Source: a bacterium (GTDB taxonomy: Bacteria; Zhuqueibacterota; Zhuqueibacteria; Residuimicrobiales; Krinioviventaceae). Taken from it: a DNA stretch of 64,000 nucleotides. A program made the translations under genes and the position numbers. The notes under the pieces are model-generated. The model worked only from the letters and a program-made list of their open reading frames with translations. It was not told the origin of the DNA and did no database searches. Every line of letters begins with the position of its first letter. Positions within the stretch are counted from its first letter, which is position 1. The stretch spans positions 2,240,001 through 2,304,000 of the forward strand of contig CAXXMD010000002.1 in assembly GCA_963675755.2 (NCBI GenBank), given 5' to 3'. Below are positions 1-64,000 of this stretch, piece by piece.

Positions 1-1787
1 TCTTCAGGAATAGTGTACAATTTAAAGTACCGAATTGCTTCACTTGATATATCACTTAATATTGATTGATGGTAAACACCTTCAAATTGTACATCAATAT
101 CTCCAACTAAAGAATCTCCACCAATTGTAAATAAAAATATCTCAACTATAACAAAATCCCTAAAACAATTTATTTTCAAAGAATCATTATTAATATTTGC
201 AAAACAATATTTAAACCTATTTCCCCCGTTTACGGAAAATCCCTGTGGTAATTCAACAGTTAAAGTATCTAATGGATTAATATTATCAGAAAATAAAAAA
301 TTACCATTAATAACTTTTTTTATTATTGATGATTCTTTAGAATATTTGATAACTAAATTATTTACAAAACGATTTTTCAAATCTTTAAATTGGTTCTCAA
401 CACTTATAACAAACTCTTTTATTTTATAATTAATATTTAAAACCCAAGTAGGATTATTGTTTTCAAAGCTTAGTTTATAACTTTGTGAAATAAAAAATGA
501 ATCTGCAAAAGTAATAGAGTAATTATTATTAGGAATTGATTCTCTAATACGTATACTATATTCTGAATCATTGGACATATTAATTCCCACAATTTCACAA
601 TTTTCACATGAAAGAAAATTAGCTAATTTATTATTTTGAAAATTAACTCCAGTAAAATTATTAATAACTACTTTTATCAATTTCTCTCTATATGTCTGAA
701 TTTTAACATTTTGTACTAAATTGGGTTCAACTTCGAGACGAAACACATCGTTGATATCCTCATAATTATTAGATTCAAGAGTGTAAAAAACATCTAAATT
801 CGGTGAGTAACGAAAACTTAAAACTATTTTCCCTTCTAAATCGCTTTTTAATAATTTAGAATTATAAGAAATTTCTAAATTAGAAATTGGATGATTCAAA
901 CCATCTGTAAAGAAAATAGTTTTTTTTAATTCCTTCCTTATTATACTTTTTCTTACTTTTTTATAGTCATCTAATTTTGTTAATGTTAATTTAGAATTTT
1001 CCCAGAAAATATCATTTTTAATATTGACATCAAAATCATCTTCATTCTTTAAATTTAGTATATAATAATAGTGTTTTGATTTATAAATTTCTACATTATT
1101 ATTTTTACTTTTCAATTCTGGAATTGTAATATTACAATTTATTTCATCAAATAGTTCTATACAATAAAATGGCTGATTTTTAAATGTTTCACATTTTTCA
1201 AATTCAAAATTTGATTTATTATTTAAGGTAGTATATATTGGTTTATAATTTTCCTTAAAAATAACAACCATATGATATTTTACCATTGATTCAAAACTTG
1301 CTCTTGTATCTATAGAAACGACTCCAGGTTTTTCTGATTGAAATTGCGTACCTTGGTATAGGTTAAAAACTCGAAAATCTTTAATTTTTTCTTTAGTTCG
1401 TTTTTCCAAAATTTTAAAATTAAAATTATATACATTTGCCCAAGGAGACATCACTAATGGTTGTAAATAAATATTAAGCTCATCATATACTGTTTTTAAA
1501 TCTAAATTCAAATCAATATATTTACCAACATAATTTTCTTTAAAAAAGAACACTTTTACAACATTATTTTTAAAATATTTTCTATCTAAACATATATTTA
1601 TTACACCATTCACATCAGTCCTAAAAGAAGATCCAACTTCTTCAAAAAAAATTTCAACACCTTCGATTCCTTCATTTGTTTTTTCATTAAAAACAATTCC
1701 CGAAAAAATTATTGATTTAGAATAAACAGAATTTATGCATAATAATAAAATAATTAGTATTTTTTTTATCATATTCCAATTCATCAT
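1..1787 (-). CDS. Secreted AT-rich hypothetical protein with N-terminal carboxypeptidase-regulatory-like (transthyretin-fold) domain; runs off the left window edge (partial)
   Basis: Not in the ORF track because no stop falls in the window. Manual translation gives MMNWNMIKKILIILLCINSVYSKSIIFSGIVFNEKTNEGIEGVEIFFEEVGSSFRTDVNG... The ATG at 1787 overlaps the upstream TGA (ATGA); alternative ATG at 1772. Frame open where spot-checked (1-60, 1020-1790). Confidence 0.7.
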   Translation of the reverse strand, partial: MMNWNMIKKILIILLLCINSVYSKSIIFSGIVFNEKTNEGIEGVEIFFEEVGSSFRTDVNGVINICLDRKYFKNNVVKVFFFKENYVGKYIDLNLDLKTVYDELNIYLQPLVMSPWANVYNFNFKILEKRTKEKIKDFRVFNLYQGTQFQSEKPGVVSIDTRASFESMVKYHMVVIFKENYKPIYTTLNNKSNFEFEKCETFKNQPFYCIELFDEINCNITIPELKSKNNNVEIYKSKHYYYILNLKNEDDFDVNIKNDIFWENSKLTLTKLDDYKKVRKSIIRKELKKTIFFTDGLNHPISNLEISYNSKLLKSDLEGKIVLSFRYSPNLDVFYTLESNNYEDINDVFRLEVEPNLVQNVKIQTYREKLIKVVINNFTGVNFQNNKLANFLSCENCEIVGINMSNDSEYSIRIRESIPNNNYSITFADSFFISQSYKLSFENNNPTWVLNINYKIKEFVISVENQFKDLKNRFVNNLVIKYSKESSIIKKVINGNFLFSDNINPLDTLTVELPQGFSVNGGNRFKYCFANINNDSLKINCFRDFVIVEIFLFTIGGDSLVGDIDVQFEGVYHQSILSDISSEAIRYFKLYTIPE

Positions 1788-3805
1788 TTTTTTAATTGAT
1801 AACAATCTCTCAATAGTTTGTATTTATTACATAAAAACTCAAAATATACAGGATCATCTTTTAAATTTGCATCAACTATTATCTCTTCAATTTTTTCACA
1901 ATTTTCATTCATTTTTCCTACTACATTTACTTGGAGAAATTGAATCATTATTAACGAAACTGAATTATCATAATCATCTCCATGTTTTAATACATAGCTA
2001 TAACTTTCATACGCATTATCATATTCACCTTTTAAACTATATAGATATCCTTCAATTATTTTTTGAAGAATGTCATTTGACACAAAAATGTCTTTATTTC
2101 TAAAAAATATATTTTTAGCAGAATCAATATGAGTATTATATATAATATTTAAATCTTGATACAAATTCATTTCATTTAATAAAGATTGAAATGAATAAAT
2201 ACAATCTCTTAGATAAGTGCAATATAGGAATCTTAAAAATATTTTAAATTGCATTTTAAAAATATCATCACAAAAAGTTGAATCTATTGCATTTACTTTA
2301 TTTAATACAGTTATAAATTTATTATCGAGTAACAAATTAATATCAATTGTATTTCCATCCTTTTGTAGTTCTTCCTGAAAATAATTTACTAATTCTTTAA
2401 CATCTTTTATTATCATGATCATTTCAGCTGATCGCTTTAATCCATTTTTAACAAATAAACTAATAGTATCTTTGGGGGATTCTTTAAAATGAGGCACATT
2501 AATTTCATTTTCATAACCATTATTATCTGCTAAAAAAGTTCTATATTCCTTATTTAAAATATCAAAAATTAAATTAGCGGTCTTATAACCAATTTCACAA
2601 TATATCAGCATATCCGCATTATATGATTCCTCATTATCTCTATAATCATCAATTGATGAAAAACTTTTATTATCAACAATTTTATCACTTCCTAAATATT
2701 CCCAGTCAATTTTTCTTTTTCCAACTATTTCTTTATCTAAAATACTATTTCTATTATCAGAAATAATTGAACTAATTTGACCACCTAACAAATTAAGTCT
2801 TTCATTTGTTTTTTTATCTTTTTTCTTATCTACATCAACTGGTCTCAAAAATAAAACTTTAACATTATTTGGGTTTTCGTACTTTTTGTTATCTAACAAT
2901 CTTTCATGCCATCTCTCAATACAAGTTAAGCATTCTTTTCGCGATTCTATATCTTTATCATCATAAGAAAAGTTGTTATATTCAATTATTTCATTATAAA
3001 TATTTTTAATGAATTGTTTATCTCGATTCCAATTGAATGATGTTGCTTTGTTTCCAAATTCAATTCGTTCTAAATTTAATGAACTCAATTGAGCATCAGC
3101 AATTAATTTTTTGTTTTGAACAAGAACTAAACCATTATAATACCCAATATTTCTTAATGAATCAGGAAAAGAAATATTAATAATTAAATCAAACCCATCT
3201 TTAACTAAAGAACTTGTATCTTGATTTGTTTTTATTATTTTTGTTTTTTTAATTTTATTATCAAACTCACCAAAATTATCATGAAATGAGGATGAATTAC
3301 TATTAAAATATTCATGTTCAATATTTAAAAGAACTAAATAATCATAATTATCAACAAATAAAATTATACATATTAAAATATTTGCTAATAATAATGTAAA
3401 ACTAAGAAAAGGAATTCTTAATGGTAAATTCGTATCAAAAACCATTTCCCAAAAAAAGATGAAAAACACCACAACAAGTAATAAATAAAACAATAATTCT
3501 TCAGAATCAATCTTATTTTTACTAATTATTATTATAATTAAAGAAATATAGAAAATTAAAAAACACCAAATCAAATAATGTTTTTCGTAAAAAACTAACT
3601 TTAATTTTTTATTTATTAAATAATTTAGCGGAACTTGCATTTTTTTTATAAAAAATGCTATACGGAAATGTAATAGTTCTATTAGAAATTTTATAAAATT
3701 ATCTGATTTTACAAAAAATAAAAAAACAAACAAAACTAATTGAAGAAGAACTAAATAAAAAGGTGTTTTTGAAGATAAAAATATACTTTTAAAAAATTCC
3801 TCCAT
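1784..3805 (-). CDS. Hypothetical membrane protein: N-terminal TM helices, C-terminal TPR-like helices
   Basis: 673-aa ORF; several hydrophobic segments in the first ~155 aa; GYLYSLKGEYDNAYESY is TPR-like. Confidence 0.65.
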   Translation of the reverse strand: MEEFFKSIFLSSKTPFYLVLLQLVLFVFLFFVKSDNFIKFLIELLHFRIAFFIKKMQVPLNYLINKKLKLVFYEKHYLIWCFLIFYISLIIIIISKNKIDSEELLFYLLLVVVFFIFFWEMVFDTNLPLRIPFLSFTLLLANILICIILFVDNYDYLVLLNIEHEYFNSNSSSFHDNFGEFDNKIKKTKIIKTNQDTSSLVKDGFDLIINISFPDSLRNIGYYNGLVLVQNKKLIADAQLSSLNLERIEFGNKATSFNWNRDKQFIKNIYNEIIEYNNFSYDDKDIESRKECLTCIERWHERLLDNKKYENPNNVKVLFLRPVDVDKKKDKKTNERLNLLGGQISSIISDNRNSILDKEIVGKRKIDWEYLGSDKIVDNKSFSSIDDYRDNEESYNADMLIYCEIGYKTANLIFDILNKEYRTFLADNNGYENEINVPHFKESPKDTISLFVKNGLKRSAEMIMIIKDVKELVNYFQEELQKDGNTIDINLLLDNKFITVLNKVNAIDSTFCDDIFKMQFKIFLRFLYCTYLRDCIYSFQSLLNEMNLYQDLNIIYNTHIDSAKNIFFRNKDIFVSNDILQKIIEGYLYSLKGEYDNAYESYSYVLKHGDDYDNSVSLIMIQFLQVNVVGKMNENCEKIEEIIVDANLKDDPVYFEFLCNKYKLLRDCYQLKK

Positions 3806-3996
3806 TATTAAACCCCAATATTTGTTTGATATTATTTTAACCCTAATTTTGCGGATTATAAATTAAACAAAAAAATATCAAAAGCAAATATTTAATACAT
3901 TTTCTGCACTTTTTTTCACAGATTTTTACGCAAATAGATAAAGTTTTGGATATTTATATTGATATTTGTTGCAGATTTTGCACAGATTGTTGACAA

Positions 3997-4905
3997 TCAG
4001 TCAAACATATGCCCCAGCAGCGTTTCCGCCACATCCACAATACTCTTGACCGGATTGCCGAATTTTTCTTGGCCCGGCCCAAATGCCAGTGTCATGGCAG
4101 GGTTGCGGGTGTGCCCCTTGAATGATAGATCTTCAATATTACCGTGATCACTGGTAAGCAGTACCAGGGTTTCGTCCAGGTCAACGGTTTCCAGAATGGC
4201 CCCAAGAAACGCTTCCAGTTTAACGATCTCGTTTCTGGCGCGCTCCATTTCTTTGCTGTGACCGGCAAAGTCGGTTTGAAAATACTCAAACAACGCCAGA
4301 TCATACGCCCGGCTCTGCTTCCCGATTATCTCCCCCGCCTTTTGCGGCGATACCACCGGTGCGTCAAATCCTTTTTCGCGCAGAGCGTCTCCGCTCATAT
4401 CCTGATACACACTGCGCTCCGCCCAGATATCCTCAATGCCGAAAAATTGTTGTCCCGCAAAATAGTTCATACACGATGTTACAGAGAGATGCCGGATAAT
4501 CTCGTCCGGTTCAAAATCAAAAAATGGCGGACGGAAAGCGTTCAAAAACGCGACCTTTTTCCCCTTGTCCACCAGTTTTTTGAAAATGGAGTGTTCTTTA
4601 ATCACCTCGCGTAGTTGCGCGTTGGGACGGTGATTGAGATGCCTCCCCAGCAGCTTGCTGGCATTAACGCCGGTAAACAGCGATGTCTGCCCGGTTGCGC
4701 TCTGCGGCAGCAGGGGCATATCCAGATTGGCATCCAGTCCCAGTGCAATGCCGTCATGCGGCAGGGATTTGGGATACTGTTGATCAAGCGTATTGTTGAA
4801 AAACCGCCACTGCTGGTCCGCACAGGGATTGATCTCGGGATCGTTTTCGCCAATACCAATACCATCAACAAACAGAAAAAGAATATGTTTTGGAGAGTTT
4901 AACAT
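3997..4905 (-). CDS. Metalloenzyme, alkaline phosphatase / cofactor-independent phosphoglycerate mutase superfamily
   Basis: Motifs FVDGIG, PQSATGQT, TDFAGH, TSDHGN, HTRNP. Confidence 0.85.
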   Translation of the reverse strand: MLNSPKHILFLFVDGIGIGENDPEINPCADQQWRFFNNTLDQQYPKSLPHDGIALGLDANLDMPLLPQSATGQTSLFTGVNASKLLGRHLNHRPNAQLREVIKEHSIFKKLVDKGKKVAFLNAFRPPFFDFEPDEIIRHLSVTSCMNYFAGQQFFGIEDIWAERSVYQDMSGDALREKGFDAPVVSPQKAGEIIGKQSRAYDLALFEYFQTDFAGHSKEMERARNEIVKLEAFLGAILETVDLDETLVLLTSDHGNIEDLSFKGHTRNPAMTLAFGPGQEKFGNPVKSIVDVAETLLGHMFD

Positions 4906-4995
4906 AATTTCACATTTTTAAATCAAAACAACAAAACGCAGAGTGCGCCAGGGAAACGCAATGTACGCAGAGAGAAAAATTTATGCTTTAGCCCG

Positions 4996-5043
4996 GTTCC
5001 TGAGTGATCCGTCCGCAGCATGCGGGCGGATTGTATCGAAGGA
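4996..5043. repeat. REP-like structured element, copy 1
   Basis: GTTCCTGAGTG-[11-bp hairpin ATCCGTCCGCA/TGCGGGCGGAT]-TGTATCGAAGGA; same terminal motifs as 45701-45742. Confidence 0.65.
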
Positions 5044-5063
5044 TTAGGGCCTAATCAACCATA

Positions 5064-6692
5064 TCAATAATACTTGTCTATCACCGCACCGCGGTAATAA
5101 TGCGTCAATATCTGCTTAGCGGATTTGCCTTCTTCCGCCATCATGGCCGCACCAATCTGGCACATGCCTACTCCGTGTCCCCAACCCGCGCCGGTAAATA
5201 CAAATTCTTCGGGGAAACCGTTCACATCCCCAATCTTGTCCACAACAAAACAGGCGCTGTACAAGGCGGTTGACGACAATGCCCTGCGTATGTTCAGCTC
5301 TTTACGCACATTGATCTTGCCCGCCGCACCACGTATCTCGATCTCGATGAGGCGTCCCGACACACCTCGTTCAACCGGAACAATATCAACCAGTGTACCA
5401 ATATCATGATACTTGTTACGGATGATATTCTCCAGTTCTAATCGGGAGTATCGTTGCTGCCAGCGATAATATTTCACACTGTATTTTGCATAATCCGGGG
5501 TCCCATGGCTTTCCGCGTTACAGTTGACCTTGGGCGCGCTTTCAACCCATCGTCTTACACTCTCTTCCGTAGACAGATCAAAAGATACCGGCAAATCGCG
5601 TGATTCAGGATCGTCCAGCACTCCACGCAAATAAGGTAACGATTCACCCATCCAAACATTCTCGGTGTTTTCCGTGTGACCTCCACAAACCGCGGAATAG
5701 GGAGTTGTGCACAAACTTCCATTATAAACCAGCACCTCGCCCTGTGTCTCACTGATTGCCTTGCGTATGCGGTCATTACTGCGTCCCGCACCCACAAATG
5801 CCTGACTGTAAACATCATCTGTCACATCATAGGGCTTATCCCGGTAGCGGCTGCCAAAATTGTACAGAAAAAAAGTTCGGGCTGCAACAGCCTGCGCTTT
5901 AAGCGCTTCAAGCGGAAATGTGGGTATCATTTCACCGGGCAATACCCCTTCGAGATAAGATTCCAGACTTAGCACATTGATCACAAACAGTTTCCCATTG
6001 GGACCAATCATTAGTTCCAATTCACCGCCATACTTGCGGGTTTCTTCGCGTGAATAATGGAACCCCTCTCCCACCTTGACGGCCTGCAGATTAACCAACG
6101 CTCCGGAAATCCGCAGTGCGTTTTGAATCACCAACTCTTTGCCGGACTCGGATTTCAAATGAATTTCACCACCGGGATCGCCATCAGGTCGGCTAATTAC
6201 AACGGCATTGCGTAAAGCCGGAATCTGCTGTTTATATTGCTCGGCTTGTTCTTGTGTACTAAATTTTTGTTTCAGCAATACCAGGTATCGTCTTTTATCA
6301 ACCAATACCTTTTTGTCCATATTCAGCACATCACCGCTGGTAATCTTTTCAACATCCAGATTTTGGGAACGCGCTTCCTGAACGCCTGCGTCAGCAACAG
6401 TTTCCTTGCTGCTCGATGTATATTGGATTCGATAAACAGATGGAGCCGGGGAGCCATTCACCAGGGTTGCCCGCCATACTTCACCCTTGTTCATCCGGTA
6501 CATTTTCCCGTTTCCGTCTGCAATAACAAACGGACCTTCAGGTTCAAAAGCAATTTCAGATTTATCTTCAAGCAGTCCCACCCGCACAACCGGTCCCGTG
6601 GTTTGAATCGCAGGGCCATAATAGACACCCGCGCATGAGAAAAATAAAACCATGCTCACAAGAACAGTTGATATACTGACGATTCGTTTCAT
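5064..6692 (-). CDS. SpoIID/LytB-domain lipoprotein (peptidoglycan lytic transglycosylase) with SPOR-like insert
   Basis: Lipobox FFSC; LESYLEGVLPGEM, EALKAQAVAART, GWGHGVGMCQIGA, ILTHYY. Confidence 0.9.
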   Translation of the reverse strand: MKRIVSISTVLVSMVLFFSCAGVYYGPAIQTTGPVVRVGLLEDKSEIAFEPEGPFVIADGNGKMYRMNKGEVWRATLVNGSPAPSVYRIQYTSSSKETVADAGVQEARSQNLDVEKITSGDVLNMDKKVLVDKRRYLVLLKQKFSTQEQAEQYKQQIPALRNAVVISRPDGDPGGEIHLKSESGKELVIQNALRISGALVNLQAVKVGEGFHYSREETRKYGGELELMIGPNGKLFVINVLSLESYLEGVLPGEMIPTFPLEALKAQAVAARTFFLYNFGSRYRDKPYDVTDDVYSQAFVGAGRSNDRIRKAISETQGEVLVYNGSLCTTPYSAVCGGHTENTENVWMGESLPYLRGVLDDPESRDLPVSFDLSTEESVRRWVESAPKVNCNAESHGTPDYAKYSVKYYRWQQRYSRLELENIIRNKYHDIGTLVDIVPVERGVSGRLIEIEIRGAAGKINVRKELNIRRALSSTALYSACFVVDKIGDVNGFPEEFVFTGAGWGHGVGMCQIGAAMMAEEGKSAKQILTHYYRGAVIDKYY

Positions 6693-6713
6693 GTATCAAA
6701 TCCTTTAATACGT

Positions 6714-6744
6714 AAAAAAACGCGCGGTTTTACAGACACGCGCG
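6714..6744 (-). terminator. Rho-independent terminator after era
   Basis: CGCGCG...CGCGCG stem followed by T7 on the minus strand. Confidence 0.6.
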
Positions 6745-6782
6745 CTATCATATCAAATTAAATGTCTTACCGATCGAGTAGA

Positions 6783-7685
6783 TTATCGACCGTCATATCC
6801 AAATTCTCTGAGAAACGTATCCTTTTTACGCCATTTCTCTCGTACTGCCACCCACAACTCGAGGAAAACCGGCCTCCCGATAAACTCTTCAATTGCAATC
6901 CGCGCATCCTGTCCCAGGGATTTCAAAGCTTTGCCGCCCTTGCCAATAATTATTCCCTTTTGCGATGGACGTTCAACTACAATTCTAGCCTTGATCACAT
7001 CTTTGCGCCCCTCTTTTTCCACAAACTCGTCAATCACTACTGCCGTGGAATAGGGAATCTCGTCACCATATTGTTGGAAAATCTTTTCGCGTATAATCTC
7101 GCTTACAAAAAAACGTTCAGGATGTTCGGTAACCTGATCTTCAGGATAAAAGGGAAAACCTTCCGGCAAATATTTTAATATAGTCTTTTCAAGATCTTCT
7201 ACATTATCACCAGTCAGTGCCGATATGGGTATAATATCTTTAAAACTATAGATATCTTTATACTCATCTATCAACGGTAAAACTTCCTGGGGCTGGGTAC
7301 GGTCCATTTTATTGATCACCAGCAAAACAGGTTTTTCAGCTGATTTCAAATAACTGAGGATCTCTAAATCACGATCTTTGGGTTTTCTTCCTGCTTCAAT
7401 CAGAAACAATACCAGATCCGCATCCTTAGTTGCATTGTGTGCGGATTTGACCATATAATCATGCAGTTTGTATTTGGGCTCCATTAATCCCGGGGTATCC
7501 AGAAATACAATCTGACAACCCGGTTGGGATAAAATACCCAATATACGGTGCCGTGTTGTTTGGGGTTTAGCTGTAGTAATAGACAGTTTGAACTGTAATA
7601 AATGGTTGGTTAGGGTAGATTTACCCACATTGGGTTGCCCCACAACCGCAACATAACCCGCTTTAAAAACATTTTCATTCATCAT
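6783..7685 (-). CDS. era: GTPase Era
   Basis: GQPNVGKST, QTTR, DTPG, NKMD, C-terminal KH domain with IIIGKGG. Confidence 0.97.
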   Translation of the reverse strand: MMNENVFKAGYVAVVGQPNVGKSTLTNHLLQFKLSITTAKPQTTRHRILGILSQPGCQIVFLDTPGLMEPKYKLHDYMVKSAHNATKDADLVLFLIEAGRKPKDRDLEILSYLKSAEKPVLLVINKMDRTQPQEVLPLIDEYKDIYSFKDIIPISALTGDNVEDLEKTILKYLPEGFPFYPEDQVTEHPERFFVSEIIREKIFQQYGDEIPYSTAVVIDEFVEKEGRKDVIKARIVVERPSQKGIIIGKGGKALKSLGQDARIAIEEFIGRPVFLELWVAVREKWRKKDTFLREFGYDGR

Positions 7686-8140
7686 TAAATATAAGCATCC
7701 AGTGTGTGATATTCGTCAAGTTTATCCAGCAGGTCTTTTCCATCAGTAAGCTTTAAATTATGATTTTGACATCCATTACGGGCGCAGGCCTCAACACGAC
7801 CGCCATGCGGAAGATAAACACCGCACATATTTGAGCCGCATTCATCGCACACCACATGGTCCAGAATCAATGTGGTGCCACAGGTAGGACAAAAGAATTC
7901 TACCGTTTCACCATCCGGAATGTCAATCTCGGACACATTTTTAAAACTACCATAAACAGGATCAAGATGGATCATACCCACTACATCTTTGTATTTGACC
8001 TTGACAGTAATTGAGGCATATCCATTTATCAAATGGTCCGTATCCATCAGGTTGTGCCTGTTTGGGCACATTGCATGTTGAATTCTCAGCGATTTGCTGG
8101 GAATTTCGATGGTTATTTTTTCCTTTTCTCTATGAACCAT
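7685..8140 (-). CDS. Cys/His-rich hypothetical protein (probable zinc ribbons)
   Basis: CPNRH, CPTC, CDEC, CARNGCQNH; tightly packed between alsT and era. Confidence 0.75.
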   Translation of the reverse strand: MVHREKEKITIEIPSKSLRIQHAMCPNRHNLMDTDHLINGYASITVKVKYKDVVGMIHLDPVYGSFKNVSEIDIPDGETVEFFCPTCGTTLILDHVVCDECGSNMCGVYLPHGGRVEACARNGCQNHNLKLTDGKDLLDKLDEYHTLDAYI

Positions 8141-8144
8141 AATT

Positions 8145-9488
8145 TCACCTCAGGTGTTCTCGGGTTTCTTTAATTATTATTCCACTCAAAGCCAGTAAAC
8201 CAATCAAGTTCGGGATTGCCATCAAGCCATTCATAATATCGGCAAACGTCCAAACCAGGTTTACTTTGGTAATAACAGCGCCAACAAATACCATAATACT
8301 AAACAAAATCCGATAAGGCATTACAGACCGGGCGCCAAGTAAATATTCAAGTGATTTCTCACCATAATAACTCCACCCTAATATAGTGGAATAGGCGAAA
8401 AAAACCAAACCAAATGCCACTATCATTCCGCCAAACTTTCCGGGCAGTGCAGAGCTAAAAGCCATAGATGTCAGTTCAGCTCCGGTTGCACCGCTCGTCC
8501 AGGTGCCGCTTGAAAGGATCACAAAACCGGTAAGCGAACAGACGATAATGGTATCAATAAAAGTCTGAGTCATGGATACCAGCGCCTGATTTACAGGATT
8601 TTTCGTCTGGGCTGCAGCAGCAGCGATTGGAGCACTACCCAATCCGGATTCGTTAGAGAATACGCCGCGTGCAACGCCCCAGCGAATTGCCTCGCGAACC
8701 ATTGCGCCTGCAAAACCACCTGCAGCGGATGCAGGACTAAAAGCATTGCCGATAACCATTGTTAAGACTGAAGGTATGGCTTTATAATTAATTATTACAA
8801 CAATCAAAGAACTGAGCATGTATAACAAAATCATAAACGGAACAATCACCGCGGTCGTACGACCTATACTTTTAATACCGCCAAGCAGTACAAGTGCGGT
8901 TGCTAAAAATAAAACAATTCCCACATGATAATGACTTATTTGTGGAAACACAGCCGTAACTGCATCTGCAACAGAATTTGACTGAACAATATTTCCTATT
9001 CCAAAGGCTGATATAGATGCAAACAGAGCAAACAAAACCGCTAGCCACTTCCAGCCCAGTCCCTTTTCAATATAATACATGGGACCGCCGCGCATATTAC
9101 CGTGCTCATCCACTTCACGATACTTGACAGCCAATACAGCTTCACCATATTTGGTTGCCATACCAAAAAGACCGGTCACCCACATCCAAAACAATGCACC
9201 GGGACCGCCAGCAGTAATGGCAGTTGCCACACCGGCAATATTTCCGGTACCTACGGTAGCCGCAAGTGCGGTCATTAAGGCCTGAAAATGGCTGATATCG
9301 CCTTCTGCATCGCCTTCTTCACGACGTTTAATCAATGCCATGTGCAATGAATGCTTCAACGTCGTGAACTGAATTCCGCCCAATCGGATGGTCAAATATA
9401 TTCCGGTACCCACCAACAAGAGCAGCATTGGCGGTCCCCAAATATATCCGCTTACCGTTTCAAATATGGACAATAATTGTTCCTGCAC
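8145..9488 (-). CDS. alsT: Sodium:alanine/glycine symporter (AGCS family)
   Basis: [45 protein letters not shown]. Confidence 0.93.
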
Positions 9489-9511
9489 ATCAAACTCCGT
9501 TTAACTCTAAA

Positions 9512-10942
9512 CTAGTAAGATTTTCCAACCAGCACCCGCTGTTCGGATGGCTTGCCGCAAACAATACATGATCCGCTCTCTTTTTCTCCATCAACAGGTA
9601 TCAAGCGTATTGTAGCTTTGGAAGTTTCCTGGAATTGATTTTCACATTCAGGTGAACCACACCAGTGGACCCAGAAAAAACCGCCCGGATCTTCGATACG
9701 TGTTTTGAATGCTTCAAAATCATCCTCATTAAATGTATTTTCCTCACGGAATTTCTTTGCGCGGTTGTACATGTCTTTTTGCATCTGTTCAAGTTCAGAC
9801 TGAATATGTTCCAAAAGTCCATCCTGAGATACAAATGTCTTTTCACCCGTATCTCTACGTACCAGAACAACCTGGTTATTTTCAAGATCTTTGGGACCCA
9901 TTTCAAGACGAATAGGCACACCGCGTTTTTCCCATTCATTGAATTTAAAACCGGGACGATATTGATCTCTATCATCAATTTTAAAACGGACTTTGCCTTT
10001 CCAGTCCGCGGTCAACTCTGCAATGCGTGCTTTTAGATTGGCCATATCTTCATCTGATCGCCAGATCGGAATCAACACCACTTCAATCGGTGCCAGACGT
10101 GGAGGAACAACAAGCCCATTATCATCACTATGGGTCATGATCAATGCACCAATCAATCGGGTAGATACACCCCAGCTTGTTGCATAAACATGCTGCTGCT
10201 GGCCATTCTCATCCTGAAAAGTTACATCAAACGCTTTGGCAAAATTCTGACCCAAATTATGTGAAGTACCTGCCTGCAGGGCTTTTTTATCCTGCATCAT
10301 GGCTTCAATACAATAAGTCTCTTTTGCACCGGCAAACTTTTCACTATCTGTTTTAACACCAACCAATACCGGTGCAGCCAGATATTCTTCAGCAAATTCA
10401 CGGTACACATCGATCATTTTCAATGTTTCTTCCTGAGCTTCTGTAGCTGTGGCATGCGCGGTATGGCCTTCCTGCCATAAAAATTCAGTGGTACGTAAAA
10501 ACAAACGGGTCCGCATTTCCCAACGTACCACATTGGCCCACTGGTTGATCAATATTGGCAAATCACGATACGATTGTATCCATTTCTTATAGGTGGACCA
10601 GATAATGGTCTCTGATGTTGGGCGAACAACCAGAGGTTCTTCAAGCTTTTTGCCGCCGCCATGTGTTACCACAGCAGTTTCCGGGGCAAATCCCTCTACG
10701 TGTTCTGCCTCTTTTTTCAAATAACTTTCCGGTATAAACATGGGGAAATACGCGTTCACGTGACCGGTTTCTTTGAACATTTTATCGAGCTGCGCTTGAA
10801 TATTTTCCCACAGCGCATACCCGTTGGGTTTGATCACCATACAGCCCTTGACAGCAGAATGTTCTGCCAGGTCTGCGGCTTGAATAACATCAAGATACCA
10901 TCGCGAATAATCTTCTGATCGTTTGGTTAAACCTTTTGCCAT
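9512..10942 (-). CDS. proS: Prolyl-tRNA synthetase, archaeal/eukaryal type
   Basis: [42 protein letters not shown]-terminal Zn domain ending GKSY; no INS editing domain. Confidence 0.97.
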
Positions 10943-10973
10943 AATACATCTTCCTGATTTCTGTATATTTTAA

Positions 10974-11834
10974 CTATTCCTGATTACAATGATCTATAAC
11001 GCGTTTTGCATTCACATAGCATAAATTCTGGTCTTGAATACCTTCAAAACAATACAACTCACGAAAAGTCTGAATCCGGCCATTATGCTTTTCAATTACA
11101 TCCACCAAAGCGCCATGCGGGCAATGCAGACATGTATCACTTTGATTTTCAAAACGGGTAGCCGTTTGCCGGGCTACCAACGCGCGGCTGTTGTTCCATG
11201 TTTGCTTACCGGACCGATACTCAAAATCTACATGCCAGATCTTGTCGAACAATATCCTGCCCTTGTCCAGTGCAAACTTGCCTTTGGCTTCAAACTGGTC
11301 ACCGGCAGCAAATCTTAACCGGTCTTGCTGGTTCGGTGAAATATGAACATAAAAAAAGTCATCAATTCCGGTTTGGCCAATAAATCCATTTTGAATGATC
11401 AACAGATATCCATCAAGTCTTATCTGACCGCCTTTTCCATAGACCTGCTTCTTGAATCTGGGCTTAATTGTTACAATTTCACACCAGATATCCATTTCAC
11501 GATTCTGGTATTCGCTTACCCAATCATTAAATTCTTCAACCTCTTGCAAAAACAACTCAAACTCTTGTTTTTCCACCTTGATGCGAGGTTGATAATTTAT
11601 TTTTTCATCCTCATAGTGCGCGCAGCCTTCACACAATCGCCCAACATAATTATAGCCGCGTACACACGATTTTCCGCGGTCCTTGAGTCTGCACGACCAT
11701 TTAAAAATAATACAGCCCTGGGGATAACATTTTTTCTGCTGCATAACATGATACGCTGACACGCGGTGCTCAAAACGTTCATGTCCTTTGTAATTACATA
11801 TAAATATATCAGTTCGTTTTAATGGATTTCTCAT
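10974..11834 (-). CDS. Cys-rich hypothetical protein
   Basis: 286-aa ORF with Cys clusters at both ends (CYPQGC, CEGC, CLHC); co-oriented with and 31 nt upstream of proS. Confidence 0.75.
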   Translation of the reverse strand: MRNPLKRTDIFICNYKGHERFEHRVSAYHVMQQKKCYPQGCIIFKWSCRLKDRGKSCVRGYNYVGRLCEGCAHYEDEKINYQPRIKVEKQEFELFLQEVEEFNDWVSEYQNREMDIWCEIVTIKPRFKKQVYGKGGQIRLDGYLLIIQNGFIGQTGIDDFFYVHISPNQQDRLRFAAGDQFEAKGKFALDKGRILFDKIWHVDFEYRSGKQTWNNSRALVARQTATRFENQSDTCLHCPHGALVDVIEKHNGRIQTFRELYCFEGIQDQNLCYVNAKRVIDHCNQE

Positions 11835-11942
11835 AAACGCTCATAAAAATATTAAATAATATAATTACACTGGTATTGATAAGCAAGAAAATAATAAGGG
11901 ATTTATGGCATGTAATGTATTGGATATATTTTCAGATAAATT

Positions 11943-11968
11943 AAAAAAAAGGCGCTTAAAAAGCGCCT
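11943..11968 (-). terminator. Rho-independent terminator after PTS EIIB
   Basis: AGGCGCTT/AAGCGCCT stem plus T tract on the minus strand. Confidence 0.75.
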
Positions 11969-12456
11969 CATTCTTTTTCCAATTCGAGAGAATCAGCTAT
12001 ATCGATAGGTGGACGTGTGGGTACGTCCCTGCCTTCAAGATAGATTTTCTTTTTGTATAAAATACTAAAATTTTCAATATCATTTTGATCGACAAAAATA
12101 AATGGGGTGATCTGGTTTTTGCCTGGTTTGAAATGCATTCCACCCACATTCACTTCTTTGATATCCACACCGGCATTTACCAGATCTACAATTGTTTTAG
12201 GTGAATCAACCAGCATTAAAACACGTTCTTGCACAAATTCATTTGCGTTCAAAGCATTAATGGTTTCTTCAAGCGTTAAAACAGATGCAGCTATTTCCGG
12301 GGGAACTGCAGACAAGTAAATTTTCCGCTGCCAATCGGAATTTGCGACTTCATCGCTGCACAATAAAATCCGTTGCGGTTTCAAAACATCTCTCCAGCCA
12401 ACAACGACCTGGCCGTGAATCAGTCGGTCATCAATTCTTACCTGTACCAGTGGCAT
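11968..12456 (-). CDS. PTS mannose/sorbose-family EIIB
   Basis: RIDDRLIHGQV phospho-His motif; NVGGM. Confidence 0.93.
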   Translation of the reverse strand: MPLVQVRIDDRLIHGQVVVGWRDVLKPQRILLCSDEVANSDWQRKIYLSAVPPEIAASVLTLEETINALNANEFVQERVLMLVDSPKTIVDLVNAGVDIKEVNVGGMHFKPGKNQITPFIFVDQNDIENFSILYKKKIYLEGRDVPTRPPIDIADSLELEKE

Positions 12457-12490
12457 TACTTACTCTCCATATTCTGTTTATTTTTCATTA

Positions 12491-12877
12491 TTATTTCAAT
12501 GTTGTTATACCGCGCAATCCATCATTTATTATCTCTTCTACCAATTCATCCAGAGAATAAGTTTCTCGTTTAGTAACAAAAGACAATATCATGGGTAAAT
12601 TTACGCCGGAAACAACCCGAACATTCTGATAATTCATTGCAATACCTGCTGAAACATTCCAGGTACTGCCACCTTTAAGGCAAGCCATTATAACCAGTCC
12701 ATCCTGCTGTTCGTGTGGTGCCTTGACAATTGCCAACAGTCGGTGATTAATTTCTTCCAATGTCATATCGGTCACTGAAAGCGCGTGCAAGCCTTCGTCC
12801 ATTCCAATAATATTACGGACCGCTTCTATCAAAGCACTGCCCATGGGTCCGTGTGTAATTAATGCTGCATGTTTCAT
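12491..12877 (-). CDS. PTS mannose-family EIIA
   Basis: LITHG phospho-His; GGST; VSGVNLPM. Confidence 0.88.
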   Translation of the reverse strand: MKHAALITHGPMGSALIEAVRNIIGMDEGLHALSVTDMTLEEINHRLLAIVKAPHEQQDGLVIMACLKGGSTWNVSAGIAMNYQNVRVVSGVNLPMILSFVTKRETYSLDELVEEIINDGLRGITTLK

Positions 12878-12885
12878 AATTTATT

Positions 12886-13863
12886 CTAACTCCGGTTTTG
12901 GTTCTGCATCTTTTGGATCAATCGTTCATTAAATTCCTTGGCCGGATGCTCGCCATGTTGCTTGAGTTGGTGATTCATTGCAACAACTTCTGCAATTACC
13001 GTAATATTCTTACCCGGAAAGATAGGAAGCTCAACAAGAGGCAGTTCAACATCAAGAATTTTTACGGTCTTGTCTTCTACTCCTGAACGTTCGTATTCGC
13101 GGTTTTCATCCCACAATTCCAGTTTAATTACCACATCAATATTTTTATTGCCGCGAATCCCTCTAATTCCAAACATTCTGCGTACATCGATAATACCCAA
13201 GCCACGTATTTCCATATGGTGGGTCAATATTTCACTTGGGGCGCCCTGTAATACATTTGTAGCCATTTTGGTTATGTAAACAGCATCGTCTGCCACAAGC
13301 TGGTGCCCGCGTTCAATCAGGTCGAGCGTTAACTCGCTCTTTCCAATAGCACTGGGACCGGTTATCAGCATACCTACACCATATACATCGATCAAAGATC
13401 CATGCACCAATATATATGGGGCAAATGTGCGATTAAGATATTCACTGAGATAATACGTAACAGTAGTTGTACTAAGGGGGGTTGAAAAGATGGTTATGGC
13501 ATTATTATTGGCAATTTCTACAAGTTCATCCGGTATTCGGTTATCGTTGGTAACAATAATACATGGCAGGTCAAATCCCAAAACTGTAGATATGGCGTGC
13601 ATTCTGGCTTCTCCGTGCAGGGTATTCAAATACCCTATTTCCGTATTCCCCATAATCTGGAGGCGCCAATATGTAAAAACCTCAACAAAGCCGCTTAGGG
13701 CCAAACCCGGTCTGTGTAGTTCCTGCTCTTTAATTTTTCGAATAAAGCTGGCTTCGTTATTTATGATTGACAATGATAATTTTTCAGAATTATCAAGGTA
13801 CAACTCTTCAACTGTAATAAAAGGCCTGACTTTGGGTTCACTATCAAGAATGGAATCAATCAA
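12886..13863 (-). CDS. hprK: HPr kinase/phosphorylase
   Basis: RPGLALSG, HGSLIDVYG, GKSE, RGHQLVADD, MEIRGLGII. Confidence 0.95.
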   Translation of the reverse strand: MIDSILDSEPKVRPFITVEELYLDNSEKLSLSIINNEASFIRKIKEQELHRPGLALSGFVEVFTYWRLQIMGNTEIGYLNTLHGEARMHAISTVLGFDLPCIIVTNDNRIPDELVEIANNNAITIFSTPLSTTTVTYYLSEYLNRTFAPYILVHGSLIDVYGVGMLITGPSAIGKSELTLDLIERGHQLVADDAVYITKMATNVLQGAPSEILTHHMEIRGLGIIDVRRMFGIRGIRGNKNIDVVIKLELWDENREYERSGVEDKTVKILDVELPLVELPIFPGKNITVIAEVVAMNHQLKQHGEHPAKEFNERLIQKMQNQNRS

Positions 13864-13902
13864 CGCTTGTACATCTCCATTTAAAATGTGCTTTATTCAG
13901 CC

Positions 13903-13944
13903 GGGCGAAAACGCCCCTGGCAAAGACCCTGGTCTTTGCCAGGG
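13903..13944 (-). terminator. Strong hairpin between hpf and hprK (terminator or mRNA-stabilising stem)
   Basis: 14-bp inverted repeat CCCTGGCAAAGACC/GGTCTTTGCCAGGG, overlapped by a smaller GGGCG-AAAA-CGCCC stem; weak U tract. Confidence 0.5.
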
Positions 13945-13949
13945 TATCA

Positions 13950-14270
13950 TTATTCTTCAAACTTTTCTACAATTTTTTCTTTGTCAAAATGTCTGATTTT
14001 TTCTTTATATTTTACTATATTCCGTTCTAGGGTATCCACCGCCAGTGTTATGGATTTATACATATCCTCGCTGCGGGTCACAACAGGTATACGGGTACCG
14101 TACACCTTGGCAATTATTTCAGCAACTTGCTCCTGCTTAATATAATCCAAAATTATTTCTACATCAAGTATTCCGTCATAATACTTTTTCAATCTGGTAA
14201 CTTCTTCGGTAGCGAATTCTTTTAATCGGTCCGATGGCTTAAAATGCCTGGCAGTGAAAGAAACTCTCAT
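13950..14270 (-). CDS. hpf: Ribosome hibernation promoting factor (HPF/RaiA, short form)
   Basis: FTARHFKPSDRLKEF...SEDMYKSITLAVDTLERNIVKYKEK. Confidence 0.9.
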   Translation of the reverse strand: MRVSFTARHFKPSDRLKEFATEEVTRLKKYYDGILDVEIILDYIKQEQVAEIIAKVYGTRIPVVTRSEDMYKSITLAVDTLERNIVKYKEKIRHFDKEKIVEKFEE

Positions 14271-14345
14271 ATGTTACCTCCTTAATTTAATATAAATAAT
14301 CAAAAAAAACAAATTGCCAGACGATTCAAATCCTCCTATTTTAAT

Positions 14346-15281
14346 TTATTTTTCATTAGCCCTGGGATGGGCCTGTTTATAAATGCGTTTCAAATGTTCG
14401 GCTGATACATGTGTGTAAATTTCTGTGGTTCCCAAATTTGAATGGCCCAATAATTCTTTAACAGACATTAAATCGGCTCCGGAATCCAACAAATGAGTTG
14501 CAAATGTATGCCGCAATGAATGCGGATGCGCTTTTTCTGTATCTGCTACTTTTTTAATATAATTTTGAACAATTGTTGCGACTTGCTGTCTGGTAAAAGG
14601 CTCCTTTTTTTCTTTAACAAATAAATAGCGGTTATATTCCTGTTTTACAGAGTCTTGCACTTCTATTTGCTGCAAATACCGGCGTATATCCTCAATTACG
14701 ATACCGGGCAGGGGTAAAACTCTTTTTTTATTACCTTTACCTAATACGGTGAGTGTGCCGCTATTCAGGTTCACATCACTTGTTTTAATATTGATCAACT
14801 CACTTACGCGGATACCTGTTGCATAAAACAATTCCAGAATTAAATAATCCCGTAATCCTTCAAAAGTCTCTACATCCGGTAAACTCAATAACGCCTTTAC
14901 TTCTGATTTTGTCATAAAAGACGGCAATTTTTTATCCAGCTTGGGAGAAGCAATATTTGCAACAGGATTCGCCTCAAGCACACCCTTTCTTACCAAATAC
15001 CGGGCAAACATCCGTAACGCGGAAAGTTTTCTACCGGTACTGCGAGCCGAATATTTTTCTTTCAACAGTTCAGACAAAAAACCCCGCACTATAGCTTTTG
15101 TAAAATGTTCAGTTGCAAAAAGTTCGTCTGTAGAATAACGGTCTTTTAAAAAGCTGACATAATGATTTAAATCACGTCCATATGCTGCTATAGTATTTGC
15201 AGAACTGCGTCGTTCAACTTGCAAATGATGTAAAAATTGAGGAATCCAGTTTTCTAATTTTTGTTTTTCCATCGTCATCAC
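14346..15281 (-). CDS. xerC: Tyrosine recombinase XerC
   Basis: YATGIRVSEL, GKGNK, HPHSLRHTFATHLL, LLGH, TEIYTHV; canonical topA-xerC-hpf synteny. Confidence 0.88.
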   Translation of the reverse strand: MMTMEKQKLENWIPQFLHHLQVERRSSANTIAAYGRDLNHYVSFLKDRYSTDELFATEHFTKAIVRGFLSELLKEKYSARSTGRKLSALRMFARYLVRKGVLEANPVANIASPKLDKKLPSFMTKSEVKALLSLPDVETFEGLRDYLILELFYATGIRVSELINIKTSDVNLNSGTLTVLGKGNKKRVLPLPGIVIEDIRRYLQQIEVQDSVKQEYNRYLFVKEKKEPFTRQQVATIVQNYIKKVADTEKAHPHSLRHTFATHLLDSGADLMSVKELLGHSNLGTTEIYTHVSAEHLKRIYKQAHPRANEK

Positions 15282-17455
15282 TTTTCGCTGATCACCGAAA
15301 TAAACTGGTTATCGTACAGATGATTACATTTAGGGCATTGATAGCCTTTGTGGCCCTCTGTCAAATCGTGTTCGACAAGATACCGGTTTCCGCAATTACG
15401 GCATAACATATTTACCGGTTTTTTCCACGCGGCAAAAGAACAATCAGGATACCTGCTGCATCCAAAAAACAATCGTCCTTTTGATTGTCTCTCTACTATT
15501 TTGCCGTCACATCCTTCAACAGGGCAAAAGATGTTGAGTGTGTAGGCTTTGGTAAAATCACATTTGGGATACCGGGTGCAAGCCAGAAACCTTCCATATT
15601 GTCCCTCTCTGACTGTTAGCGGTGCTCCACAAATCTCGCAAATTTCTTTTTCTTCTCTCTCATCAGCCTTATATATATATACGCAGCTTGCCGGGTAATG
15701 TTCACAAATTATTTTATTATCGTCACCGTGTATCAACTTGCCTCCGCACAACGGACAGACACTTTTTCCATCTGCGCCAGATGTTACAGGAGCTTGAACA
15801 GATCCGCCATGTTCAAAAAGTTTGCTGTAACTGTTAATAAACACCTCAACTTTTTGTTTACCAGACGCCACAGTTCGGATCGAATTATCCAGCTGCAAAA
15901 CTATACCTGTATTGATATAGCCTGAATACTTTAATAACAAGGCATTTATGGCATAAAATCCCTTTGCTGAAGGATAAAGTCCGGATCTCTTTCTTTCCAG
16001 CATTTGAATTGCAAAAAGCATGCCCGAATGATATAAATATTCGTAAATAGAACCTGCCCCGGATGCAAGCCACAAATGCAGCATTTCCGATTCAGTATAA
16101 CGGTTTGATATTTCGGACTGATGGGTTTGAATATCAAAATCCACAACCTCAAGTGTTTTACCGGTGTTCCAGGTATCCGGAATTTTCACATCTTCCTGAG
16201 CTTTTGATTTTTCGGAAAGAACCTGTCGAAATCCCCGAAACAGATCTGTTTCATATTCATACTCGCAAATACAAGGATCTTTTTTGTCATCGATTACAGT
16301 TATAGTCCTTGTTTCTGAAACAGATTTGGTCATTTGCGATGCAATATAACGGTGCCAAATCATTGAATAAATTTCGTATTGCGGTTCGGTCAGGTGTTTT
16401 TTGAGCTTGCGTGGAGTCAATCGCAAATCGAGTGGGCGAATAGCCTCCCCTTCCGGATGATGTTTGTTTTGCTTGTAAGCGCGTTGCGGCAGGTAATCTG
16501 TTCCATAATTGTTATAAATATATTCCCTCAACTCTGCAATACTTTCAGGTTTAACATAATCAGAAACAGAGAGAAAGTACGATATCAAACTTATGGGTTC
16601 GTCTCCACCAAGTCTTATACCTTTATACAACACTTGAAGAATTTTAATAACTTTTGACACAGAGTATTTGATCTGGGCATCTGCCAAAAGAGACTGCGTT
16701 GTATAGGGCTTGGGAGGCTGTGTTTGGGTTTGCCGGGTTTGGATGTTTTGAATTTTAAACTCACCATCTTTGATCTGAGAGACCATGGCTTTTGCGAGTT
16801 GAATGTTTCTTACATCCTGTTCTTCTTTTCCAATCTTGATAAGACTAAATTCTAAATTCTTTTTCCCCCTGACTTTGAAACGAATAGATATTTCAAAATG
16901 TCGGTGTGTCTTTTCGCTTTCAACCTCAGTTTCTTTTTCATATAAAAAGCGTAAAAGCAGTGCCTGTTTAATGTGGGTAATTTCTTTAATTCCCTCAACC
17001 GCTTTTAATTTAGAAAATTCATTCTGCAATAAACGGTTTGCCCAATAATCTGCGCATTCCGCATAAAACAAATCAGGGGTAACAGCCTTAATTTTTTTTA
17101 ATTCATTATTCAGATATAGGGCGGTATTCTGATGCATCTTTACTCTGACGATCTTTTTATAACTACCGTCAAACAATAATGCAAGCAATCCCGTTAAAAA
17201 ATCACTATCATCTCCGGGATCTACAACCAGAACAATTGTATGAAAAGGTTTAGCAAAATCTAAAAGAGGTGTGAATATATCCAACGCCGAATCGAGCAAT
17301 CTTACAGATTGGTTCGAAAAATCGACATTCTGTTTTATGAATTCATTACGATCTAATTTTTTCAAGAGCTTGTAATCCCGAAAAACCGTAAATCCATTCA
17401 TTGTAAACAGATCGTAACGGTTTTTAGAATCAACAACAACAAGCTTTTTTTGCAT
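15278..17455 (-). CDS. DNA topoisomerase I (type IA)-like protein with degenerate catalytic motifs and intact C-terminal zinc ribbons
   Basis: PPKPYTT, EAIRP, IWHRYIASQM, RYTE and C4 ribbons are recognisable, but ITYMRTDS reads ISYFLSVS, DPDREGE reads DPGDDSD, and GIGRPSTY reads GAGSIYEY. Confidence 0.85.
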   Translation of the reverse strand: MQKKLVVVDSKNRYDLFTMNGFTVFRDYKLLKKLDRNEFIKQNVDFSNQSVRLLDSALDIFTPLLDFAKPFHTIVLVVDPGDDSDFLTGLLALLFDGSYKKIVRVKMHQNTALYLNNELKKIKAVTPDLFYAECADYWANRLLQNEFSKLKAVEGIKEITHIKQALLLRFLYEKETEVESEKTHRHFEISIRFKVRGKKNLEFSLIKIGKEEQDVRNIQLAKAMVSQIKDGEFKIQNIQTRQTQTQPPKPYTTQSLLADAQIKYSVSKVIKILQVLYKGIRLGGDEPISLISYFLSVSDYVKPESIAELREYIYNNYGTDYLPQRAYKQNKHHPEGEAIRPLDLRLTPRKLKKHLTEPQYEIYSMIWHRYIASQMTKSVSETRTITVIDDKKDPCICEYEYETDLFRGFRQVLSEKSKAQEDVKIPDTWNTGKTLEVVDFDIQTHQSEISNRYTESEMLHLWLASGAGSIYEYLYHSGMLFAIQMLERKRSGLYPSAKGFYAINALLLKYSGYINTGIVLQLDNSIRTVASGKQKVEVFINSYSKLFEHGGSVQAPVTSGADGKSVCPLCGGKLIHGDDNKIICEHYPASCVYIYKADEREEKEICEICGAPLTVREGQYGRFLACTRYPKCDFTKAYTLNIFCPVEGCDGKIVERQSKGRLFFGCSRYPDCSFAAWKKPVNMLCRNCGNRYLVEHDLTEGHKGYQCPKCNHLYDNQFISVISEK

Positions 17456-17493
17456 AAATATCCCTGAGCCTAAAAGGGGGATTTCAGGAGAAA

Positions 17494-17961
17494 TCAGTGT
17501 GGCAGCATGTTGGAATTAAACTGGAAATAACCATCAGAAGCACTGTTTTCAAAATCCAATACTACCGCGGCAATCAAGTCCTGCATTTCTCTTACATCAA
17601 TACTTGCAAGCTGCAAGCTTACTGCACGCTCTATGATCTGCTCCATCATATCGTCAGTAACCAGTTCCAGTTCACGCAATTGAAACAGGTACCCATATGC
17701 CTCGGGAGAGATGATCTCTTTTTCAATTTCATTCAACTCTCTCCAGATTGCCCGGGGAACATCCGAAGGGTGCCCTTGTATGATCCGGTCTATACTTTCC
17801 CCATGGTTCAATAACCATGACATGGCCGTAGAGATCTCTTCATCACTAAAGCCCTGTTCCGATAATATATCTAAAATCAATTGTAAATCTATTTCTCCAA
17901 AAGCGTTGTCACGAATCTCTTTCATCACAAAACTCAGGATATCCAAAAACCTTTTGTTCAT
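17494..17961 (-). CDS. smg: Smg/DUF494 family protein
   Basis: GFSDEEISTAMSWL, ISPEAYGYLFQL; directly upstream of the topA-like gene. Confidence 0.85.
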   Translation of the reverse strand: MNKRFLDILSFVMKEIRDNAFGEIDLQLILDILSEQGFSDEEISTAMSWLLNHGESIDRIIQGHPSDVPRAIWRELNEIEKEIISPEAYGYLFQLRELELVTDDMMEQIIERAVSLQLASIDVREMQDLIAAVVLDFENSASDGYFQFNSNMLPH

Positions 17962-18133
17962 CCAGGTTCACTCCGCGTGCTTGTTTCATTATCCGAATAT
18001 ACACTTTTTTCATACAAATGCAAGTGATTGTTCTGGCATTTTTTCATCAACAACAGAACGATCACAAGCAATCGCATAAAAAGCAATATTTCAATCTTGA
18101 CCTTTGTGTATCAGTAACACAAATTTATTCTCA

Positions 18134-21100
18134 TTAATTGCCTTTACCACAGCAATTTTTATATTTTTTCCCACTTCCACAGGGACAAGGCTCATTTCTA
18201 CCAACTTTATTGGTATTAATCACCTGACGCTGCTTACCCGCCGGACGTCCCGGTGTGGGTTGGGCCTGTGCTTTACCCTTGGGTGGAGCCATTACCTGTT
18301 TAAACAACTCTACCTGAGAATGAGATGTAGATACCTTTTGCGGTTCGGCACGTCTCATTTCCCGTTCTTCAAGCTCACCACCAACATCCAGTACGCGGAA
18401 AAGAGTGCTTACAATATCTCTGTTTGTACTGTCAATCATTTTTACAAACATTTTGTAAGCTTCGCTCTTGTACTCAATCAATGGATCTTTTTGGCCATAA
18501 CCGCGCAATCCAATACCTTCACGCAGTTCATCAACACCACTCAAATGCTGACGCCAGTTCTCATCAATTTTTTCAAGTATATAATACCGCTCGTATCTGG
18601 CTACCATAGATTCGCCAATCTCATCTACACGGCGTCGGTAAATACTTTGTGCCCAACTACTCAGAATATTCATCACCGTATTGGGATCCATTGCCTCACC
18701 ACTTTCATCGTGCAGGCGTGGCGATTGTCTGAATACCAGACGGCATTCCGATTCCAAACGACGAATCTGGGTAGCATCAAGATCATCATTATTACCCAGC
18801 ACACCGCTGATCATCTGATAGATTGTATCATCGATCATGGTTAAAACAGAATCAAAAACAATATCTGTACTGAGCCGTTCCTGATGGTAACGCTCAACCC
18901 GGTCTGCATAGGTTTTATAGAAACTCAAACCCCATGCAACCAGTTCTTCTCGATACGAGTTTAATGTTTCACGTTCACGAGATGCCGGCAGAATCTTGTC
19001 CGGTTTTCCCATAAACATATTCTGAAAACTTGATGCCAGTAGCTGTTGTGTTGATTCGGCATCTTTGTTTTCTTTGATAACATTTTCAAACCTTGCAATA
19101 ATAGAAGATTCTATCAATTCTTCAATGGATGTATTGGCAAGTAACAATTGGTTATATACGGAAATATTTTCTCGTAAATGCTCCAAATAGGTATTTCTTG
19201 CCCATCGCATTGTCTGGTTAACAAGATCAGGCCAGTCTTTCAAGGCTTCAGCAGGTTCAAATGCTTTACCAAATACACCCTGCAAAAACTCTGCCTGTTT
19301 TCCTTCCAGTTCTAAAACATCCCGGCTGTGGTAAGCAGATGCCTGAATAAAACTGTGTTCAACTATTGCATTAATATATTGTACAGATGAAAAATAGCCC
19401 AGAATACGGTTACGATACAACATTTCATCCTTGGCGGTAATTGCCAGACCGTCAAGCCATTCCTGAACTTTTTCAATTACTTTTTCTCGTCGAATGGTAC
19501 GCATCTCATTTTCACCAATGGGCGGACGCTGCATAAATATCTTTTCAAGATCACTTAAAAAGTTCTCTGAATTCCAGGTTGCCGCTGGCGCATCAATTGG
19601 TAAATGACGATTAACCAAACCATTTACATAAATTTCCAGAAAAGTGTTCAACGGAATGGTTTTAAAAAGAATAAGGTCTATTGCTTTTTGCCCGTTTTCT
19701 ACCTGAGAATTATAAACAGATGCAGCCCATTCTTTCAATTTTGATTCAAAAGCATCAGCAGTATCAATATTGCTATTCTCAAGCCAATCTGGTTTTTGCT
19801 CAAAAATACGCTCCATTTCATAACCAATGCCTTCAATATTCCATTTTGAAATATCTCGGGTACCAGCGTTATGCAGTCTTATTTTCAACAATACCAGCTC
19901 ATCTATAATATCTTGAATATTACAATACCCGGTAATACGGTGACGTTCCTGCATTTGATAGAGGTGGCGCTGTTCTTTCAACTTTTCATCAACCCAGGTT
20001 CTCAAAGTCTCCCGAACACCACTAACATCCTGGCTTTCAAGTTCAGATTTGGTAAAATCAGGTTCTGCACCAAAATACCGTTTCAGATTTTCAAACAATT
20101 CATCCAGTTTCCAGGTTGAACGATCATCTTCTTCATCAATAAAGCGTTTGATCTTGGCTTCTACAAAATCTTCCGGCTGTGCAAAACCCAGCAGGTTTTG
20201 TCGTCGTTTATATATAATCTTTCTTTGTTCATTCAATACGTCATCATAATCCAGCAAATGCTTACGGATTTCAAAGTTGCGTTCTTCAACTTTTTTCTGA
20301 GCGCGTTCAATGGATTTTGTGATCATAGAGTGCTCAATGCGCTCTCCCTCATCCATACTGCCTAAACGACTCATAATATTTGTAATGCGGTCAGAACCAA
20401 ACAGACGCATGAGATCATCTTCCAATGACAGATAAAAACGTGAAGAACCCGGGTCTCCCTGACGTCCTGCACGACCACGTAACTGCCGGTCAATTCGACG
20501 GGCTTCGTGTTTTTCTGAACCAATGATCTGCAAACCACCTTTTTCAATCACATCTCTGGTAAGCTTGATATCCGTACCACGACCCGCCATATTGGTCGCA
20601 ATAGTTATAGATCCCGGTAGACCCGCTTTGGCAACAATTTCAGCTTCGTTTTTATGATACTTGGCATTCAATACCGTATGAAAGCGTCCCGATTCCAGCT
20701 CTTTAGTAACATCACCCTTTTTCAGCCAGTTGGCAACAGGAATACCGCGCTGGGTAAACAAATTACTCAGATGCTGAGAAACATCAACTGAAACCGTACC
20801 AATCAGAACCGGTAGTCCTTTTTCATGATACTCTATGGTATCTTTAATGATTGCATCATACTTTTCAGCCTTTGTTCGATAGATCACATCATTCATATCA
20901 TCACGAATAACCGGTCTATTGGTTGGTGCAACAATAACATCCAGCTTATAAGTGCTGTAAAATTCCTGCGCTTCGGTTTCGGCGGTACCGGTCATACCTG
21001 CCAGCTTATTATATAATCTAAAGAAATTCTGCAAAGTAATGGTAGCCAGTGTCTGACTTTCGGCCTGTACTTCAACACCTTCTTTGGCTTCCAACGCTTC

Positions 21101-24100
21101 GTGCAATCCGTCACTGAAACGGCGTCCCGGCATTAAACGACCGGTAAACTGGTCAACAATCATAACCGCTTTATTTCCACGTTTTGCACCGGTACGTCTT
21201 AATTCATTATCTTCCACAGCCTTGACCACATATTCAACATCGTTATGATAAAGGGTATATGCACGCAGCAACTGGGATATATTTTGAACGCGTTCTTCCA
21301 CGCGGTTATAATCCTGCCAGATCTTGTCACGCTGCTGTTCCAGCATTACACGTGGACGTCTCTCAAAATGGATGCGGAACCAGTGTTCAATCTCTTCATT
21401 ACGCATAACAAAATTCGGCATATGGGCATTAGACAGCAATTCTGTCATCTCGCGATCATCCAAAACAACATGGCGTGAACGCAAATGCGCTTTTTCTTTA
21501 GGAAGCAGTCCCTGAAGCTCTGCCCGACTGCCGGCTTTTTTAGTGCTCAACTGCATAATCTCATCGCGAAAACTCTGATACTCATCCCGGTAATTGAAAT
21601 AAGGCAATCCGCCAATCAACAATGTACGGGCGGCTTTTTCAATACCCTTGGGCATTTTGTTTTCATCCAAAACAAATAGAGCATCAATATCTACATTCGG
21701 GTCACTGGCAGCTTCTTTTAATTTATCCACAACCTGACTACGTTCAAAAAACAGTCCTTGTAGATTCTTGCGGCCGTTTTCGGTTAATCCTGAAATATTA
21801 ACAGTCGTCAATACCGGGTCTTCGGGATGCAGGGTACCACTAAACTGGAAATACCTGCGAAGCCAGCGTTGACGTTCTGTAAGGGTTTGATCCGTATCTG
21901 CCAGGTTTGTAAAGATCATCTGTATTGTATTATTGAGGCGTTCTACCTCTTCAAACCGACGAGAAGCACTGATTATCTCTGCGGGCAAGTTGAATTTTTC
22001 CTGTAGATGTGCATCCAGCTTTAACTTGTTTGACAGTTCATTTTTACCGGTGTCACGGCTCCAGGATTTAATTTCTTTATCTACATCGGCAAAGCTCGCG
22101 CCCATCAGGCGTTCCAATTCAGCGTCTGCTAATCCGGATACACGTCCATCCGCGTCAGTTTTAAAAATAGCCTCAGGTTTATCTTTATAATCACCCAGGT
22201 TTTTTTCAAAATGTCGTATTACGGCTTTACTTTCACTGCTGAAATTAGAAAGACATTCAACACCCAAAGCGGTAATGTCAAACCTGCTGGTTTCCATAAC
22301 ATAAAAATCATTGTTTGCAGGGTCTTCAAGTGTTTGAATATGTTCATACAGTGATGTTACATCTTTATCCATATCTTCTACAGCAAGAACATGAGCAGAA
22401 TAATCATAATCTGCCTGGTTTAGGGTATCATCCAACTGTTTTTGGATCTGCTGGTCACGTTCTTCAACCAGGGTTCTGTCAGGCAGTACATACAGATCAG
22501 GATTACCGCCAAGCAGAGCAATACGGCCTTTTTCTGTTATCTGATTTAAAACAGCACCATTGTCTTTAAACTCGAAATATTCCTGTTTAATGTTTTCAAT
22601 AGTGGTCACATCCTGTGTTGTTGCTGGATTTAAAAGTGCAATCAATCCATTAACAGTAGGCAGTAGCATAGGATCACCAGATTTTTGCATTGCCAATACC
22701 GCCAGCTTGCCTTCTTCCGTCAAACCGGTGATTGCGCCAAACTGTTTTTCTGTTTCAAAAAAAACATCGGTCAATTCTCTTCTTCTGTCAACAAGCGGAC
22801 GTTTCATAACCGGCTCAGCATCTACGTCTGCTTCTTCACGTACCATATCTAAAAGCTTTACAAAGGCGTCTACAATGGATTCGTCATACTTTCCGTTTGC
22901 ATTTGATTTCAGATAATCAATACCTGCCGGGGCCATACTATTCACAGCCCGATCCATCTTTTTTGTCATATCGTAAAATTGACGCCAGGCAGAGGCCTTG
23001 TCGCCTTTATTGTTTTGCAAACGTGTATTAACTTCTTCAGGCAAATCGTTCAATTGAAGAGCAAGCTGTTCAATGGGTTCAAACTCAGACTCGGCAACTC
23101 CGGATTGTATACCAATAAGGGCAGCTTTACCCGCAAGGGTCAGGCCATTACAGGTGCCTGTAATGGAATCATGTGTAAAATAGATGGAGCGGTTCTTTTG
23201 CTCACTGAGCTTTTCAAGCGTTGCGCTCAATTCATCCAGCTTTTGAATTTTATGTACAATATCCTGATCACGACCACCCGAGAGGAATATACGTCCCTTT
23301 TCGGTAATGTCTATAACATGGCTTTTTTCGTCAATGGTAAAATACAAATCGGCATCAATTTCACCCATTTGCTTATTAACTTCATATTGGCCCTGAATTC
23401 GCTCAATCAATTTCTTGACCCAGAATTCCGAAGTCAACAGTTCAAGCAGTTCCTTGTTTTTAGGATCTCCACGATGTACCTGAAGGATCTTGATACCTGC
23501 CTGCTCTTCTTCATTCTCGAGCAATTCTTTGCCTTCCCGCAACAGTTGCTGTACCAGTTCGTTTTGTCGTTTTGCCAGGTTCTCTACAGTGGGTTTTAAT
23601 TCTTTGTAAATATTCTTGGGTGCGCCAACAGCTCCCGAGATAATAAGCGGGGTTCTGGCTTCATCAATTAAAACACTGTCCACCTCATCCACAATTGCGT
23701 AATGTAATGGACGCTGAACAACAGACCAGACATCCTGAGCCATATTATCACGCAAATAATCAAAACCAAACTCGTTGTTGGTACCATACGTAATATCGGC
23801 ATGATATGCCGCGCGGCGTTCTTCAGGAGATTGATCTCCAAAAATTGCGGCTACGGTTAATCCCAAAAATTTGTAAATCTCGCCCATCCATTCACAGTCA
23901 CGTTGGGCCAGATAATCATTAACAGTGATAAGATGCACACCCTTGCCTTCTAACGCATTCAGATACAAAGGCATAGAGGCTACAAGGGTTTTACCTTCAC
24001 CCGTTGCCATTTCTGCTATTTTTCCTGAATGCAGAATCATACCACCCAATATCTGCACGTCATAAGGGATCATGTCCCATTCTATCTCCTGCCCTCGTAC

Positions 24101-24364
24101 AATCCATTTTTTACCACGCAGCCGTCTACATGTATCCTTGACAACAGCAAAGGCCTCGGGCAAAATATCATCAAGAGTTTCCCCCATACGTAATCTATAT
24201 TTAAATTCGTTGGTTTTCGCTTTTAACTCATCATCAGACAAATGCTCATATTCTTTAGCATATTCATTCACCGTACCAACTAGTGGTTCTAGCCGTTTAA
24301 CTTCACGTTCGGTGCTTGTGCCTCCCATAACCTTGGAAAGCATTTTTTCAATAGACTTTAACAT
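18134..24364 (-). CDS. secA: Preprotein translocase ATPase SecA, giant form (2076 aa) with repeat-expanded PPXD and helical wing
   Basis: [126 protein letters not shown]. Confidence 0.97.
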
Positions 24365-24530
24365 TTACAAAATCCTCGTTTATCAAATCTATAATAATTA
24401 TACCGGCAATACTTATATGTATACAAACTACACAAGTTTCAAATTTAATGGATTTTAGGCTAAAAATCCAGCAAATAAATCACGCCGGCATTATTAAAAT
24501 TGGCTGTTATCAAATTAGAGCATGGTGGGG

Positions 24531-25052
24531 TTAAGCGGGCAAATCCTGTTTATCCAGGCATCCTCTACCGGTTTTTTGTATTTGATTGTTCTTTTTCAAA
24601 CTTTCATAAACAGCATCCAAAATCCCGTTAATAAAACCACCGCTCTTGTCCGTACTATACAGCTTGGATAATTCGATAGCCTCATCAATGGAAACTTTGG
24701 GTGGTATATCATTAAAATTCATAAACTCACATATCGCAATACGCATAATAATGCGATCAATAATTGCAATACGTTCAAACTTCCAATTGGTGGAATGGTC
24801 CCGAATATTTTGATCCAGAACTTCCCGTTGGTCATATGTTTGGCGAATCAATTGTTTGGTAAACTGGGTAATTGTATTATCTACAACATCCTTACCCAAA
24901 ACCAGAGTCAAAACCTGCAGAACAGAATTGCCAGAGAGTTCCAGGGCATATAAACCCTGTAAAGCTGTCTCTCTGGCTTTTCTACGACTTGCGGGGGGTG
25001 AAATTAATTCAATTTCATCATTATTTTCAATAAACATGGTATAAAAGAACAC
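24531..25052 (-). CDS. nusB: Transcription antitermination factor NusB
   Basis: RRKARETALQGLY, DRIIMR, PPKVSIDEAIELSKLYS, FINGILD. Confidence 0.95.
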   Translation of the reverse strand: MFFYTMFIENNDEIELISPPASRRKARETALQGLYALELSGNSVLQVLTLVLGKDVVDNTITQFTKQLIRQTYDQREVLDQNIRDHSTNWKFERIAIIDRIIMRIAICEFMNFNDIPPKVSIDEAIELSKLYSTDKSGGFINGILDAVYESLKKNNQIQKTGRGCLDKQDLPA

Positions 25053-25053
25053 C

Positions 25054-25983
25054 TTATAAAGTTATAAAATCATGCCAATTGTAAATATCATCACACTCGC
25101 CGTTGATATATTCAAAATAGCGTTTCTGTATCTTTTCTGTAATTTCGCCCCTGCTACCACTGCCAATAGGAATTCTATCAACAGAACGAACCGGGGTAAT
25201 TTCTGCCGCAGTACCTGAAAAGAATATTTCATCTGCCAGGTACAGCATTTCGCGAGGTATTTTAGTTTCCACTACAGGAAGATCCATTTCTTTAGCAATG
25301 GTAAACACACAATCACGTGTTATACCCAATAAAATACTGGAATGTATTGCCGGCGTATATATCACACCATCACGTATCACATAGATATTCTCTCCGCTGC
25401 CCTCACTGACATAACCCTGAACATCAAGCCCAATACCTTCAGAAAAACCATTCTGGGTTGCTTCGGTTTTGATCAGTTGAGAGTTCATATAGTTAGAGCC
25501 TGCTTTGGCCATAGAAGGCATTGTATTGGGTGCCAGTCGGTTCCAGCTCGCAACACCAACATCCACACCGTTAACAATTGCCTCTTCACCCAGATAACGT
25601 CCCCAATTCAGACCGCCAATTATCACTTCTACCGGGCATTTGGAAGCATCCACACCCAGACTATGATACCCACGGTAAACAAGCGGACGTACATAAGCTG
25701 ATTCAAATTTATTTACTTTGATTGTTTCTTTACATGCCTCTACAATTTCTTCCTGTGAAAAGGGAATAGGCATACGATATATTTTAGCAGAATCAAACAA
25801 TCGTCTGATATGCTCTTTTAATCTAAAAATACTGGGACCGTTTGGTGTTTTGTAACAACGCATGCCTTCAAAAACACTGGTTCCATAATGCAGAACATGA
25901 GACATGACATGGACATTTGCATCTTTCCACGCTACAAACTCACCATTCATCCATATTTTGCCCTGTTCATCTCTGGGATCCAT
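25054..25983 (-). CDS. ilvE: Branched-chain amino acid aminotransferase
   Basis: HVLHYGTSVFEG, AKAGSNY (PLP Lys), EGSGEN, GITR, GTAAEITP. Confidence 0.95.
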   Translation of the reverse strand: MDPRDEQGKIWMNGEFVAWKDANVHVMSHVLHYGTSVFEGMRCYKTPNGPSIFRLKEHIRRLFDSAKIYRMPIPFSQEEIVEACKETIKVNKFESAYVRPLVYRGYHSLGVDASKCPVEVIIGGLNWGRYLGEEAIVNGVDVGVASWNRLAPNTMPSMAKAGSNYMNSQLIKTEATQNGFSEGIGLDVQGYVSEGSGENIYVIRDGVIYTPAIHSSILLGITRDCVFTIAKEMDLPVVETKIPREMLYLADEIFFSGTAAEITPVRSVDRIPIGSGSRGEITEKIQKRYFEYINGECDDIYNWHDFITL

Positions 25984-26001
25984 AATACCCTCCTAAAAAA
26001 A

Positions 26002-27729
26002 TCATCTTAAATCTTTAGCTCTTAATTGTATGGTTTTTCGTCCCATATATTCATTTTCTTCAATAACATACGCCAGATCAAGATTTCCGTCACCGGGAGA
26101 TACTCTATAAAACAGATCACCCATATTAAATCCTATTACATCTAAAACCTTGCCGTTCTGACGGACCCTGAATTTCAGGTGGTTTCGACCAACAATCAGG
26201 GGACTACCGACTACCTGCAACTGCCGTGAAACGAATATAGGACGCATATTATGTGGTCCAAATGGAGCAAATTTTTTCAACATATTTACAAAACTATCAT
26301 CAATTTGGTCCAAAGTCAACTCTGCATCTATAGACAATTTGGGAATAAGTAATTCTTCAGTAATTTTATTTCTTGCAATTTCCTCAAATCGGTCAATAAA
26401 TACTTTTAAATTTTCTTCTTTGATTGATAAACCGGCAGCATATTTATGTCCGCCATAACCAATCAATAAATCCTCGCATTCCTGCAAAGACTCGTACAGA
26501 TCAAAGCCCTGAATACTTCGGGCAGATGCTTTACCCACACCTTCTTCAATAGATATCAATATGGTTGGGCGATAATATTTTTCAACAATTCTTGAAGCAA
26601 CTATACCAATAACGCCGGTATGCCAATTCTGCTTATGCAATACAAGCGAATGGGTTTTTCCATTTTGAAAAAGCTTGTCTGCCTGAAACAATGCTTCGTT
26701 AAAGGTCTCCTCATCCACAGTTTTACGATGCCGGTTTTCAGACTCTATGACCTGGGCAATCTGGGTTGCCTCATTTTCATCAACTGTAGTCAACAGTTTT
26801 ACCGCACGTTCAGCATCACCCATTCTGCCAACGGCGTTTAAACGGGGAGCAATAATAAATACAATCTGACCAGTCCCAATATCCTTGCCCAGTAAACCGG
26901 CAGCCTGAATGAGTGTACGAAGTCCTACATTTTCGCTTTCATTCAACTTTTCCAGACCAATCTTGACAAAAATACGATTTTCATCAATCAACGGAACAAT
27001 ATCCGCAGCGGTACCAATGGCTACCAGCTCAATATATTGCTCAAGAATAGACATGTCGATTTCCATGCGCATCAACAAACCCTGAGCAACCTTGTAAGCA
27101 ACACCTACACCTGCAAGTTCTTTAAAGGGATATGTAGAATCACTCCGCTTGGGATCAATCACAGCAACCGCGTTAGGCAAATCTGCCCCCGGTTCATGGT
27201 GATCCGTAACAATTACATCAATACTGTGTGTCTGAGCGGCATCGATCTGTTCATGTCCGGTAATACCGCAGTCTACTGTTACAATCAGGTTAACACCCAG
27301 TTCAAGCGCAAACTGGATACCTTTTTCAGACAATCCATATCCTTCAATTTGACGGTCAGGGATATAATAATGTACATCTGCCCCCAGCTCTTCAAGCAAT
27401 AAATAGAGAAATGATACAGAAGTAATACCGTCTACATCATAATCCCCATAAATCAAAATCCTTTCGTTGCTTAAAATGGCACGACGTAATCTTTCAACCC
27501 CCAAATGCATATCATTCAACAAAAACGGATCGTACAACTGGTCCAAAGTCGATTGAAAAAACTTTTTCGCGCTTTCAATTGTATGCACACCACGTCGAAT
27601 TAAAATTTGGGCAATGATTGCAGGCAGCTCGGTCTTTGCGGCCAAATCATAAACAAGCTCCCTGTTTTCATCTTCCAAAACAATCCATTTTAGGTCCATA
27701 AACAAGCTCCGGGATTTATCAAATATCAT
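26002..27729 (-). CDS. recJ: Single-stranded DNA exonuclease RecJ
   Basis: YGDYDVDG, TVDCG, TDHH, PRLNAVGR, GGHKYAAG, PFG. Confidence 0.96.
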   Translation of the reverse strand: MIFDKSRSLFMDLKWIVLEDENRELVYDLAAKTELPAIIAQILIRRGVHTIESAKKFFQSTLDQLYDPFLLNDMHLGVERLRRAILSNERILIYGDYDVDGITSVSFLYLLLEELGADVHYYIPDRQIEGYGLSEKGIQFALELGVNLIVTVDCGITGHEQIDAAQTHSIDVIVTDHHEPGADLPNAVAVIDPKRSDSTYPFKELAGVGVAYKVAQGLLMRMEIDMSILEQYIELVAIGTAADIVPLIDENRIFVKIGLEKLNESENVGLRTLIQAAGLLGKDIGTGQIVFIIAPRLNAVGRMGDAERAVKLLTTVDENEATQIAQVIESENRHRKTVDEETFNEALFQADKLFQNGKTHSLVLHKQNWHTGVIGIVASRIVEKYYRPTILISIEEGVGKASARSIQGFDLYESLQECEDLLIGYGGHKYAAGLSIKEENLKVFIDRFEEIARNKITEELLIPKLSIDAELTLDQIDDSFVNMLKKFAPFGPHNMRPIFVSRQLQVVGSPLIVGRNHLKFRVRQNGKVLDVIGFNMGDLFYRVSPGDGNLDLAYVIEENEYMGRKTIQLRAKDLR

Positions 27730-27750
27730 TCATATACAAATCATATAATA

Positions 27751-28100
27751 CAAAGCAGGTCATAAGCCGAATTCTGTTATCCGCAAATGCGGATCGATGA
27801 TCATTTATCTGGGATGGCGATTGCCCGCCACCTCAAGCGACCTACCCGAGAGTCAAACGAGACGGGCCGCCTCTTCTCTCCTATTTGGTCTTGCTCCGAA
27901 TGGGGTTTACCCTGCCCCCGATGTCACCACCGGGGCGGTGAGCTCTTACCTCGCCATTTCACCTTTGCCCCAAAGGGCTGTATATTTTCTGTGGCACTTT
28001 CCCTGCTTCACAACAGGTCCGCGTTACGGACCATTCTGCCCTGTGGAGTTCGGACTTTCCTCATGCGCCAGAGGCGCACGCGATCATCTGCCCTGCTTTG
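27751..28100 (-). ncRNA. rnpB: RNase P RNA, bacterial class A
   Basis: Minus strand has GAGGAAAGTCCGAACTCC, GGAAAGTGCCACAGAAA, GGTAAACCCC, GAGCAA and ACAGAATTCGGCTTA; ends pair as P1 (CAAAGCAGG/CCTGCTTTG). Confidence 0.97.
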
Positions 28101-28153
28101 TATATTAAAATAACAAATTACACCAATTTTCAAAGCATATAATTAGCTATTTT

Positions 28154-28903
28154 CTAATTATTTACAGATTGCTCTTCAGCTTCAGGTTTCTTGTTCTTTT
28201 CTATATCCCACACCATGATCCTGCCACAGACTTCACAATAGTACAAAGTATCCATCAACCGGATCTCTAAACCTCGCTGCGGCGGTATGCGGGAAGAACA
28301 CTCTCTGCATGCACCATCTTCCAGATATGCTAATGCTCTGCCGCCTCGGTTCACCCGGATACGGTCATAGGTATTCAACAAGGGTCTTGAAATTCCTTTT
28401 GCTAAATCATCCCGCTCAACCAATAATACGTCTTCTTCTTCTTTGGTTTTTTCCAACATCACTTCAAGGTTCTTTTGTTTATCTACAAACTGTGCTTCCT
28501 GTTCCTCAAGTTTTTGGGTGGTTTCAGTAATTCTCTCACCCAAAGTGGTCAATGCTTCATCAAGTTCCAATACTTCATATTCATGTTCTTCAATATTTTT
28601 TTCACAATTTTCAATTTCTAATGTCATTGCATCATATTCTTTATTGTTTTTCACCTGATATAATTGATCCTGATATTTTTTCAATTTTCCATTAAGCAGC
28701 TCAACTTCACCCTCAATCTGATGTTTGCGGGTTTCTTTTTCTTTTTTATCAATATTCAATTGTTCCAGTAAAAGACGTATGCCTTCTATCTCATTTTTCA
28801 ATTCATTTACTTTTTGAGGTAAATCTCCTCTTGCTTCCTCCAATGTCTGCAATTTTATATCTACTACCTGCAGTGCCATTAATTTTTCCAGGATTTTACG
28901 CAA
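28154..28903 (-). CDS. Coiled-coil protein with C4 zinc ribbon (DUF164/zf-RING_7 family)
   Basis: Long coiled coil with KNNKEYDA; CRECSSRIPPQ...CEVCGRI; usual rnpB neighbour. Confidence 0.9.
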   Translation of the reverse strand: MRKILEKLMALQVVDIKLQTLEEARGDLPQKVNELKNEIEGIRLLLEQLNIDKKEKETRKHQIEGEVELLNGKLKKYQDQLYQVKNNKEYDAMTLEIENCEKNIEEHEYEVLELDEALTTLGERITETTQKLEEQEAQFVDKQKNLEVMLEKTKEEEDVLLVERDDLAKGISRPLLNTYDRIRVNRGGRALAYLEDGACRECSSRIPPQRGLEIRLMDTLYYCEVCGRIMVWDIEKNKKPEAEEQSVNN

Positions 28904-28952
28904 TTTTAATTCTCCTTTTCACGATTATCATATGTTTGTTACGGGCCATAAC

Positions 28953-28988
28953 AAAAAAAAAGTGCACCCAGAATCTGGATGCACTTTT
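28953..28988 (-). terminator. Rho-independent terminator
   Basis: AAAAGTGCA-CCAGA-A-TCTGG-TGCACTTTT stem with T9 on the minus strand. Confidence 0.7.
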
Positions 28989-29160
28989 AATATATTGTCA
29001 ACTGTACAAGTTTTTTTATTTGACTAATGCGTTGATCACTCTCAAAATCTTTTATTATCATTTTCCTATCCAAAGAACCTCATAAAACATTTTATGCATT
29101 AAAGTAAAATAAAGATAAATTTTAAAAGAATCAAGAAAAAATCTCACCAGTATCAATTAT

Positions 29161-30297
29161 TTACCATAATTGATACTGACCATCTTTGATTATAACTTCT
29201 TTCTTGTTCTGAGAATACTCATAATCAACATGCGTAACGCGTACACGAGGTTGTGTCTCTGGAAGATATATACGGTCAATATGCACAACAGCTTCTGGTG
29301 AACTGAATTGTTCCGGACCTATGATACCTCCAAAATGATCACTACGACCAAAGGCAATATGGAAACCCAACTTTTCATCCAGCAAAACCTGCCCTATGGG
29401 ATGAATGTCAAAATCCGCAATAATCCCGAATCCAAGTTCTGCAACGTTTGCATAGGCTGGTTCTGATCTTACATAATCCCATTCCTGCATGCTTTTGGGC
29501 CCATCTGACAACACTTTGGTTATCTTGTTCTGCCGTATACGGTAAATCACAACTTCATCACCAAATTGTACCGGTAAATATCCCTGACTTTGACTGACTT
29601 TGCCCAAGCCTCCTTCATAAGGTACTATGTAGGTCTCGCCACTGGGCAAATTGCCTGCCGTTCCCCTTTCAGGAAACCGCCCACTACTGACGTGTGCTGT
29701 TCTTTGAAATAAATCAAAAGATACTTTGTACTTTTCATTATCATCAACAACAAATTCAGCATTTACCTTGTCAGCAAAATCAAGTTTTTGTTTTAACAAT
29801 TGTAAACGCTCATTCACAATATTAAAATCAATGCGTAATGCGGGAATCATATCTGAGGTAAATCCCGGCATAGTAGCAGCACGGAAATTGTACTGTTTTG
29901 CAGCAACTTTTAATGGTGCAGTTGCAGAATATTGTGTAAGCGCAATAAACAATTGCGTGTCTGAAAAATAACTGGTTAGATTTTTGGGTTCTCCAGACAG
30001 ATCAGAAGCCTTGTCTGGCAACATCTTTTCCAACCGATACACCTTTTCCGGTAAATCAGCATTGTTCGAACCAACATCCGGATACCCAACCAGATCAACA
30101 GCTTCTACCCCAAGCTTGTCCAAATTCTTAGACAGTAAGGAATACCAGTCAAAAGCAATTTTCCTTCTGTCTTTCCATGCCGGGTTGTCTTGCCCGGATT
30201 TGGGAATATCTACCAATATTACTAATTTCTTATCCCCCTCTAACCTCGGAAAACAAAAGTTCAATAATTGAACCAGTTCCAAACCTGATAACTTCAT
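29161..30297 (-). CDS. Aminopeptidase, M29 (thermophilic metalloprotease)-like
   Basis: NLPSGE, AELGFG, LLDEK-HIAFG, VHID. Confidence 0.75.
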   Translation of the reverse strand: MKLSGLELVQLLNFCFPRLEGDKKLVILVDIPKSGQDNPAWKDRRKIAFDWYSLLSKNLDKLGVEAVDLVGYPDVGSNNADLPEKVYRLEKMLPDKASDLSGEPKNLTSYFSDTQLFIALTQYSATAPLKVAAKQYNFRAATMPGFTSDMIPALRIDFNIVNERLQLLKQKLDFADKVNAEFVVDDNEKYKVSFDLFQRTAHVSSGRFPERGTAGNLPSGETYIVPYEGGLGKVSQSQGYLPVQFGDEVVIYRIRQNKITKVLSDGPKSMQEWDYVRSEPAYANVAELGFGIIADFDIHPIGQVLLDEKLGFHIAFGRSDHFGGIIGPEQFSSPEAVVHIDRIYLPETQPRVRVTHVDYEYSQNKKEVIIKDGQYQLW

Positions 30298-30495
30298 AAA
30301 TTACGTCCTCTTACCCTTTTTTAAAGTTACCAAATTAATGAATATTATTCAAGTCTTAAGTAAGATAATTTAATATTTTTTATTATGATACAATTATCAG
30401 AAACGTGAAACACATGACACATTCTAACGTAAACTTTGCTTGCAGGGTAATAATTTTATATTAAATTATAATTGGAATAGAAAAAATGGTATCGA

Positions 30496-31824
30496 TTGAT
30501 GAATATACATACACAGGTTAAAGGGATTTTTGTTGGTCTTTTTTTCACATTGTTGATGAGTACAGTTAATCTCTATTCTCAATCAGCAAAACCTCCCAAG
30601 GCTCTTGTTATTGAAAAGATAGAAATTGAAGGAAATAACAAAACAAAGCCGCATGTAATTGAAAAATATATCACATTAACGCCCGGCAACGAGCTGGTTC
30701 CTTCTGAACTGCTTGAAAACACACTTTTATTACAACAAACAGAACTATTCAAAGATGTAGATATTTATACTAGGCCTGGTTCAGAAAAAGGCCTGGTAAT
30801 TGTTGTAATAGAAATTATCGAAAACAAGTGGGCAACTTATCGTTTTGAAGGCGGCCATGGCGATCTGAATGGCTGGTACCTCTCTCCAATTATTTTTAGA
30901 ATGGACAATTTTTTTGGGTATGGTAACTATTTCAGTTATACATGGAAACTGGGTAACCGTGTTACCGGTAACTATTTTGACATTAAAGAACCCAACCTTT
31001 TCAACTCGAAAGCTTATATTGGTTTTCAGTTTTTTGGGGAACATCAGGATTATTTGCACTATATAGATCACAAAGATACTACCGAAACCGTTTATTCAAA
31101 AGGTATTCGAATAAAGCTCGGTGCTAACACAGGAGTACTCAAACATACATTCCTGGGCTATCGCCTGGTAGGCTACAGGCCCAAAAAGGTAAAAGAACTT
31201 GAACCGTTATTACAAGAAGATTATGAAAACCGGGTTGTTGGTGCCTTGTCTACCGGGCTTATTACAGATACTCGTGATAATACAGCATTTCCTACAAATG
31301 GTATTTGGGGAGCCGTTACAGGTGAAGTTGCTTTAAAGTATTTAGGAAGCAATACCATTTTCCCTAAACTTTTATTTGATTTCAGAACGTATAAGCAATT
31401 TGCCAGTAAACCGGTTTATGCATTCCATATCAAAGGCGGCCTAATGGGAAACAAGGCCCCATACTATGAGCGTTTTTATCTGGGGGGCGCATCTTCCCTA
31501 AGAGGTTTTTCCTTTAGCCGCTTAACACCTCCGGGTTGGGGAACCAAACAGCTAATCATTCAGAATGAATTCCGGTTCCCAATTGGCACCCCGGAAACCG
31601 AATCTCCCGGCTACAAACATACCCTTGTTTTATTTTATGATGCCGGGGGTATATGGATGTCAGACCAGATACCTATCTTGTTTGATCTTTATCATACTAT
31701 TGGTGCAGGTTACCGTCTCAAGCTCCCGGTGATTGATATTTTACGATTTGATATTGCACATCCATTAAACAATATTGAAAACAATTTTCTCGAATTTCAT
31801 ATATCATTGGGACAAACTTTTTAA
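30496..31824 (+). CDS. Omp85/BamA-TamA family outer-membrane protein with one POTRA domain
   Basis: Signal peptide; IEIEGNNKTK POTRA; DTRDN..FPTNG; FYLGGASSLRGF; C-terminal GQTF. Confidence 0.9.
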   Translation: MMNIHTQVKGIFVGLFFTLLMSTVNLYSQSAKPPKALVIEKIEIEGNNKTKPHVIEKYITLTPGNELVPSELLENTLLLQQTELFKDVDIYTRPGSEKGLVIVVIEIIENKWATYRFEGGHGDLNGWYLSPIIFRMDNFFGYGNYFSYTWKLGNRVTGNYFDIKEPNLFNSKAYIGFQFFGEHQDYLHYIDHKDTTETVYSKGIRIKLGANTGVLKHTFLGYRLVGYRPKKVKELEPLLQEDYENRVVGALSTGLITDTRDNTAFPTNGIWGAVTGEVALKYLGSNTIFPKLLFDFRTYKQFASKPVYAFHIKGGLMGNKAPYYERFYLGGASSLRGFSFSRLTPPGWGTKQLIIQNEFRFPIGTPETESPGYKHTLVLFYDAGGIWMSDQIPILFDLYHTIGAGYRLKLPVIDILRFDIAHPLNNIENNFLEFHISLGQTF

Positions 31825-31845
31825 GAGATCAGAATTTTATATAAA

Positions 31846-32544
31846 ATGTTCAAGATACAGATAAAAACATGTGCAGTAATTATTATGATGTTGGTCTTTT
31901 TTAACATCTGCTTTGCTGCCGATAACGAGATTGAAATAGAGAATATCACTCCCTCATTTCAAAATGATAGTCTGTATATTAATGCGCAATTTTCAAATCT
32001 TTTCTCCAGCAAAAACCTAAGCACACTACAAAGCGGCTTACAATCCCTGATAAAGATTGATTTGGAATTATTAGAACATGGCGGCAACGAAAATCTCATA
32101 TCCGGAACATCTACGCTTGCGGAAATAGAAGTGGGCATGAGCCTGATGTATAATATTTGGGACGAGGTGTATTACATTACCGATCAAAACAACAGGCGTT
32201 CCTTTTCAACTTTGGATGATTTTATTAAAAATGCGTCTACAATCCAAAATCTGCCGCTATTAAATCAAGCTTTACTAAAATCTAATGCACGCTATTCAGT
32301 CAGAATAATGGTACAATTCTTTCCCATTTCTGAACAACAAAAAGACAAAGTTGAAGCCTGGTTAAGAAATCCCAATAAAACCAAATATACGCTGGCTTCC
32401 GATGAAAGAGCAAACCGTTTTCAACTCACATCAGGAAAAATGGTTTCACTTTTCCTGGGAGGCAAAAGCAGACCCAAAAACAGTTCAAAATGGTTTTCAT
32501 CCGATGTTTTTAATATCACTCAATTAACAGGGCAAAATCAATGA
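31846..32544 (+). CDS. DUF4390-like periplasmic protein
   Basis: Signal peptide; TLQSGL, YNIWDEVY; directly upstream of an NtrY-like kinase as usual for DUF4390. Confidence 0.65.
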   Translation: MFKIQIKTCAVIIMMLVFFNICFAADNEIEIENITPSFQNDSLYINAQFSNLFSSKNLSTLQSGLQSLIKIDLELLEHGGNENLISGTSTLAEIEVGMSLMYNIWDEVYYITDQNNRRSFSTLDDFIKNASTIQNLPLLNQALLKSNARYSVRIMVQFFPISEQQKDKVEAWLRNPNKTKYTLASDERANRFQLTSGKMVSLFLGGKSRPKNSSKWFSSDVFNITQLTGQNQ

Positions 32545-34361
32545 TTCATATCCGTGTAAAATTTATACTGATCCTTCTGTTTTCCATACTGTTACCAATA
32601 GCACCATCCTATTTCCTGGTAAATGGATTGATAAAACAAGGACTGGAAATCGGATTAAACAAAAACGTTGAAACCGCGCTCGAAAACGCCTCTGATTTTT
32701 CAAAACAATTATATGCAAAGCACAAACAGGAAACAGGCAATTTACTTGAAGAATTAAAATCGGTTCATGTCATCACTCAACTCACACAAAACAGACTGAA
32801 CGACCAACAAATCGAAAAATTAAAATTATTTGACATTTATCAGTTAAACCTGTACAACCGTAAATCTGAAATCATTACAGAATATACCATATCCAAGACC
32901 GATTCTCTTCCACTTCCCAAACCCTCACCATTGGATATTGACAATTTCATCAAAGAAAACAAAAATGGTTTTTACAATGTGAGTGATCCCCGATTTATCA
33001 TAGCCTACGCACCTGTAAAATTGAATAACGGGGCCGGTCTTTTGGTAGCAACACGAGTAATGCCGCAAAGTTTTGCCCAATCGGCAAGACATATTGTTGA
33101 AGTAAATCAAATGTTTAAACGACTCGATTTTATCAGCAACGATATCAAACGCGGACTTTTGTTGACATACCTGACCGTATATTTACCAATCACCATTCTT
33201 TCTTTGATTGTGGGTTACAACTTTACCCGCCGCATTACGTCTCCACTGCTCGAGCTTGTTAAAGGTACACAAATTGTTGCAGCAGGTAATTGGGATTACC
33301 GTGTAAAGGTTACTTCAAGAGATGAAGTGGGGCAGCTTGAAGAAGCGTTCAACTCTATGATACAGACCATCAAAGAAAAGCAGAGACAGGCCAAAGAGCA
33401 GGAAGAACAGCGGTTAAAGATTGAAGAAGAAAACCTGCGCAAAACCCGTATTCTTGAACTTTCCCGATTAAAGTCCAAAGCCTTGGTTGAAGAGAACAAA
33501 CGCAAAACCCTTGAACTGGAAAAAGCTCAGGAACTGGAAAAAGCATACAAAGCCCTTGAAGATTCGCACCGTGAACTTCGGGAGACTCAGGCACAACTCA
33601 TCCAATCCGGCAAAATGGCATCTTTGGGTAATCTTGCAGCCGGAGTTGCTCATGAAATCAATAATCCCCTGGGTGCAATTCATAGTGCCGCAGATGTTTC
33701 ACAGCGTGCAATTCATCGAATACTCCCCATGCTTGAATCTGGTGAATCCCTTGCCGAAATTATGGCAAGCAAATCCTTTAATCAATCAGTAGATATTCTC
33801 AAAGGCAATACCCAACTCATTCTCGAAGCCAGCAACCGGGTTGTTACAATTATTAAAAGTCTGAAAACATTTGCCCGCCTTGACGAAGCGGATTTTAAAA
33901 ATGCAGATATCCATGAAGGGCTTGATAGTACATTAATGCTGCTGCATCATGAAATGAAGAACCATATAACCGTTGAAAAAGACTATGGCGACCTTCCCCT
34001 TGTTCCCTGCTACCCCAATGAGCTGAACCAGGTTTTCATGAATATACTTGCAAATGCTACACATGCCATCAAAGAGAATGGTACCATACAAATACAAACG
34101 CAAAAAGACGATTTTTGGGTACATATTAAAATCAAAGATAACGGTGTAGGTATTCCGCATGAAAACCTTGCTAAAATTTTTGATCCCGGTTTTACCACCA
34201 AAGGTGTAGGCGTTGGCACCGGATTAGGGCTGTCCATAAGCTACAATATAATAGAAAAACACCATGGTAGAATACGGGTTGAAAGCGAACCCAATAAAGG
34301 CACAGAATTCATGATCGATCTTCCACTGGACAACTCTAAACAGCAAAAGAAAACGAACTAA
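32541..34361 (+). CDS. Membrane sensor histidine kinase (2 TM, HAMP, HisKA, HATPase)
   Basis: HAMP RDEVGQLEEAFNSM; AHEINNPL; NQVFMNILANA; DNGVG; GTGLGL. Confidence 0.95.
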   Translation: MIHIRVKFILILLFSILLPIAPSYFLVNGLIKQGLEIGLNKNVETALENASDFSKQLYAKHKQETGNLLEELKSVHVITQLTQNRLNDQQIEKLKLFDIYQLNLYNRKSEIITEYTISKTDSLPLPKPSPLDIDNFIKENKNGFYNVSDPRFIIAYAPVKLNNGAGLLVATRVMPQSFAQSARHIVEVNQMFKRLDFISNDIKRGLLLTYLTVYLPITILSLIVGYNFTRRITSPLLELVKGTQIVAAGNWDYRVKVTSRDEVGQLEEAFNSMIQTIKEKQRQAKEQEEQRLKIEEENLRKTRILELSRLKSKALVEENKRKTLELEKAQELEKAYKALEDSHRELRETQAQLIQSGKMASLGNLAAGVAHEINNPLGAIHSAADVSQRAIHRILPMLESGESLAEIMASKSFNQSVDILKGNTQLILEASNRVVTIIKSLKTFARLDEADFKNADIHEGLDSTLMLLHHEMKNHITVEKDYGDLPLVPCYPNELNQVFMNILANATHAIKENGTIQIQTQKDDFWVHIKIKDNGVGIPHENLAKIFDPGFTTKGVGVGTGLGLSISYNIIEKHHGRIRVESEPNKGTEFMIDLPLDNSKQQKKTN

Positions 34362-34410
34362 TGTTTAATTGATTTCTGCCGATACTTATTAAAGTGAAAA
34401 AGGGTAACAA

Positions 34411-34809
34411 ATGGGAGTGAAAACAATGAACAAAATCTTGATAGTAGATGACCAGGAAGAAATTCAGCAATTGCTTTCTGATGCACTGTCTGATCAGGGT
34501 TACAGTGTAACATGCGAGTCTGATGGCGAAGCTGCTCTGGCAAGACTCCAAAAAGATGACTTTCATGTCTTTTTTCTTGATCTTCAGCTGCCGGGTATAA
34601 ATGGTCTTGATTTGTGCCGCCAAATCCGTAAAGACAAAATTGCAGAATGCATTTATGCCATGACCGGCTTTACTTCGGTTTATGACTTTTTGGAATGCCG
34701 AAAAGCGGGGTTCGATGACTATTTTGTTAAACCCCTGGATATAAGATTGATCCTGAAAGCTGCTGATGAAGGATTTGAGAAATTATTACGCTGGACGAAA
34801 AACATGTAA
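34411..34809 (+). CDS. Single-domain response regulator
   Basis: ILIVDD, DLQLPG, MTG, KP. Confidence 0.92.
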   Translation: MGVKTMNKILIVDDQEEIQQLLSDALSDQGYSVTCESDGEAALARLQKDDFHVFFLDLQLPGINGLDLCRQIRKDKIAECIYAMTGFTSVYDFLECRKAGFDDYFVKPLDIRLILKAADEGFEKLLRWTKNM

Positions 34810-35449
34810 GCCTGTAATTCCCATTGTAATTACATGGTTACTGGTTCTTTTCTCCAGTTGTACAAAAACAGAAAAAAATATTCAACCACAATTTAATATA
34901 TCTATGCAATCACCTGATCAAATTAAATTGTGGAAACCTGCATATTTCAATACCGGAGACATATCTGTATCAGACAGTTTGATAATGCTGAAATCATCAA
35001 ACAGCTTGACCGGTATTGTATGGCAGGGTGAAATACCAAAAGTCAATTACGAATTCACCTGCCAGGCAATGCGTAAAAAAGGAAATGACTTTTTTGCCGG
35101 AATCTCTTTTCCGGTAAAAGGCAATTTCTGCACATGGATTAATGGTGGATGGGCTGGTTCGATTGTAGGACTGAGTAATGTTGACTGGTCCCCCGCGTCT
35201 GAAAATTTAACAACAACACACTTTGAATTTCAAAATAATAAATGGTATGCATTAAAACTGCGAGTGACTGCAACCCGTGTTACCGCGTGGATTGATAAGG
35301 AGCAGGTTATAGATCTAAATTATACCAATCACTCACTATCTCTGCATTCCTATATGGAAAATTTAAACACGCTGTCGCTGGCAAGCTGGCAGACAACAGC
35401 GTGTTTCAAAGATATAAAACTGATTTCAATACCTACTGACTCTTTATGA
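34766..35449 (+). CDS. DUF1080 / 3-keto-disaccharide hydrolase-like lipoprotein (start uncertain)
   Basis: Lipobox LFSSC; GNDFFAG, GGWAGSIVGLS, WYALKLRV. Confidence 0.65.
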   Translation: MKDLRNYYAGRKTCKPVIPIVITWLLVLFSSCTKTEKNIQPQFNISMQSPDQIKLWKPAYFNTGDISVSDSLIMLKSSNSLTGIVWQGEIPKVNYEFTCQAMRKKGNDFFAGISFPVKGNFCTWINGGWAGSIVGLSNVDWSPASENLTTTHFEFQNNKWYALKLRVTATRVTAWIDKEQVIDLNYTNHSLSLHSYMENLNTLSLASWQTTACFKDIKLISIPTDSL

Positions 35450-36868
35450 CCGTTCAAGCAGTTTTGCCAGCATCTTGTTTGCAACCTTGGGATTGCTCAA
35501 AACATCCGGTCCGGAAATACAGCCACCTTCACAAGCCATCACTTCTACAAAGTTGCAATCGCAGCCAGACTTGGCCATTTTCTTCAACTCGCGCAGGCTC
35601 TTTTTAGTCAAACCATCTACAAGATAATCATGAATTTCCACCTTACCATCAACACCATGCTTGAGAGCATTGGTAACACCACCGCTGGCGGGAAACCCTC
35701 GGCCCTCTCTTGATGGAACGTGTTCAATCTCAGCATCCTCACATTTCTGTACATCAATATCTGCGGCAACAAATAAAGATCCCAGTTCTTCTATGGTTAA
35801 TACGTAATCTACAAAATCATCTTCTATTGCTTCATTACGTTTTGCAACACAGGGTCCAATAAACACGCGTTTTGCATCAGGATATTTCTCTTTTGCGACT
35901 TGACCGGTATAATGCATAGGTGTAGGCGTATCAGAAACATATTTAGCCAACTCGGGAAAATGCTTTTTAACGGATTCTGTATATGCCGGGCAGCAGGAGG
36001 TTGTCATAAATTTTTCGTTATTCTCCATCCGCTCAATAAATTCGGCTGCCTCATGTTCAGCGGTCATATCTGCACCCAGGGCAACTTCTATCACATGATC
36101 AAAGCCCAGTGTTTTTAAGGCACTGACTATTTTTTCCAGTTCTGCGGAAAACTGTCCAACTATGGCAGGCGCTATCATGGCGATCATTTTTTGTTCAGAT
36201 AACAAAAGTTTTAATACATCAACCAACTGAGAACGCTCCATAATGGCACCAAACGGGCATTCACGCATACATTTCCCACAAAATGTACATTTATCATAAT
36301 CAATCTGCTCTTTACCATCTTCATCTTTGGTAATAGCATCAACCGGGCAGGCTTCCTCACAAGGAACCGGCATATAAATAATAGCATGATATGGACATTC
36401 CTTTAAACATAATCCACAGTTCACACAAAGCTCGGGATCAATTCTGGCCTGTCCATTCACCATTTTAATTGCATTTTTCTTACAATTCATCATACAGGGA
36501 CGCGCCATACATCCCTGGCATGCATTGGTAACAAAATAACTGGTTTGAACACAGGCACTACAAGCCTCGTCAATTACCGTCAAAATAGGATTTTCAATTT
36601 CATCCCGGTTCATGGCGTCATTCGCATAAGCAGACAAAGTCTTTAACTCGTCTGTTTCTTCTTCCACCCGATGCCCCATAAGTGCCATCAGGCGGTATTT
36701 TATTACAGCCCTGTCTTTATGAATACAACAACGCACAGATTTACTGCGTTTGGGAAACATTTCAAGAGGTATTCTGTTTATATTTTCAATATTGCCTGCC
36801 ATAATTAATTTGGCAAGCTTTATCATCAGGTCGCGCCTTATAAGCGTAGCATTGTTCACATAATTCAT
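35444..36868 (-). CDS. Monomeric [FeFe]-hydrogenase with 4Fe-4S ferredoxin domains (HfsD-like)
   Basis: H-cluster motifs TSCCPAY, GPCVAKRNE, EVMACEGGCISG; several CxxCxxCxxxCP; likely start MNYVNN. Confidence 0.92.
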   Translation of the reverse strand: MNYVNNATLIRRDLMIKLAKLIMAGNIENINRIPLEMFPKRSKSVRCCIHKDRAVIKYRLMALMGHRVEEETDELKTLSAYANDAMNRDEIENPILTVIDEACSACVQTSYFVTNACQGCMARPCMMNCKKNAIKMVNGQARIDPELCVNCGLCLKECPYHAIIYMPVPCEEACPVDAITKDEDGKEQIDYDKCTFCGKCMRECPFGAIMERSQLVDVLKLLLSEQKMIAMIAPAIVGQFSAELEKIVSALKTLGFDHVIEVALGADMTAEHEAAEFIERMENNEKFMTTSCCPAYTESVKKHFPELAKYVSDTPTPMHYTGQVAKEKYPDAKRVFIGPCVAKRNEAIEDDFVDYVLTIEELGSLFVAADIDVQKCEDAEIEHVPSREGRGFPASGGVTNALKHGVDGKVEIHDYLVDGLTKKSLRELKKMAKSGCDCNFVEVMACEGGCISGPDVLSNPKVANKMLAKLLERS

Positions 36869-36878
36869 AATTATATCC

Positions 36879-37136
36879 TTATTCCTTTTCAAAAAGCCGG
36901 GTAATATAATCAATCACTTTGGGAATATTGGCCTCACTGATCACATGCCCATTTACCACGACAAAAGGTGATTTTCCTTTTTCAAGGTCTTTACAATAAT
37001 CTAAACAACCGGCACCTTCAATTTCAACACGGTCCGCATACATTTCCGGCAAATGATCATCCAGAGTCAGCAATTCCGAACCTCCCATCACAAAACAGGC
37101 TGTTCCCGTACAAATTACAACTTTGATCTTTTCCAT
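36879..37136 (-). CDS. Thioredoxin-like [2Fe-2S] ferredoxin (NuoE-like)
   Basis: CTGTAC...CLDYC. Confidence 0.85.
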   Translation of the reverse strand: MEKIKVVICTGTACFVMGGSELLTLDDHLPEMYADRVEIEGAGCLDYCKDLEKGKSPFVVVNGHVISEANIPKVIDYITRLFEKE

Positions 37137-37149
37137 AGTTCCTCTTCTC

Positions 37150-38373
37150 TTAGATAAATTGCAGCCGGGTTTCTTTTAAATGCTTTTCTTCCAGCAGCTT
37201 GCGTATTTGTTTAATAATATTACGGCGGATCTCAAGTTCAACCGGCACATTAGGGTCTTGATGCGCATCGTTTATCTTGGTTCCCACTACAAAATGAATA
37301 ATGTCACTATTTAAAAACAGGTCAACCAAACGTGTGGCGCCATTGGGTTGAACCGGGTTCGGATGCAGGTCTTTTTCCAGCAATTCAGTCACTTTTGCCA
37401 TAGTAATAGTACCCTCTGTTACAAGATCCACTCCCTCCATCTCTGACGTGGGAGGCACATCCGGGGAAATATCTTTCAAGTTCACCTTGACATTTCTGTC
37501 CAGCTCGCGTGAAAGAATTTTGGTTGTAGTACCGCCACAAATCACTTTTTTACCGCTAAACGAATTCATAATTTCTGCAAGCTCTTTATCCTTTTTCGGA
37601 TCAATGGGCGGTCCGGTCATAACCAACAACTCGCGTGGCTCACGTACATGGATTACACCACAGGTAATATCATCCGATGCCTTGTATTGGTCATTAGCAT
37701 ATGCTTTTTGAACGATACGATTCGCCAGATCCCTTGCAGAAATCTCTATATCCTTTTCAAACAATCCGCCAATAAATTCCTGTACTGCTTTTTCGCCCCA
37801 TCCCAATGGATACGGTCGCGTTCCCATTCCAGACTGGGTTACACCATCTGAGAACAGGATAATACAGTCACCCATCTCTGCCTGAAAATTGGAAAAATGC
37901 AAGAAATCCTTTTTATGTTCACGTTCTCCCAACTCGATGGTTGATTTGCCTACCGGCATTATTTTATTGTCACGCACAAGGATAAAAGACGGATTATCAT
38001 ACTCTACAATTCGCGTCTGCATGCTTTCATCAATATCCACAATAGAAAATGTGGAATAACTGATCTTGCGTGTTTTACAGACAGGCAGGGTTTTCATAAT
38101 AACCTGTGCGGTCTTTTCAATATCAAATCGATTTGAAATATAATTCAACGCCATTGTGGTTGTCAAAGTAGATAATACATTGGCCTTGATTCCGCTGCCT
38201 AGCCCGTCAGACAAAACAGAAATAGTTCTCCGCTCTTCTTTGTACTTGCGGGACATGAACGTATCGCCGCCAACAAGCTGGTTTTCTTTGAACTTTTGAT
38301 AATAGTCCACTTCTATAAAAGGTCTTTTAGCCATTTTCATCTCTTCTAATCGTTGTGTTAGAATAAGAACCAA
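37150..38373 (-). CDS. SpoIIE-like PP2C Ser/Thr phosphatase (HfsC-like)
   Basis: LSDGLGSGIKA, FSDGV, DDIT, CGGTT. Confidence 0.9.
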   Translation of the reverse strand: MVLILTQRLEEMKMAKRPFIEVDYYQKFKENQLVGGDTFMSRKYKEERRTISVLSDGLGSGIKANVLSTLTTTMALNYISNRFDIEKTAQVIMKTLPVCKTRKISYSTFSIVDIDESMQTRIVEYDNPSFILVRDNKIMPVGKSTIELGEREHKKDFLHFSNFQAEMGDCIILFSDGVTQSGMGTRPYPLGWGEKAVQEFIGGLFEKDIEISARDLANRIVQKAYANDQYKASDDITCGVIHVREPRELLVMTGPPIDPKKDKELAEIMNSFSGKKVICGGTTTKILSRELDRNVKVNLKDISPDVPPTSEMEGVDLVTEGTITMAKVTELLEKDLHPNPVQPNGATRLVDLFLNSDIIHFVVGTKINDAHQDPNVPVELEIRRNIIKQIRKLLEEKHLKETRLQFI

Positions 38374-40057
38374 TTATAGAATCTAGAATAACTTCGGTTT
38401 CTGACGCGTTTTCGCCCAGCAGATAGGCTATCTTTTGCACCGTAGAGAGATTGTTTTCAATGACCTGACGGGCACGGTTTATGATCTGTTCTTTTTGTAT
38501 AGCCGGTTCTGTTACATCCTGAAAAATACCGCCAATAATACGATTGGGTTCTATACTGAACAGGGTCAAATTGAATATTGAATTCTCGTGCTTAATATCC
38601 AGATTTAGTTTTTCAATGCCATCATCTAAAACATTTTTAAAGTAATGGGTAAAAGGGATTATTTTTTCAAGACTTGCACCTTCAAGACCGGGTTTGGCAT
38701 CATAAATATCTTCAACATCTTTGCCCAATAATCGCGCAAAATTCTGATTACATTCTACAATTCTCAAATCTTTATCTACAATAACAACACCTGATGGCAT
38801 AGAACTCAACAATGCGTTTGCCTTTTTATGTGCCAGTTTACGCATATAAGAAACACACATGCCTTGTTCGGCTTTACCATCCAGCATGGCAATTGCAAAA
38901 TCCCGGCAGGTATCGTATCCGCAACCACCACAATTCAACTCGTCTTTTTCTTTTACTTTACCCACAGTCAGCAATGCGTCACGAATCAAAAACTCGTCAT
39001 ACTTTTCCTGTGCCTTGCCGCTTATGTTTTGTGGATTATAAATATTCAACTGCGGGCGTTTCGGGATATCTGAAACAGAATACTCTGCATTTTGTAAAAC
39101 GTTATATCGCTTGGTGATAATAGATTTATTGTCAGTAATTTGCGGGCCGTTAACACATCCGCCTTCACAAGCCAGCATTTCAACAAATACACTCTTTTCC
39201 AGTTTCATGGATTTCAAGTCGGTCAAGGCATCTCTTAGATTATCCAGTCCGGAAAATGCCATAAAACAGGCGTCGGCTTGCGCACAGTTTGCCTTGATCC
39301 CTGCCAGCATTCCACCATCAACAGGATACAGGCTGCCCTCTTTGGCATCATTTGGGATAAAATGATCTTCAGGGGTGGGTTCTAGATCAGCTAAAATAAT
39401 TTCTTCTTTCTCAAACCAGGTTTTCAAATTTTCAAAACTGATGGCAACATCCAACAGCTCATTGAATGTATCGGATTCGAATTTTTTAGAAATACAAGGC
39501 CCGGCAAATACAACCGCAATATCATTTCCATAATTTTCTTTTAACAATGTAGCATGGGCCAGCAATGGAGAATGTAATTCTGTTACATTATCAGCAAATT
39601 CAGGATAATATTTTTTAACAAGCTGAACAACCGTAGGGCATGCGGAAGAAAACATTAAACGCGGTTCACTGTTTTCAATTATATCTGCCACATGCGCGGA
39701 TACTTCCTGGGCACCCAATGCCGTTTCAGACACGCCATAAAAGCCCAGTTTCTTGAGACCATGAATCAATTTATCCTTACTTACATCGCTAAACTCGTTA
39801 ATAAAAGATGGAGCAAGAGACAGAATAACTTTATCTTTCATGCTTATCAATCGTTTTACCCGGCCAACATCATCTCTAACCCGTTTTGCGCCAACAGGGC
39901 ACACTTGCACACATTTACCGCACAAAACACACAGCTCTTGAATAACAGAAGCGCTGCCGTTTTCTACCTGAATCGCTTTATTAGAGCAGGCGCGCACACA
40001 TTTATAGCAATCCTGACACTCGGCCTGTTCTGTATATATAGGGAAATAAGGATTCAT
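38327..40057 (-). CDS. Sensory [FeFe]-hydrogenase with PAS domain (group C, HydS/HfsB-like)
   Basis: SSACP in place of TSCCP, GPCISKKFE, LACEGGCVNG, LNCGGCGYDTC, C-terminal PAS, QKIAYLLGE. Confidence 0.92.
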   Translation of the reverse strand: MNPYFPIYTEQAECQDCYKCVRACSNKAIQVENGSASVIQELCVLCGKCVQVCPVGAKRVRDDVGRVKRLISMKDKVILSLAPSFINEFSDVSKDKLIHGLKKLGFYGVSETALGAQEVSAHVADIIENSEPRLMFSSACPTVVQLVKKYYPEFADNVTELHSPLLAHATLLKENYGNDIAVVFAGPCISKKFESDTFNELLDVAISFENLKTWFEKEEIILADLEPTPEDHFIPNDAKEGSLYPVDGGMLAGIKANCAQADACFMAFSGLDNLRDALTDLKSMKLEKSVFVEMLACEGGCVNGPQITDNKSIITKRYNVLQNAEYSVSDIPKRPQLNIYNPQNISGKAQEKYDEFLIRDALLTVGKVKEKDELNCGGCGYDTCRDFAIAMLDGKAEQGMCVSYMRKLAHKKANALLSSMPSGVVIVDKDLRIVECNQNFARLLGKDVEDIYDAKPGLEGASLEKIIPFTHYFKNVLDDGIEKLNLDIKHENSIFNLTLFSIEPNRIIGGIFQDVTEPAIQKEQIINRARQVIENNLSTVQKIAYLLGENASETEVILDSIIGSYSNTTIRRDENG

Positions 40058-40061
40058 ATTG

Positions 40062-40316
40062 TCAATCTCTAAAATAATAATTCAAAATATCAATGACAGA
40101 ATTGGGATCCACCTGGGTATATTGATCTTTGTTAATGGTAATATTGGGTCCCGATGTGCACTGTCCTTCACATAAACAACCGCACAATTCTACATTGGCC
40201 TCTATCTGATTTTCCTGCATATAATGTTGTATAATTTCCAGGCTGCGTTTATTTCCTCTGGAATAGCAAGAGCTTCCCATACAGATTCGAATTTCAGTAA
40301 TATTGTCTCTACTCAT
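40062..40316 (-). CDS. Thioredoxin-like [2Fe-2S] protein (HfsA-like)
   Basis: CMGSSC...CLCEGQCTSGP; ATG at 40316 follows a GAGGA RBS. Confidence 0.85.
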   Translation of the reverse strand: MSRDNITEIRICMGSSCYSRGNKRSLEIIQHYMQENQIEANVELCGCLCEGQCTSGPNITINKDQYTQVDPNSVIDILNYYFRD

Positions 40317-40317
40317 T

Positions 40318-40959
40318 TTATCCTCTTTGCGGTCCTTCCGCATTGGCGTTAGAAAAAACGTAAAAGATTACGGTTTCCAACTCCATTTCCAAATCCACGT
40401 GATTTATATAAATATCATCCGGCGCTCGTAATGAGATGGGAGAAAAGTTCATAACACCTTTTATACCCGCGCTTACCAGCAGGTCCAGTGTTTCCTGTGC
40501 TGCCAGAGCAGGCACAGCCAGAATTGCAAGCTTGATCTGGTTTTCACGGATAAATGACTCCATTTCGTCTACTGAATATATCGGCACAGTTGCCTCAGAA
40601 TTCAGTTTATTGTCATCTGCATCAAAAGCAGCAACGATTTTGATATTTTCTTTTTCAAAACCGGTATAGTTTAACAAAGCATTGCCAATATTGCCATTCC
40701 CTACCAAAATTACCGGTTGCACTTTGTCTTTGCACAGCAATGTTTCAATTTCTGCCAAAAGCTCATCTATCTGGTATCCTCCTTTTTTATTGCCGGATAT
40801 ACCAAAAACCGAAAAGTCTTTGCGTACCTGCGCAGGATTCACACCCGCCGCATCGGCAAGATTATCAGAGAACACCTTGACTACCCCTACGGACTTTAGT
40901 CTTTTCAGGGCACTTTTGTAACGTGACAACCGGGTCACACTGTTCTTAAATGCATACAT
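40318..40959 (-). CDS. rex: Redox-sensing transcriptional repressor Rex
   Basis: RLSRY, QVRKDFS.FG..G..GY, GNGNIG, AAFD, NFSP. Confidence 0.95.
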   Translation of the reverse strand: MYAFKNSVTRLSRYKSALKRLKSVGVVKVFSDNLADAAGVNPAQVRKDFSVFGISGNKKGGYQIDELLAEIETLLCKDKVQPVILVGNGNIGNALLNYTGFEKENIKIVAAFDADDNKLNSEATVPIYSVDEMESFIRENQIKLAILAVPALAAQETLDLLVSAGIKGVMNFSPISLRAPDDIYINHVDLEMELETVIFYVFSNANAEGPQRG

Positions 40960-40985
40960 TTTCCGCCTCCAACAATTAACGGAAT

Positions 40986-41014
40986 AAATTACACAATAAA
41001 TTTTTTATTGTCAA
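40986..41014 (-). promoter_or_regulatory. Sigma70-type promoter of the rex-hydrogenase operon
   Basis: Minus strand TTGACA (41014-41009), 17 nt, TAATTT (40991-40986). Confidence 0.6.
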
Positions 41015-41016
41015 GT

Positions 41017-41040
41017 TTTATGTGAAAAAAATCACATAAA
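41017..41040. promoter_or_regulatory. Rex operator
   Basis: Palindrome TTTATGTGA-N6-TCACATAAA resembling the Rex box TTGTGAA-N4-TTCACAA, abutting the -35 of rex. Confidence 0.75.
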
Positions 41041-41191
41041 ACTGCAAAATAATCTTCCCCCCCGAATGGCACCATAGCTCCTTAGATTCGGCTGGATTCT
41101 AATACGAAAATTTTAATTCTTGATATCTATTTCAGGAGAGTAAAACTGTTATTCCCAAAAGGAATAATAGCAGTTTAGTACAATCAAATCA

Positions 41192-41479
41192 TTATTCATT
41201 CAAATCATTAATTCCTTTAGCCAGCTCCATGTCCTTCTCTGTTACTCCCCCCTCGCTGTGTGTGCTCAGTGTAATGGTAACCTGGTTCCAGCTATGCAGC
41301 AAAATATCGGGATGATGATCTTTTTCCTCCGCCAACTCTCCAATCTGGTTAACAAAGGCTAATGCTGTTTTAAAATTCTCGAGTTTGAATGCTTTGGTGA
41401 TAAAAGAATCATGGAATTCCCAGCCGGGCATTTCTTGTATGGCTTTTAATATATGTTTATCTGATAATAACATCTTCAT
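41192..41479 (-). CDS. phhB: Pterin-4-alpha-carbinolamine dehydratase
   Basis: AEEKDHHPDI, LSTHSEGGVTEKD. Confidence 0.92.
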   Translation of the reverse strand: MKMLLSDKHILKAIQEMPGWEFHDSFITKAFKLENFKTALAFVNQIGELAEEKDHHPDILLHSWNQVTITLSTHSEGGVTEKDMELAKGINDLNE

Positions 41480-41630
41480 TTACCTCCTTTATTAAAAATA
41501 ACACAATTCATCTTTTGTCCATTCCGGCTGTCAGAAACAATTCCGTATCCACAGATCAAAGGATAAAAGTGTAAATCCGATTTTTCTTGATTTTCAGTTC
41601 GTGTATCCGTATTATTAACATTGGACACAC

Positions 41631-42218
41631 TTGCAGGAAATCGTGAATTCGCAAAAGACTAAACACATTCAGGGCATTGGCCCCATTCAATTTGTACGCA
41701 GTTCAAAGGCCAAACGGGTCAACATCTCTATACGTCCCGATCGGGGTATACGTGTAGCGGTACCTCGCGGTATCTCATTCCAGCGCGCCGAGCAATTGAT
41801 AGAATCCAAACACGATTGGATAAAAAGTCACCAGGAAAAACTCAAAGCGGCAGAGAAATTTCATAATACTTTACAGCAGCAAGCCCCCACCAGCACCATG
41901 AATGTGAGAGAAGCAAAACTGTTAATCTCAAACCGGTTGAACCTGTTGTCAGAAAGATATGGTTTTTCTTATAATCGCTTGTTTATCAGGAACCAGAAAA
42001 CACGTTGGGGCAGTTGTTCATCGGTTAACAATATTAACCTGAACATCAAGATTGCCAAACTGCCGCCAGAACTCATGGATTATGTTATACTGCACGAATT
42101 GGTCCATACGCGCATCAAAAACCATAGTAAAAGTTTTTGGAACGAGCTCGATTATTACGTAGGAAATGCCAAAGCTGTTGACAAGGAACTAAAGAAATTC
42201 AAACTAGAATATTTATGA
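41631..42218 (+). CDS. YgjP/DUF45 (SprT-like) zinc-dependent hydrolase
   Basis: QKTRWGSCS, DYVILHELVH, NHSKSFW. Confidence 0.9.
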   Translation: MQEIVNSQKTKHIQGIGPIQFVRSSKAKRVNISIRPDRGIRVAVPRGISFQRAEQLIESKHDWIKSHQEKLKAAEKFHNTLQQQAPTSTMNVREAKLLISNRLNLLSERYGFSYNRLFIRNQKTRWGSCSSVNNINLNIKIAKLPPELMDYVILHELVHTRIKNHSKSFWNELDYYVGNAKAVDKELKKFKLEYL

Positions 42219-42225
42219 GCTAAAA

Positions 42226-43476
42226 ATGAATGAAAAGAAAACAATAAACTCGGATCTGATTCCGGACAGACAAAAACTTGAAGATGCTTACAATGAAAAT
42301 CTATCTCTGTTTGAGATTGAACTGCGCAGGCTAACCCGAAAACTAAAAAAAACCCTTTCTGAAAACCAGACCAACGCAACAATCAAATCTCGCGTCAAAT
42401 CCTTTGACAGCTTTTTTGATAAATTGTTGAATACTATACAAAATACCGGAACAAACGATATAGTTCTTACAGATATCATCGGAATTCGCATCATTACGCC
42501 TTTTCTTGAAGATCGTGATGGCGTTATTAAACTCTTGACCAATGAATTCAATGTTACAGAAATAGAATCCAAAGGAGAAAAACACTCTTTTAACGAGTTT
42601 GGCTACGATTCCACCCACCTCCTGGCGGATTTACCCGAGGGTTACCCCGCCATCAAAATGCCATATACCAAACCGGTATTTGAAATCCAGTTACGTACCA
42701 TCCTGCAGGAAGCCTGGGCTGAAGTTGAGCACGAATTGATCTATAAAGCCAATTTCTCTCTATTAAACACCTCCATCCGTCGCAAACTGGCATCACTTAA
42801 TGCAAGCCTTGCGCTTTCGGATGTTATCTTTCAGGAAATCCGCGACTATCAAAAAGAGATCCAAAATCTTGATGATAAACGTCGAGAAATGCTTTTAAAC
42901 AAGGTCAAAGAGATCGATAAAATGCCGCTGATTGACAAAATTGCTCCCAAACAGGACCTTGAAGCGAATATAAAAAGAGATATCAATTCGATTCAACCAC
43001 AACGAGAGCTGGACAAGCTGATTTTTGAAGCGCTGGATGCTCACAGCAATCAGCATTATACCCAGGCAATTCAAATATATACAGAAATTTTGAACCGGGA
43101 ACTGGAACCCAAAATATCATCCATCATTTACAATCATCGGGGTATGGCCTATTTTGTGCAATCTGAATATGAAAAATCTATTGACGACTTTACCAATGCA
43201 CTCCACTTTAACCCTAAAAACTTTAGAGCCCTGAACAACAGGGGTCTGGTTTATAAAATGGAGTCATTGCACGACAAGGCTCTGGCAGACTTTGAAGCAT
43301 CTATAGAAATTTTTCAAAACCAGGTAGACGGTTACTATGGCTGTGCCTTGATTCATTATGATCTCGAAAACTATTCCAGTGCCATCACCTATTGCAACAA
43401 GGCACTGAATATAAAACCGGACTTTTCGCCTGCAAAACAACTAAAAAGCATTATTGCATCAAAGCTATTTAGATAA
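42226..43476 (+). CDS. Small alarmone synthetase (RelA/SpoT synthetase domain) fused to C-terminal TPRs
   Basis: RVKSFDS, TDIIGIRI, GYDSTH, EIQLRT-AWAEVEH; about 4 TPRs (IYNHRGMAYF, ALNNRGLVY). Confidence 0.9.
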   Translation: MNEKKTINSDLIPDRQKLEDAYNENLSLFEIELRRLTRKLKKTLSENQTNATIKSRVKSFDSFFDKLLNTIQNTGTNDIVLTDIIGIRIITPFLEDRDGVIKLLTNEFNVTEIESKGEKHSFNEFGYDSTHLLADLPEGYPAIKMPYTKPVFEIQLRTILQEAWAEVEHELIYKANFSLLNTSIRRKLASLNASLALSDVIFQEIRDYQKEIQNLDDKRREMLLNKVKEIDKMPLIDKIAPKQDLEANIKRDINSIQPQRELDKLIFEALDAHSNQHYTQAIQIYTEILNRELEPKISSIIYNHRGMAYFVQSEYEKSIDDFTNALHFNPKNFRALNNRGLVYKMESLHDKALADFEASIEIFQNQVDGYYGCALIHYDLENYSSAITYCNKALNIKPDFSPAKQLKSIIASKLFR

Positions 43477-43557
43477 TAAAAACAATTTGAAACTTTTTGC
43501 ACGTTTCTCCGTATTTTATTTGTTGGAAAAATTAATCATTTAAAAATGGAGTGAAAC

Positions 43558-45591
43558 GTGAAAAAAGTCTTTATGCTTCTTACACTTTTCAGCTTTATCC
43601 TGGTAGCAGGATGCACGCAATCCCCTCAAACCACTAAAGCAATCGATCCCCAAAACATGGATCTAACCGTAAAACCGGGCGATGATTTTTATCAATACGC
43701 CAATGGAAACTGGATCAAAAGCCATCCCATTCCGGATGAATACAGCCGCTATGGCGCTTTTGAGTACCTGATTGAAGAAAATTACATCAAAGTAAAGGAC
43801 GTTCTTACCAGTGCTGCAGCAAACAAAGATGCGGCAGAGGGCAGCCTTGAACAAAAGATAGGTGATTTTTACAGTACGGCAATGGATACGGTTGCCATTG
43901 AAAAAGCAGGTATTTCGCCTCTAAAAAAAGATCTTGAGCGCATTCAGGCAATCAAATCCCCGCAGGATATTATCAAACAAATAGCCTATATGCAATCACA
44001 CCAAATGTATGCACCCTTTGTTACCGCAGCCTTTCAGGATGCAAAAAACACCGAAATGGTCATCATTCAAATCTTGCAGGGTGGACTGGGATTACCAGAC
44101 CGTGATTATTATACAGAAAAAGACGGACGCTCTCAGGAGATCCGTAAAGAATACCTCGTACATCTTAAAAAAATGTTCATACTTGCCGGTGATGATGAAG
44201 CAGCAGCGCAAAAAGCCGCGGACGATGTTATGGCATTTGAAACACGCCTGGCAAAAGCATCCATGAAGCTCATCGATCGTCGTGATCCTAACAAAACGTA
44301 TAACAAAATGGATCTTGCCCAACTCAAAAAATATACCGGCAAATTTGACTGGGACCTCTATTTTGATTCAATCGACATGAAAAATCCGGGTGACATGAAC
44401 ATTCGCCAGACCGGTTTTATCAAAGAGATGGCAAAAATGGTTTACGATACCCCGGTAGACAACTGGAAAACCTATTTCCGTTGGCACCTGCTTGATCAAA
44501 ATGCAGGCTATCTGAGTGATGACTTTGTAAACCAGAATTTTGATTTCTTTGGCCGCGTGCTTTCAGGCACAAAAGCCCTGCAGCCCCGCTGGAAACGCAT
44601 GCTGCAAACCACAAGCGGAGAAATGGGCGAAGCGGTAGGACAATTGTATGTTCAAAAATACTTTCCACCCGAAGCCAAAGCTCGTATGGTTGAACTGGTG
44701 GAAAATTTAAAATACGCTCTGGGTGAACGCATCAAAGCGCTGGACTGGATGAGCGATGAGACCAAAGTTAAAGCGCTGGCCAAGCTGGACAAAATGGGTT
44801 ACAAAATCGGATATCCTGATAAATGGACTGATTACAGTTCGATGGAAATCAAAGATGATTCTTTCTTTGCAAACACCATGCGTACCCGTCACTTTAATTT
44901 TAAAGACGAAATGGACAAGGCAGGTAAACCGGTTGATCGTACAGAATGGCACATGTCTCCTCAAACGGTAAATGCCTACTATTCTCCTACCATGAACGAA
45001 GTGGTTTTCCCTGCGGCAATCTTGCAGCCGCCATTCTTTGACATGGCAGCAGACGATGCGGTTAACTATGGCGCAATTGGTCTGGTTATTGGTCACGAAA
45101 TGACACATGGATTTGATGACCAGGGCCGCCAATATGATCTGAACGGTAACATCAATGACTGGTGGACTGAAGAAGATGGTGAACGCTTTAAAGAACGCTC
45201 ACAGATCCTTGTTGATCAGTTCAACAACATGACCGTGTTTGATTCTTTGCATGTAGATGGCAAACTCACCCTGGGTGAAAACATTGCTGATCTGGGTGGA
45301 TTAAATGTATCTTATACTGCCTATCTCAAATCCCTTGAAGGCAAAGAAACGCCGGCTCCCATTGACGAATTAACAGACAAGCAACGCTTCTTTATTGGTT
45401 ACGCGCAGCTCTGGCGCCAAACCATTCGCGATAAAGAACTGATGCGCCGATTAAAAGAAGATGTGCACTCTCCCGGCAACTTTAGAGTAAATGGTCCCTT
45501 GACCAATATGCCCGAATTTTATGCCGCCTTTGATGTACAACCCGGCAACCCCATGTACCGTAAAGCAGAAGATCGAGCCAAAATCTGGTAA
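43558..45591 (+). CDS. M13 family metalloendopeptidase (PepO/neprilysin-like), lipoprotein
   Basis: Lipobox VAGC; VNAYY, GHEMTHGFD, GENIAD, HSP..FRVNG. Confidence 0.95.
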   Translation: MKKVFMLLTLFSFILVAGCTQSPQTTKAIDPQNMDLTVKPGDDFYQYANGNWIKSHPIPDEYSRYGAFEYLIEENYIKVKDVLTSAAANKDAAEGSLEQKIGDFYSTAMDTVAIEKAGISPLKKDLERIQAIKSPQDIIKQIAYMQSHQMYAPFVTAAFQDAKNTEMVIIQILQGGLGLPDRDYYTEKDGRSQEIRKEYLVHLKKMFILAGDDEAAAQKAADDVMAFETRLAKASMKLIDRRDPNKTYNKMDLAQLKKYTGKFDWDLYFDSIDMKNPGDMNIRQTGFIKEMAKMVYDTPVDNWKTYFRWHLLDQNAGYLSDDFVNQNFDFFGRVLSGTKALQPRWKRMLQTTSGEMGEAVGQLYVQKYFPPEAKARMVELVENLKYALGERIKALDWMSDETKVKALAKLDKMGYKIGYPDKWTDYSSMEIKDDSFFANTMRTRHFNFKDEMDKAGKPVDRTEWHMSPQTVNAYYSPTMNEVVFPAAILQPPFFDMAADDAVNYGAIGLVIGHEMTHGFDDQGRQYDLNGNINDWWTEEDGERFKERSQILVDQFNNMTVFDSLHVDGKLTLGENIADLGGLNVSYTAYLKSLEGKETPAPIDELTDKQRFFIGYAQLWRQTIRDKELMRRLKEDVHSPGNFRVNGPLTNMPEFYAAFDVQPGNPMYRKAEDRAKIW

Positions 45592-45609
45592 GATCTTTTA
45601 ATTAATTAT

Positions 45610-45658
45610 AAATAAAAACCCCGGTTCCTGATAATATCAAGAATCGGGGTTTTTATTT
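45610..45658 (+). terminator. Rho-independent terminator (bidirectional type)
   Basis: AAATAAAAACCCCG...CGGGGTTTTTATTT long stem. Confidence 0.8.
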
Positions 45659-45700
45659 ACAGAAGACAAATTCACACGGAAAGATAAAAATACCAGACCA

Positions 45701-45742
45701 GTCCCTGAGTGTCCCGAACTTGCTTCGGGACGTATCGAAGGG
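45701..45742. repeat. REP-like structured element, copy 2
   Basis: GTCCCTGAGT-[GTCCCGAA/TTCGGGAC hairpin]-GTATCGAAGGG. Confidence 0.65.
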
Positions 45743-45777
45743 CCGGCATTCTAAATTTATCCTGGTTCCAAGACTCT

Positions 45778-47390
45778 CAGACTGTGTGAAAACGGCCTTG
45801 AAAAAGTGATATATTTATCAGATATTGTTTCTTGAATGGAGGATGAAATATGCGCTATGTTCAGGGCCATACTCGAAACCAGGAAACGCTGTTTCCGTCA
45901 GTACTGGATGATTATGTTACAGAAGATAATCCCGTAAGGTTTTTGGACGCTTATGTTGATATGCTGGATTTGAATCAATTAGGATTTACCCATGCCGATC
46001 CCAAAGCAACAGGAAGAAAACCTTATAATCCAGCAGATATTTTAAAATTATATATTTATGGCTATTTGAACAAAGTTCGCTCCAGTCGCTTGCTTGAAAA
46101 AGAAACAAACAAAAACTTGGAAGTGATGTGGTTATTAAGAGGTTTACGACCGGATTTCAAAACAATTGCTGATTTTAGAAAAAACAATAAAGAAGCCTTA
46201 AAAAAAGTACACCGTGAATTTGTTTTTTATTGCCGGGAGCTCAATTTATTTGAGTTGGAATTAATTGCGATAGACGGTAGTAAATTCGCAGCGGTCAATC
46301 ATACCCGAAAGGCATATAGTAAAAATAAGATCACAAAACTTATCAAAGAAATTGATCAAAGTATTAATGAGTATCTTGATAATATTGAACAAAATGATTG
46401 CAATGAAAATGAAATATCAAGATCAACTAGGAAAGAAGTAAAAAAAAAGATTGAACAGCTAAAGGCACAAAAAAACATTCTACAAGAATATGAAGCCAAA
46501 TTAAAGGAATCAGGTGAAACTCAGCTTGCCCTGACTGATCCTGACTGTCGTGTTATGCGAACGGGACATAATGGGCAAGATGCGTGTTACAATGTTCAAA
46601 GTGCCGTTGACAGGAAATACAAACTGATTGTTGATTTTGATATTACAAACGAAGGGGATGACCTTCATCAACTAGATAATATGACAAACAGGGTGAAAGA
46701 GTTATTTAAAATTGGAGGGTTCAAAGCTGTCGCGGATTTAGGATATCAAGAGAGGGGTGAAATTAAAAAATGCTATGATAATAACATCAAATGTTTTCTA
46801 CCGGAAAGTAATAGATCGCATAACAGTGAAAAAGGGCTTTATTCCAATAAAGATTTTAAATATGATGCAAAAAATGATTGCTATATTTGTCCCGCAAAAC
46901 AATACTTGAAATGGTCATGGGCCAGGAATCATGGAGGTAAAATAGAAAAGGTATATTGGACTGCCGCTTGTCGGCAATGTAAGCAAAAATCAAAATGTAC
47001 AAAATCTAAAGATGTTCGACGTATTTATCGTTGGGAACATGAAGAAATATTAGAAGAAATGCGTCAACGGGTCAAAGAAAATCCGGAAATCATTGCTGCC
47101 AGACGAAATTTGGTAGAACACCCATTCGGAACCATAAAGCATGCGATGGGGCATTATTATTTCCTCTGTAAAGGGCTCGAAATGGTTAAAACCGAGATGA
47201 GTTTATCCGTATTGGCTTATAATATGAAAAGAGTAATGAATATAGTTGGTGTAAAGAAGCTTGTAAATATTATTAAAATGCGTAAAAGTATTGAAAAGAA
47301 AACAAAAAATTACTTTTATTCTCTTTTCAACTTATTGTTTCCCCAAAATATCAATCTTGCTGTTCAATTGTGATATTTTCACACAGTCTG
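45778..47390 (+). mobile_element. IS1182-family insertion sequence
   Basis: Perfect 15-bp terminal IRs CAGACTGTGTGAAAA (45778-45792) and TTTTCACACAGTCTG (47376-47390); 3-bp direct repeat TCT on both flanks. Confidence 0.92.
45850..47373 (+). CDS. IS1182-family DDE transposase
   Basis: GRKPYNP, SSRLLE, PDFKTIADFRK, IDGSK, TDPD, ADLGY, VEHPFGTIK. Confidence 0.95.
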   Translation: MRYVQGHTRNQETLFPSVLDDYVTEDNPVRFLDAYVDMLDLNQLGFTHADPKATGRKPYNPADILKLYIYGYLNKVRSSRLLEKETNKNLEVMWLLRGLRPDFKTIADFRKNNKEALKKVHREFVFYCRELNLFELELIAIDGSKFAAVNHTRKAYSKNKITKLIKEIDQSINEYLDNIEQNDCNENEISRSTRKEVKKKIEQLKAQKNILQEYEAKLKESGETQLALTDPDCRVMRTGHNGQDACYNVQSAVDRKYKLIVDFDITNEGDDLHQLDNMTNRVKELFKIGGFKAVADLGYQERGEIKKCYDNNIKCFLPESNRSHNSEKGLYSNKDFKYDAKNDCYICPAKQYLKWSWARNHGGKIEKVYWTAACRQCKQKSKCTKSKDVRRIYRWEHEEILEEMRQRVKENPEIIAARRNLVEHPFGTIKHAMGHYYFLCKGLEMVKTEMSLSVLAYNMKRVMNIVGVKKLVNIIKMRKSIEKKTKNYFYSLFNLLFPQNINLAVQL

Positions 47391-47450
47391 TCTGCTTTGG
47401 AACCAGAAATTTAACACTTGTAAACCTGCTTTATCCGTATTCTATTAATC

Positions 47451-48866
47451 CTACCCTTCCCAATCGGTGTGGAACGTACCCTCTTTATCGGTACGTTTAT
47501 AAGTATGCGCGCCGAAAAAATCCCGCTGCGCCTGGATCAGGTTCGCGGGCAAACGATCGCGACGCAAAGCCTCAAAATACGCCAGCGACGCCGAGATTGC
47601 CGGCAAAGGTACACCCATTATCGCACCCTCGGCAACCACCTCACGCCATCCTGAAACACAAGGTTGAATTTCTTTAATAAAACCATCATCCACCAACAGA
47701 TTGGGTAAATCGGGATTCCGGTCAAAAGCTTCATAAATCTTGTCTAAAAAATCCGCACGGATAATACAGCCGCCCCGCCAGATCTTGGCAATCTCGCTCA
47801 TTTTCAGGCAATACCTGTATTCCTGCGAAGCCCGTCGCAGCAGTACAAATCCCTGCGCGTACGAACAGATTTTGGAGGCATATACCGCGTCACGGATCTT
47901 GGGTATCCATGTTTCAGCGTCGCCCTGAAACGTCTCTACACTGGAGCCATACGCCTTTTGCGCAAGAGGGCGCTCCTCGTCCAGTCCTGAAAGCGCGCGA
48001 GCGTGCAATGCAGAAATTATTGTTGGTATGGGTTCACCCAAATCCAATGCAGCTTGTCCGGTCCATGTACCGGTACCCTTCATGCCGGCTCTATCAAGAA
48101 TATTATCCAGCAAAATACCTTTTTTATTCTGGTCGTCCGGAAAATTTACAATTTTCGATGTAATTTCAATAAGATAAGAAGAGAGTTCCTGTTTGTTCCA
48201 ATCGGCAAAGGTTTTTGAAACTTGGTCCGGGGTCAAACCCAAACCATATCGCAGCAAGTCATAAGCTTCGGCAATGAGCTGCATATCCCCATACTCGATG
48301 CCGTTATGCACCATTTTCACAAAATGCCCCGCGCTTCGTTGACCAATATAACTCACACAAGGCTCAGCTTTTTCACCGACTTTGGCGGCAATCCGGTTTA
48401 AATAAGGTTCAAGGTACTGGTACACACCCTGGTCACCGCCCGGCATCATACTGGGGCCCCATAAAGCTCCCTGCTCGCCACCGCTAATGCCCATACCAAT
48501 GTATTGAATACCGGTTCCTTCCAGGTTATCAATACGCCTGTCAGTATCAGAAAAATGAGAGTTTCCACCGTCAATCAAAATATCGCCCGGCTCCAGATGC
48601 GGCACCAGTTTCTGGATCACCGCGTCTACCGCTGTACCGGCAGTCACCATAATTAAAATCCTACGGGGACGTTCAAGTGCCTGAACAAATTCAAAAACGG
48701 TTCTGGCGGCAACAATATTTTTATCCATCCCTGCCCGTTGTAAAAAATTTTCAGTCAGGTCATAGGTATAATTATATACGGCAACCGGGATCCGGTTGCG
48801 CTCCATATTCAAAGCTACGCTGGCACCCATTACCCCAAGACCAAAAACTCCAAACTGACATTGCAT
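47451..48866 (-). CDS. gnd: 6-phosphogluconate dehydrogenase, decarboxylating (GntZ-like, probably NAD-preferring)
   Basis: [43 protein letters not shown]. Confidence 0.93.
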   Translation of the reverse strand: MQCQFGVFGLGVMGASVALNMERNRIPVAVYNYTYDLTENFLQRAGMDKNIVAARTVFEFVQALERPRRILIMVTAGTAVDAVIQKLVPHLEPGDILIDGGNSHFSDTDRRIDNLEGTGIQYIGMGISGGEQGALWGPSMMPGGDQGVYQYLEPYLNRIAAKVGEKAEPCVSYIGQRSAGHFVKMVHNGIEYGDMQLIAEAYDLLRYGLGLTPDQVSKTFADWNKQELSSYLIEITSKIVNFPDDQNKKGILLDNILDRAGMKGTGTWTGQAALDLGEPIPTIISALHARALSGLDEERPLAQKAYGSSVETFQGDAETWIPKIRDAVYASKICSYAQGFVLLRRASQEYRYCLKMSEIAKIWRGGCIIRADFLDKIYEAFDRNPDLPNLLVDDGFIKEIQPCVSGWREVVAEGAIMGVPLPAISASLAYFEALRRDRLPANLIQAQRDFFGAHTYKRTDKEGTFHTDWEG

Positions 48867-49000
48867 ATATAAACTCCTTTTTTATACAGACACCTTCTTT
48901 TTAAAAATAAACATAAATCCAAAAAAAGCAATACAATAAAACAAAAAAATCAAGGTAATAAAATATCTGCCTTATTGTCACTTTCAATATCATCATCTTA

Positions 49001-50233
49001 CTATAGAAACAAAATCCTGCAAATATAAAGTGCAGCCAAAACACCCACCACATCCGCAATTAAACCGGCAGCAACCGCAAATCGGGTATTTTTTATATTC
49101 ACCGCACCAAAATAGACCGCAATAACATAAAATGTGGTTTCCGTGCAGCCGTACAGGGTTGATCCCAAATTTCCGATAAACGAATCCGGCCCATGGGTTT
49201 GCATCAACTCGGTAACCAGTCCCAATGTTCCGCTGCCGGACAAGGGCCGCATCAGCGCCGCGGGAAGTATTTCCGCAGGCATTCCAATCAAATCCGTTAA
49301 CGGAGCGAGAATTTTTACCAGTACACCCATAGCACCCGATGCTCTAAACATCCCCACAGCCACAAGGATCGCTACCAGATACGGAATGATGCGCACCGCT
49401 ACCTGAAATCCCTCTTTGGCACCTTCAATAAACAATTCATAAATGGGAAGCTTTTTTAATATTGCAACAAAGGGGATCAGTAACAATAACGTTGGTATCA
49501 CCCAATATGAAAAGGATGTAATGCTATGCTTAAAGGCCTCAGAGTTCATGATGAACAAAAGCGCCCTGCCAATACCGGTAAAATAAATGAATGCACCCAA
49601 ACCGGCAATACCCGCAACAGCAATGGTATAATTCTTTAAAGCGCCAATCCCCTTGCCGCTTCCCAGGTGAATGAACAGCTTTACAACAAAAATCACTGCA
49701 AGCGTAGCCATTAACGATGAAAATATAATCGTAAATATGATATCAACAGGATTAACAGAATTCAGGCCAACACGTACACCAATCATGGTCATGGGTATCA
49801 ATGTAATACTGGCAGTATTTAGCCCCAGCAGCATGATCTGCGCGTTGGTAGCAGTGTCCTTGTCAGGATTCAAGGTCTGTAGTTCTTCCATTGCCTTTAT
49901 GCCGAATGGCGTGGCCGCGTTTCCGAGCCCCAGCCAGTTTGCGGAAAGATTTAGCGTAACTGCACCTATTGCGGGGTGGTCCTGCGGAACATCCGGAAAC
50001 AGGAATTTTGCAATTGGCCGAACAAGACGCGCCAAAAAGCGAATGAATCCCGCTTCTTCAGCAATCTTCATCATCCCTAACCACAGGGTCATAATACCAA
50101 TCAAATCAAAAGCAATCCCCACCGAACTTTTGGCACTGCTAAGCACTGTGTCTGTCAAGAGTTCCATATTGTGGGTAAAACCCGCAACAATCACCGCAAC
50201 CGCTATCAGTAAAAGCCAGATATAATTGAGCAA
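49001..50233 (-). CDS. Fused SpmA/SpmB (nucleoside-recognition Gate domain) membrane protein
   Basis: LGLGNAATPFGIKAM, RPLSGSG, TETTFYVIAVYFG. Confidence 0.9.
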   Translation of the reverse strand: MLNYIWLLLIAVAVIVAGFTHNMELLTDTVLSSAKSSVGIAFDLIGIMTLWLGMMKIAEEAGFIRFLARLVRPIAKFLFPDVPQDHPAIGAVTLNLSANWLGLGNAATPFGIKAMEELQTLNPDKDTATNAQIMLLGLNTASITLIPMTMIGVRVGLNSVNPVDIIFTIIFSSLMATLAVIFVVKLFIHLGSGKGIGALKNYTIAVAGIAGLGAFIYFTGIGRALLFIMNSEAFKHSITSFSYWVIPTLLLLIPFVAILKKLPIYELFIEGAKEGFQVAVRIIPYLVAILVAVGMFRASGAMGVLVKILAPLTDLIGMPAEILPAALMRPLSGSGTLGLVTELMQTHGPDSFIGNLGSTLYGCTETTFYVIAVYFGAVNIKNTRFAVAAGLIADVVGVLAALYICRILFL

Positions 50234-50369
50234 AGTATTCTCCGTAATTTTTATTTATCCCTATTATAAAAATTTTTCACAACAAATAAAAATACTTGTT
50301 TCCTAATCGTATAGTTTGTAAATTTATTTGATAATTTTACAAAGGCCAATTTAATATGGAGGAAGAAAC

Positions 50370-50558
50370 ATGAAGGCTGTAGTTGATCCGGATCTCTGCA
50401 CAGGTTGCGAATTGTGTGTAGATACATGTCCAGAGGTTTTCGAAATGGATGACGATGTAGCAAAAGTTATTGTTGATCAGGTTCCTGCTGATTCAGAAGA
50501 TGGTGCACAAGAAGCTGCTGAATCTTGTCCTGCAGAAGCTATTGCTATTGAAGATTAA
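50370..50558 (+). CDS. Single-cluster 4Fe-4S ferredoxin
   Basis: CTGCELC...CP, AAESCPAEAI; GGAGG RBS. Confidence 0.93.
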   Translation: MKAVVDPDLCTGCELCVDTCPEVFEMDDDVAKVIVDQVPADSEDGAQEAAESCPAEAIAIED

Positions 50559-50587
50559 TAGCTCTTTTATCTGAATACAAATGTTAT

Positions 50588-50617
50588 GGCTGGCGCTTTT
50601 GCCGGCCTTTTTTTTTA
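50588..50617 (+). terminator. Rho-independent terminator after ferredoxin
   Basis: GGCTGGC...GCCGGCC followed by a long T run. Confidence 0.8.
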
Positions 50618-50665
50618 TAGGTATGCCGATAAACTAAACTAAAAGCAATCGGATTCCTAAAATCA

Positions 50666-50694
50666 TTGACAATTAATCCAGTTATTATTATATT
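50666..50694 (+). promoter_or_regulatory. Sigma70 promoter of the TRAP/sugar-acid operon
   Basis: TTGACA-17 nt-TATATT. Confidence 0.75.
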
Positions 50695-50702
50695 CGTGAA
50701 TA

Positions 50703-50722
50703 AATTTGAACCGGTTTAAATT
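50703..50722. promoter_or_regulatory. LacI-family operator
   Basis: Palindrome AATTTGAACCGGTTTAAATT (one mismatch, central CG) just downstream of the -10; the operon encodes a LacI regulator. Confidence 0.7.
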
Positions 50723-50741
50723 CAATATATTGGAGGTTAAT

Positions 50742-51731
50742 ATGCATTTCAAGTCTGTCAAGTGGCTTGTAGTATTTACAATTTTTGTATCTTTACTTTT
50801 TACCGGTTGTGGCGGCGGCGGTAAAAAAGTGGTTACTTTGAAAATCGCGCATGGTCTGAATGAACAGCACCCTGTACACAAAGGTATGGCGTTTATGGCC
50901 CAAAAAATCTTTGAACTTTCAGACTCTACCATGGTTATGAAAATTTTCCCTAACGAACAATTGGGTAATGAAAAAGAATGTATTGAGCAGCTCCAAATCG
51001 GTAGTCTGGATATGACCAAAGTATCAAGCAGCGCGCTTGAAAGTTTTGTTCCTGAAATGGGTGTATACGCAATGCCGTTTCTGTTCCGCGATGAAGCCCA
51101 CAAATGGGCAGTATTTAACGGCCCAATCGGACGCGAACTGTTAGACTCTGGCGAAAGCTCTGGCCTTAAAGGTCTCGTTTATTACGATGCCGGCGCTCGT
51201 AGTTTTTACACCACAAAAACTCCTATCCTCAAACCCGAAGACCTCCAGGGTCTCAAGATCCGTACCCAACAGAGTCCTATGGCTATTAAAATGATCCAGG
51301 CTCTGGGTGGTTCAGCTACCCCCATCTCCTGGGGCGAACTCTATACCTCATTGCAGCAAGGTGTAGTAGACGGTGCCGAAAACAATGCACCCAGCTTGTA
51401 TACCGCAAACCATTACGAAATTGCTAAACATTATAGTCTGGACGAACATACTGCCGTTCCCGATGTTGTTCTGATCAGCACCATCACCTGGAACAAACTC
51501 ACTCCCGAACAACAACAGATTGTACAAAAAGCAGCCGAACTTTCTGTTGATTACCAACGTAAAGTATGGAAAGAATTTGTTGATTCATGTCTGAAAGAGA
51601 TGGAAGAAAAAGGCCTCAAAGTTTACCATCCTGAAAAAGGCCCCTTTATTGAAAAAGGCAAAGAACTCTGGAAAGAGTTTGACGGCACCAAAATTGGTGA
51701 TTTAACCAGCAGAATTCTTGAGGTACAATAA
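50742..51731 (+). CDS. dctP: TRAP transporter substrate-binding lipoprotein DctP
   Basis: GGAGG then ATG 50742; lipobox FTGC; GLKIRTQ, ELYTSLQQGVVDGAEN. Confidence 0.95.
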   Translation: MHFKSVKWLVVFTIFVSLLFTGCGGGGKKVVTLKIAHGLNEQHPVHKGMAFMAQKIFELSDSTMVMKIFPNEQLGNEKECIEQLQIGSLDMTKVSSSALESFVPEMGVYAMPFLFRDEAHKWAVFNGPIGRELLDSGESSGLKGLVYYDAGARSFYTTKTPILKPEDLQGLKIRTQQSPMAIKMIQALGGSATPISWGELYTSLQQGVVDGAENNAPSLYTANHYEIAKHYSLDEHTAVPDVVLISTITWNKLTPEQQQIVQKAAELSVDYQRKVWKEFVDSCLKEMEEKGLKVYHPEKGPFIEKGKELWKEFDGTKIGDLTSRILEVQ

Positions 51732-52219
51732 TGCTCTTAAAATTGAAATTAGGTCTTGATAAATTTTTAGAATATTTAACAGCAGCATCGATGGCCATTC
51801 TGGTCATCGATGTTACCTGGCAGGTTATTACCCGTTTTATCATGAAAGATCCCAGTTCATGGACTGAAGAACTGGCAATTTATCTGATGATCTGGGTAGG
51901 GCTTTTGGGCTCTGCTGTAGCGCTGCATCGCCATGCGCACCTGGGTATTGATTACTTTGTTGGCAAACTTGAGCCAAAGAAAAGACTTTATACAGAAATT
52001 TTTGTATATGCGTTTGTTACTTTCTTTGCAGTATCCGTTCTTTTTATTGGTGGCATCCAATTGGTATCGCTTACGCTGCTACAAAAACAGATTTCACCCG
52101 CTCTGGGAATACATGTAGGTTATGTATACCTGGCAGTTCCTATTGCCGGTTTTTTCATTACCATATATTGCATTGAATTTTTAATCAATACTTTTAAAAC
52201 GATAAAAAGCATTATTTGA
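51731..52219 (+). CDS. dctQ: TRAP transporter small permease DctQ
   Basis: WTEELA, HLGID; 4 TM. Confidence 0.93.
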   Translation: MLLKLKLGLDKFLEYLTAASMAILVIDVTWQVITRFIMKDPSSWTEELAIYLMIWVGLLGSAVALHRHAHLGIDYFVGKLEPKKRLYTEIFVYAFVTFFAVSVLFIGGIQLVSLTLLQKQISPALGIHVGYVYLAVPIAGFFITIYCIEFLINTFKTIKSII

Positions 52220-52247
52220 ACGAATTTATAAATAAACAGGAATATTT

Positions 52248-53546
52248 ATGGACTGGCCCCTAATTACTTTATTATCAACATTTTTGATATTACTGGTTTT
52301 AAATGTACCTATTGCGTTTTCAATCGGATTGTCCACATTATTCACCATTTTTGCGATCGGCGGACTGCCTGGGTTTAAGCTTGTAGCGCTTACCATTACA
52401 ACGGGTATTGACAGCTTTGCTCTGCTGGCTATTCCCTTTTTCATTCTTGCCGGACAGCTCATGGGACGTGGTGGTATTGCTCGCCGTTTAATCGACTTTG
52501 CGAATGTGCTGGTTGGTCGGTTTCCGGGTGGACTCTCTTATGTAAATATCATGACATGTATGTTCTTTGGTGCAATTTCCGGTTCCGCGGTTGCCGCTGT
52601 TTCCAGTGTGGGTGGTTTCATGATCCCGCTGATGAACAAAGAAGGCTATCACCGTGATTTCAACGCATCAGTTACCATTACTGCTGCAACAACCGGGCTG
52701 TTGATTCCACCAAGCAACGTTATGATTGTTTACTCTTTGGCAACCGGTGGTGCTGTTTCTATTGCCGCTATCTTTTTAGCGGGTTTTCTGCCCGGTATCT
52801 TGATGGGTCTTGGCCTTATGGTTGTTAGCGGTTTTATTTCAATCAAAAAAGGTTACGGAAAAGGCGTTACCTTTGGTTTCAAAGAAAGTATTGTAAAATT
52901 CTTAATTGCAATACCAGCACTTTTTCTAATTGTATTGGTTATGGGTGGTATTCTTGCAGGTATTTTTACAGCTACTGAAGCTTCAGCCATCGCAGTAGTT
53001 TACGCGTTTTTCCTCTCGGTATTTGTTTATCGTGAAGTTAAACTCAAAGATTTGCCAGACATCTTTTTGCAGTCAGGTATTACCACAGCTGTTGTTATGC
53101 TGCTCATTGGAACCTCTATGGCAATGTCATGGGTACTCGCTTACCAGAGCATCCCGCAAGACATTAGTGCAGGTCTCTTGAGTATTAGCAACAATCCTAT
53201 CATTATTCTGTTGATCATCAACTTGTTGTTGTTGTTCGTTGGAACATTTATGGACATGACCCCGGCGGTACTGATCTTTACTCCCATCTTTTTGCCTATC
53301 GTTATGAATCTGGGTGTACACCCCATTCATTTCGGTATTGTTATGATCATGAACCTTTGTATCGGTATTTGTACCCCACCGGTTGGATCATGTTTGTTTG
53401 TAGGATGTGGTATTGCTGAAACCACAATTACCAAAGTAATTCGCCATATATTACCATTCTTTATGGCAATGATTGTTGTATTGTTCATTGTTACCTATAT
53501 ACCCAAGATATCATTGCTGGTACCGAGCTGGTTCGGATTTAAATAA
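52248..53546 (+). CDS. dctM: TRAP transporter large permease DctM
   Basis: LAIPFFILAG, GAISGSA, LIPPS, FTATEAS, TPPVG. Confidence 0.95.
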   Translation: MDWPLITLLSTFLILLVLNVPIAFSIGLSTLFTIFAIGGLPGFKLVALTITTGIDSFALLAIPFFILAGQLMGRGGIARRLIDFANVLVGRFPGGLSYVNIMTCMFFGAISGSAVAAVSSVGGFMIPLMNKEGYHRDFNASVTITAATTGLLIPPSNVMIVYSLATGGAVSIAAIFLAGFLPGILMGLGLMVVSGFISIKKGYGKGVTFGFKESIVKFLIAIPALFLIVLVMGGILAGIFTATEASAIAVVYAFFLSVFVYREVKLKDLPDIFLQSGITTAVVMLLIGTSMAMSWVLAYQSIPQDISAGLLSISNNPIIILLIINLLLLFVGTFMDMTPAVLIFTPIFLPIVMNLGVHPIHFGIVMIMNLCIGICTPPVGSCLFVGCGIAETTITKVIRHILPFFMAMIVVLFIVTYIPKISLLVPSWFGFK

Positions 53547-53566
53547 AAATTGACTGGTCCCTCAAA

Positions 53567-54616
53567 ATGCCAATGACTATAGGTGATATTGCAAAATTAG
53601 CAGGAGTGTCGCGGGCTACCGTTTCAGGTGTTTTAAATAATAGCCCAACGGTTAGCAAAAAAACACATGAACGGGTTATGGCGATAATTAAAGAACATAA
53701 TTATCGTCCAAACGAAGTTGCCCGCGCTCTGGCTCTCAACAAAACAGGCATTCTTGGACTCTTGGTCAAAGATGTATCCAACCCGCTTTACAGCAAACTT
53801 GCCCTGGGTGTTGAAGAGATTTGCGATGAAAATGAATACAATCTGATCATCAGCAACTCTCATGTAGACTGGGAACGACAGGTAAAAACTATCAACCTGT
53901 TAAAACGCAGACGTGTAGACGGATTGATCATTTTCCCACTGCAAAAAGGTCACGACCCTGTACAGATCAAAGACCTGCAAAAAGACAAGTTTCCATTCGT
54001 ACTGCTGGCTGAATTGCCGGGTATTGAAGCGGATCTTGTAAGGGTTGATGATGAAAGTGGTTCGTACCAGGCTACATCGCACCTGTTAAAGCTCGGGCGT
54101 AAACACATAGCCTATATCAGCGGTCCCGATCTTGCCCTTGCCAGTGAACGTCGTTTAAAGGGATACAAAAAAGCATTAGCACATTATGATGTACCCTTTG
54201 ATGAAAAAATGATACGTAAAGGCGGATGGCGTCTTGATGATGGCTACAACGCAGGGCTGGAACTATTGGGCTGTGACTTTCAATGTCCCGATGCTGTATT
54301 TTGTTACAATGATTCGGTGGCTATAGGATTAATAAGGGCATTTATGGAACGCGGTAAACGTGTTCCCGAAGATGTTTCAGTAATCGGTTTTGACGACACG
54401 GGAGTAGCATCATATTTAGAAACATCTTTGACAACTGTGGCTCAGCCCGCAAAGGAAATAGGCCGCAAAGCAACAGAATTGCTTTTAAAACGTATCAAAA
54501 ACCGGAACAAAACAGTTAAACCGCATAAAATTCTGATCAATACACATTTGATGGTACGTGAAACATGCGGCGCAAATTTAAAAGGCAGCGTTAAAGCCCA
54601 GGTTCCAGTGGATTAA
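53567..54616 (+). CDS. LacI-family transcriptional regulator
   Basis: TIGDIAKLAGVSRATVSGVLN HTH; YRPN; VIGFDD, LTTVAQP. Confidence 0.95.
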   Translation: MPMTIGDIAKLAGVSRATVSGVLNNSPTVSKKTHERVMAIIKEHNYRPNEVARALALNKTGILGLLVKDVSNPLYSKLALGVEEICDENEYNLIISNSHVDWERQVKTINLLKRRRVDGLIIFPLQKGHDPVQIKDLQKDKFPFVLLAELPGIEADLVRVDDESGSYQATSHLLKLGRKHIAYISGPDLALASERRLKGYKKALAHYDVPFDEKMIRKGGWRLDDGYNAGLELLGCDFQCPDAVFCYNDSVAIGLIRAFMERGKRVPEDVSVIGFDDTGVASYLETSLTTVAQPAKEIGRKATELLLKRIKNRNKTVKPHKILINTHLMVRETCGANLKGSVKAQVPVD

Positions 54617-54780
54617 TGTTGTTTGGCCTGTTTGACGTTTAATTTTTATTCAGTTTTTAATTTTCCGGAAAATACCGGAATTTTAAAAAGTGATTTGTTT
54701 TACAATATGTTATATAAATTAATAAATGCAGCAGATCAATCCAAAATTTGTTGCATTCCCGTTTAGACTGGAGGTATTTA

Positions 54781-55560
54781 TTGAGTTACGTAGAAAACAT
54801 GTTTAGTTTAAAAGGACAGGTTGCTGCCGTTATTGGTGGTGCCGGTGTTCTTGCCGGTGAAATGGCCCATGGACTGGCAAAAGCCGGTGCAGATATTGCC
54901 ATTCTCGACCTGAATCTTGAAAATGCAGAAAAGATGGCTGCTTCTATTCGCGAGCAGGGTGTTAAATCTATAGCAATCAAGGTAGATGCTACATCTAAAT
55001 CTGATCTTGAAAATGCAGAAGCACAAATTCGCAAAGAACTGGGAACCACAAGTATTTTAATCAATGCACCTGGTATCAATTCCAGCACCCCATTTTTTGA
55101 AATCACAGAAAACGAATGGGACAAAATCATCCAGGTTAACTTGAAAAGTATTTTCATGGCTTGCCAGATTTTTGCAAAACAAATGATTGACGACAAGGTC
55201 AAAGGCAGCATTATCAATATTTCTTCTGCTTCTTCAGGCCCACCACTCTCCAAAGTATTCACTTATGGTGTAAGCAAGGCAGGAATAAATAATATGACAC
55301 AATACCTGGCACGTGAATGGGCAACACAGGGTGTACGTGTAAATGCAATTGCCCCCGGATTCTTTCCGGCAGAACAAAACCGCAAAATCCTGACCCCGGA
55401 ACGTACAGAATCCATTATGCGTCATACTCCCATGGATCGTTTTGGTGACGCTGAAGAATTGGTTGGTGCTACAATCTGGTTATCGTCAGAAAAAGCTGCT
55501 TCCTTTGTTACCGGCGCGCTGATCCGCGTTGATGGTGGCTATACAGCAATGACAATATAA
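54781..55560 (+). CDS. SDR oxidoreductase, D-mannonate oxidoreductase (UxuB-like) / sugar-acid dehydrogenase
   Basis: [32 protein letters not shown]; TTG start after GGAGG. Confidence 0.8.
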
Positions 55561-55603
55561 TATAAAAATTAATATAAAAGCGATAGAGAAGGAGATTTAC
55601 AAT

Positions 55604-57055
55604 ATGAGCAAATGTGATATCGGCCTGATTGGTTTGGCCGTTATGGGCGAAAACCTGATTTTAAATATGGAAAGTCATGGTTATACTGTTGCAGCTTTTA
55701 ATCGTACAACTGCCAAAGTTGACAATTTCATGAATGGTCGCGCCAAAGGTAAAAATATTGTTGGATGTTACAGCATTGAAGAACTGGTTTCTAATCTTAA
55801 AACCCCTCGCCGTGTTATGTTAATGGTTAAGGCAGGTAAACCGGTTGATGATTTTATTGAAATGATCATCCCCCATTTAGACAAAGGTGATATCATCATC
55901 GATGGTGGTAACAGTCATTTTCCGGACACAATTCGTCGTACCCAGTACCTTGAAGAAAAAGGTTTGCAATATATCGGTACCGGTGTTTCCGGTGGCGAAG
56001 AAGGCGCTCTCAAAGGTCCTTCAATCATGCCCGGTGGTTCACCAGACGCATGGCCGCACGTTAAAGACATTTTCCAGGACATTTCTGCCAAAGCTATGGG
56101 CGAACCCTGTTGTCAATGGGTTGGCAGCGATGGTGCAGGTCACTTTGTAAAAATGGTACACAATGGTATCGAATATGGTGACATGCAGATGATCTGTGAA
56201 GCCTACTCTTTAATGGAAAATGTTCTTGGTTTATCTTATGATGAAATGCACAAAATCTTTGATGAATGGAACAAAGGCGAACTGGACAGTTATCTCATCG
56301 AAATTACCCGTGATATTATGGCTAAAAAAGATGAAGAAACCGGCAAAGCCATGCCAGAAGTTATTCTTGACACTGCTGGCCAAAAAGGTACCGGAAAATG
56401 GACCAGTGTTGCAGCACTGGATATAGGTATTCCCGCGCAGACGGTAGCCGAAGCTGTATTCGCACGTACCATGAGCGCAATCAAAGAAGAACGCGTTGCC
56501 GCATCCAAAGAACTCAAAGGCCCGGATGTAAAATTTGACGGCAACAAGGAAGAATTCATTGAAATGATTCGTAAAGCATTGTACGCTTCCAAGATTTGTT
56601 CTTACGCTCAGGGGTATCAATTGATTAGAGCTGCAGCGGCTGAATACAACTGGGACCTGAAATATGGTGAAATCGCTCTTATGTGGCGTGAAGGTTGTAT
56701 CATCCGTGCGCAATTCCTCGGAAAAATCAAAGAAGCTTTTGACAATAATCCTGAATTAGCAAACTTGCTGCTTGATCCGTATTTCAAAGGTATCATTGAA
56801 AACAATCAGCAAGCATGGAGAGCCGTTATTTCCAAAGCTGTTGAAATGGGTATTCCTGTACCAGCTTTCAGTAGCGCATTATCTTATTTTGACGGTTACC
56901 GCAGTGAAAGATTACCCGCTAATTTACTTCAGGCACAACGTGATTATTTTGGCGCTCACACCTACGAACGTGTTGACAAACCTCGCGGCGAATATTTCCA
57001 CACAAACTGGACTGGTCGTGGCGGCAGCACATCAGCTTCTACTTATGTAGCTTAA
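55604..57055 (+). CDS. gnd: 6-phosphogluconate dehydrogenase, NADP-dependent
   Basis: [35 protein letters not shown]. Confidence 0.96.
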
Positions 57056-57062
57056 TTTTTAC

Positions 57063-57094
57063 AGACCTTTGGGTTTATGACCCAAAGGTCTTTT
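57063..57094 (+). terminator. Hairpin/terminator after gnd
   Basis: AGACCTTTGGGT/ACCCAAAGGTCT 12-bp stem followed by a short T run. Confidence 0.7.
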
Positions 57095-57139
57095 ATTACA
57101 AAAGAATGATAATATCAATATTATAATTACAGGTATAAA

Positions 57140-58399
57140 ATGGTAACAGGATTCGGTTCTACAGAAAAAAAGCTCGACGAAAAACAGATATTAGACATCT
57201 GTACCGAGGGCTTGAAAAATTATGATTTAGACAATAAAAAAATTCTTGCGGTAATACCAGACCATTCTCGCACGGCTCCCATCGATGTTATGTTTCGTAC
57301 GGTATATGGGTTGCTTGCAGACAAGGTAGAATTACTTGACTTTATTGTAGCATTGGGTACACACCCCCCAATGTCGGATGAAGCAATCAACCATCGTGTT
57401 GGCATTACCCAGGAAGAAAGAACCACAACCTATCCCAAAGCTCGCTTTTTTAATCATCACTGGAAAGATCCCAACCAGCTTGCAGTCATTGGAACGCTTT
57501 CTGAAGATAAAGTTGCAGAAATTTCAAATGGTCTGTTAAAGCAAAAAGTGGATATAACCATCAACAAGATGGTACTGAATTACGATTATATACTCATCAT
57601 TGGTCCCACATTTCCGCACGAAGTTGTTGGATTCTCGGGTGGTACCAAGTACCTGTTCCCCGGAATTGCGGGACAGGAAATCATCGACATGTTCCACTGG
57701 CTGGGTGCGCTCATTACGAATCCCAAAATTATCGGTACAAAATATACCCCGGTCCGCAAGGTAGTTGATGAAGCGGCAAAAATGCTCCCCGTCAAACAGA
57801 TTTGCGCAAGCCTGGTTGTTAAGGGATATGATCTGGCAGGATTGTATATTGGTGATCCCAAAGAAGCATGGGAAAGTGCTTCAGACTTGTCAGACAAGCT
57901 CCACATTGTATATAAAGACAAACCTTTTCACACGGTTCTCTCTTGTGCGCCTGAAATGTATGATGACTTGTGGACAGGCGGTAAGTGTATGTATAAACTC
58001 GAACCTGTGGTTGCTGACGGTGGCGAACTGATTATCTATGCACCCCATATCAAAGAAGTCTCTATTACCCATGGTGAGCACATTGAAAAAATTGGTTATC
58101 ACGTTAGAGATTATTTTGTAAAACAGATGGATAAATTTACAGATGTTCCGGGTGGTGTAATGGCACATTCCACACATGTACGCGGTATTGGAACATTTGA
58201 AGACGGTGTGGAAAAGCCCAGAATTAAAGTTACTCTGGCAACTCAAATTCCACCAGAGGTCTGCGAAAAAATCAACATGGGATATCGTGATCCCAATACA
58301 ATAAATAAAAATGATTTCATGGATCGTGAAGATGAAGGCATTTTATATGTTGCCAAAGCTGGTGAAATGCTTTACAGACTCAAAGATGATCCATTTTAA
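57140..58399 (+). CDS. LarA (lactate racemase) superfamily alpha-hydroxyacid racemase/epimerase
   Basis: IPDHSRT, ALGTH, FNHHW, PHEVVGFSGGTK. Confidence 0.88.
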   Translation: MVTGFGSTEKKLDEKQILDICTEGLKNYDLDNKKILAVIPDHSRTAPIDVMFRTVYGLLADKVELLDFIVALGTHPPMSDEAINHRVGITQEERTTTYPKARFFNHHWKDPNQLAVIGTLSEDKVAEISNGLLKQKVDITINKMVLNYDYILIIGPTFPHEVVGFSGGTKYLFPGIAGQEIIDMFHWLGALITNPKIIGTKYTPVRKVVDEAAKMLPVKQICASLVVKGYDLAGLYIGDPKEAWESASDLSDKLHIVYKDKPFHTVLSCAPEMYDDLWTGGKCMYKLEPVVADGGELIIYAPHIKEVSITHGEHIEKIGYHVRDYFVKQMDKFTDVPGGVMAHSTHVRGIGTFEDGVEKPRIKVTLATQIPPEVCEKINMGYRDPNTINKNDFMDREDEGILYVAKAGEMLYRLKDDPF

Positions 58400-58439
58400 T
58401 TAAGATAAAAAATAAATAGAAATATGTGGAGGATTTGCA

Positions 58440-59729
58440 ATGCCGGCAAATAAAAATGTGGTTGTTGCTCAATCCGGTGGTCCGTCTCCGGTTATCAATA
58501 ATACCCTGCGCGGTATTATTGAAACATGTAAAATGTTTCCGGATAAATTTGAGAAAATTTACGGCGGATGGCATGGTATTGAAGGTGTGTTAAAAGAAGA
58601 ACTGTTAGATATCTCTGCCCAAAAAGAAGAAGAAATCAGCTTACTTCGCAATACTCCCGCAGCAGGTTCTATCGGTTCCTGCCGCTATAAACTCAAAGCC
58701 CACCAGGAAGAAGATTTTGAAAGGGTTGTAGAGGTTTTAAAAGCTCACAATGTAGGCTATTTTTTCTATATCGGTGGAAATGATTCCATGGATACCGCAA
58801 ACAAGATCGCCAAACTGGCCCATGAACGGGGTCTGGATTTGATCGCAGTGGGTGGTTCCAAAACAATTGATAACGATGTAGGTGACTCTGAATTTAAACT
58901 GATTGACCATACACCCGGTTACGGTAGTGTTGCCAGATACTGGGCTTTGAATGTTCAAAACGCAAACGAAGAAAACCTGGGTTCTAGCCCGGCTGATCCT
59001 GTTCTCGTTTTACAGGCAATGGGTCGCAAAATCGGTTTTATCCCTGCTGCAGCTCGTCTTGCTGATCCCAAACGCGAAATGCCATTACAGATTTATATGC
59101 CTGAATCAGAATTGACACTTGATGAATTGACCGACAATGTAAACGATGAATTGAATAAAAGTGGTCGCTGTGTTGTCGTTGTAAGTGAAGGCCTGAATGT
59201 GGGTGATATTGGCGAAGTTAAAGACTCTTTTGGTCATACCGAATTCAGTTCCAGTATGTTTACGGCTCAACAGGTTGTTGTAAACCATCTGAACAAAGTA
59301 GGTATCAAAGCCAAAGGTGCTGCACGCGGACAGGTTTCAGGTACCGATCAAAGAGATACAATTATCTATGCTTCAACCGTAGATTTGGATGAATCATACA
59401 AAGTTGGACAAAATTGTGTTGTAATCGCTTTGGAACATGGCTCAGGTTACATGTCTACAATCTTACGTAAACCCGGCCTTATTTATAACGTTGATTTTGA
59501 TAAAGTTCCTCTTGATCTTGTTGCTAATTCAGAACGCGAATTCCCCAAAGAATGGATTTCAGCAAATAAATATGATGTAACTGATGAATTTGTTAAATAC
59601 GCGCGCCCATTAATTGGTGAAGATTGGGTAAGTGTTCCCAAAATTAACGGATTACAACGTTTTGCACGTTTTGAAAAAATATTTGCCGGACAAAAATTAC
59701 CCAAATATGTTCCGGAAGGTGAACGTTAA
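58440..59729 (+). CDS. PfkA-family kinase, PPi-type signature
   Basis: QSGGP, GSCR, IGGNDS (Asp), SKTIDND (Lys), MGR, VSEG. Confidence 0.88.
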   Translation: MPANKNVVVAQSGGPSPVINNTLRGIIETCKMFPDKFEKIYGGWHGIEGVLKEELLDISAQKEEEISLLRNTPAAGSIGSCRYKLKAHQEEDFERVVEVLKAHNVGYFFYIGGNDSMDTANKIAKLAHERGLDLIAVGGSKTIDNDVGDSEFKLIDHTPGYGSVARYWALNVQNANEENLGSSPADPVLVLQAMGRKIGFIPAAARLADPKREMPLQIYMPESELTLDELTDNVNDELNKSGRCVVVVSEGLNVGDIGEVKDSFGHTEFSSSMFTAQQVVVNHLNKVGIKAKGAARGQVSGTDQRDTIIYASTVDLDESYKVGQNCVVIALEHGSGYMSTILRKPGLIYNVDFDKVPLDLVANSEREFPKEWISANKYDVTDEFVKYARPLIGEDWVSVPKINGLQRFARFEKIFAGQKLPKYVPEGER

Positions 59730-59767
59730 GCAGTAATTTTAAATGATAAACAAAAGGAAAAAACCAT

Positions 59768-60652
59768 ATGTCTGATCCACAATCGGTTCTGAAATCCATG
59801 GACCCTAAACATAAATTTCTTATTGCCATTGACTCTGATGGATGTGCTTTTGATTCAATGGAAATTAAACACAAAGAATGTTTTATTCCCAATATCATCA
59901 AATACTGGGACTTGCAGCCAGTCTCCAAATATGCACGTGCAGCTGCTGAATTTGTAAATCTCTATTCCAAATGGAGAGGAATTAACCGTTTCCCGGCATT
60001 GACCATGACTCTCGATCTTTTGAAAGATTGGCCGGATGTTCAGAAACGTAATGCAAAAATCCCTGAAGCTCAGGCTGTACGTGACTGGATTGAACGTGAA
60101 ACCAAACTTGGAAATCCTGCATTGATCGCTGAAGTAGAAAAAACTCAGGATCCCGGTTTGAAACAGGCGTTGGAATGGAGTGAAGCTGTTAATAATACGG
60201 TTACTGATATTGTGTACAATGTACCACCATTCCCCTTTGTACGCGAAAGTCTGCAAAAAGTAGCTGAATGGGCAGACATTATTGTTTGTTCTGCAACACC
60301 TTATGAAGCTCTTGAACGTGAATGGAAAGAGCATGATATTGCACAATATACACGCGTAATTGCGGGTCAGGAAATGGGCAATAAAAAAGAGATCATCCAT
60401 ATGGCTGCCGATGGAAAATATGATATGGATAAAGTCATAATGATTGGTGATGCTCCTGGTGATATGAAAGCGGCAAAAGCAAATGAAGCATTATTCTTTC
60501 CCATTAAACCGGGACATGAAGATGAATCATGGGAGTTCTTTTTGAACGAAGCTGCTGATGTATTTAAAAATGGTAATTACAATTCAGATTATGAAGCAAA
60601 ACTTATTGCTGAATTTGAAAAATTACTGCCTGATACTCCCCCATGGAAATAA
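59768..60652 (+). CDS. HAD-superfamily hydrolase/phosphatase
   Basis: IDSDGC motif I, CSAT, K, MIGDAPGD. Confidence 0.88.
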   Translation: MSDPQSVLKSMDPKHKFLIAIDSDGCAFDSMEIKHKECFIPNIIKYWDLQPVSKYARAAAEFVNLYSKWRGINRFPALTMTLDLLKDWPDVQKRNAKIPEAQAVRDWIERETKLGNPALIAEVEKTQDPGLKQALEWSEAVNNTVTDIVYNVPPFPFVRESLQKVAEWADIIVCSATPYEALEREWKEHDIAQYTRVIAGQEMGNKKEIIHMAADGKYDMDKVIMIGDAPGDMKAAKANEALFFPIKPGHEDESWEFFLNEAADVFKNGNYNSDYEAKLIAEFEKLLPDTPPWK

Positions 60653-60664
60653 TTACATAGATAT

Positions 60665-60705
60665 AAAAAAAAAAGGGCATCCTGTTTAACAGGTTGCCCT
60701 TTTTT
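60665..60705. terminator. Bidirectional Rho-independent terminator
   Basis: A-run GGGCA-CCTGT...ACAGG-TGCCC T-run between convergent genes. Confidence 0.85.
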
Positions 60706-60724
60706 AATATAATATACAACTTGT

Positions 60725-61279
60725 TTAATTTGCAGAGGTTAAGAAATCCTTAGGTATAACCTCTTTAACACCTAATTTCTGAATGGTTTCTGAAGTAAAT
60801 TTATCTTTCAGGTAATCATAATGGGTCAGATTCAAAATAATGGTTTTTTGATCTGCTTCTTCAATATAACCCAAAAGCGCTCCGGATTGAATATAATCCA
60901 TAGATGAAGTTACTAATGCGATTTGTTTTTCTTTACATTTTGATAAAATGTACAATTTGTTTTTACTGTTTTCAAAAATGTAATCATCGTAAACTACCAA
61001 CACACTGTTATTGCCGATTTTTTTGGTACCATTACCAATGTCTGAAGCATCATTAATGTCATAGATAATAGCCTTGACACCAAATTGCACAGTTGCACGT
61101 GAAATTTTGTCTTTTTCTTCAGCAAGGTTATCTCTTGAAATAAAAATGTTTAATTCCTGTGCTTCAGGAAACGCTTGCTTTACTAAATAAAACAACTGCA
61201 TACTGGAAACTTTGGCAAATGAAGGCATAGCAAACACAAGAATCCCTGCAACTACTCCAATCATCTTGGCAATTTTCAT
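60725..61279 (-). CDS. Secreted hypothetical protein (periplasmic-binding/YfiR-like half domain)
   Basis: Signal peptide ending SFA; YIQSGALLG...IILNL resembles the C-terminus of ABC-binding/YfiR-like proteins; AAGGAG RBS. Confidence 0.6.
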   Translation of the reverse strand: MKIAKMIGVVAGILVFAMPSFAKVSSMQLFYLVKQAFPEAQELNIFISRDNLAEEKDKISRATVQFGVKAIIYDINDASDIGNGTKKIGNNSVLVVYDDYIFENSKNKLYILSKCKEKQIALVTSSMDYIQSGALLGYIEEADQKTIILNLTHYDYLKDKFTSETIQKLGVKEVIPKDFLTSAN

Positions 61280-61338
61280 AGTCTCTCCTTTTTATGGATT
61301 TGAATAGTGATTATATTTATTATCTTTTGAACTGTTTT

Positions 61339-61355
61339 AAGCAACTAGTATGCCA
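61339..61355 (-). promoter_or_regulatory. Sigma-54 (-24/-12) promoter
   Basis: Minus strand TGGCATACTAGTTGCTT: GG-N10-GC with consensus TGGCA...TTGC, about 60 nt upstream of the 61279 start. Confidence 0.8.
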
Positions 61356-61599
61356 CATGAATTACAAAAATGTTATTAATTTGTAAAATATTGTCGAAAA
61401 ATAACTAATTTACGTACAATCCAGATTAACGCAAATCATTTAAAAACAATAAATTAAACAAACTCACAACTTGAACATTTAAGAATAGTTTATTTTTAGT
61501 ATATATTACGTAAATTTTTAATTATTTTATTATTAAAGTGTGACATGATATGGTCAAGTGTGATATAAAAGCAACAAGTTTTATAATTATTTTGGTTTC

Positions 61600-62052
61600 A
61601 TGGATTTTAAAAATTGTATCCCTAATATTAACAGTTTCCATTTGAGTCATGACAAAAGCGAAATGACCCGAATGCTTCTGACTGTTTTTCCCAGGCATGG
61701 TCCCTATATTTTGATATAGCCAAACACTCTCTGTTCCTTTGAAAAGATTCTGGTTGAATTAACTTTTCAAAGAGTGGACAAAGCAGTTAAATATTCTATG
61801 GGAAAAAGTGGCATCATTTACATGAACAATTTCACACCGGTGTTTATTAGTTTTGTACAAGCTGTAATTATGGCATTGGGCATTGATCATACTGGTTTTG
61901 ATATTGCAATAATTGATAATCATTTATATATTCTTGAGTTCAACATAAGATTTGGAATCCGGTGTTTTGTAAAATAAGGTGTTCCATTGCATCAACACAT
62001 TTATGACTATCTTCTTGAACAGACATACCAATTGGATTGCTATCAACAATAA
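61600..62052 (+). pseudogene. Decayed RimK-like ATP-grasp gene
   Basis: One frame reads HDKSEMTR...PYILI*...SMGKSG...LGIDHTGFDIAIIDNHLYILEFNIRFG...VK*GVPLHQHIYDYLL; stops at 61717 and 61975, no start codon, central part missing. Confidence 0.65.
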
Positions 62053-62105
62053 CCGCAGTTCTTTATATTTATCTCCTGTTTCCCATTTGAATTGAAAGGA
62101 AAAAA

Positions 62106-62786
62106 ATGAAAAAATATATAATCTGGCTAATAATATGTTTTGCTGGCAGCCTGGCTGCGCAAAATCTCCAAGTCCATTACGATTTTGGCAAAGATCGTGA
62201 ATATGTGACAACCACGCTGGAAATGTTCAAACCCGATGAATATGGCGCTACATTTTTCTTTGTTGATATGGATTATGATTACCCCGGTAACCAAAGCATG
62301 TCTATGGGATATTGGGAATTTGCCCGATATATCAACCTGCCATTTGTACCAGGACTTTCAGCTACTGTTCAATATAATGATGGAGTTATGGCAATACCGG
62401 ACGATGAAGGCTCAACATTCGCAATTCCATTGGGGCATGCGTGGCTTGCCGGCCTCACGTATCCTATTGACCTGAAATTCATCACCCTCAATACAGAACT
62501 GCTTTACCGGTATCAATGGGGATCTGACAATCCGGATATGCAGATCACATTTGTCTGGTTTAAATCTTTATTTAATGATAAAATTCATTTCACCGGTTAT
62601 TGGGATATCTGGACTCAGGACGACTTTTCAGGAGAAAAACAAACCATCATACAAACCGAACCCCAACTCTGGTATATTCTGGGTAAACATCTGGCAATTG
62701 GCAGCGAGGTTGAAATCAGTAAAAACTTTTTGCCATATGAAGGATGGCAGTTTATGCCGACTTGCGGACTGAAATGGGAATTTTAA
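62106..62786 (+). CDS. DUF5020 family outer-membrane protein (Tsx-like nucleoside channel)
   Basis: QNLQVHYDFG, TTTLEMFKPD..G.TFFFVDMDY, EPQLWY, GSEVEIS, terminal Phe. Confidence 0.85.
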   Translation: MKKYIIWLIICFAGSLAAQNLQVHYDFGKDREYVTTTLEMFKPDEYGATFFFVDMDYDYPGNQSMSMGYWEFARYINLPFVPGLSATVQYNDGVMAIPDDEGSTFAIPLGHAWLAGLTYPIDLKFITLNTELLYRYQWGSDNPDMQITFVWFKSLFNDKIHFTGYWDIWTQDDFSGEKQTIIQTEPQLWYILGKHLAIGSEVEISKNFLPYEGWQFMPTCGLKWEF

Positions 62787-62801
62787 AAAGAGGGAAATGA
62801 C

Positions 62802-64000
62802 ATGCTGAGTATTTTCGATCTTGAAAAGAACGGCACCACAATTAAAACTGAAATCATTGCCGGTATAACTTCTTTTCTGGCAACTATGTACATAATCGTT
62901 GTTAATCCCGCAATGATAAGCGAAACAGGGATGCCCTTTAGTGCGGTATTGACAGCAACCGTGCTGGTTAGCGCATTCAGTAGTATAATGATGGGTATTT
63001 ATGCCAATAACCCGATAGTATTGGCACCAGGCATGGGTATTAATGCATTTTTCACATTTTCAGTTGTGCTGGGCATGGGTATTCCTTGGGAAACTGCATT
63101 GGGTGCTACCTTTTGGTCTGGTATTATTTTTCTATTGTTGTCCATATTCAATATTCGCACAATGATTGTAAAGGCAATCCCCAAACAGATACGATATGCC
63201 GTTGCGGCAGGTATTGGTCTATTTATAACAATCATTGGATTTTTCAATGCAAAATTTATCATCGCAAATCCCGCTACCGTTATTGGAATGAACAGCATGA
63301 ATGCAATTACCTGGACCTTTATTGCAGGTCTGTTTATTACTTCCTTGCTCATAGCCAAAAGAGTACATGGTGCGTTAATTTTTGGAATAGCCGCAACAAC
63401 CCTGCTCGCCTGGCCCATTGGCAGATTCTGGGGAGACGCAACTGAATTATTTGGTTCCAGAACACTGGTAGCCTGGCAGGGAATTTGGGCCGCACCGGAT
63501 TTCAGCCTGCTGTTGAAAATGGATCTTTTACATTCCTTACAATTGGCCATGTTTCCTGTAATATTTGCCTTTTTGTTTACAGACATGTTTGACAGTCTTT
63601 CAACTTTTATTGGAGTGGCCGAGGCCGCGGATATTACGGATGAAAATGGCGAACCGCGCAATATCAAGCAATCCCTCATTGTGGATGCATTGTCAACAAC
63701 CGTTTCAGGTATAACAGGCACCAGTGCCGGCACAAGCTATATTGAATCTGCAGCAGGTATTGAAGAAGGCGGACGTACAGGCCTCACTGCAATTGTTGCA
63801 GGCCTGCTTTTCATTCCGTTCATGTTTTTCTCACCATTACTCTCTGTTGTACCTTCAATTGCAACTGCACCTGCATTGGTTCTGGTTGGGGTTTTTATGA
63901 TGAATCCGGTTTAAACGGATCAACTGGTCAAAATTCGACGACGCCATCCCCGCGTTTCTGGCTATGATATTAATTCCCCTTACTTATTCGATCTCGCAGG
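62802..64000 (+). pseudogene. NCS2/AzgA-type purine permease, interrupted by a one-base insertion near 63912 (or sequence error); runs off the window edge
   Basis: TEIIAGITSF, LAPGMGINAFF, YIESAAGIEEGGRTGL. After TAA (63912-63914) the +1 frame continues KRINWSKFDDAIPAFLAMILIPLTYSISQ. Confidence 0.8.

Follow-up and report, generated by a model that had tools for sequence, protein, structure and literature searches.

Type IA topoisomerases are generally regarded as enzymes that are catalytic and essential without exception. What, then, is a full-length topA gene for, if most of the residues needed for catalysis are missing from its product? This question is raised by a gene located between smg and xerC in the window, i.e. 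the whole stretch of 64,000 nucleotides analysed here. A first-pass annotation of this DNA had described the gene product as a catalytically dead toroidal scaffold retained for a new role, with DNA relaxation supplied by a paralogue. This description is largely supported by the comparisons reported below, from which we infer the retention for a new role. Apparently, the native gene eroded because a second topoisomerase I of the E. coli type took over the enzymatic job.

Sequence searches and comparisons

The genome containing the window is referred to as G000 and that of the sister species used for dN/dS calculations as G001. The family of eroded TopAs was revealed by an exhaustive HMMER search, while in a word-index homology search the only close relative was P0002 (88%), most other matches being canonical TopAs. 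Scanning of contigs with the eroded-family alignment and the zinc-ribbon pattern gave no new eroded members, all 80 of 80 matches being canonical TopAs. Residue counts refer to 31 distinct (<95% identical) full-length eroded relatives. Besides 12 syntenic loci, a further 20 loci were fetched around smg, picked where no clear full-length form had already been seen. Catalytic positions follow the numbering of E. coli K-12 TopA, and seven canonical sequences served as control rows of the alignment (E. coli TopA, the second TopA of the window's genome, and five smg-linked TopAs).

Locus and gene order

The features of the locus are listed in Table 1. The assignment of an uninterrupted 725-aa frame to an smg-topA-xerC locus was confirmed by the ORF, which contains no internal stops, and by the Pfam matches of its neighbors; the GTG start of xerC and the topA stop share 4 bases, as seen in the junction sequence. 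The order secA-smg-topA-xerC with operon-like spacing is found throughout the phylum. The smg gene is present in 37 of the 41 genomes searched in the window's order, G000 included, and the Smg protein of the window shows weak similarity to E. coli Smg. Prediction of a complex of Smg with the eroded TopA (alignments A1 and A2) gave a score of 0.00 in two runs without controls, which argues neither for nor against an interaction.

Table 1. Features of the smg-topA-xerC locus, with positions in the window
Feature	Position	Strand	Description and basis
secA	18134..24364	-	2076 aa; upstream member of the phylum-wide gene order
smg	17494..17961	-	Pfam DUF494; upstream neighbor, 38 bases from the topA start
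Eroded native topA (pseudo-TopA)	15278..17455	-	725-aa type IA topoisomerase homologue; ORF, Pfam, TIGR01051, omega, AF2
D1 domain, residues 1-150	17006..17455	-	Toprim-like fold, degenerate metal-binding motifs (E9>D, DxD>DxG)
Topoisom_bac core D2-D4, residues 164-540	15836..16966	-	Eroded active site and G-strand groove
Tyr293, equivalent of catalytic E. coli Tyr319	16577..16579	-	Kept here; alignment
Leu295, at the position of strictly conserved Arg321	16571..16573	-	Alignment
Four C4 zinc ribbons, residues 567-710	15326..15757	-	Best-conserved part; Cys positions
xerC-type tyrosine recombinase	14346..15281	-	Pfam Phage_integrase and SAM_1

The remark that dprA does not neighbor topA also proved correct, as dprA is located on another contig of the genome. 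It is adjacent in three loci only, all of them in other phyla. Since this non-adjacency holds across the phylum, it is unrelated to the erosion of topA, and a loss of dprA linkage as part of the erosion was rejected.

Eroded motifs and predicted fold

Only three of 14 conserved or catalytic type IA residues are left in the 725-aa protein (D111, Q197, and Y319), while all seven canonical control rows have 14 of 14. The changed sites are E9>D, K13>R, D113>G, E115>D, R168>D, D172>N, G194>H, R195>I, R321>L, H365>G, and R507>I. All six motif substitutions claimed in the first-pass annotation were seen in the alignment to the canonical TopA of the same genome, namely VESPAK>VDSKNR, DLDREGE>DPGDDSD, SAGRVQ>ITHIKQ, TYMRTDS>SYFLSVS, HEAIRPT>GEAIRPL, and GIGRPSTY>GAGSIYEY. 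The same motifs are essentially unchanged in 80 of 80 TopAs from other genomes (motif table) and in most of 149 representative clusters, so that the pattern of erosion goes beyond chance.

Known roles can be assigned to the lost positions. The Mg2+ ligands of type IA enzymes are described as the Toprim Glu and the DxD motif (PMC7587558); here, the Glu is replaced by Asp and D111-x-D113 became D-x-G. Of the YxR motif and His365, Tyr293 is present, with Arg replaced by Leu and His by Gly, as stated before for the tyrosine and its adjacent arginine. Arg321 is reported to stabilize the nucleophile and the transition state, and the religation defect without it to be beyond compensation (PMC7587558). 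Among the residues of the G-strand groove (R168, D172, G194, R195, Q197, and R507), of which all except G194 are described in the same source as holding the G-strand, only Q197 is retained.

At the domain level, Pfam matches were obtained for Topoisom_bac (136.5 bits) and Zn_ribbon_Top1, and no match to Pfam Toprim was found in the 725-aa protein. With TIGR01051, 191.6 bits were reached, which is below the equivalog cut-off of 456.4. A Pfam-level label would thus be 'DNA topoisomerase I' despite the failed equivalog cut-off and the missing catalytic set, which calls for caution in annotation.

The toroidal fold suggested previously was confidently predicted. The AF2 model of the protein has a pLDDT of 84.7 and a pTM of 0.79, and Foldseek matched it to full-length E. 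coli TopA with an E-value of 2.8e-39 and to the N-terminal fragments 1cy0, 1cy8, and 6ozw of E. coli (67-kDa fragment) and S. mutans with TM scores of 0.80-0.83 over about 560 columns. For D1, a beta-alpha fold was predicted (block pLDDT 83-92). According to the model, all four domains of the toroid are present, and the protein is predicted to keep the D1-D4 toroid plus the zinc ribbons.

A second topoisomerase I of the E. coli type

The proposal that relaxation is supplied by a paralogue was right in that the genome contains another intact topA, but this gene encodes a different, E. coli-type TopA and not a simple paralogue. It is located at G000:C2:2385215-2387080, about 81 kb past the window end, and scores 793.6 bits on TIGR01051. 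The protein of 878 aa has canonical residues in every motif, carries the E. coli-type C-terminal domains PF21372 and PF08272, and is 64-65% identical to Pseudomonas TopA. Beyond the eroded and the canonical TopA, no further PF01131 matches were found in the genome. The window protein and TopAs of the E. coli/Pseudomonas type (865-878 aa) are homologous in the N-terminal core, but they share only about 24% identity over residues 164-534 and differ in C-terminal architecture, locus, and strongly supported clade. From its sequence, the E. coli-type TopA is presumed to be the active enzyme of the genome.

Its distribution is restricted. PF08272 was detected in 24 of the order's 27 genomes, among them G000, and in none of the 94 others of the phylum sample. 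A canonical TopA was not found in two of the 27 order genomes, G005 (96% complete) and G015 (90% complete); if this absence is real and does not stem from incomplete assembly, these genomes would have the eroded protein as their sole TopA. Outside the order, the best TopA match is mostly found in an open frame of ~730-790 aa, with a few outside this range, and in all ten loci fetched topA immediately precedes xerC and encodes an intact TYMRTD motif; in six of these ten, smg was found upstream. The order-restricted distribution of the second TopA, together with a canonical TopA upstream of xerC elsewhere, indicates that the native topA was displaced and eroded.

The trees agree with this picture. 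The E. coli-type clade received 100% SH-aLRT support, with the order's sequences grouped next to those of gammaproteobacteria. A 98% branch separates the eroded sequences, which join next to the native TopAs of the phylum, a placement that could be distorted, as the trees are 'quick' searches and the eroded branches are very long. The eroded gene is the native topA, and the active enzyme is a different TopA type confined to the order, which was probably acquired by horizontal transfer. An origin of the eroded gene as an in-genome duplicate of the active TopA was rejected because of the separate clades, the other C-terminal architecture, and the positional orthology to native topA. Compared with the canonical smg-linked TopAs of ~750 aa (TIGR01051; from MAGs labeled Calditrichota, Bacteroidota, or Ignavibacteriota), the window protein shares locus and gene order, the order of D1-D4 and PF01396 ribbons, predicted fold, and tree neighborhood, but it lies below the equivalog cut-off, lacks the Toprim signature, retains three of 14 sites, and has a faster dN.

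Variation and selection in the eroded family

Across the family, intact eroded orthologues of 695-760 aa are found in the same synteny, and the smg-X-xerC arrangement was present in 12 of 12 loci, where the open frames encode 695-746 aa when counted from the chosen start. At these loci, the orthologues show 26-35% identity to the window protein (88% in G001), with Smg being 51-97% and XerC 48-94% identical. Among the 20 further loci, smg abuts xerC without any topA remnant in 11, while six contain N-terminally truncated forms of 479-572 aa; in G039, two in-frame TGA codons are present in the upstream topA remnant. Within the order, the eroded topA is therefore full-length, N-terminally truncated, or deleted. 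Relatives that are truncated or lack the gene indicate that it is dispensable in some lineages. Of the frame-breaking decay that had been named earlier as a counterargument, truncations and losses were thus found in some lineages, but no young pseudogene in the window genome.

The first-pass annotation had called for a per-domain dN/dS comparison, and this revealed purifying selection everywhere. Between G000 and G001, omega is 0.11 for the whole eroded topA (dN 0.063, dS 0.57), and the domain values are 0.10 (N-terminus), 0.094 (core), and 0.18 (zinc ribbons). For the same pair, the canonical TopA gave 0.033, smg 0.06, and xerC 0.074, and the non-synonymous rate of the eroded gene is ~3 times that of the canonical TopA (dN 0.063 vs 0.020). 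The protein thus has the features of a pseudoenzyme in the operational sense, i.e. a kept fold, lost catalytic residues, and purifying selection. In the last ~275 codons of the eroded topA, dS is lower. This was considered as a sign of recombination; dS also varies in smg (0.23) and xerC (0.43).

A young pseudogene was rejected in view of the omega of 0.11 and of intact frames family-wide. A functionless relic that is slowly being lost, and whose frame stays open by chance or because of polar effects on the overlapping xerC, would explain the deletions, truncations, and in-frame stops described above, as well as the elevated dN and the 4-base overlap. This explanation appears improbable to us, as the omega values of the whole gene and of each domain are far from neutrality, frames of ~700-760 codons are open in at least 12 lineages that are only 26-35% identical, and coupling to xerC would leave the amino acid sequence along the gene unconstrained. 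Moreover, none of 24 eroded relatives deviates at any of the 12 Cys positions of ribbons 2-4, and 20 of these 24 have the CxxC of the first ribbon.

Probable displacement of the native topoisomerase and alternative explanations

We consider it probable that the gene is a displaced native topA whose product is now a catalytically dead pseudoenzyme selected for a non-catalytic job, with the loss of activity and the direction of transfer being presumed from sequence comparison. The topA at the ancestral place between smg and xerC would be the original topoisomerase I gene of the lineage. A second TopA, of the E. coli/Pseudomonas type, would have reached an ancestor of the order, probably through horizontal transfer, and may now perform relaxation. 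The native protein, freed from catalysis, would then have lost the Toprim metal ligands, the Arg and His residues assisting the tyrosine nucleophile, and residues holding the cleaved strand, while the toroidal fold and the four C-terminal zinc ribbons would have been kept. By analogy, its non-catalytic role is most likely ssDNA binding via the zinc ribbons, possibly combined with binding of RNA polymerase, as for TopA C-terminal domains and YrdD; for the C-terminal domains of E. coli TopA, both ssDNA binding and interaction with RNA polymerase are reported (PMC4678816). Like pseudoenzymes in general, the protein would combine a kept fold, lost catalytic residues, and purifying selection with an active counterpart in the cell. 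In the parts of the literature covered by our search, no description of a type IA topoisomerase pseudoenzyme was found.

A non-catalytic job could also be that of a specific partner or regulator: the protein might serve XerC-mediated recombination as a scaffold, associate with Smg, or compete with or modulate the E. coli-type TopA at RNA polymerase. The conserved gene order with its operon-like spacing and the reported contacts of E. coli TopA C-terminal domains to ssDNA and RNA polymerase (PMC4678816) would fit such a role. However, in the 11 loci without the eroded gene, smg and xerC are still found side by side, so that neither depends on the eroded TopA, and we regard this role as unlikely, about on a par with the functionless relic.

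Slightly less credible still is that the protein is active as a topoisomerase or nuclease through a re-wired site, using Tyr293 or a neighboring Tyr and relocated acidic residues, perhaps on RNA or special DNA. Tyr293 is kept, D111 and the exchanges E9>D and E115>D preserve the acidic character, and purifying selection extends over the whole toroid. In addition, Arg321 mutants with an aromatic residue are reported to cleave still when given Mg2+, and M. smegmatis TopA to cleave RNA without need of the Toprim Glu (PMC7587558). The relatives bear on this in both directions: position 319 or 320 is occupied by Tyr in 22 of the 31 (319 itself in 15), but nine have it at neither, R321 and H365 are each found in none, and the G-strand contacts R195 and R507 in two relatives each, as is E115. 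No substitute residue is conserved family-wide, and the few invariant core columns look structural. Furthermore, cleavage without Arg321 would mean failed religation and toxicity, going by the account in PMC7587558. The displaced pseudoenzyme thus remains the preferred explanation.

Relation to YrdD

The locus invites comparison with E. coli YrdD, a 'putative DNA topoisomerase' of 180 aa with four 4-Cys zinc ribbons, encoded directly downstream of smg in the order smf(dprA)-smg-yrdD. Its ribbons are colinear with residues 567-709 of the window protein (34% identity, 88.6 bits, E 6e-25). YrdD scored 117 bits against an smg-linked TopA of Caldithrix and 58 bits against the E. coli-type TopA of G000, and the TopA of E. 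coli itself gave only 42.7 bits. Its similarity is thus much higher to the native four-ribbon TopA type than to E. coli TopA, which makes this type a possible source of the unexplained YrdD. The window protein resembles YrdD in having four tandem 4-Cys TopA-type ribbons, a gene downstream of smg, and an E. coli-type or canonical TopA encoded elsewhere in the same genome. It is not a stand-alone ribbon protein of about 180 aa, as its 725 aa include an N-terminal toroid; YrdD has no toroid, whereas all of D1-D4 are retained under selection in the window protein. YrdD is described as a Zn-dependent ssDNA binder (PMC4678816), and yrdD is reported to respond to hypernegative supercoiling with induction and to relaxation with repression (PMC8301835, PMC545778).

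Judged from these sequence similarities, YrdD looks like an end state of the same displacement path. A more far-reaching proposal, which we put forward tentatively and hold to be possible rather than probable, is that smg-linked TopA has a second, non-catalytic function, exerted by its ribbons and in some lineages also by the closed toroid, which would passively clamp or sense DNA that is single-stranded or underwound, with YrdD as the gammaproteobacterial end point. If true, the non-catalytic function would survive wherever another enzyme takes over relaxation, the order would preserve a whole reduction series from the full-length dead toroid via the N-truncated form to loss, and a testable origin and role for YrdD and Smg would be given.

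A clade of full-length, selected, but eroded TopAs would mean that the type IA fold can be retained for a purpose other than strand passage. The order would also represent a natural experiment in the xenologous displacement of an essential enzyme, in which the acquisition of an E. coli-type TopA was followed by erosion, truncation, or loss of the native one.

Searching for short relatives of the ribbon region returned mostly fragments at contig ends. One further match was a ribbon-only protein of 185 aa, P0304, on a 1-Mb contig.

Erosion of the active site with retention of the fold

The topA gene between smg and xerC (eroded topA) encodes a TopA homologue with few of its active-site residues left. 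For scoring, we used 14 sites named as strictly conserved or catalytic in excerpts of a review (PMC7587558), numbered according to E. coli K-12 TopA. In the alignment to that enzyme, the window protein kept only D111, Q197, and Y319 (3/14); the changes E9>D, K13>R, D113>G, E115>D, R168>D, D172>N, G194>H, R195>I, R321>L, H365>G, and R507>I affect catalytic as well as G-strand residues. Each of seven canonical controls in the same alignment kept 14/14 sites. The six motif changes described in the first-pass annotation were all seen when the protein was aligned to the canonical TopA of its own genome (G000); also, Tyr293 is encoded at 16577-16579 and the frame contains no internal stop, as stated there.

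In the 725-aa protein, Pfam matched Zn_ribbon_Top1 and, across residues 164-540, Topoisom_bac (136.5 bits), with no match to Toprim, and the NCBIfam TopA equivalog scored 191.6 bits, below its cut-off of 456.4. The best solved relative by sequence was S. mutans TopA (E 2.1e-35). An AlphaFold2 model from a 24-row alignment (pLDDT 84.7, pTM 0.79) was compared by Foldseek with full-length E. coli TopA (E 2.8e-39) and with 67-kDa fragments (target-normalised TM 0.80-0.83 across ~560 columns); according to this model, the type IA fold is retained.

Positions of the genes and regions (window coordinates unless a genome is named)
Feature	Position	Strand	Remarks
low-GC region	1-4000		GC 21-23%
long ORF in low-GC region	3..1805	-	601 aa, open-ended
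long ORF in low-GC region	1784..3805	-	673 aa
small PTS EIIA/EIIB mannose-type-like ORF	11968-12456	-	by eye
small PTS EIIA/EIIB mannose-type-like ORF	12491-12877	-	by eye
HPr kinase-like ORF	12886-13863	-	by eye
ribosome hibernation factor-like ORF	13950-14270	-	by eye
xerC-type recombinase	14346-15281	-	GTG start; 4-base overlap with eroded topA stop
eroded topA	15278-17455	-	uninterrupted, 725 aa
low-dS part of eroded topA	15278-16100		codons ~450-725
smg (DUF494)	17494-17961	-	Pfam; 38 bases upstream of eroded topA start
giant SecA	18134-24364	-	2076 aa
canonical TopA of G000	G000:C2:2385215-2387080		878 aa, ~81 kb past window end
canonical TopA of G030	G030:C15:27036-28901		779 aa

A family of eroded proteins

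An exhaustive HMMER search gave 6310 matches at E<=0.001, of which the best 149 were tabulated; most of these had the six motifs unchanged, and ~30 clusters were eroded. The orthologue was intact between smg and xerC in 12/12 relatives' loci examined (695-746 aa when counted from the chosen start, in frames of 705-760 from stop to stop). Once rows sharing 95% identity or more had been dropped, the set comprised 31 distinct eroded proteins of full length, each keeping 2-8 of the 14 sites. R321 and H365 were kept in none of the 31, E115, R195, and R507 in two each, and Y319 in 15, while nine had no Tyr at either 319 or 320. The 12 Cys residues of zinc ribbons 2-4 were invariant in 24/24 aligned members, and the CxxC of ribbon 1 was found in 20/24. 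Eroded TopA is thus a family and not an accident.

Two partly eroded TopA-like proteins from the homology searches, P0051 and P0090, keep the Tyr and have His in place of Arg321. Both were placed outside the main eroded clade, P0051 pairing with Bryobacterales TopA, which suggests independent erosions in other phyla.

Purifying selection

Nei-Gojobori estimates between G000 and its sister species G001 (88% amino-acid identity) gave omega 0.11 for the whole eroded topA (dN 0.063, dS 0.57). The per-domain comparison proposed in the first-pass annotation yielded 0.094-0.18 in every region (residues 1-160, 0.10; residues 161-550, 0.094; zinc ribbons, 0.18). The gene is under selection and far from neutral. 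Omega was 0.033 for the canonical TopA, 0.06 for smg (dS 0.23), and 0.074 for xerC (dS 0.43); as dN of the canonical TopA is 0.020, the non-synonymous rate of the relic is ~3x that of the active enzyme. Along the eroded gene, dS was ~0.8-1.3 for codons 150-450 and only 0.12-0.29 for codons 450-725, possibly due to recombination or to nucleotide-level constraint near the xerC start.

Positional orthology and a second, canonical TopA

Exactly two PF01131 matches were present in G000. The second intact topA, anticipated in the first-pass annotation, encodes a protein with 793.6 bits (TIGR01051) and every motif canonical, which presumably does the work in G000. This protein ends in an E. coli-type C-terminus (PF01396, PF21372, PF08272), whereas in smg-linked TopAs with Caldithrix and Ignavibacteriae labels, only Toprim, Topoisom_bac, and PF01396 ribbons are present. 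The best named relatives were 'candidate division KSB1 bacterium' (63-69% identity) and Pseudomonas TopA (64-65%); one match labelled E. coli had 54%, and one with an Actinobacteria MAG label 72%.

To describe the distribution, 121 genomes of the phylum (including G115, which was counted only) and 14 control genomes were sampled. PF08272 occurred in 24/27 genomes of the window's order (including G000) versus 0/94 others of the phylum, and among the controls in E. coli alone; the co-resident canonical TopA is of a type confined, within the phylum, to the order. In genomes from outside the order, the top match to TIGR01051 was mostly in an open frame of ~730-790 aa, with few beyond this range. 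In 10/10 outside-order loci fetched, topA with TYMRTD intact was directly upstream of xerC, and smg was detected upstream of topA in 6/10. The arrangement smg-topA-xerC with a canonical enzyme was also found in MAGs labelled Bacteroidota, Caldithrix, Ignavibacteriae, and Gemmatimonadetes. By position, the window gene is therefore orthologous to the native topA.

Both trees came from quick IQ-TREE searches restricted to core columns, with very long branches for the eroded proteins. SH-aLRT support was 100% for the E. coli-type clade, in which the order's sequences stand beside those of Gammaproteobacteria. The E. coli-type TopA of the order was probably gained by horizontal transfer. In the tree including the phylum's native TopAs, all 15 eroded rows were on one side of a 98% branch, which joins at these native TopAs, several starred branches from the E. 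coli-type clade. In the larger tree, P0051 and P0090 were elsewhere among canonical TopAs, and a further protein, P0042, beside the main eroded group.

No canonical TopA was found in the order genomes G005 (96% complete) and G015 (90% complete); genus-mates of G005 have one. The canonical TopA of another order member, G030 (f4 g20), had no PF08272 match, and its smg-linked gene is eroded with a weak Toprim match still seen, so that G030 may have a different history within the order.

Genomic surroundings

The first-pass annotation correctly reported that dprA is missing from the locus; it is no peculiarity of the window, since the phylum's gene order is secA-smg-topA-xerC and dprA is absent phylum-wide. 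The erosion of topA is unrelated to this absence. For Neisseria, an operon dprA-smg-topA is reported (PMC5817196).

The SecA upstream of smg, where secA is located across the whole phylum, is ~2x the usual size. Pfam matched SecA_DEAD (15-406), PP_bind (1021-1092), a P-loop (1151-1270), Wing/Scaffold (1836-1991), and SEC-C (2056-2074), leaving two stretches of ~600 aa and ~560 aa without a match. The ORFs downstream of xerC (11968-14270) were named by eye from their translations. The low-GC region, compared with ~40% GC in the remaining window, may be a foreign island.

Possible function and fate of the relic

With its catalytic and G-strand residues changed, the window protein would perform neither cleavage nor religation. 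Selection would then act on a non-catalytic role, most likely the binding of ssDNA via the zinc ribbons and perhaps also of RNA polymerase, with the toroid serving as a putative scaffold. The joint loss of G-strand contacts and Arg321 makes sense, because a type IA enzyme cleaving without this Arg cannot religate and is hence toxic, according to excerpts of PMC7587558. Searches of a literature collection turned up no account of a type IA topoisomerase with a degenerate catalytic site.

We examined 20 further loci around smg, picked because no clear full-length form had been seen there earlier. Long eroded forms (671-744 aa) were found in 3/20 and N-terminally truncated forms (479-572 aa) in 6/20, the latter without the Toprim/D1 region (Pfam scans 4/6; alignment table 6/6); in 11/20, smg directly adjoins xerC with nothing between. 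In G039, an upstream remnant has two in-frame TGA codons. The relic is therefore dispensable in some lineages. Decay in relatives, considered in the first-pass annotation as the mark of a simple young pseudogene, does occur as truncation or loss in some of them; in the window's lineage, the gene is maintained under selection.

In E. coli K-12, the gene order is smf(dprA)-smg-yrdD, with the E. coli-type topA elsewhere. Compared with the C-terminal regions of TopAs, YrdD was colinear with the ribbons of the window protein (88.6 bits, 34% identity) and matched a Caldithrix smg-linked TopA (117 bits, 39%), the E. coli-type TopA of G000 (58 bits, 27%), and E. coli's own TopA (42.7 bits, 28%). Excerpts of the literature describe YrdD as a protein of four 4-Cys ribbons that binds ssDNA in a Zn-dependent manner (PMC4678816), as repressed by relaxation (PMC545778), and as induced by hypernegative supercoiling (PMC8301835). 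YrdD may represent the end state of the same path of displacement and reduction. A YrdD-like stand-alone form, P0304 (185 aa, PF01396 zinc ribbons only), was found on a 1-Mb contig, with 39% identity to the ribbon region of the window protein.

Follow-up and report, generated by a model that had tools for sequence, protein, structure and literature searches.

We found that the window analyzed here, a stretch of 64,000 nucleotides of bacterial DNA, encodes a SecA of 2076 amino acids in which about 1,050 extra residues are, judged by sequence comparison and structure prediction, multiplied sub-domains of SecA itself and not foreign sequence. In an order-level lineage the protein would serve as the only, housekeeping SecA ATPase, and its two accessory domains would have grown into multi-module arms by ancient serial duplication of its own parts. 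We put the probability of this reading as a whole (a housekeeping SecA, arms built from its own modules, and a docking role for them) at roughly 0.7. The identity and anatomy of the protein, namely a sole SecA with multiplied domains, are close to certain.

The gene and its motor

All features given below lie on the minus strand. The secA frame (18134..24364; 2076 amino acids plus stop) begins with ATG, runs without interruption and is the only secA of the source genome, which is 98% complete and has likewise one secY. Its neighbours encode NusB, a class IV aminotransferase, RecJ, DUF494/Smg, a topoisomerase and an XerC-like recombinase, all of them housekeeping genes. Thus, the initial annotation was right to regard it as a real, single-copy housekeeping gene lying outside any secA2/secY2 cluster.

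The whole protein matched the Pfam families SecA_DEAD, SecA_PP_bind, P-loop_SecA, SecA_SW and SEC-C. A DEAD-type motor was recognized by PF07517 (E 2.2e-123) and PF21090 (E 2.9e-68), with the SecA_DEAD match split around the PPXD. The PPXD within NBD1 was recognized by the C-terminal half only of PF01043 (residues 1021-1092, profile positions 53-110), and the scaffold helix, wing and two-helix finger by PF07516 (SecA_SW, E 3.2e-58) in two stretches. Pfam and the alignment to E. coli SecA, together with the motifs, delimited the N-terminal part of NBD1 (residues 1-232; 23669..24364), with Walker A (MATGEGKT, residues 119-126) and DEVD (226-229), and the C-terminal end of NBD1 plus NBD2 (residues ~1108-1341; 20342..21043), with the conserved arginine-rich NBD2 motif at 1297-1306. 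For the helical scaffold domain, a long helix (residues ~1342-1392; 20189..20341) was placed by the E. coli alignment and is seen in the AlphaFold2 model as well (model residues 246-291). The IRA1/two-helix finger (residues 1929-1995; 18380..18580; Pfam and E. coli alignment) has its tip at 1953-1962. It is followed by the C-terminal linker (residues 1996-2055; 18200..18379), where pLDDT is below 50 at 1996-2052 (model residues 896-952), and by the SEC-C zinc-binding motif (residues 2056-2074; 18143..18199; PF02810, E 8.7e-09, and PDB matches to SecA C-terminal peptides), which encloses the C-terminal motif at 2060-2072. The translation and Pfam therefore confirm the earlier statement that an uninterrupted frame carries canonical motor motifs. 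From this canonical motor (NBD1, NBD2, scaffold helix, two-helix finger and SEC-C) the usual ATP-driven export via an ordinary SecYEG is expected, and the giant SecA would move preproteins through the single SecYEG in the usual way.

Among NCBIfam models, the protein passed the SecA equivalog cut-offs of PRK12904 (972.5 bits vs 814) and TIGR00963 (910 vs 800). Its best-scoring model was the Bacteroidota-type SecA model NF009536 PRK12901, of which it is not a member despite that rank, since 1096.8 bits in five stretches fall under the cut-off of 1493. It was also under the cut-off of the subfamily model PRK09200. The notion of an accessory, SecA2-type ATPase serving a few special substrates draws on relatives: a second, divergent SecA of 808-856 aa occurs in two genomes of the order (G010 and G013) and in four of other orders (G045, G048, G067 and G068), which shows that the class does contain SecA paralogues. 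Against it, all the SecA2 models remained under their cut-offs (TIGR03714, TIGR04221, TIGR04397 and NF012136, scoring 645.8, 514.4, 772.8 and 550.7 against 930, 725, 1085 and 1100), the protein has the SEC-C tail and every motor motif, and the gene context is housekeeping. For the source genome such an identity is contradicted by the single secA copy alongside a single secY, and we consider it very improbable.

The unusual length itself is the one thing that would suggest an artefact, either a misassembled or chimeric frame or inteins and mobile elements removed after translation; nothing further in its favour was found. Logan contigs from two runs of one sample covered the gene with no differences, and contigs from a run of another study were colinear with it, with indels outside the frame only. 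Colinear contigs from an independent study rule out misassembly. GC is even along the gene (0.37-0.44), and in 34 of 41 genomes of the order, one of them a one-contig genome, the gene is full-length and colinear. The possibility that the inserts are excised as inteins did not hold up either, because a Pfam search of the whole protein and of three insert fragments (E up to 10) returned no intein, Hint or homing endonuclease match, and the inserts are themselves derived from SecA. The probability of an artefact is practically negligible.

Two arrays of multiplied SecA modules

Aligned with phmmer to E. coli SecA (6s0k_h), the protein matched over residues 6-288, 1028-1434 and 1902-1991, leaving ~290-1027 in the PPXD and ~1435-1901 in the HWD, the wing domain, unmatched. 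Compared with twelve sister-order SecAs of ~1050 aa, the segments without counterpart were 363-618, 632-801, 810-822, 832-1008 and 1050-1063 on the PPXD side, and then 1210-1228, 1393-1445, 1457-1485 and 1527-1884. The two alignments bear out the earlier observation that the excess of some 1000 residues lies in the PPXD and wing domain only. AlphaFold2 was run on a 54-row alignment and gave two models with mean pLDDT of 82.6 and 78.5, with pTM only 0.58 and 0.64. In Foldseek searches of the PDB, the models matched SecA only, and then generic helicases.

The expanded PPXD (residues ~233-1107; 21044..23668; delimited by Pfam, the E. coli and sister alignments and AlphaFold2) measures ~875 aa, compared with ~158 aa in E. 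coli by alignment offsets. Its pLDDT is mostly 80-95 across residues 250-1040. DSSP of the AlphaFold2 model gave nine strand-strand-helix units, whereas canonical SecA has one. These beta-hairpin plus helix units are located at residues 338-367, 392-422, 460-493, 532-566, 593-623, 684-711, 730-760, 835-875 and 893-922, each followed by one to three helices. They align in register, with the motif [YF]F..[DE]...h..[IL][TS]..G...L. Units 1-6 and 8 were connected by hhalign at 66-90% probability, and the weak units 7 and 9 linked to each other only (41-50%). In a control, windows of the PPXD region had no matches of at least 40% to the HWD region. Units 2-9 fall in insert A (residues 363-1008; 21341..23278; defined by the sister-order alignment, DSSP and hhalign), in which only short islands (619-631, 802-809 and 823-831) matched sister-order SecAs and no Pfam domain was found. 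A search of 1.84 billion representatives with insert A returned only six matches, five of the same family; the sixth, a Big-domain repeat protein, was judged spurious. Identity in insert A is 40-55% among 43 database orthologues, with unit 5 and its surroundings (residues 601-650, 0.74) forming a conserved island. In the same orthologues, identity is 0.79-0.90 at residues 51-250 and 0.69-0.90 in the NBD1 end plus NBD2.

The HWD array (residues 1393-1928; 18581..20188) was delimited by HWD profile matches, a self-scan and AlphaFold2, which predicts it to be all-helical with pLDDT of 88-97. Profile, self-scan and register divide it into six HWD-like units of ~89 aa, at residues ~1401-1482, 1483-1571, 1572-1655, 1656-1746, 1747-1839 and 1840-1928, which are visibly in register when aligned. 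A sister-order HWD profile matched the six in-register sites with probabilities of 96.9, 93.6, 87.1, 1.6, 0.5 and 86.3%. The hhalign self-scan of the region gave periods of ~89 and ~178 aa, with probabilities reaching 97.9% (E 3.4e-13). When the units were compared with one another, units 1, 2, 3, 4 and 6 were joined at 86-98% and unit 5 at 30% only; a control piece of NBD2 reached 0.2% against the PPXD or HWD region. The weak units of both arrays (PPXD 7 and 9; HWD 4 and 5) are assigned from their secondary-structure pattern, register and self-scan offset matches. A block of two units that was triplicated probably gave rise to the six HWD units.

Self-BLASTP of the protein gave no internal matches and no DNA repeats were found in the gene, which indicates that the duplications are ancient. 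Throughout the order, the two arrays keep a constant number of units and evolve under purifying selection, and they are predicted to be folded. The initial annotation had suggested a new system with built-in arms that might act as chaperone, tether or clamp. The inserts instead repeat SecA's own PPXD hairpin-helix unit and HWD in diverged form and are not chaperone or tether domains from elsewhere, and the whole is the usual Sec motor in which two domains have been multiplied.

Distribution of the giant form and possible roles of the arms

An open frame of at least 2060 aa was present in the 34 genomes of the order mentioned above, which span 5 families and 21 genera, and the split SecA_DEAD signature was present in 40 of the 41. 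The 43 database orthologues range from 2049 to 2111 aa, and the family's database matches carry the name "candidate division KSB1 bacterium". Public records label several giant SecAs as "hypothetical", "SEC-C domain-containing" or "DEAD/DEAH box helicase". SecAs of sister orders and of other classes of the phylum measure 1010-1156 aa. Outside the order, none of 76 genomes of the class had a SecA above 1137 aa and none of 53 genomes of the phylum had one above 1156 aa. The giant family forms one clade in the core tree (SH-aLRT 100), and by these sequence comparisons its large size is a derived state. In the relative G010, the giant gene is frameshifted and the genome also has a paralogue of normal size; the giant form may be dispensable there, or the frameshift may be a sequencing error.

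Two partners had been proposed to change together with the giant SecA. SecB was not found across the class, whatever the size of SecA, so the supposed link to SecB loss fails and one argument for a built-in chaperone is removed. SecY is ordinary in size inside and outside the order.

In canonical SecA, the PPXD and HWD flank the preprotein clamp and groove. From this position, the arms most likely enlarge the docking surface for clients or partners at the clamp entrance. They would enlarge docking for unfolded clients or lineage-specific partners, leaving the translocation chemistry unchanged; taken by itself, this docking role is tentative. The arms might instead be structural scaffolds or tethers, rigid repeat rods that place SecA at the membrane, ribosome or a partner or drive oligomerisation. 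The all-helical HWD array, predicted with very high confidence, has a form typical of scaffolds, its repeat number is fixed across the order and independent giants from other phyla likewise have arrayed repeats where the HWD lies, such as the ~13 units of ~63 aa of the Anaerolineae type. However, no candidate partner was found, the size of SecY is unchanged and the element repeated in the PPXD belongs to a domain that faces the substrate, and we regard a scaffold as rather unlikely.

It is also conceivable that both sites are permissive surface loops in which modules persist without specific function. All 119 classified giant SecAs (of 120 examined) are expanded at the HWD site by very different huge inserts, and in the present family the inserts diverge faster than the core (0.25-0.45 vs 0.8-0.9 identity). 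Moreover, the mycobacterial SecA2 structure (4uaq) reportedly is without the HWD, which would make this domain dispensable in some SecAs. Tolerated bloat is nevertheless improbable, as some 1,050 residues have stayed in frame and at near-constant length in those 34 genomes, every unit is positionally conserved and predicted by AlphaFold2 to be folded, and the insert contains the conserved island at 601-650. A docking role for the arms remains our preferred reading.

SecA is among the best-studied molecular motors, and the roles of the wing domain and PPXD bulb beyond clamp formation are unclear. The giant family is a natural experiment in which the wing domain is six-fold and the PPXD nine-fold, and everything else in the pathway, including motor and SecY, is ordinary. 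It offers a handle on what these two domains bind, on the mass that a mobile PPXD carries while swinging and on why the wing-domain site recurs as a hot spot of huge insertions in unrelated phyla. For annotation, it matters that SecAs of the giant family fall under the cut-off of PRK12901, the nearest specific SecA model, and that several carry the public labels quoted above.

Comparison with other SecAs

Canonical SecA (E. coli and B. subtilis; 6s0k, 2fsf, 1tf2 and 1m6n) shares its domain order and motifs with the giant (phmmer E ~1e-206; Foldseek E 1e-16 to 1e-18). The solved chains measure 780-997 aa compared with 2076 aa, and the giant differs by the nine hairpin-helix units of its ~875-aa PPXD and the six units of its ~535-aa HWD. 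In the core tree, the giant clade groups with the PRK12901 type (1118 positions) and the 1010-1156-aa SecAs of the sister orders and classes. Giant and sister-order SecAs have in common an added helical segment where the PPXD begins (residues 252-337). The latter have one hairpin-helix unit and one HWD instead of nine and six, and, on the N-terminal side, ~45 residues more than the giant.

In a study of thermophiles, "large" SecA inserts of 50 aa in Thermotogales and Aquificales and 76 aa in Thermales are described, and their independent origin in unrelated groups is proposed (PMC7023208). Like these, the giant carries inserts in a housekeeping SecA that are conserved at order level; unlike them, its inserts are ~10 times larger, lie in the PPXD and HWD and consist of duplicated SecA modules.

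Contrary to the impression given by the first reading, the giant is not unique in size, since at least 270 SecA clusters of at least 1839 aa exist in the protein collection, including Anaerolineae-type (1998-2221 aa) and Planctomycetota-type (2510-2621 aa) proteins; P0124 measures 2023 aa. In the literature searched, we found no publication on these three and no description of such a giant SecA, in line with the claim that the architecture had not been described. These other giants resemble the present family in having ~2000 aa or more, an intact motor and a large HWD-site insert. They differ in forming separate clades in the core tree and in their normal PPXD; among the 120 giants examined, the PPXD is also expanded in the present family only. 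The HWD profile found no match in what the other giants have inserted at the HWD site, the insert of the Anaerolineae type being a tandem array of a ~63-aa unit repeated ~13 times. The Planctomycetota type has ~870 aa added near the N-terminus, and most other giants are without the SEC-C that the present protein possesses. A bolder and rather doubtful proposal is that at least three bacterial lineages evolved a giant housekeeping SecA independently of one another, each time with an arm rich in repeats at the wing site, to which the present lineage added an arm of multiplied PPXD modules, and that the arms are client-holding or partner-recruiting platforms. If true, this would be a so far unrecognised mode of Sec export, by a motor that brings along holdase or adaptor arms, and the evolvable docking site would be the wing domain, of poorly understood role.

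Mycobacterial SecA2 belongs to the same ATPase family, but it is an accessory paralogue whereas the giant is the sole SecA. With its reported lack of an HWD, it represents the opposite extreme to the six-unit giant.

The giant secA gene and its motor

The gene at 18134..24364 on the reverse strand was a single unbroken ORF with an ATG start, encoding 2076 aa, and its GC content was even along its length, which confirms the initial annotation on this point. Pfam recognized SecA_DEAD, P-loop_SecA, SecA_SW and SEC-C in the product, together with the C-terminal half only of SecA_PP_bind (residues 1021-1092). Every motor motif that had been listed was located in the translation: Walker A at residues 119-126, DEVD at 226-229, two ten-residue motifs at 1297-1306 and 1953-1962, and a 13-residue motif at 2060-2072. 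The protein passed the general SecA equivalog models PRK12904 (972.5 bits; cut-off 814) and TIGR00963 (910; cut-off 800). The best-scoring model was the Bacteroidota-type PRK12901 (1096.8), yet this score was below the cut-off of 1493, and the scores for all four SecA2 models were far below each cut-off. When PDB sequences were searched with phmmer, E. coli SecA aligned to residues 6-288, 1028-1434 and 1902-1991, while ~290-1027 and ~1435-1901 were without a match.

Misassembly, which had been named as a finding that would overturn the gene, was excluded by colinear contigs and full-length relatives. The order Residuimicrobiales was sampled with 41 genomes from 5 families and 21 genera, and 34 of them carried secA as one unbroken frame, 2060-2166 aa long; a one-contig genome of the same genus as the window had a secA of identical length. 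Six further genomes of the order had the same split SecA_DEAD signature (G015, G032, G036, G009, G028 and G010). The gene was truncated by contig ends in G015, G032 and G036, and was spread over two contigs in G009 (plus one TAG) and G028. In the remaining genome, G016 (78% complete), a short SecA paralogue alone was seen. Logan contigs from two runs of one sample showed 0 differences over the giant secA and a lone contig break at 18513-18542; both runs possibly come from the source sample itself, and they are not independent. The third run was independent, and contigs from that study spanned 18000-20798 (152 substitutions) and 20769-24500 (339 substitutions), with indels only at 18079 and 24392, both outside the ORF. 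Short joints in the read-contig comparison (likeness threshold 85; sides of 22-59 letters) were not taken for alternative junctions but for stretches of conserved SecA sequence belonging to other organisms of the metagenomes. No intein or endonuclease domain was found by Pfam in the whole protein or in the insert fragments.

Some irregular secA genes were also observed. In G010 (locus L047, G010:C1:76000-83500), the giant secA was frameshifted between residues ~770 and 799 (frames 3 and 1) and was intact elsewhere, at 54-55% identity. G010 (L048, G010:C5) and G013 (L050, G013:C166) each encoded a divergent SecA paralogue (808-856 aa) that lacks SEC-C; the two were 62% identical to each other and ~40% to other SecAs, and similar frames of 810-827 aa were found in G045, G048, G067 and G068, which belong to other orders. 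G004 (6% contamination) contained a 934-aa SecA with SEC-C beside its 2089-aa secA (L049, G004:C23:838000-842000). This shorter protein was ~50% identical to sister-order SecAs; either its contig is a contaminant or the genome has a second canonical copy.

Repeat arrays in the PPXD and the wing domain

The inserts were mapped against twelve sister-order SecAs of 1035-1120 aa. Segments without a counterpart lay in the preprotein cross-linking domain (PPXD; 363-618, 632-801, 810-822, 832-1008 and 1050-1063), in NBD2 (1210-1228) and in the helical wing domain (HWD; 1393-1445, 1457-1485 and 1527-1884). NBD1 was in turn ~45 residues longer on its N-terminal side in the sister-order SecAs (loci L014-L025) than in the giant SecA (offset 275 vs 230); the giant SecA has therefore also lost a small NBD1 insert, or never acquired it. 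Self-BLASTP detected no internal repeats in the protein, and searches of the gene for tandem or direct DNA repeats gave nothing relevant. The repeats were revealed by profile-profile comparison alone, based on an alignment of 43 orthologues.

The PPXD array contained nine units. Residues 341-389 hold a 17-residue stretch that is the counterpart of the "hfsvdeksrq" stretch of E. coli SecA, and they matched downstream copies at up to 94% probability. In the unit-against-unit matrix, units 1-6 and 8 were interlinked at 66-90%, and units 7 and 9 were linked to each other only (41-50%). Two controls were negative: windows of the PPXD region gave 0 matches of at least 40% to the wing region, and an NBD2 piece reached 0.2% against the PPXD or wing region. 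The modeling of the giant SecA alone that had been proposed was run with AlphaFold2 in two halves on 54-row alignments, and folded repeat units appeared in both. The first half (residues 1-1105; mean pLDDT 82.6, pTM 0.58) showed nine strand-strand-helix units at 342-361, 396-416, 464-487, 536-560, 597-617, 688-705, 734-754, 839-869 and 897-916, with pLDDT mostly 80-95 and one to three helices after each. The nine sequences were in visible register when stacked.

The self-scan of the wing region gave periods of ~89 and ~178 aa, with residues 1584-1659 matching 1405-1482 at 97.9% probability (E 3.4e-13) and 1541-1617 matching 1716-1791 at 96.1%. The canonical HWD profile of the sister orders matched six times in register (96.9, 93.6, 87.1, 1.6, 0.5 and 86.3%), four matches being strong and two weak. 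Units 1, 2, 3, 4 and 6 were interlinked at 86-98% in the unit-against-unit matrix, and unit 5 reached 30% at best; all six were in visible register when stacked. In the model of residues 1101-2076 (mean pLDDT 78.5, pTM 0.64) the wing array was entirely helical, with pLDDT 88-97. Since the 178-aa period dominates, the wing array may have arisen by triplication of a block of two units.

Searches for a foreign origin of this material were negative. Pfam searches with three insert fragments at E up to 10 returned chance matches below threshold and one SecA_SW stretch, and Foldseek searches of the PDB with both half-models found no fold besides SecA and then generic helicases. Insert A (residues 363-1008, PPXD units 2-9) gave no usable match in the ESM Atlas and had no relatives outside the giant-SecA family among 1.84 billion representatives (6 matches, 5 from the same family). 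The sixth match, to the database protein P0200 (E 1.5e-6; 3076 aa), which has Big-domain repeats and a Por secretion tail, was judged spurious.

A rival explanation is that the arms are tolerated bloat, and the conservation of the inserts bears on it. Identity to the window protein was 0.25-0.45 in the inserts vs 0.8-0.9 in the core, so the inserts evolve faster. They contained conserved islands (301-400 and 601-650, at 0.64-0.78 identity) and length was near-constant, at 2049-2111 aa across 43 orthologues. The two repeat arms are folded and derive from modules of SecA itself; their number is fixed, and they are under purifying selection.

Origin, partners and proposed working

In the class-level sample outside the order, 76 of 82 genomes had a SecA match and none exceeded 1137 aa; this count includes the unpublished genomes G085 (SecA 1103 aa) and G116 (partial frame of 677 aa), and is 0/74 without both; none of the conclusions depends on either genome. 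In the phylum-level sample, all six order genomes had SecAs of 2062-2100 aa, and the 53 other genomes with a match had at most 1156 aa. The family's database matches were named "candidate division KSB1 bacterium". In a tree of the core domains (IQ-TREE quick search under LG+G4 with SH-aLRT only; 62 rows, 667 columns), the 21 giant rows of the KSB1 type fell into a single clade (support 100, stem length 0.38) adjoining the sister-order and Bacteroidales-type SecAs. With the giants in a single clade beside the sister-order SecAs and normal sizes in the genomes sampled outside the order, the expansion is a derived character of the order.

The window's genome (6.48 Mb, 3 contigs, 98% complete) had only one secA, a copy number that had been left to be checked, and a single secY, whose open frame is 453 aa long. 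The neighbors of the giant secA encode NusB, a class IV aminotransferase, RecJ, a CT398-like coiled-coil protein, DUF494/Smg, a topoisomerase and a XerC-type recombinase, in agreement with the housekeeping context, free of a secA2/secY2 cluster, that had been described. A topoisomerase-like protein (15278-17455, reverse strand; 725 aa) had Topoisom_bac at residues 164-540 and zinc ribbons, and no Toprim match at E <= 1e-5 in its first 160 residues. Elsewhere in the window, a 286-aa ORF rich in cysteine and histidine (10974-11834, reverse strand) sits between two genes whose translations suggest a prolyl-tRNA synthetase and a PTS-like function.

A loss of SecB or trigger factor had been suggested earlier as a possible correlate. 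Trigger factor was found in the window's genome and SecB was not; SecB matches were seen in 0 of 55 genomes outside the order and in 4 of 26 inside it, two just above the 26-bit cut-off and two under. SecB was not found in the class regardless of SecA size, and expansion as compensation for its loss was dropped on these counts. Co-expansion of SecY was dropped as well, since SecY was single-copy and of equal size inside and outside the order (a comparison that took in the unpublished G085, with a SecY frame of 498, and G116).

The giant SecA has an intact canonical motor, is the sole copy and is accompanied by an ordinary SecY. In canonical SecA, the wing domain borders the same groove as the PPXD clamp. 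According to a review, signal sequences are bound by the PPXD itself, and the clamp forms when this domain swings. Since both domains flank the clamp, the arms would most likely provide additional docking surface at its entrance, for unfolded clients or for partners specific to the lineage. Alternatively, the arms may act as a scaffold or tether. The initial interpretation stands as far as a housekeeping SecA with an intact motor is concerned; the protein is this housekeeping SecA with both clamp-flanking domains multiplied, a known motor and not the new system that was proposed. Specialists of the Sec pathway are likely to be surprised, and the protein gives natural access to the functions of the wing domain and the PPXD.

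Other giant SecAs

As had been supposed, no description of a SecA of ~2000 aa was found in the full-text literature searched, largely that of non-subscription journals. SecA sequence diversity is reportedly the subject of a paper by del Val and Bondar (BBA, 2020), which may give SecA length ranges. The largest lineage-specific inserts found described are of 50 and 76 aa, in thermophiles (PMC7023208); a passage of Kamneva et al. also belongs to this background. Giant SecAs as such are already in public databases, unremarked. At least 270 clusters with SecA NBD2 at E <= 1e-10 were found among proteins of 1839-5000 aa, and the window protein is not unique in size.

The insert sites of 120 giant SecAs were classified. 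The KSB1 type, with PPXD and HWD expansion, accounted for 44; 43 had an insert at the HWD site only (median span 1248 aa), 26 had NBD2 and HWD-site inserts, 6 had an insert of ~870 aa near the N-terminus and one at the HWD site, and 1 was not classifiable. Because all classified giants had HWD-site inserts and PPXD expansion occurred in the KSB1 type only, the wing-domain site is a hot spot that recurs, and multiplication of the PPXD is special to the KSB1-type family. Some of the others were named "Anaerolineae bacterium" and "Planctomycetota bacterium", and these formed separate clades in the core-domain tree.

Unlike the wing units of the window protein, the HWD-site inserts of the other families did not match the HWD profile, and a generalization of wing-domain multiplication to them was rejected. 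The Anaerolineae-type giants (1998-2221 aa; database proteins P0130-P0163 and relatives) have a normal PPXD, in contrast to the multiplied PPXD of the KSB1 type. Their insert spans ~1250 aa at the wing site and contains roughly thirteen tandem repeats of ~63 aa (hhalign self-matches up to 99.2%; for example, P0130 residues ~1090-1950), in which Pfam found no domain. The Planctomycetota-type giants (2510-2621 aa; P0127, P0128, P0129, P0135, P0165 and P0170) have an addition of ~870 residues close to the N-terminus, ahead of the Walker A region, and also a span of ~770 aa at the wing-domain site.

Follow-up and report, generated by a model that had tools for sequence, protein, structure and literature searches.

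The only SecA of this bacterium is about twice the normal size because its preprotein cross-linking domain (PPXD) holds nine copies of a hairpin-helix unit and its helical wing domain (HWD) about six copies of a wing-like unit. We are close to certain of the structural and evolutionary part of our reading: that the PPXD array is the native hairpin module duplicated serially, and that it is folded, fixed throughout one order, and under selection. The reading as a whole, in which this array forms a lineage-specific, repeat-built accessory domain on the PPXD bulb and a candidate docking surface for preproteins, we hold with a probability of about 0.4.

The Giant SecA Is the Sole SecA of Its Genome

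The secA gene occupies positions 18134..24364 on the minus strand of the window (the whole 64,000-nucleotide stretch analyzed) and encodes a 2076-aa protein with matches in both Pfam and NCBIfam. The host was described as a KSB1-like bacterium. Five of five Pfam families (SecA_DEAD, P-loop_SecA, SecA_SW, SecA_PP_bind, and SEC-C) scored above their cut-offs, and the SecA domain set is present, with NBD1 (SecA_DEAD) interrupted by the PPXD and followed by NBD2 (P-loop_SecA), the wing/scaffold, and a C-terminal SEC-C zinc motif. Two curated whole-protein models also exceeded their cut-offs: NF009538/PRK12904 at 972.5 bits (cut-off 814) and TIGR00963 at 910 bits (cut-off 800). The translation contains the Walker A motif GEGKT and the DEVD box. 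Judged by the whole-protein models and the domain set, the protein is a SecA preprotein translocase ATPase. Its best-scoring NCBIfam model was that of the long SecA of Bacteroidota and relatives (NF009536/PRK12901, 1118 positions), whose cut-off of 1493 was not reached (1096.8 bits, the match split into five stretches).

The genome, 98% complete, has one SecA locus, and both of its SecA_DEAD matches fall inside the 2076-aa frame. Since the array sits in the only SecA, it belongs to the housekeeping motor. We rejected an assignment to the accessory SecA2 class, as all four SecA2 models scored below their cut-offs and the genome holds no second SecA.

Nine Hairpin-Helix Units in the PPXD

An alignment with Escherichia coli SecA halts at aa 288 of the giant protein and restarts at aa 1028. 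The intervening insert 1 (21305..23275, minus strand; aa 364-1020) comprises block A (aa 364-619) and block B (aa ~630-1008). Relative to the E. coli protein it adds ~657 aa, placed between positions ~275 and 313 of the latter, and relative to sister-lineage SecAs ~610 aa; six sister SecAs left gaps at aa 364-619, 630-745, 756-824, and 834-1008. Beyond it lies the native C-terminal half of the PPXD (21089..21304, minus strand; aa 1021-1092), which covers positions 53-110 of the Pfam SecA_PP_bind profile. The first-pass annotation had described, at 21290-23350 (aa 339-1025), about nine degenerate hairpin-helix copies adding some 600 aa to the clamp, with normal sequence resuming at NISQLLRAY. 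Our measurements bear out the size of the addition, and we located NISQLLRAY at aa 1028. Every string it quoted lies in the 2076-aa frame, at aa 341, 395, 463, 535, 596, 687, 733, 838/856, and 896, so that all nine named units were recovered, and the profile tests and structure prediction described below agree with them.

All nine units are encoded on the minus strand. U1 (23279..23344; aa 341-362) is the native hairpin-helix, the N-side copy; its sequence hardly varies within the family and is of the type that sister SecAs carry as their one unit. U2 (23117..23182; aa 395-416) pairs with U1 (P 1.6e-7) and U4 (P 2.4e-8), U3 (22904..22978; aa 463-487) with U2 and U8 (P 4.4e-7 each), and U4 (22685..22762; aa 535-560) with U5 (P 1.5e-8). 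U5 (22514..22579; aa 596-617) matches the U1 profile (P 8e-7), is likewise nearly invariant, and is followed by the native C-flank of 11 aa, which agrees with the sister motif ..SPNDPxxFVLPD. Further along are U6 (22250..22306; aa 687-705), paired with U1 (P 1.4e-6); U7 (22103..22168; aa 733-754), paired with U9 (P 2.8e-6); U8 (21758..21853; aa 838-869), in which a 13-aa loop separates the strands; and U9 (21617..21679; aa 896-916), paired with U4 as well (P 2.3e-5). The measured unit-to-unit spacings are 54, 68, 72, 61, 91, 46, 105, and 58 aa. With a net charge of -31 and a GRAVY of -0.58, insert 1 is acidic and hydrophilic and shows no hydrophobic enrichment. GC content is even across the region at 0.40-0.44.

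Statistical Support for the Repeats

Self-BLASTP of the 2076-aa sequence gave no off-diagonal match, so the repeats are too degenerate to show in one sequence, and we built unit profiles from an alignment of 44 family members. The U1 profile, run against the rest of the insert, matched U6, U2, U3, U4, and U9 besides U5, and the U5 profile matched U4 (P 3e-6), U2, U8, and U3; in U1-profile controls (the reversed insert and the N- and C-terminal parts of the protein), the best P was 0.34-0.63. In all-against-all, in-register profile-profile comparison, 16 of 36 unit pairs reached P<1e-4 vs. 1 of 360 controls, 20 vs. 7 did so at P<1e-3, and 26 vs. 15 at P<1e-2. No unit lacked a partner at P<=2.3e-5. 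A hidden Markov model built from U2, U3, U4, U6, U7, U8, and U9, leaving out the two native-like units, found the native hairpin as its best domain in all six sister SecAs. Profile comparison, which had been suggested along with the original observation, thus supported the repeats statistically against controls.

The alignments reach beyond the hairpin-helix and span two consecutive units with their linker helices, as in aa 341-455 with 395-530 (P 1.2e-12), 395-491 with 535-623 (P 5e-9), and 697-787 with 860-954 (P 2.4e-7). The hairpin-helix copies as first described are real, but the repeat is longer and includes the linker helices. Pfam searches with the nine single-unit slices (E<=10) gave no SecA_PP_bind match, even for the native U1, and returned only three weak, unrelated matches (E 0.0028, 0.074, and 0.21). 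Conserved across units are an aromatic residue in strand 1, G-[LI]-[TA] where strand 2 ends, and a glycine in the helix cap. These positions are fold determining, and no surface motif recurs.

Predicted Structure of the Array

We predicted the structure of aa 240-1120 with AlphaFold2 (mean pLDDT 82.8, pTM 0.65; pLDDT 80-95 over most of the insert). The model shows nine predicted strand-strand-helix motifs exactly at the nine units, U1 among them. U2-U4 predicted alone formed one compact unit (pLDDT 92, pTM 0.87). Foldseek retrieved no SecA chain and no fold match in the PDB with either the U2-U4 model (best E 0.81) or the 881-aa model (best E 0.17), and the likeness to the solved PPXD hairpin therefore rests on the secondary-structure pattern and on profile homology. 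Because phmmer searches of PDB sequences with the giant SecA and with the sister SecA L003 left the hairpin region unaligned, U1 is linked to the solved hairpin by position and inspection; by inspection, HFSVDEKSRQ of E. coli SecA resembles a 10-aa stretch of U1. A look-alike search of the ESM Atlas with the insert gave no usable match.

A Second Array in the Helical Wing Domain

The wing of the same protein is amplified too, an observation absent from the first-pass annotation. The wing repeat array (18620..20173, minus strand; aa ~1398-1915) consists of about six tandem helical-wing-like units of ~90 aa, with self-similarity at offsets of ~90, 179, 264, and 357 aa (best P 1.7e-13), and includes insert 2 (aa 1412-1900, ~489 aa). 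Against sister SecAs, the giant SecA has ~256 + ~360 + ~440 aa extra in total. A complex prediction pairing block B (aa 630-1040) and the wing array (aa 1395-1920), run without controls, scored 0.00 and speaks neither for nor against an interaction.

Comparison with Known SecAs

The giant SecA has its motor and domain order in common with canonical SecAs (PPXD family PF01043; PDB ID codes 6s0k, 1tf5, 1m6n, and 3din) and retains both the native hairpin-helix and the C-terminal half of their PPXD. It differs in having nine units where the canonical PPXD has one. With the long Bacteroidota-type SecA and the sister-order SecAs (L003-L008, 1027-1124 aa) it also shares the ...LSPNDPxxFVLPD flank and, ahead of the hairpin, a helical insert; the sister proteins have a single hairpin unit and a single wing copy, whereas the giant SecA is amplified in both.

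Large additions at this site occur elsewhere. P0081 (1580 aa, from Chitinivibrionales according to its source) and P0113 (1705 aa) carry inserts of ~540 and ~680 aa, respectively, at the same PPXD site, directly after the hairpin and its ..VLPD flank. These appear all-helical by eye, are unrelated to the insert of the giant SecA, and show no repeats by self-BLASTP. The unit model found only the native hairpin in both proteins, with no further units, and the insert search missed both. They fit a permissive hot spot in the PPXD as well as they fit a shared need. The SecA of thermophiles has conserved signature inserts that are lineage specific and serve as clade markers (PMC7023208). The giant SecA resembles these in marking a clade and differs in scale, an insert given there measuring 50 aa against ~657 + 489 aa with internal repeats here.

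Distribution and Conservation

All 27 sampled genomes of one order, the host genome included, encode the giant SecA, 23 in open frames of 2060-2100 aa and 4 in cut frames. The insert was not found in 94 sampled genomes outside the order, where no SecA frame among the matches listed exceeds 1183 aa; the counts of SecA frames, like those of SecY and SecB below, take in one unpublished genome of the same class (G088, SecA frame 1103 aa), on which alone no conclusion depends. Some SecA_DEAD matches beyond the order were split (G067, G030, G063, and G084); these came from contig-broken SecAs collinear with the normal-size L003.

Within the family, 43 of 46 homologues measure 2049-2111 aa, and insert identity is 38-53%. 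All nine units are kept in each of the 44 aligned members, with insert lengths of 639-684 aa. Between the host genome (G000) and G052, dN/dS was 0.050 in insert 1 against 0.021 in the core, and the last ~110 aa of the insert (aa 920-1027) are highly conserved, nearly matching the core. The copy number is fixed across the order, and the insert is under strong purifying selection. Among 1.84 billion representatives, we found no relative of the insert outside the giant SecA family; the only non-SecA match, P0051, is a 3076-aa Ig-repeat surface protein (Pfam Big_13 and Big_7) that matched over its own repeats at 23-25% BLASTP identity, and we discarded it as a repeat-driven false positive. A survey of SecA diversity was reportedly made by Del Val and Bondar. 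Our search of Creative Commons papers in PMC and of bioRxiv found no report of a ~2000-aa SecA, of PPXD hairpin repeats, or of wing-domain repeats. We regard the giant protein as a real, selected variant of SecA whose function we infer.

Other Sec Components and Chaperones

We saw no change in SecB, trigger factor, or SecY that compensates for the giant SecA. The host genome has a SecY of normal size; SecY is typically ~453 aa, and ~445-500 aa in nearly all frames listed, inside and outside the order. SecB was not found in the host genome and was found in 3 of 71 genomes of the class, the host included, only 1 of them above the cut-off; it is just as absent from sister orders whose SecA is normal. 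Trigger factor is present in 40 of 41 class genomes (again with the host), both inside and outside the order. The insert showed no homology to any chaperone family in Pfam, in the search of 1.84 billion representatives, or in the ESM Atlas.

Discussion

The array arose through a series of tandem duplications, some of them of two-unit blocks, that copied the native module of beta-hairpin, helix, and linker helix. The ancestral single unit, of the type seen in sister SecAs (YFxIDEKxHxIDLTEKGRxxLSPNDPxxFVLPD), is now split, with its N-side context at U1 and its C-side flank at U5, and the seven more diverged copies lie between and after these two.

In the polypeptide clamp, the PPXD bulb forms the wall that swivels. 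In the cited passages, the PPXD and HWD together flank the signal-sequence site (PMC5963308, PMC11610655), and the PPXD adjoins the HWD in the resting state (PMC5963308); those passages do not name the hairpin-helix unit as a binding element. Since both domains flank this site, the two arrays would enlarge both walls of the substrate-entry region, with the ATPase core and SecY unchanged. The first-pass annotation took the array for a multivalent arm that would bind preproteins or act as a holdase, and our results lend that role no support. We tentatively suggest that the PPXD array could serve as an extended, low-specificity docking surface that captures or guides, ahead of the clamp, unfolded preprotein segments or a partner delivering them. 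Counting against this candidate role are the restriction of cross-unit conservation to the fold, the acidic and hydrophilic character of the insert, the lack of any accompanying loss of SecB or trigger factor, and the unrelated helical inserts that other lineages have at this PPXD site. A stronger version, in which the nine PPXD and six wing units form a built-in multivalent sleeve for substrate, a holdase or guide in cis that keeps long unfolded secretory chains export competent in a lineage without SecB, seems to us quite doubtful; if true, it would mean that the Sec translocase has been re-engineered on its entry side across a whole order.

The array might instead have no activity of its own. 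Near-neutral duplications at a permissive PPXD tip and in the HWD of the order's ancestor could have become structurally interlocked and be retained now because misfolding or loss would damage an essential protein. The unrelated helical inserts of P0081 (~540 aa) and P0113 (~680 aa) at the same site speak for such an origin, as do the amplification of two separate domains of one gene on the same branch, the limitation of cross-unit conservation to fold-determining residues, and the lack of any co-change in SecY, SecB, or trigger factor. In neutral repeat arrays, however, the number of copies usually varies, and here number and length are fixed in 44 of 44 members down to 38% identity, dN/dS is 0.05, and aa 920-1027 are nearly as conserved as the core; we consider entrenchment without function somewhat unlikely. 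Another reading, less likely still, makes the array a partner-docking or regulatory arm, which would bind something other than substrate (the ribosome or nascent-chain complex, a targeting factor, the membrane, another SecA protomer, or the HWD array of its own chain) or lie over the clamp as an autoinhibitory lid. The compactness of U2-U4 (pTM 0.87), the highly conserved last ~110 aa, the joint acquisition of the PPXD and HWD arrays, and, in the passage cited, the position of the PPXD beside the HWD at rest (PMC5963308) would all suit an arm of this kind. Our analysis identified no candidate partner and no matching change in SecY, and the net charge of -31 speaks against the insert binding anionic membranes directly.

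That the feature is not real, whether a short motif recurring by chance, a chimera made in assembly, or a mobile insertion such as an intein or foreign domain, is vanishingly improbable. The silence of single-sequence self-BLASTP and of Pfam on single units could be read that way, but the profile tests were positive against controls and dN/dS is low. The intein, foreign-DNA, and chimera readings in particular are ruled out by the even GC content of 0.40-0.44, by the lack of homologues beyond this SecA family among 1.84 billion representatives, and by the 23 uninterrupted frames of 2060-2100 aa from separate assemblies.

SecA is among the best-studied and most conserved of bacterial machines, and models of its action assume a compact motor of ~100 kDa whose PPXD swivels through tens of degrees to open and close the clamp. 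Here a whole order depends on one SecA roughly double that size, with ~75 kDa added to the swivelling bulb and ~55 kDa to the wing, alongside a SecY of the usual kind. Should the arrays bind substrate, they would be a natural instance of a motor that carries a chaperone-like function in cis; should they not, they show what load of inert mass the PPXD can carry as it swings, and so constrain mechanical models. Either way, a ~25-45-aa fragment of an older domain has given rise to a new folded one, and the giant SecA is a sharp clade marker for its order.

The giant SecA and its two large insertions

The secA gene (positions 18134-24364, minus strand) is an uninterrupted open reading frame of 2076 aa. 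Its product, hereafter giant SecA, carries every SecA domain (Pfam SecA_DEAD, P-loop_SecA, SecA_SW, SecA_PP_bind, and SEC-C) and scores above cutoff with the NCBIfam equivalogs PRK12904 (972.5; cutoff 814) and TIGR00963 (910; cutoff 800). The top NCBIfam model was the long Bacteroidota-type PRK12901, at 1096.8 and under its cutoff of 1493. An identity as SecA2 was rejected, as all SecA2 models fail. The genome (6.48 Mb, 3 contigs, 98% complete) has this single SecA locus, among housekeeping neighbors (class IV aminotransferase, nusB, DUF494, topoisomerase I, and a tyrosine recombinase), and GC content is even along the gene. Giant SecA is a SecA family member with a new architecture. In open-access papers and bioRxiv preprints, neither a SecA of such size nor repeats in the preprotein cross-linking domain (PPXD) or wing of SecA turned up; a known lineage-specific SecA insert, described in a passage of PMC7023208, measures 50 aa.

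Alignment with E. coli SecA (6s0k chain h) covers residues 6-288, 1028-1292, 1272-1434, and 1902-1991 of giant SecA, and the gaps place ~740 aa where E. coli has residues 275-313 (PPXD) and ~470 aa where it has residues 721-744 (wing region). Sister orders and families within the phylum supplied six SecAs for comparison (sister SecAs; 1027-1124 aa), against which the giant-specific blocks were aa 364-619, 630-745, 756-824, 834-1008, 1054-1065, 1210-1228, 1412-1582, and 1633-1900. The interval in which the first-pass annotation had placed about nine degenerate hairpin-helix copies (21290-23350) corresponds to aa 339-1025, the first of the two large inserts, in the PPXD. Two of the blocks are short: a 19-aa insert in the nucleotide-binding domain NBD2, in the [20 protein letters not shown] region (20678-20737, aa 1210-1228, minus strand), and a 12-aa insert in the loop of the native second PPXD hairpin (21167-21205, aa 1054-1065, minus strand).

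Nine related units in the PPXD

All nine units named by that annotation (U1-U9) were located in the frame, at aa 341, 395, 463, 535, 596, 687, 733, 838/856, and 896, as was the NISQLLRAY motif at which normal sequence was said to resume (aa 1028). Self-comparison of the single giant SecA sequence did not show the repeats. We collected 46 homologs with the insert (2049-2111 aa in 43 of them; insert identity 38-53%), two of which carry the source name "candidate division KSB1." Giant SecA and 43 homologs, leaving out the short P0030, P0034, and P0047, formed a family alignment, slices of which were compared by hhalign. The U1 profile matched U5 (P = 8e-7), U6, U2, U3, U4, and U9, against a best P of 0.34-0.63 in controls (the insert reversed, and the N- and C-terminal portions of giant SecA); the U5 profile matched U4 (P = 3e-6), U2, U8, and U3, with a best control P of 0.053. 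The proposed mutual similarity of the units held up all against all: 16 of 36 pairs reached P < 1e-4 and 20 reached P < 1e-3, compared with 1 and 7 of 360 pairings with random windows. Every unit had a best partner at P ≤ 2.3e-5, and the unit alignments were in register. An HMM built from all nine units found nine domains in giant SecA and no tenth, with a top score of -0.5 on the reversed sequence and 50 shuffles; being circular for the units themselves, it serves only as a count.

The sister SecAs have one such unit, YFxIDEKxHxIDLTEKGRxxLSPNDPxxFVLPD, followed by a ~45-aa helical stretch and NISQLLRAY. In giant SecA, the surroundings of the sister unit are split between two units: its N-side context is found at U1 ([24 protein letters not shown]) and its C-side flank at U5 (…[21 protein letters not shown]). 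These two units are nearly invariant across the family, and the remaining units have 40-55% column identity. An HMM made only from U2, U3, U4, U6, U7, U8, and U9 gave its top-ranking domain at the native hairpin in each of the six sister SecAs (independent E values from 2e-4 to 0.36), so the diverged units are homologous to the native one. Longer alignments ran across two consecutive units and their linkers (341-455 with 395-530, 115 columns, P = 1.2e-12; 395-491 with 535-623, P = 5e-9; 697-787 with 860-954, P = 2.4e-7). The repeat therefore exceeds the hairpin-helix in length, and its history included duplication of two-unit blocks.

Predicted structure

An AlphaFold2 model of aa 240-1120 made with the family alignment (mean pLDDT 82.8, pTM 0.65) has nine strand-strand-helix motifs at exactly the positions of the nine units, and after each motif come one to four longer helices. 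In this excised model, the C-terminal half of the native PPXD is poorly resolved (pLDDT < 50). From U2-U4 modeled alone (aa 388-592; pLDDT 92, pTM 0.87), we read these modules as predicted to pack as one body rather than as beads on a string. PDB searches with both models gave no significant match and did not retrieve SecA itself; structural likeness to the PPXD subdomain thus rests on shared topology and profile homology rather than on superposition.

A second array in the wing region

Off-diagonal profile-profile matches reveal another repeat array at aa ~1398-1915 (18620-20173, minus strand), containing the second large insert. Offsets were ~90, 179, 264, and 357 aa, with a best P of 1.7e-13 and a best reversed control of 0.009. 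By these sequence profiles, the array amounts to about six tandem helical units of ~90 aa in the helical wing/scaffold region. Its first and last copies join parts aligned to the E. coli wing/scaffold region, and it adds ~440-490 aa.

Distribution and selection

The survey covered 121 genomes from the phylum, that of the window among them: 27 in its order and 94 outside. All 27 have the giant pattern, in open frames of 2060-2100 aa in 23 and shorter frames in G081, G110, G108, and G091. Among the matches listed for the 94 other genomes (34 further matches are unlisted), no SecA frame exceeded 1183 aa. Four split matches outside the order were rejected as giant forms, being contig-broken SecAs collinear with normal-size SecA. 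When the insert was used as query against 1.84 billion representative proteins, the only matches were this SecA family and an Ig-repeat surface protein, rejected as a false positive. The nine units are kept in 44 of 44 aligned members, in which the PPXD insert spans 639-684 aa and the wing insert 480-490 aa. When the gene was compared between the window's genome and a congeneric one, with 65 aa differing, dN/dS was 0.021 for the core, 0.050 for the PPXD insert, and 0.057 for the wing insert. Distribution, fixed units and lengths, and low dN/dS indicate that both arrays are old and fixed and that purifying selection on them is strong.

Separately, an extra SecA_DEAD frame of ~808-856 aa, possibly a second short SecA, occurs in G110 and G102 of the same order and in G013, G016, G050, and G058 of other orders, with and without giant SecA; the window's genome has none.

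Other long SecAs

Two SecAs of other lineages, P0081 (1580 aa; Chitinivibrionales per its source) and P0113 (1705 aa), have PPXD inserts of ~540 aa (aa ~396-939) and ~680 aa (aa ~406-1090) at the same site, immediately past the native hairpin with its ..VLPD flank. These inserts are unrelated to that of giant SecA; by eye they look all-helical, and L-[ST]-x-x-E/Q motifs recur in them. This position resembles a hot spot for insertions, and the two inserts fit a permissive hot spot and a common need equally well. Three further SecAs of 1562-1640 aa (P0059, P0064, and P0066) each match the NBD1 region of a normal SecA in two stretches (for example, residues 107-369 and 83-309 of sister SecA L003 with 35-307 and 309-532) and have a gap of ~375-390 aa ahead of the C-terminal scaffold, which suggests a putative N-terminal motor-domain duplication with a C-terminal insert.

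Possible role of the arrays

Two reviews give the background. Passages in PMC11610655 describe a PPXD bulb that can turn as much as ~70 degrees on its stem, interacts with signal peptides and with SecYEG, and traps the chain by closing onto NBD2; a passage in PMC5963308 places the substrate site between PPXD and NBD2, with the PPXD resting beside the helical wing domain (HWD). SecB is missing with or without giant SecA, and trigger factor is present in giant-SecA and normal-SecA groups alike. A SecB profile gave three weak matches in 71 class genomes, all in the giant-SecA order (G004:C129:4501-4797, G019:C44:2237-2578, and G072:C1:64982-65218; one at the cutoff, 26.5 bits) and too weak to interpret.

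Conservation across units falls on structural positions, and the PPXD insert is acidic and hydrophilic; like the SecB and trigger-factor patterns, these features lend no support to binding as such. An expansion that was nearly neutral and became entrenched is rather unlikely but has to be weighed seriously; a different partner-docking or regulatory role is less likely still, and that the repeat array is an artefact is extremely improbable. The amplification in giant SecA hits both walls of the entry region, PPXD and HWD; the ATPase core is highly conserved in the family alignment, and SecY is of ordinary size. Our leading guess is therefore that the arrays would offer a larger surface on which unfolded chains, or the factors that bring them, may dock or be guided. 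Tentatively, at a probability of roughly 0.35-0.4, the array may dock substrate or a partner.
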